From: Podarcis muralis
Taxonomy: Eukaryota
Direction of reading: 5' to 3'
Length of the DNA stretch: 64,000 nt
Assembly: GCF_964188315.1 (NCBI RefSeq)
Contig: NC_135669.1
Location: 35,278,001-35,342,000 of the forward strand
How positions within the stretch are numbered: the stretch's first letter is position 1; each line of letters starts with the position of its first letter. Below, piece after piece: positions 1 through 64,000 of the stretch. The translations under genes were made by a program, and so were the position numbers. The notes beneath the pieces were generated by a model. It was not told where the DNA came from. It did not search any database and saw nothing but the letters and a program-made list of their open reading frames with translations.

Positions 1-12200: not shown

Positions 12201-13950
12201 AGTAGGCACTGAAAAGGCAACAGAGATGGCAGCTGTCTGATGTGTAACTGGATGGAGTTACAATTTAGGTGGCTAACTGTTGGATCTGCAAGATGCCTTT
12301 ACTTGCAGAGCACAGCGATCAACTGGGTATATAAAGGGTGAGGTGATCTTTCAGGTCACTTCCTATGAAACATTTGAAAATGACTTCACAATACAGTAGG
12401 AACATATCCAAGAGCTGTACCAACTGAGATTAAAAACAAACAAACCCTGCGCTTGTAGAATGTCTTCGAAAGATGCCAAAAAGACAATATTTTAAATGCA
12501 TTTTAAGCTGCATTTTAAACTATATTCTAACATATTTTAATCAACTGGTTTTTTTAAAAAAAATGTTTTTACTGTATTTATAGTCAGTGTTAGCCACCCT
12601 GAGCCTGGTCTTGGCCAGGGAGGGCAGGATATAAATAAAAATGTATTATTGTTATTGTTATAGGGAGATGGTGTCTGGCTGATAAATAGCAATTTATAGG
12701 TCACTGTGTAGCTGAAGTTCTCCATGCAGCTTACAGATACAAAGGCAAACAAAGAAAGAACCCAAATTCAATTAACACATCACCGTTACAAAACCACAGA
12801 TCACTTTAAAATAGCGGAGGGGAAGAAAATCCAGAAATCTGAACTGAATTAAAACTATATAACGTAATTCAAAAGGACTGCAACAAATTTTTACAGTTCC
12901 TTCATCTCCCCGCCGTCCCAGCTCTGAAAAAGTTATTAACGTAGGCACCAGGGAGGGGACGTTGCCAAAAATGCACTTTCGTCCATAGCATCCTCCTTCT
13001 GTACTTCTCCAGGCAAAGGGCACTTAGAGAGGATGGACTTGGATCGTGATGCGAGTGTTTTGTTAGGTAAATGTGGGAGGAGGCAAAATCTCTTCATATA
13101 ATGTAAATACATGGGCTATATCTCTTGTCTTATGGGCACTACAGAACTTTATTGAGAGGATATAAAACCATTATTTATTTCTGCAGCTCCTCATTCTCTC
13201 TCTCTCTGCCCTCAACCCTACTTTGGGATTATTTGCTCCCTGTTTACATTTCTTCAATACGAAGGTTTGATGGGTGTTGGAATAGTTTTAATGTTATGAT
13301 TGTTTTATCACTTGTGCAGTTGGCACTCTGGGCTCCTCTAGGAGCAAAGGTGGGATATAAATTTAATAAATAAAATTAATAAGGAGCGGTGGGGGACTAA
13401 GAAAATTCTCCCTGTCAAGGTTGTAGATGTTTGATGATGATATGAAGTTTAAGCTTGGTGGCAGCTGCCAAGATCAACAGTGGCGCTTAATGCCACCTTG
13501 CCTTATCTCCATGCGTGGGGCTTGACATCTTCTCGGAGACATCCTACGCACCCTCAGTCTCTTCAAGAAGATTAAGAGCTTTCTCTTGCCAGCCTGACAA
13601 GGAGGAAAGTGTGGAGGTGTGCGTGTATGCTAAATGCAAAGCTAATGTGGCCTTTATGAAACAGGAGGATTAGGCTGGTAAGTTTATACAAAGCCAAGGA
13701 GATCTTTTTGCCGAACGAAATGTGCAGCTGAGAAATATGAGCGGGAGGTCGATTGACACCTGAACAGCCAGGAGGGAATAATTAGGTATTTGCTATCTGT
13801 AGCTCCCCATGGCCTCTAGCAGCGTGTGGTTTTTGAATCATTAATCCTATTTGGGTGTGTGTGTGTGCGTGTGTGCACCTATGTGGTGGATGTCTTAAAC
13901 ATACATTTGCCATAACTTAGCTGTATTAATGCCTCAACTATAGTCAGGTA

Positions 13951-14192
13951 CAGTGGTACCTCGGGTTAAGTACTTAATTCATTCCAGAGGCCTGTTCTTA
14001 ACCTGAAACTGTTCTTAACCTAAAGCACCACTTTAGCTAATGGGGCCTCCCACTGCTGCTGCACCGCCGGAGCACGATTTCTGTTTTCACCCTGAAGCAA
14101 AGTTCTTAACCCGAGGTACTATTTCTGGGTTAGCGGCGTCTGTAACCTGAAGCGTATGTAACCTGAAGCGTATGTAACCCGAGGTACCACTG
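13951..14192 (+). mobile_element. Tc1/mariner MITE
   Basis: TA|CAGTGGTACCTCGGGTT...AACCCGAGGTACCACTG|TA. Confidence 0.92.
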
Positions 14193-14308
14193 TAGTTGCC
14201 TTGCAAGCTTTGATGGTGGAGACCAAGCTTCTAGTCCTGAGTGTTTCAGATGCACTTTATTTAATTTATTTATGCCACCCCCAGCATAGTGTTCTGTAGG
14301 TGGCTTAC

Positions 14309-14442
14309 NNNNNNNNNNNNNNNNNNNNNNNNNNNNNNNNNNNNNNNNNNNNNNNNNNNNNNNNNNNNNNNNNNNNNNNNNNNNNNNNNNNNNNNNNNNN
14401 NNNNNNNNNNNNNNNNNNNNNNNNNNNNNNNNNNNNNNNNNN
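14309..14442. other. Assembly gap (134 N)
   Basis: Run of N. Confidence 1.
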
Positions 14443-16494
14443 AAGGAAAAAGAACATGCCCTCAGTTTAAAAACAGATTTTTATTTTTTAAAAACCAACA
14501 ACACAAGAGGTCCATACCAAGATTTTATTTAAAAGTCTAGGTAAACACAAAGGTTTTTGCTTTGTAGGGATGGAAGAATCCAGCCATTTCACCCATTTTT
14601 CCAGTTGTAAGTTCATCTCTCCGCATTTCCACACCAGTTTGATTTATTTATTTTTAAAGTTTATAGAACTCATGGAAATTCATCAGCGTTTTAGTGTGAA
14701 GTTCTCCTAATATACACATGTTTGCCTAACACACATTTTTGCAAGGCACCTTCCCCTAATGTGCATTTTTCTGTGTTATTTCACCCTACTGTATGCATTC
14801 TTGTGCCCCTTACGTGGCCATACAGCAGCATTGCAAAATTTGGAGAAGTGCAGATTACAAAAGGCGACTGTGTCTTGGTTCTCATCTTGTTTAGGAAAGG
14901 GTGAATTTGGTAGGTTAACCTTTTAAATGCAATCTGAATCAGATTTCTCCTCCATCCCTATCAACCTAGTACCAAAACGATCTCAAAGATGGTGCCAGCT
15001 GAATCTCCCTGAGAAGGATGCCCTATAACCAGGATGGCGCTACTGAAAAGGACCTCTCCCTAGTGGTTACCCACTTCCCTCCATGTGGCACTGCAGGGGG
15101 TTCGACTAGATGATCCTTCGGGTCCCTTCCAACTCTACAATTCTATGGCCCCTGCCTTCTGCCCCATCAGCCACTGCATTCCTATTGTCTTTGACTTCTC
15201 TCTAGAAGTCTGGTTGGGGGGCAGGGGGAATTTCCATATAAGCCTGGGTAAAATGTGCAGACTCTGGAAAATGGTGCAGTTTGAAGCTCCTTCAGATGAA
15301 ATTTTAAACTTCATGCCTTTGGGCTGCTGGAGGAGAGTCAATAGTATGAATGTGAAGGCATTGATTGTTTGGTTTGCTGTCAAGGCACCAGACGTCCTGA
15401 TCTAGCTTCCCCGAAGCAAGTAAACTCTTGCCTTCAGTTACAATGAAGAAGAAATTGATGTCGTGAATGGATGCGGCAAGACTCTTCCGAGAAACACCTT
15501 TCCAGATCTAAAGATCTTCTTTTGAGGTCTTGTTGGGTGACAACTACCAAATGACGCGCGTCAGCTGTCTATGAAGGAGAGAGCTTCTTTGTGGTGACAC
15601 TTCGCTTATGGAGTTGTCACCCCAGGGAGGCTCACCTGGCACTTTTTCTGTGACATTTTTCACAACAGGTGAATAGATTTTTATTCCTCCAGACCTTTTG
15701 ATATTTATTAATTTGTTTGGTGCTTTGTTTTTTTGGATTCGTATCCTGTCTTTTTGCCAAGGCACTAAATAGTTTGCATTTTTTACAATTTACACTTTTT
15801 CACTTCTCCTACCTCACTCACCAGCAGTTAAAAATAAAACACAAACAACCCCACTACCAGCCTTCTTCCTTCCTTCTCCTCGGGCAGAATCACATCCATT
15901 GACCCATGGCAGGGGGGCAGGGAACCATCTGACTAATGCAGACCCTGATGGTGTCTCTATCTGCCTGCCTTGCTATCAAGCAAACTTTTAAACAAACTTG
16001 TGTCCAAATAAACCTTGGGCTCTCACCGTTTTAGGTGTTGTTGTTTTTAAAGACCATTGGGTTCCATTAAACATTAAGTTAAAGTCACTTGATGGTAAGC
16101 CTCTTGCACTGATGAAATGAAATGTTGTTGAGTCAGATTGTAGTGCAAGAGATTGCGCAACAGGAATCAGCAGGCGTGCAGCAAGCTTCCTCTAGCATAA
16201 CCGTTTGCTTCTTGCTCTATAAGTTCTTCAGAGAATATTGTTGCTAGTGGCAGCTGTAGAACTTCATATAGATGTTGTTAACTGCCTTCCAACATCAGAT
16301 GGGATATCTGCATTGATCATTACAGGAGTGAACGGTGTGTGTGTGTGAAGGGAAACCTGGGAAAAGACCATGAGTGTAATCATCAAATTGTTGCTAATGA
16401 ACAGGCTAGCATAGGTGTGAACCAATGGCATGTAGTCAGTAGGGCAACTAGGCTACTCCCCTAAATGTTACCGGTACTGTATATATAGTAATTT

Positions 16495-16847
16495 GGGACA
16501 CGGGTGGCGCTGTGAGTTAAACCACAGAGCCTAGGACTTGCTGATCAGAAGGTCGGCGGTTCAAATCCCCACGACGGGGTGAGCTCCCGTTGCTTGGTCC
16601 CTGCTCCTGCCAACCTAGCAGTTCGAAAGCACGTCAAAGTGCAAGTAGATAAATAGGTACCACTCTGGCTGGAGGGTAAACGGTGTTTCCGTGCGCTGCT
16701 CTGGTTCGCCAGAAGCGGCTTAGCCATGCTGGCCACATGACCCGGAAGCTGTACGCTGGCTCCCTCGGCCAATAAAATGAGATGAGCGCTGCAACCCCAG
16801 AGTCGGTCACGACTGGACCTAATGGTCAGGGGTCCCTTTACCTTTAC
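16495..16847 (+). mobile_element. Sauria SINE, full length
   Basis: Full head and tail. 13-bp TSD TATATAGTAATTT at 16482-16494 and 16848-16860. Confidence 0.95.
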
Positions 16848-17595
16848 TATATAGTAATTTAGAGCATTAAAGTATTAAAGCCTGGTGCCACCTTCCCAAA
16901 ACCCAGGAAGCTTCTGCCTGGGTTTAGGGAGGAAGGTGCAATGCTCTGATGGGGTCGAAGAGCCCTCCTGCCACTTTGCCAAAGCCTGCCCAGAATTGGG
17001 AATTGGGCAGCAGGGCTCCAGCATTCAGTCAGAGGCCTGCTACCTCCTTCCCAAAGCCCAGAAAGCTTCTGCCCTGCTTAGGGAGGGTGGCACAATGCTC
17101 ACATGTATTACATCACATGCACAATGTTGCCCCCCCCCCCATTGCCCTCACAAGCTGGCACCTCTGGCCCTAACTGTTCCCCTACAAAGAATTTCAATGC
17201 ATGCCACTGGTGTGGAGAACCTTGAGCTCTCCAGATGAATGACAACTCTCATCCCCCCCTGCCAAAGACTTTGCACCCCTAGGCTAAAGCTCAGGAGCAA
17301 AACACAGTCTTTGCTTCCCGGATGTTTCTGATTCAGTCCTTGGCACCTCCTGCTAAAAGCGTCTGAAGTGGGCAAATAACTCATTTACCTAAGACCTTGC
17401 AAAGACCTCTTGTGAGTAAAGATAGGCAAAACTGGGTGCCTCCCGCATCTGAGGCTGCATTCTAGACTACCTGCAGTTTCCAAACCATCTTCTAAAGCAA
17501 ACCTACATACAAAACACTGTAGAAGTTATCACAGCATTGGTTACTGCAGCCAGGCTATCTCCGCTTTGACATATGCTTTCTCATACTTTGCATAT

Positions 17596-17947
17596 GGGGA
17601 CGTGGGGGGGGGGGCGCTGTGGTCTAAACCACAGAGCCTAGGGCTTGCCGATCAGAAGGTCGGCAGTTCGAATCCCCATGACGGGGTGAGCTCCCATTGT
17701 TCAATCCCAGCTCCTGCCAACCTAGCAGTTCGAAAGCACATCAAAGTGCAAGTAGATAAATAGGTACCGCTGCGGCGGGAAGGTAAACGGCATTTCCGTG
17801 CGCTGCTCTGGTTCGCCAGAAGTGGCTTAGTCATGCTGGCCACAAGACCCAGAAGCTGTACGCCGGCTCCCTCAGCCAATAAAGCGAGATGAGCGCCACA
17901 ACCCCAGAGTCGGTCACGACTGGACCGGTCAGGGGTTCCTTTACCTT
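17596..17947 (+). mobile_element. Sauria SINE, full length
   Basis: Closely similar to the 16495 copy. Left TSD TACTTTGCAT at 17584-17593; the right TSD is interrupted by the next SINE. Confidence 0.93.
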
Positions 17948-17954
17948 TACTTTG

Positions 17955-18208
17955 AGAGCCAGTGTGGTGTAGTGGTTAAGAGCGGTAGTCTCGTAATCTG
18001 GTGAACTGGGTTCGATTCCCCGCTCCTCCACATGCAGCTGCTGGGTGACCTTGGGCCAGTCACACTTCTCTGAAGTCTCTCAGCCCCACTCACCTCACAG
18101 AGTGTTTGTTGTGGGGGAGGAAGGGAAAGGAGAATGTTAGCCGCTTTGAGACTCCTTAAAGGGAGTGAAAGGCGGGATATCAAATCCAAACTCTTCTTCC
18201 TCTTCTTC
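17955..18208 (+). mobile_element. Squam3-like tRNA-derived SINE
   Basis: agagccagtgtggtgtagtggttaagagc...gggttcgattccc head, gggtgaccttgggccagtca core, (CTT)n tail. TSD TACTTTG at 17948-17954 and 18209-18215. Confidence 0.88.
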
Positions 18209-19900
18209 TACTTTGCATTATAAGATATTTTGAGAGTTGCTTGTTAGCCTGTGAAGTTGTCCACCTTCCTTTCTCCCTTTTGGATGCTTGTGATCATGAA
18301 TACTTGCTATGCATCAGAGACAGTTGATGTGATGATAGCCAAATGTTTTGGGCTACAACTCCCACCATTCCTGACTTCTGGTCATGCTGAGAATTGGGGG
18401 CTGATGGAAGCTGAAGCCTATGTCTGGAGGTGGGAGGCTATGTTTGCTTTTATCTAGCTATTGGGGGGATATCAATGGAAGTTGTACTTCAGAAACCCTG
18501 AAGGAGACCCCGTGGACTACCTGTGCTATATAGGATTTTGCACACTAAAGATCTGTAAGGCAATCTTGACTTTGAGCTTTTCAACCATAACAGACTCTCC
18601 CCCATAAAAAAGTTTTCATTTAGCTTTCTTTTTAGAGGAAGTTATTTCAGAAACCACCAATATCCAATATTGGATGCTTGCTTTAATACTTTCTGCTTTT
18701 AATGTGTGGCTTTCCCGCCCTGAGTTAGTAGCTCTTAGAATTAGGGCTTTGTTTTGTTTACAAAGTACCACTTTTTGATTTAATAATGCGCTCTGTTTAT
18801 CTGCATGTGGAGAAATGGCCCCCTTGCGGTTAGGAAACCAGCTGTTTAAAATATAGATTTGTCCAGGGCTGAGATGGTTTATGTCCCTCTTTCCATCTTC
18901 TCCCTCCACAGAGTGTCACAAAGAGTTAGGAAGCTAAACCCATACTTCCCATTTACTGTCTATCCCAAATGACAGCTGAACAAATTCAAGAAGGAAACAA
19001 CAGAGGGGTATTATGTTCTTGGAAGGATTTGCACTCTAGGGAGCCAGTTTTCAGAGCAGAACTTGGCTGAAGGATGAAAAACGCGTTGTTTTATTACCAT
19101 AATTGATGGAGGCGGTTGCGTGTTTGCATTTCAGCAGAGGCTCCTGCAATGTCGGCAAGCAAAGCTCATAGATTTTGCCTTCATGTGGCATTTCCAGCAC
19201 ACTTGGAGCCTGTAATCTCATTTCCCATGCTGGGGGAGCAAAGCGTCTTTGAGTGCTGTGCTGGAGGTGCTTATTATAACTTGGTATTAATCTCCTTTTA
19301 AAAATTGCAGTTCCCAGAGATGGCAAAATGGGATGTCTGGGAAGCTCAACAGTAGAGGACATGTTCTGCATGCAAAAGGGGCTCAATATCGACCCCAGGC
19401 TTTTGCCGTTTAAGGATTTCAGCCAGCGTGGTTGGGAAAGACTGACCATTTGGCAGGGTAGACAATGCTGAGTTAGTGGGAGCAGTCCTCTGACTTGAGT
19501 CACATCCATACCACACATTTAAAGCACATAGCGTTCCCTAAAGACTACTGTGAACTGTTGTTTACCCCCTCAAAACTACAGTCCCAAACACCACCTTTTG
19601 CACTGTTAAGTGGACAATTCAAGAAGGTTCCAGCCAATGAATGATCATATTTGTGTGCAGTTACAACAACAAAATCTGCTGATCCTATTCTTCTGTACTG
19701 TAATCTGTATACTGATTGTAGTTCCACCATCCGCAAAGGCACACTCAGTTCTGGATTTACGTATAAGCTAAACAAGCTATAGCTGAGGGCCCTACTATCT
19801 TGCCCCCCCCCCAAAAAAAAACTAAAAGGAAAAAAACCTGGATGTACATTTCCAAAATATTAATATACTTCTTCTTAATTGCATTTCAGTTCAACAATTA

Positions 19901-20157
19901 CCGTATTTTTTGCTCTATGACTCACTTTTTCCCTCCTAAAAAGTAAGGGGAAATGTGTGTGAGTCTTATGGAGCGACTGCAGGCTGCGCAGCTATCCCAG
20001 AAGCCAGAAGAGCAAGAGGGATTGCTGCTTTCACTGTGCAGTGATCCCTCTTGCTGTTCTGGCTTCTGAGATTCAGAATATTTTTTTTCTTGTTTTCCTC
20101 CTCCAAAAACTAGGTGCGTCTTGTGGTCTGGTGCATCTTATAGAGCGAAAAATACGG
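19901..20157. mobile_element. Tc2/pogo-like MITE
   Basis: TA|CCGTATTTTTTGCTCTAT...ATAGAGCGAAAAATACGG|TA, with an internal 24-bp hairpin. Confidence 0.88.
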
Positions 20158-22229
20158 TACTTTGATAAAATACATATTTTGTTATGTGCAAATGGCTTTA
20201 GATACCTATTAGGTCCATAAATTACCATATAGCATACATTCAACACACAAAAAACCAGCGACAATTTGTTGTTGGCAAAGGACAGCTGGACATATAAAGG
20301 GCCCCATTACCTTCAGCAGCTTAGGGCCTCATCAAACCTAAATCTGGCCCTGGTTTAGATTCCGCCCTGGTCACCAATAACTACAGAGTGGAGCCATAAT
20401 TGTTGTTATGGCATTAATATCCCAGCTTTTCTCCAAGGGGTTCAAAGTGAAACACTGTAGAAGAGAGTTATTGCCCCCATATCCCACTTGTGGGCTTTCT
20501 GTAGTAATCTGCTTGATCTCTGTTGAAACAGGAAGAGCTGGGCCAGATGGGCCTGATCCAACAGTGCTCTTTATACTGAGGTGGGGACAAAGCCAACTAA
20601 ATCCCACTCACACTAGGCCCATTGAAGCGAGTGGATCTCATTTAGTTGTGCCCTTTCATTTCAGTGGGTCTACTCTGAGTAGGACTAACAACGGGCACAG
20701 CTCTTTGTCTCTGGAAACAGAAAAACGAGTTCCCCGTGAGAGCAGTCGATGGGGTTTTATTTACCATGTCCCGTCGCATGGTTTTCTTCCATTATTTAGA
20801 GACCGCGGCTGAAGAAAATTCAGCTGTTTTTAATAAAGTCTGATTTGCTCGTTGAGCAATGCCTGGCGCTGCCAGCCAGGCTCCCAATTACTGGGGTTTT
20901 CCGTAATACAAGGCCTCCAATCCTGCTGAGGCCTGGTGCAAGGGGGTGCGGATGGGGGCTGAGGTCAATGCAGACTTTCCTGATCCGTAATGAATGTTTA
21001 CCCAAAACGACAAGCGTAAAATGGAATCTTTGTACGGGCTGCCAACCCCCTTCTCATCGCTACACCTCCCCATTTTTACAGAGCTAATTTGAGCAAAACC
21101 AATACGGAGCTTTCCCTCAACATGTCTTCACCAATTTCAGCAGCCAAGATAAGTCACGAGCCTCTGGTAAGGTGACAGGTGGAAGGCCACGCTCCAAGTT
21201 TGCCCTCTGGGAAAGGAGCTTGGAAGCTTACACAAGCAAAACCTTTGTTAAAAGAACTTTAATAAATGGGCAGAGAAATAGCCTGTCTCCAGCATCCCAT
21301 ATAATCTGGTAAAAGGAACCAACGCTGCTGTTCTTACCCCCAGTCAAGTCCTGTTTGATGCTGTGACGCTCTTAAGTTGCTCCTTAATGTTGCAGTTTGG
21401 GACTGCAGTTGGGAATTCTGATGACAGCGGGAGTGGAAATTGCCAATGTTCACTTATTCATACCAGAAATCCAGAAATTTGCACCAGAAATGCAAATACA
21501 GCTGGCTTTCCCGGTAGTTGTTGCTTTCGGTTTGCAAAGGAAAAAAAAATATGATTATGTTTCCCTGCCCGCCATTTGCATTGAAATGATTGGGATGGAA
21601 GAACACAAAGACAATGTAGTTTTTCTACATAACAGCATAAGTTATGTATTTTTGCTGCAGCAGACAGTGCAATGAATAATGTGGTTTTTGTTGGGAGGTG
21701 AAGTGCAGTGGAATGGAAGCAGTGCTGCATGCAACATAGTTGAGCAGAATGAAAAATGGTGCCTTCTAACAGACCCCCCTGCACCAGGCCCTATTGGAGC
21801 AAATAGATTTATAATAAATTATAAGTTGTTTTATCATTACCTTGAAGAAGGAAAGCTTTTTTAAAAAAAAATGTTTGAAAGATTGGAGTCTATGCTTTAC
21901 ATACCTATTCAAGAATCAGACAAATATCTGGCATTTGAGAGACACCAGGCATCTAACATCCAGGTGATAGTGGAACACTCTGTGTGTCAGGGAGTTCCAC
22001 TGGAAAATCTTTGTCCCTTTTTTTGTGGGGATGGAGGGAGAAAGTTTCTTCACAGGAGATTTCTAACAGGAAGGCATAACTCTCTAATTATTATGATCTC
22101 TCCCCTTCCCTTTCCTTCAATATTACAATTTTTATTTCTGGAAAGGTGGTTCTTGATGTCACTATGTTCTGGTTGTTGCCCTCTGTGATTGGCATGACAT
22201 CCAGGGAAGTGGGATGCCAGAAGATTCAG

Positions 22230-22490
22230 GGCAGGCAAAATAAAGTCCTTCTTCCCACAGCACATCACCTATGGAAATCAGTCCCACAAGAGGCAGTAGT
22301 GGCCACTGACGTGGATGGCTGTAAAAGAGGATTAGACAAAGTCGTGGAGGATAAGGTTATCCATGGCTGCTAGCCAAGATCACAGTGTTCTACCTCCACT
22401 GTTGGAGGCAGTGGTGCTTCTGAATGACGATTGTTGGAAACCGCAGGAGGGAAGAGTGCTCTTGTGTTTGAGTCCTGCTTCTGGGCAGTG
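22230..22490 (+). mobile_element. CR1 LINE 3' fragment
   Basis: ...tatggaaatcagtcccacaagaggcagtagtggcc...aaaagaggattagacaaagtcgtggaggataagg is a CR1 ORF2 end with 3'UTR. Confidence 0.7.
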
Positions 22491-24085
22491 TTCAAAATTA
22501 GTCAGGCGCCAGGTGAATTTTGCACCTGGCTGTTGGCCACATGCAACCAAGAGAAGATGCCTGGGCACCAGGATGGTGCCTAACATCTCCACCATCTGGA
22601 GGTGCATGCCAGGGGATTCATGGATCTTGTCTGTTTACACACACTAACATTCTTTAGAATTCTAGCCATGATATTTTATCTGCACAATCAGAACGAATTT
22701 CAGAAACCCAAAAGTTTTATTGAAAAATACCACTGACCCCCAAATGGCAACTGGACATTCTCTTTTGGCGACTGTAACCCTGATTTAAGGAGTCATTTGC
22801 TGCCTAGCTTATATATGCAAGTTTCTAACACTTCTTTTGGGCTTCCCACAGTTGACCACTATGATAACAAGATGCTGAGACTAGAGGGGATACTGGCCTG
22901 ATCCATCAGATATTTCTTGCATTCTCTTTCCCCTCCAACTACCTTTCTCTGCAGCATCCCCTTCTTCTATCTCTTAGACCCCTATTCTTTTCTTTCTCTG
23001 CAATCCTAAACACACCTACATGGGAATGAAGCTCATTGGACACACAGCCAGATTTATTTCTGAGTAAACTAACATTGGTAAAAGCAAACAAACAGATAAA
23101 TAGGGAAATCCAGGAATCCTGACAATTTTTATTTTTAGCTGCATGCTTTCCGTTGTGGGTCTAAGAGTGGGTGTGGTTTTTTGGTGGTGATGGTGGGGGA
23201 ATTAAATCCAGGAAATTGCTCTGAGGGAGGAACAGGTTGCCAGCCCCCTCTCAGCTCCAGTTCTTTGATTAAATTCAGATCTGGCCACATCATCCTCAAA
23301 ACATCCAGAGAGCCAATTGTGGACATCTCCTTCCTTTTGGCTCCAAGTGACCTGGACAGACCAAATTGCACTAACCCCCTTTGGTGAAAAGAGTGTTACA
23401 GGGCAAATCTGGCCATTTTTGTTTCCCTCTCTTACTCGTTTTCCCAGTTCAATTTCGCAGATTTCCATAGCATTTCGAGAATTACTTTATTTAGAGAAGT
23501 CCTACTGAAAACCCATCAGCATTTTAGTGCAGATTTTGCTTAATATGTTCATTTTTGCGAGCAGTTTTCCCTACCATAGCATGCATTTTGTATGTTATTT
23601 TCACAAATGCAGGCATTCTTATCCACAGTTTATTCTACGTTTGCACATTTTGTACACATTGCTTGGTTTGAGAATTGCCTTGCAAAGCTCGGAGAAGTGT
23701 GAATTTTGCATTTCAGTTAGCGTGTTGCTTTCAGGAAGTGCACATCAGGGAGCTTTGCCTTTAAATCCAAACCAAATCAATTTTCTCCCCCATCCCTACA
23801 GCAGATCTCTTTCCACTCAGCTTTACAGTTCTTCATTTCCCTCCTCTTTCCTTCCACTTCCCTTCCACACCAAAATTGAACTGTTTGTGAGTGTTCTATT
23901 GCTACCAACTTCATTTCCCTTGGGGGAGAGAACATAACCTCAGTGCCACTAGTTGAATGCAGGGAGCAGAAGACTAGTTTCAAGATGTGCTAGAAACCCT
24001 GGCTTCAGTTTATGATTTCTTTCGTCACGTAATTTGGCATGGTGTAACCTTAACCCTCTTTTGTGTCATCTCTTCCTGTTTCCAG

Positions 24086-52920
<28,835 letters not shown>

Positions 52921-54602
52921 GGCAAACAGAATCAGACCAGGAGAGGACATTTTGTTAAATGGAATGTCAGTGCAGATCTTCTTACTCAACAAATTTAGAC
53001 ATTGGTTATGACCCAACTGTATAAAAATGTATAGACTCAATTGTGCAAATATATTTGTTGGTTTTTTAAAAAATAATAATGACGATGATATTATGTTGGG
53101 TTGTATATTATATGTTTTCAGAAACTTTAGACAAAAAAGTTGATGCATTTTCTTTATGCCCCCCTAATTCTTTTCTATTGTTTTGAACCCCCACCCCACC
53201 CCCCCAGCAGGAGTAAGATGCTGCAAGTCAGTATCTTGGCTCTAAAAAAAGCAAAGTGCTCCCTCTTTTTTCTCCCCCTCCACCCATGCTAAAATGATGA
53301 AAACTGTAGATCTTTCTTTTCCCTGCAAGATGTTTCCTCCTCCCCCCCGGCCCCCCCCCATATTACTTCATGGGTTAATGGGTCATTTATGCAAAATGGG
53401 TAAGATGAAAGCTTTACTTTGTAAATATGTAAATAGAAAGAAAGCTAAGTAACATAATACATTAATACTTCTTAAACTGTGCTCTTTGCAGACTTTTAAT
53501 GGCGTGCAAGGCCACTGCTGAGTTGCCTGCAGCATTTCTCTTGTTATATGACAGCTAAATCCCTTCAGCTATGCAATGAATTCTAGGGCTTTTCACAAAA
53601 GCCTCTTTTAAACTCAAAGGAGCCTTGTCAACAAACTCAACCACCCACTTAGAAGTCATACTTTCCCTGAACATACTTTTCTCACCTGCTTGCCACCTTT
53701 TTTGATGAAAAAAGTAAGCCATCCAAACTTCAGCAAACAGAACTTTAGTATCAGCTGCTGCTGCTGCTTATTACCACTTTTGTCTTGTGCTTTTCAGTTG
53801 CAAAGTGTTGTACAGTATTTGATCATGTCCGTCCAACTTGTTGTAGCCCTACCGGGGTTACTAGGATTCACATTTTGCAAATCAGGAATTTAAGTCTGAG
53901 GCAAGGACTTGCTCAAAGCAACTTAATGAATCCTTAGCCAGGCCAGGCCTGAACTCGTGTCTCCAAGAGCCAAAACCAAATTTCTGTCCATGGTTTTACG
54001 TTTTCTCTCTCTTGCTAAAGCCCCGTATCTTGCCAGGGAAGTCTCAAAAATGATGGTGCCTGCTTGTGTAAGGGTGCTACATCATGGCTCAGCTATATGT
54101 GCAGTGATCTCTTAATTGAGGCCAGTGGGCAACTCCTCCAGTCCCTGATGTCACCTTCAAATTTCTGGTCCAACTATAGGGTTGCCAGAACTCTGGGGCT
54201 AACATAACTCCATTCAGCAAATGAGGCATTTGACTTCATAGAGTGGTGCTGAGCAGTCACTACCTGTATATCCCACTGGCTGGTTTCTAATCACCTCCTG
54301 CTCTTCCCTGCCTGCCACTGCCTCTCCCAGATGGACGAAGCCATTTCCCAAAGGTGCTAAATTGCCAAGCAACTCATCAGTTGCTGGAAAAAGGGAGGGG
54401 GTGTACTTCTTAACCACCACCAGTTGAACTTGAAGGAGCGTTGAGATGGAGGGAATAGGAAAGAGATGTCTCAGATGCCCCAAGATATCGGGCCTTGTCC
54501 TGGTGACTCCATCCATTTTCCGAAATTAGCTGCACCTAGACTATAGTGATTACAAAGCACACCCACATTGGACCTTGCTCCCCAAAATGTGATGGTTTTA
54601 AC

Positions 54603-54751
54603 CAGTGCTATTTTTCTAGAAAAAGAGGTGCTGTAACTCACCATGAACACCTCCCTCGTTCTCTCGTTCTCTTAGAATGGCAATGGCACCCACTTGAGAG
54701 GTGCCGGAACTGAGTTCCTGTGAGCCCCCCTCCCCCCCCAAAAAGGCCCTG
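54603..54751. mobile_element. hAT non-autonomous element inside the AUTS2 3'UTR
   Basis: CAGTGCTATTTTT...AAAAAGGCCCTG termini; 8-bp TSD GTTTTAAC at 54595-54602 and 54752-54759. Confidence 0.85.
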
Positions 54752-55919
54752 GTTTTAACAGTGTCCCAGGAACAGGCTGTAAAGAAAATAAACAATGGAA
54801 CTAATGTGTTCTTGTTTCCTTTTGTTATATATTGTTACTTCTGGAAGCTCATGGGCTTATTCTGCAGAGTGGCAGGCCATAAATAGGCACCACAGTAACA
54901 TTGATCCAATTTATTTCTAAATTCAGAGTGTTATGAACCTGGCACTTCTAGGGATATGCACAGTATATTTTTTAAGGCAGCTCTTCTTGGAAATGTCTGG
55001 TTATTCTGGATTTCATTGGTGTTGTGGGGACTGAGGGGGGGGCAGCCATTCATGCCTCTTGTTTTGGGTTGGATGCATATTTCCTCTCTTCCCATTTCCC
55101 CTGGTCAGCAGAAATCTGCTTCATTAAACAAGACATTCAGGCTGCAATGGTATATATGCTTACCTGGGAGTCCACCCCGTTGAATTCAATGGGACTCACT
55201 TCTGAGTAGGCCTGTATGGATTGCACTGGCTTTTCAGAAACAATTGCACTGTATGTTGATACTTCTTTCTTGCACAATCAATTATTGGATTAGTTTATTC
55301 ATTTTATTTTTTTATTTTTTTATTTTTGGTTGTAATTTCTGCTATTAACTCAGCATGTTCTAACCACAGTGGCAATGGATTCACAAGATAAAAGATAAAT
55401 ATATATTAATTTTAAAGAATGGAAATTGTTTTAGCCTTTTTGAAAACCTCTGTTTTCATAAGTTTTATTTTTTATGTTGTGTTTCGAAATAATTTGGAGA
55501 GAATATGACTTTATCAGGAAGCTTACAATATCTTGTCTACTACTGGACTGTAAAAAAAAATATATGTATGGAATAAAAAAAAATAGTTCCATTGGTCTTC
55601 TAGTGTATTAAAGTGGTATCTCAAGTTGTTTTCCTGTTTGACAAAAAAGAAAAAGAGAAGTCTAATTACAGACAGCTGTTTCTAATGATCAGAATTCTAT
55701 TTTAGTAGTCAACTAAAAAAGTTTTAGTTGTAAACTTCAGATTTTGTGAACTCCAGATGTTGTGCAGTGTTTTATAAAGAACAAGTCAAAACGGACAAAA
55801 AAAAAAAGACGTAAGAAAATCCTGGGGCGGGGGGGATGTACACTGGCACTGTAGTGATAGCTTTCAGTATTGTAAAGAAATTGTTATATACAAATCTTTT
55901 TGCTGTTTCTCCTGTATGT

Positions 55920-55925
55920 AATAAA
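55920..55925 (+). terminator. Candidate alternative poly(A) signal AATAAA (others at 55572-55577 and 54787-54792)
   Basis: Canonical hexamer immediately after tgtatgta. Usage is unverified. Confidence 0.4.
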
Positions 55926-56046
55926 GTCCTTTCTAGATCCTATGTGAAAAGGAAACAAAAAATACAAAAAACCCTGAAGCGACATTCAATCCACAGCATG
56001 TTCCCTCATGAGCGAAGACTTGTGTAATGTAAATCTGTGCCATGTT

Positions 56047-56052
56047 ATTAAA
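56047..56052 (+). terminator. Distal polyadenylation signal ATTAAA
   Basis: Preceded by tgtgtaatgtaaatc (UGUA elements) and followed by gcgcttctttgtttggagtg (downstream U/GU element). Confidence 0.6.
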
Positions 56053-56365
56053 AAATGTGAACTAAACTGGTAGGCGCTTCTTTGTTTGGAGTGACCCTCA
56101 AGAGGAGGCCTAGGAAGGTTGGTGGGAGCCCATAGGATCTATTGACTCCACCCATTCCCAGCTGTGGCTCCGCCCACTCCCAGTAGGCAGTTCCTGCCAG
56201 AACGTGACCATCAACAGAACTGAAGTCTTCCACTCCTGCTAGAGTGGTGTATTCAGACATGGGGAATAGTTGTTTGCTAGCATTCCTTTCACTCTGCAGT
56301 ACCTTTTGTGTTATGGAACGGGCTTCTTGACTAATATATTGGCATGTCATGCTTCAATGTCTTTC

Positions 56366-57154
56366 TTCTTCTTTTAAAAAAAATGCTTTATTGATTTTAA
56401 AAACAAAACCACACAAAACAATCAACAGGGGAAAAAATCAATCCAAAATTGATACTTGTTATAGGTAACAAAATTATGATTAATTTCCACATGACTTCCA
56501 GTCCCCTCATTGTGATTCCTAAGTTACATTTATTAACTACACACTTATCTTTATCTCTCCTAAGTTGTTTCAGTTATAATAATTTTATAAAGTTCTCTTA
56601 TTTCATGCAGAAAGTCAATCCAGGCCTGTCAGAGAATTTATATTTTTACAATGTTCTTTTAGATAAACTCTGTATACGTCCCACTCTCTGTTAAATATTT
56701 GGTCAGTGTCATCTTGGAGTCTTGCTGGTAGTCTTGCTAATTCTGCGTATTCTCACATTCTGTTCTGCCAGTCTAATTTGGATGGAGTGGAGTCTCCATC
56801 CATTTGCGATTTGAATCCTAGTTGCTGCTATTGTTTACATAAAAATTCTCTATTATTTCTCTGGAATTTCATTGCTCAGTATGCCTAGCAGGAAGGCTTC
56901 AGGCTTCTTAGGAAAAGAACATTTAAACATTATTATTTAAGGTCATTATATATTGTTTCCCAAAATTCCCTGATTATTATTTTTTTGCAGTTCCACCACA
57001 TGTGGATCATAGTGCCTTCTGCCTCCCTACATCTCCAACAAATGTTTGACCTAGATTTATACATTTTGGCCAGTTTTGCAGGTGTTAAGTACCACCTGTA
57101 GAGCATTTTCATGAAATTCTCTTTTAAATCATAGTATGCAATGGATTTCAGATC
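56366..57154 (-). mobile_element. 5'-truncated L1/Tx1-like LINE (ORF2 C-terminus plus 3'UTR)
   Basis: Minus frame ...KMLYRWYLTPAKLAKMY...CWRCREAEGTMIHMWWNC has the CCHC zf-RVT pattern. Minus-strand AATAAA near 56386-56391. Exact 26-bp TSD TGGCATGTCATGCTTCAATGTCTTTC at 56340-56365 and 57155-57180. Confidence 0.9.
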
Positions 57155-57483
57155 TGGCATGTCATGCTTCAATGTCTTTCACTTCAGTGAGTGTGGCATG
57201 ACAAAGTCCTCGGTAGACAATGTTGCAACTTGCCCATCTCTTCCACACAGGCATTCCCCAATAACTCAGCCATGAAAATAGCAGGGAAGAACTGTATGCT
57301 GGCAGAGCACTCCCCTCCCCTTCACTCCCACGATTTCCCAAGTGAATGGGGCTGCAAACAAATTATTTCCAGAATCAACTCAACGTGGAAGCAAGTGCCA
57401 AACGTCCAATATATTGTGCTAGATTTCTGGAAGTAGCTTCTACACGTTGTGACACCCCAAATATAATGTGAAAGCCAAATGTG

Positions 57484-58083
57484 TGTGCTGGTCCCTGGGG
57501 CTAACCAAGAGGTGAGGTCCGAGTCCAGTCCGAGGTCGAGGATCCGGTATGGAGGCTGTCCATCAAAGGCGAGGCGGGGTCCAAGGCAGGGAGTCGGGTG
57601 AGGTCAGGAACTCTGGTAGAAGAACAGGACAGGGTGCAGGCAGGAACAGGCTACCAACAATGTTGCTCCCACAACCTGGGACTGGGGCTGACTGGCTTTT
57701 ATCTGCCCCGAGGCATAAGGCGGCCCCAGTCCACAGGTGACTCGCCTCTCCTGGCCTGGAGGCGAGCACTCCTCCTGCAGGAACTTAGTTCCCTCCGCCT
57801 CTCTGCCCTTAGCCTCTGCAGCTCAGGAGAGGCTGGAGGGTTACCAGACCCAGAGGCAACCTCCTCCTCCCCTGACGGGGCTGAGCGTGGAGCACCTGCA
57901 GGCAATGGGTCCTCCATCACCTCAGGGGCCAGAGCAGACTCAGCTGGTGCCTGCACCTGAGGATCCAGCACAGGTGAGGACCCTTCAGGCTCATGCCCAA
58001 GCCCCAGCTCAGCTGGTTCTGGAGGCGGGGACTCCTGTGCAGGCTGGGATTTAGCCTCTGAGTCTGAATCCCAGGCCATCACA
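57484..58083 (-). mobile_element. Solo LTR 1 (600 bp, probably Gypsy-type)
   Basis: Minus strand TGTGATGG...CCAGCACA (7/8 terminal inverted repeat), TATA-like GATAAAA at about 57697-57703, imperfect TSD ATGTG/CCGTG. Confidence 0.72.
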
Positions 58084-58751
58084 CCGTGGAAGAATAGGGA
58101 AATGGAACAAACGGCTGCTGTACTCTTGTTTTCATAGCAGAAAATACGGTACTTGCTTATATTCTGGATGAGTGGTTTTTAATCAGTTCTCCATTTTCAT
58201 CTCAAGCTTTGGTGATGCTGAGGAAACGTCACATTCATCAGAGTACCTGCCAGTTTGGTAAGTGATTGCTTCATGAATCCCTGCTGTCTCTCTTTGATCT
58301 CCAACATTTTAAGCAGTGTCAAGCCACTTTAAACAGACCTAACCAAAGTTGCCGGCTCCTCAGTGTTCATAGGGCCTCCGTATGCCATGTCAGGATGTTG
58401 TGTGGGCCTCCTCAATCCTCTGGAGAAGGTGGCGCCTCTAGCCCTGGCTTTCCTCCAAATAATCTTCAGAATTGTAGTATGTGAAAGGTGCTAGCTTGTT
58501 AGCAGCCCCCTCTGCCCCCTCAGAAAGCTCCAATTCCCAGAGTTCCATGGGAAGAGGGAATGCTTGTTAAACCACTCTGAGGAATTGGAGCCATGTGAGG
58601 GGAAGACAGAGGTCTCCTAACAACACTCAGCAGGAAGGACAGGATATAAATTTCATTAATTTAATTTAATGAATGAATGAATGAATGAATAGTAAAAGAA
58701 CTGCAGCTCCCAGGGTTCTTTGAGGAAAGCCAAGGCTGATGAAAGTGGGAA

Positions 58752-59007
58752 GGAAGCCAGCGTGGTGTAGTGGTTAAGAGCAGTAGTCTCATAATCTGGT
58801 GAACCGGGTTCACGTCTCCGCTCCTCCACATGCAGCTGCTGGGTGACCTTGGGCCAGTCACACTTCTTTGAAGTCTCTCAGCCCCACTCACCTCACAGAG
58901 TGTTTGTTATGGGGGAGGAAGGGAAAGGAGAATGTTAGCCGCTTTGAGACTCCTTCGGGTAGTGATAAAGTGGGATATCAAATCCAAACTCCTCCTCCTC
59001 CTCTTCT
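58752..59007 (+). mobile_element. Squam3-like SINE, second copy
   Basis: Aligns end to end with the 17955 copy; (CTC)n/CTT tail. Confidence 0.88.
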
Positions 59008-60178
59008 ATAATGTGGATGCTGTTAGGACAGTTTCTGCAACTTCTCCATGCAGAGAACCTGCTATTTGTTCTTCCTCTTGCTTCAAACATAGCTGAAGAA
59101 ACCTTTAAGAATTATTTTTCTCTCACTCAAGCCTGAGCTCATTCTGAGCTTTGGCCAGCCTGGTTTTCTCCCTGCGACTGCTGGCTATTCAACAGAAATA
59201 AAGAAGCAAGAATTTAGAAAGAGGACTGCAAGCAGAGACAAGGGAAGGACGACGTCTGACTCAAACACAGGTTGCAAGCAGATTGTTCCCTTGATTTTTA
59301 AATCTTTGCTTTTACAAGGATAATAATGGTAACTTATTCCACTGTCGCTCCAAAGATAAAACAATCATGTGCTCTTAGTATTACTTAAAATTGCATATCG
59401 TCATGTGGAAAGAAGTTGACGTCCCGGGAACTCCTGATCAAAGCAATAGCGTTATTTGGCTCAGACTGGGGAGACAGCTCCATTGACAGGGAAGTTCATG
59501 TTGATGGTTTAATTGTTGTGGGATCAAGAGAAGGAAGAGGGAGCAATGGTGAACCATGCTGCAGCCACTAGGGAACAAGACTTTCTAAATTAAAGACATT
59601 TTCTGAAAGGTAGCGGTCTTTCTCTAAAATAAGCAAATAAATAAATGGCTTGGGAGGACAGTGAACTCTCCATTGCTGGTGCTCAGAGATACATCCGTGA
59701 TATTACTAACCACTGCCATAATTGTCAGCATTGAGCTTCATACTTCCAAAAGCCACTGCAGGTGTACATTTGAATGCAGAGTTGACACATCGGGCTCAGA
59801 TGACGTACCATCTCTCATGTTTCTTCAGCATTCTTCTGTCCACATTCTGCTTTCACAGAGTCCCATCGATATGTGGGTTGAAAGAGAAACAATGTGGTGC
59901 AGTGGTTAAAGTGCTGAACAAGGACTGGGGAGACCCGGCATCAAAGAAATTTAGCGTGGGAAGAGACCTCAAAGGTCCAATACAGGAAGCCCATTGCTGC
60001 TCTGGAATCCCTGGTGGTTGGCTTAACAAAGGACAGCCCAGTAACTCCTGAAGTTTAAATCTCAACTCAGTCATGAAACTCTCTTAGTGACCTTGGATCA
60101 ATCACTTAGCCGAATAGCAGCCATATTCAATGTTCTCTGTTCACAGGTGCAAGAGCCCTTGTACTAGAAAATGGCAGG

Positions 60179-60934
60179 TGTCAGAGACTGCCTCCAGGTC
60201 CCAGCTCACAGAAGACCAACGCTAGCCGGCAGAACTGTACAAAAGTCTTTATTGAAGTTTAGTTTCCATTTTCAAGCTCTAGCGTGCGTCTCTACGTCTA
60301 GACCCTAGACCAGCGTAGCCTCGTCTGAGTCTCCGCCCCCTGTACACCAGTTTAAGACTCTAGCCTTACTCCACCTTCTTCGTTTCTCCTTCCGCCTCTG
60401 GGTCCTACTACCCCCCGGGGTGCCTTCCTTCCTGGACGCCTCGGATGCGGACCCCTCGGACTCCTCCCCCTCTCTTCGGCGGGCTTTGGGACCCGGCTCC
60501 CTCTCCGGGCTGCTCATTGCGCCACCCTCTTGTACATTTGAACTTGGCGCGCGCGCGCTGCCCCTGACCTTCCTTTTGACCGTTTCCTCGCTCTCTGATG
60601 CAGGCGTGGCTAACCCTGACTCATGTCCTTCCGCTGACGGAAAGCTGCCTGCTGCCGATGCTGGGACTCCTCCCCCCTACTGCTCTCTGGTGGGGAAGCT
60701 GGTCCCGATTTCCAGCTGCTGCTCTCTGAGTCCCCTCTGGCCCCTCCTTCCTGAGGTGTTCCCTCTGGCAACCCCCTAGCTCTGACCACGGGAGCCCCTT
60801 TCTGTGAATCCTCTGATTCGCTGGAGAGACTTAGAGACCTCGGACGGCTATCATCGCTGACCTCTCCCTCGGATTCCTCTCCCTCGGTCTCTAAATCCTC
60901 CCTTTCCTGTCCCTCTGCTCCTGAACCCCTGACA
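60179..60934 (-). mobile_element. Solo LTR 2 (756 bp)
   Basis: TGTCAG...CTGACA termini, exact 5-bp TSD GCAGG at 60174-60178 and 60935-60939, minus-strand AATAAA at 60248-60253. Confidence 0.9.
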
Positions 60935-61015
60935 GCAGGGTTTAAAGGATGTGCAACAAAGAAGTATAATGCAACCGTTGTGCTAGCAAAAGCTTCTTGT
61001 ACAACAACTGGTTCT

Positions 61016-61295
61016 TGTTGTGCAGTCTGTTGAACAATATATTTTGTGAGTGGAACCTATGACACCATGCACAACGAAGGTAACTCTTTATTTGCAAGAA
61101 CAGGATCTGCACAGACTTGGCAGAGTGTTAGGCCTAATGAGCTCAGGAACTCACCCCCAGGAGGTCATGTCCTCATAGATTAGACTCCTATGCCTCTTCA
61201 CAAGCCTGACCCATCCCTATCTCTTGGCCTCCCTCCTCTCCTCTCCTCCTTTGTTTAGATTGAGAGAAGGCACATAGAGAGATCACCTCGCAACA
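61016..61295 (-). mobile_element. Degenerate solo-LTR-like element
   Basis: TGTTGTG...CGCAACA termini, minus-strand AATAAA at about 61088-61093, weak TSD TTCT/CTCT. Confidence 0.45.
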
Positions 61296-62705
61296 CTCTT
61301 TAATACCAATTGCAAGGGGTTAAATGTCCCTTTATGAATTCAAAGCTCCTTCCCAAAGGTGCAGCATGCAGATTTATTATTAATTATAATATAATTATCA
61401 CCACCATCATTGCTGTTTATTAATTACCCACCCTTAACCTTAATATTCCAGGGTGGGACGTGTGTGAGAGAGTGAGAGAGAAATCCCTCAGTAACCAATA
61501 AACTCTTAACTACCTATATTTAAACGAATTGTTTAAAACAGTCTAAATGTTTACAACTGCACTAGGACCCATGAAATCAAATTAAAACCCAGCTTCCTCT
61601 GACACACTTATGCATTGAAAAGCATCTCATAGGCAAACACACACAGTTAAACTGTTCATAAAGAAATGCCTAAAATAAAATAGGTGTGTTAATGAATAAT
61701 GACCTCAAGCTGATTTCTAAGGAGAATATTAAAAAAGAGTGCAGCCTGTTGGCTTCTAATATCCCACCAAAGATTGCCAGGTGACTCTTAATTCATCACG
61801 AGCCACAGACCACCTGAATGTGGGAAAACCACTTAAGGGACCTTAGGCAAGAGTTTCAGGTGAGCCAAACATTAAGCTCTCCCTTGCTCATCTGCACCCT
61901 TCTATTTCAATAATAAGTTGCTTTCTACCATCTCAGACCATTTGTCCACCAGGTTTAGCATAAGCTACACTCACTTCCAGCAGCTCCCCAGGATGGGCGG
62001 CTGCAACATTTCCCATCATCCATTCCTTCATAGCCAGTGTTGGCTCATGACTGTTAGGACTTATACAGCGGACTGCAGGGAGTCCAATGGTAGGTGGAAT
62101 CTGTGCCAGTTAATTCTAGTTTTGTCTCCATGGTTGAGTTCTGCAAGGGCAACACGGCAGACGAAGGAGGAGAAAGTTGGCAGCCTGGACCAGTTGCAAA
62201 GGCGAGGTGGGCAGGTCAGGGCTGGCTTGGGGGCAAACTGAAGTTGGTGGGGCAATTGCCTTAAAGGAGCAGCCTCCGCTGCTAACAGCAATACGATATG
62301 CGTATCTTTCAGCCACAATTTCTTAGGTAAGGGGAAGCACCCAGTGCCACAAACGGTTTTATTTCTCTTTACAGATATGAGCTGCTGTGCTTTATTGAAG
62401 CCGCTAGATGGTGGTGGTGCAAAGATTTCAAATCCTAGCATGCAAGGTGTTTAATTTGAGAAGGAGGAAAGAGTGGCGTTATGCCCAGTGGGTTCAAGTG
62501 CAGTGCTCACTTAAGCTAAATTGCAATACAAGTCTGATAGTTAATTGGAACAGTTTGGGAAACCCCGGTTTGGGGGGTGAGGGTTCTAGAGTTGCTTCCC
62601 TTTCTGTTTTAACAGGTGCAAAAGAGCAAGGACAAATATCTGCATCTCCACTTTAGGGAATAATTCTGTCCAGTGCTTTTAATGGTACAGATTTGGAGGC
62701 AAAGT

Positions 62706-62719
62706 CTCCCTCCCTCCCT

Positions 62720-62783
<64 letters not shown>
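62706..62783. repeat. (CCCT)n(CT)n microsatellite
   Basis: Direct reading. Confidence 0.97.
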
Positions 62784-62784
<1 letters not shown>

Positions 62785-62916
62785 CTGTTGATCTGTGCTT
62801 TGTGGTTGCAGTGCATTCCACCATCTCGTTAATTCAAAAGGGGTTCATTGCATTGACATCAGTCCAGTTATTCTGGTGCACGTAGAAACATTTTGATGTA
62901 CACTCTATGCAGTATA

Positions 62917-63157
62917 AAGTGGTACCACAGTTTACAAACTTCATCCATTCTGGAAGTTGGTTCTTAAACAGAAACCGTTCTTAAACCAAGGCGCGCTTTC
63001 CCTAACAAGGCCTCCCACCGCCGGTGCCCTTCCACCATTTGACTTCCATTCGTAGACTGAGGTAAAGTTCTCAAACCAAGACACTATTTCTGGTTTTGTG
63101 GAGTTTGTAAACCGAATAGTTCGTAAACCAGACTGTTCTTCAACCGAGGTACCACAG
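62917..63157. mobile_element. Tc1/mariner MITE, related subfamily
   Basis: TA|aagtggtaccacagtttac...aaccgaggtaccacag|TA (degenerate TIRs). Confidence 0.75.
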
Positions 63158-63268
63158 TACTTTTAATATCCTGGGGCAGCATCTTAAACACATTTATTGT
63201 CCCTATGCCTACAGAGCAAGCTTGAAGGACAGTCATAGTCATGGCTTCCTCCCAAGAATCCTGAGAAC

Positions 63269-63919
63269 CAGCGGCGTAGCGTGGGTTGTCAGCACCCGGG
63301 GCAAGGCAAGTAATTTGCGCCCCCTAACCCGTGGATTTGCGCCCCCTAACCCTACAAATCTATGCCTATGAATGATGGTCACTCTCTCTCTCTCTTTCTC
63401 ATATTCCAATTGATTCCCATTTCCGCCGATCGATCCCCGAAGCTCTCACCCAGCGAAATTCGTGCGTAATTACGCTTCGCCATCCCTAATCCTGCCGCTT
63501 CCACCGGGAAATCATGACGGTGCGTTTCTCCTCTCCAAACTTTCCCCGGCCCTTTGCCGGCCAGCACAGCCCTTTTGGCTACGAGCTCCCCTCCTTCTCT
63601 GCCCGCTTCCGACCCCACCTCCCCGTCCAGCCTCCCTACCTCCTGAAAAAAGGTGACGGCGCTGAGCAGGACACCCCCGCGGCCATCGGAGAGAGGCGGG
63701 GCTGAGGGAGGCAAGCCAATGGGCGAGGCGGGGGTAGGTGGCCACGGGGGCGGGCGCTGCCGCAGTCCTCGGAAGGGCAAGGTAGGAGCAGGCGGAGGCT
63801 GGCCGGCCGCTCTGACAATAGGGGCGGGCCGAGAGCACAATGGGGCTGGGCCCTCTGGACTCGCGCCCCCCCCAGATGTTGCGGCCGGCACCCCTGGCAC
63901 CCCCCACGCTACGCCACTG
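63269..63919. mobile_element. hAT non-autonomous element with GC/CpG-rich interior
   Basis: 17-bp TIR CAG(C/T)GGCGTAGCGTGGG at both ends; TSD CTGAGAAC/CTGGGAAC (7/8); subterminal direct repeat ttgcgccccctaaccc x2. Confidence 0.88.
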
Positions 63920-64000
63920 CTGGGAACTGTCGTTCGCTGAGGGTGCTGAGAATTGTTAGGTGACCCCTTTTCCTCTCACTGAGTTACAATTCTCAGAGTT

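What the first reader, a model, noticed from the sequence alone, without database searches (positions are those of the whole stretch)
60305..60933. Solo LTR 2 carries a ~209-codon reading frame starting at LTR base 2, broken by one homopolymer slip
Seen: on the minus strand the frame is open from LTR base 2 (VRGSGAEGQEREDLETEGEESEGEVSDDSRPRSLSLSSESEDS...). A second frame opens just before the G6 run (+ strand C6 at 60672-60677) and runs to TAG at 60305 (...SRTQRRKEKRRRWSKARVLNWCTGGGDSDEATLV*). Adding one G joins them into 210 codons: an acidic Ser/Glu-rich disordered N-terminus and an Arg/Lys-rich, NLS-like C-terminus. Established: retroviral nef and MMTV sag overlap U3. Inference: this may be the U3-overlapping end of an accessory gene of an unannotated squamate LTR retroelement. 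Caveat: GC- and purine-rich DNA is poor in stop codons.
Basis: partly seen in the sequence, partly recalled or inferred. Interest (0 to 1): 0.72.

Follow-up and report, generated by a model that had tools for sequence, protein, structure and literature searches.

The report
Lizard retrotransposon integrase tail inside LTR
This frame is a broken leftover copy of the last 209 codons of a lizard retrotransposon's pol gene, which in intact elements runs on through most of the end repeat and is kept by selection, likely as a floppy tail that brings the integrase into the nucleus and steers it to chosen chromatin.

Summary
The frame is real, but it is the tail of pol, not a separate nef-like gene. 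The 756-bp solo LTR (60179-60934, minus strand, 5-bp TSD) belongs to a young, self-priming Ty3/Gypsy chromovirus clade with 5,085 LTR starts in this genome. In full-length copies one 1,543-codon frame (PR-RT-RH-IN-chromodomain) runs through the PPT and all of U3 and stops about 20 nt into R. Across subfamilies up to 39% diverged, U3 lengths differ only by whole codons and omega is 0.35. The window copy's break is private and lies at 60661-60663, not at the G6 run. Plant CRM elements are the precedent. Three extras matter. One nested subfamily (T) has U3 out of register with pol at 26 of 27 junctions, yet omega is 0.52, so it may make the U3 protein separately or by recoding. Insertions crowd chromosome ends (33 of 76 within 1 Mb; 2 expected). 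The tail upstream of the LTR carries a conserved FxGF motif resembling LEDGF-binding motifs (binding untested). A second, distant family has the same layout.

The parts
60179..60934 (-). Solo LTR, 756 bp, of a young Ty3/Gypsy chromovirus (subfamily A here)
   Evidence: TG..CA ends and TSD; 40 copies at 99-100% identity, the window's own included; full-length element L031
60174..60178 (.). Target-site duplication, left copy (GCAGG)
   Evidence: 63 of 63 solo LTRs with a detected duplication have 5 bp
60935..60939 (.). Target-site duplication, right copy (GCAGG)
60664..60933 (-). First part of the U3-coded pol tail (acidic, Ser/Gly-rich); this frame runs on out of register to a stop at 60610-60612
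   Evidence: composition
60661..60663 (-). Private one-base gap that breaks the frame in this copy
   Evidence: 61 of 61 siblings are longer here; G6 run at 60672-60677 has the same length in all copies
60305..60660 (-). Second part of the U3-coded pol tail with its TAG stop (60305-60307)
60308..60406 (-). Basic cluster and conserved end motif (R/K-rich, then WSK..LNWC..DSD); NLS-like, and overlapping the core promoter
   Evidence: conserved in 17 subfamily representatives; last 30 codons dN/dS 0.18; NLS role inferred
60351..60356 (-). TATA-like CTTAAA, 30 nt before the inferred start of R, inside the Leu-Asn codons
   Evidence: position; promoter role inferred
60316..60326 (-). Self-primer sequence at the inferred 5' end of the RNA (U3/R boundary)
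   Evidence: complementary to the 11 nt behind the 5' LTR in 48 of 60 elements at 11/11, with compensatory changes between subfamilies
60248..60253 (-). AATAAA polyadenylation signal, about 50 nt after the stop

Best explanation
The frame is the last 209 codons of the pol gene of a young Tf1/sushi-type Ty3/Gypsy retrotransposon, left stranded and broken in a solo LTR; in intact elements pol reads through the polypurine tract and all of U3, and the product is likely a disordered integrase tail that would carry the nuclear-import signal and help choose target chromatin. Shown: the continuous frame, its conservation and the private break. Inferred steps: the RNA starts at the self-primer, so only the 3' copy of U3 is transcribed and translated; Gag-Pol is likely made by a -1 shift at a G_GGA_AAC site with a downstream stem; integrase then ends in a degenerate chromodomain, an FxGF-bearing acidic motif, a linker and the U3-coded acidic-then-basic tail. 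The solo LTR in the window has no PPT, no start codon at the head of the frame and its U3 lies upstream of its own promoter, so it most likely makes no such protein.
For: L031 has gag (400 codons stop to stop) and one 1,543-codon frame ending at the same TAG with RVP_2, RVT_1, RT_RNaseH, Integrase_H2C2, rve and SH3_Tf2-1 in Gypsy order. About 60 of 103 scored copies lie in stop-free frames of 1,540 codons or more (hand count). 66 of 79 non-T 3' junctions are in register. U3 frame lengths of 209, 211, 216, 218, 222, 223, 225, 231 and 232 codons end in the same motif. Modal interval lengths between DNA anchors differ only by multiples of 3 inside the frame (2 of 6 intervals vary) but by 1-2 bases at or after the stop (3 of 4 intervals). 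Third codon positions differ twice as often as first or second (0.376 vs 0.169, 0.194). NG86 dN/dS 0.25 (bootstrap 0.19-0.31), shifted sense frames 1.60 and 1.00. ML omega 0.35, 2dlnL 175 against omega 1. The same method gives 1.5 on a neutrally decaying LTR family. A distant family in this genome also reads through its PPT for 102-116 codons (8 of 12 loci; 1 more shifts after 3 codons, 1 stops earlier, 2 not scored by the motif) with omega 0.40. UniRef Podarcis muralis pol proteins include the whole tail (P0002). [quoted passage not shown]
Against: No protein-level evidence exists. RNA reads cover the element thinly in both orientations and are deepest on the LTR, as expected from passive transcription of many solo LTRs. 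The 17 representatives for omega were chosen for an open frame, and part of the conserved end overlaps the TATA-like box and self-primer, so some constraint is at DNA level. Subfamily T appears to have amplified with pol stopping 9 codons into the LTR, so the fused tail is not required by every lineage. The tail has no Pfam match and its function is inferred by analogy. 13 of 79 non-T junctions are out of register and 17 of 70 pattern-sampled LTRs are broken before codon 200.
Confidence: 0.84

Rival explanations
1. U3 encodes a separate accessory protein, made from the ATG inside the PPT on a spliced or internally started RNA or by reinitiation; fusion to pol is secondary.
For: An in-frame ATG with G at -3 and +4 lies 5 nt before the LTR. 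In subfamily T, 26 of 27 junctions are out of register (25 by the same -1), against 13 of 79 elsewhere (Fisher p 5e-14), yet T-only omega is 0.52 (2dlnL 32; shifted frames 1.6, 1.1) and shared variants favour third positions (47%, p 3e-5). A GTAAG follows the 5' LTR.
Against: T is nested among in-register subfamilies in the integrase tree (100/100), so fusion is the older state. The distant family has GTG at the same place. A T-like protein from an unnamed contig is in frame (P0006). No GT-AG joint in 4 raw RNA runs, 6-12% of each read. Shared versus singleton contrast within T is not significant (p 0.08 and 0.19). GTAAG is explained by the self-priming site.
Confidence: 0.08
2. The tail is translated but is only tolerated read-through; selection keeps it stop-free (for example to keep the 3' UTR short) and the amino acids do not matter.
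For: Low complexity, predicted coil (pLDDT 46, weak); T does without the fusion.
Against: Amino-acid changes, not only stops, are depleted (omega 0.32-0.35); 56 of 192 gap-free columns are invariant; charge layout and a basic..LLCW/LNWC end recur in a distant family.
Confidence: 0.05
3. The open frame is a by-product of purine-rich promoter DNA, or the shadow of a selected antisense frame.
For: Only 75 T in 630 bases; an antisense frame of 156 codons is open in the window and has apparent dN/dS 0.32.
Against: Codon-position bias and frame-keeping length changes; a neutral copy stays stop-free at 15-20% divergence with probability 0.01-0.03 before indels; the antisense frame shares third positions with the sense frame, has stops in 4 of 17 representatives and is split in two in L031.
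Confidence: 0.03

Closest known systems
Tf1/sushi-group chromoviruses of fungi and vertebrates (Ty3/Gypsy)
   Same: Domain order, separate gag and pol frames, chromodomain after integrase, self-priming instead of a tRNA primer (PMC6317226 passages), TGTCAG start matching the Sushi TGTYANR motif (PMC3601003 passages), 5-bp TSD.
   Different: About 350 residues follow the chromodomain, 209-232 of them coded inside the LTR. The chromodomain lacks the aromatic cage residues of HP1. No RT tree with Sushi-ichi was built.
Plant CRM group A centromeric retrotransposons (CR motif); Beetle7 and Bingo of beet
   Same: The polyprotein frame extends into the 3' LTR and the LTR-coded part is the proposed targeting domain (PMC3059260, PMC3605345 passages); skewed chromosomal distribution.
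   Different: CRM uses tRNA-Met and has the CR motif in place of a chromodomain; here a chromodomain is kept upstream, the LTR-coded part spans all of U3, and the bias is to both chromosome ends. Likely convergent.
Ty1 and Ty5 integrase C-terminal targeting regions
   Same: Long disordered integrase tail with NLS, CK2-type sites and short targeting motif (PMC9673352); Ty5 is steered to telomeric silent chromatin through Sir4 (PMC4700185).
   Different: Copia elements with integrase in the middle of pol; the tail is not LTR-coded; no sequence similarity tested or claimed.
Retroviral nef and MMTV sag (recalled, no call)
   Same: Coding sequence overlapping U3.
   Different: Those are separate genes on spliced RNAs of env-bearing retroviruses; this element has no env and the frame is fused to pol in most subfamilies.
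TND-interacting motifs (TIM/IBM) of MLL1, JPO2, IWS1
   Same: Hydrophobic helix, S/T- or acid-rich linker, then FxGF followed by acidic residues, just after the chromodomain (definition PMC9987994, PMC8022399 passages).
   Different: In the window's family the linker is S/T-rich and lacks D/ExE before FxGF; the distant family fits better and has two copies. Binding is untested. The motif lies upstream of the LTR.

Membership tests
Ty3/Gypsy LTR retrotransposon | pol order PR-RT-RH-IN | tested here: met
   Pfam on L031
Ty3/Gypsy LTR retrotransposon | Ty3-type gag, paired LTRs TG..CA, short TSD, no env | tested here: met
   Ty3_capsid and Retrotrans_gag; LTR pairs and TSDs; gag and pol fill the 5.0-kb interior
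Tf1/sushi chromovirus | Chromodomain at the integrase C-terminus | tested here: met
   PF00385 E 1e-4, 22.5 bits, under the 25.1 cut-off; relatives P0008, P0010, P0011 pass it; the 14 best PDB matches are all chromodomains, best E 0.022
Tf1/sushi chromovirus | Self-priming: PBS pairs with the first 11 nt of the RNA | tested here: met
   48 of 60 at 11/11, 54 of 60 at >=10, with compensatory changes; the RNA start itself was not mapped
Tf1/sushi chromovirus | RT groups with Sushi-ichi/Tf1 in a phylogeny | not tested
   No reference RT sequences were in hand
Type I chromodomain (H3K9me reader) | Three aromatic cage residues | tested here: not met
   In the alignment to CBX5 the W of LKWKG is R and the following aromatic is T; cage positions recalled
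Plant CRM group A | [quoted passage not shown] | tested here: met
Plant CRM group A | tRNA-Met PBS | tested here: not met
   PBS is self-complementary to R
Plant CRM group A | CR motif | not tested
   No CR-motif profile was run; the tail has no Pfam match
Retroviral U3 accessory gene (nef/sag type) | Separate frame, not fused to pol | tested here: not met
   In register at 66 of 79 non-T junctions, including the window's subfamily; met only in T
Retroviral U3 accessory gene (nef/sag type) | Own spliced or subgenomic mRNA | tested here: inconclusive
   No GT-AG joint, but interior depth was mostly under 10 reads per orientation and tissue is unknown
TND-interacting motif (LEDGF/HRP2 type) | Helix, 8-16-residue acidic or S/T linker, FxGF | tested here: inconclusive
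   F-x-G-F invariant in 8 of 8 aligned copies with an 8-residue S/T-rich linker after WLF, omega 0.12; acidic linkers in the distant family; a short motif can arise by chance
TND-interacting motif (LEDGF/HRP2 type) | Binds the IBD/TND | not tested
   No complex model or binding data

The most novel reading that the evidence does not exclude
Lizard chromoviruses write a chromatin-targeting protein module into their own promoter: the tail mimics host LEDGF/HRP2 partners and steers integration to telomere-proximal chromatin, and one lineage has uncoupled the U3 part from pol and makes it by a second recoding event or from the PPT start codon, an accessory gene caught in the act of being born.
Probability: 0.22. 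Interest if true: 0.82.

Novelty: new variant of a known kind. Interest (0 to 1): 0.56.

Why it matters
Pol running into the 3' LTR is described for plant centromeric chromoviruses, where it is tied to targeting; my searches found no such report for vertebrates (also 30, 48, 49, 91, 116, 117; Repbase and subscription journals not searchable). Here an apparently active vertebrate family, with dozens of intact copies, keeps a 200-codon protein across its whole promoter region and piles up at chromosome ends. The vertebrate telomere-associated example named in PMC10088271 (passages) is non-LTR. That makes integration targeting in a vertebrate Gypsy element directly testable, and subfamily T offers a natural case of a pol tail becoming a separate frame. 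The window copy itself is an ordinary dead solo LTR.

Tried and rejected
Homopolymer slip at G6: rejected. Antisense frame: rejected as shadow. Single-sequence fold of the tail: pLDDT 46, even the chromodomain misfolded, so uninformative beyond coil; no fold search run. Atlas: best score 0.80, chromodomain clusters, below the lead threshold. Complex prediction of the FxGF region with lizard LEDGF IBD: tool not available, no verdict. No indexed holder was on record as RNA; X1 may be DNA and was not used as evidence. Splice joints: none GT-AG. Pfam on the U3 peptides: nothing. Earlier findings of the scan: none. Tesina 2015 not held; no supplements read. Discarded outputs: 'open' values (off by one base); chromodomain and linker rows (two frameshifted rows, L016 and L116; redone); iqtree values unparsed. 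Rows dropped: 7 of 70 LTRs without a detected end and 4 duplicates; 62 of 93 T LTRs collapsed or excluded before the site counts. A full-length element for the window's other solo LTR was not found among 150 best hits. Range outside Podarcis is unresolved: all named hits with the tail were Podarcis.

Full report
Observation. The window holds a 756-bp solo LTR at 60179-60934 (minus strand) with TG..CA ends and a 5-bp TSD. On this copy alone the join is not far beyond chance (1-4% of shuffles). The break is misplaced: all 61 copies at >=95% identity have the same length across the G6 run, and the window copy is one base shorter than 61 of 61 siblings at 60661-60663. It also differs from at least 90% of siblings at four other positions, so it is a young, individually decayed insertion; an assembly error at the gap was not excluded. 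The host is a lacertid, likely Podarcis muralis (a host LEDGF exon is 100% identical to its protein).

What it belongs to. The own-genome search gave 40 near-identical LTRs, several in pairs 5.8 kb apart. Element L031 has gag and a single 1,543-codon frame with protease, RT, RNase H, integrase and SH3 domains, then a degenerate chromodomain. About 60 of 103 scored copies lie in stop-free frames of at least 1,540 codons (hand count; the search favours intact copies). LTR pairs of two A elements are 99.6-99.7% identical. A 22-base pattern counts 5,085 LTR starts in the genome, control 0. The 11 nt behind the 5' LTR pair with a site 147-149 nt before the LTR end in 48 of 60 elements, and both sides change together between subfamilies. 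That is the self-priming signature of the Tf1/sushi group (PMC6317226, passages) and places the inferred RNA start at 60326. The frame therefore covers all of U3 and about seven codons of R, and ends about 50 nt before AATAAA. A G_GGA_AAC heptamer in gag phase with a 10-bp stem behind it suggests -1 shifting for Gag-Pol (likeness to PEG10 recalled).

Is the U3 frame selected? Seventy LTRs taken by the start pattern alone fall into subfamilies up to 39% apart (60 aligned). 53 of 70 are open for 200 codons or more. Lengths vary from 209 to 232 codons with the same end motif. Between DNA anchors, modal lengths differ by multiples of three inside the frame and by one or two bases after the stop. 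In 17 open representatives, third positions differ twice as often as the others, NG86 dN/dS is 0.25 with all 136 pairs below 1 and ML omega is 0.35. Enzymatic domains are at 0.05-0.08 (NG86), chromodomain 0.11, FxGF region 0.12, rest of the linker 0.46 (ML). As a control, 15 copies of the window's other LTR family give omega 1.5. Caveats: representatives were chosen for openness, and the last codons overlap the TATA-like box and self-primer.

Generality. A profile of chromodomain plus linker found a distant family (P0010, P0011). In this genome it also reads through a PPT into a TGTCAG LTR for 102-116 codons, ends in a basic stretch and LLCW, and has omega 0.40. Its LTR start was inferred from the PPT and TG. 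Named homologues are Podarcis UniRef or NCBI proteins labelled 'Gypsy retrotransposon integrase-like' or 'chromo domain-containing', so automated annotation already includes the tail without comment.

The exception. Of 106 distinct 3' junctions, 66 of 79 outside subfamily T are in register but only 1 of 27 in T. In T, pol stops 9 codons into the LTR (also in UniRef P0004), two arrangements of the PPT G runs give the same register in 17 and 8 copies, and some copies have otherwise unbroken pol frames of 1,308-1,331 codons. T is one clade nested among in-register subfamilies. Its U3 frame is open for 200 codons or more at 24 of 27 junctions and has omega 0.52. All 22 distinct T junctions examined keep G_GGG_GGA in pol phase just before the only upstream ATG of the U3 frame; this is not a canonical slippery site. 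Slippage, initiation at that ATG, or hidden in-register parents could each explain it. Against a simple reading: a T-like protein from an unnamed contig is in frame (P0006), and shared versus singleton variants in T differ only weakly. RNA reads showed no splice joint, at low depth. This stays unexplained.

Where it inserts. From 90 best-hit loci (30 each), merged to 76 independent insertions, 33 lie within 1 Mb and 14 within 100 kb of a contig end (2.0 and 0.2 expected). Both ends are used. 13 of 20 fetched ends carry telomeric arrays and 15 of 20 hold element DNA, often abutting the array (several ends were picked after seeing hits, so this is not a random sample). 26 LTR starts lie in the first 200 kb of C1 against a mean of 3.3 per Mb. 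The other LTR family has 0 of 40 near ends, though it is older. More than half of insertions are interstitial, like the window copy. Targeting and slower removal at ends are not separated by these data. C20 is also enriched (20 of 103, 2 expected), as a W chromosome would be (inference).

Mechanism. Shown: a selected, pol-fused, U3-coded tail with an acidic start (16 D/E in 60 residues), a Ser/Gly-rich middle, a basic end (15 K/R in 59) and 11 CK2-type sites. Inferred: nuclear import by the basic end and chromatin choice by short motifs, as for Ty1 and Ty5 integrase (PMC9673352, PMC4700185, passages) and CRM (PMC3059260, PMC3605345, passages), perhaps standing in for a chromodomain that lacks its cage. 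The FxGF motif resembles LEDGF/HRP2-binding motifs (PMC9987994, PMC8022399, PMC11910589, PMC10854676, passages); LEDGF tethering would favour transcribed genes rather than telomeres, so the two leads do not yet fit together. I put the targeting or import role at about even odds.

Verdict. A new vertebrate variant of a known design. All papers were seen as search listings or passages only.

Noticed in passing
window 57482-58083 (minus strand; ends approximate): The window's other solo LTR also has a frame from LTR base 2: 130 codons in 15 of 21 copies scored, acidic then basic, with an ATG at codon 2 and an RRSARL motif (likeness to the HMGN nucleosome-binding core is recalled). No full-length element among 150 best hits; omega 1.5 among copies.
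   Followed up: partly
L031:5826-5957; L285-L295: Conserved WLF..FxGF.SxEE motif after the chromodomain; the distant family has two tandem copies with acidic linkers, close to the LEDGF IBD-binding consensus.
   Followed up: partly
L211-L230; L014, L153, L156, L157, L225: Elements sit in or directly beside (TTAGGG)n arrays, nest in each other, and some end-proximal insertions are duplicated between chromosome ends.
   Followed up: partly
G000:C20: Strong enrichment of both families on this 30-Mb contig (20 of 103; 54 of 90), suggesting a W chromosome.
   Followed up: no
window 51661-52920 (+): A 419-codon exon that looks like the last exon of AUTS2 (name recalled; no Pfam hit). The LTR lies about 7 kb downstream on the opposite strand and about 2 kb before a GC-rich stretch at 63-64 kb.
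   Followed up: no
L031:2373-2445: G_GGA_AAC heptamer in gag phase with a predicted 10-bp stem, the likely gag-pol -1 frameshift signal.
   Followed up: partly
L016, L065, L189, L191, L185: Independent insertions share near-identical flanks (CATACGCTTCAGGTT or its complement), hinting at a favoured site in another repeat.
   Followed up: no
window 6947-46990 (many copies): Abundant dispersed repeats typical of squamate SINEs and short inverted-repeat elements (names not tested).
   Followed up: no
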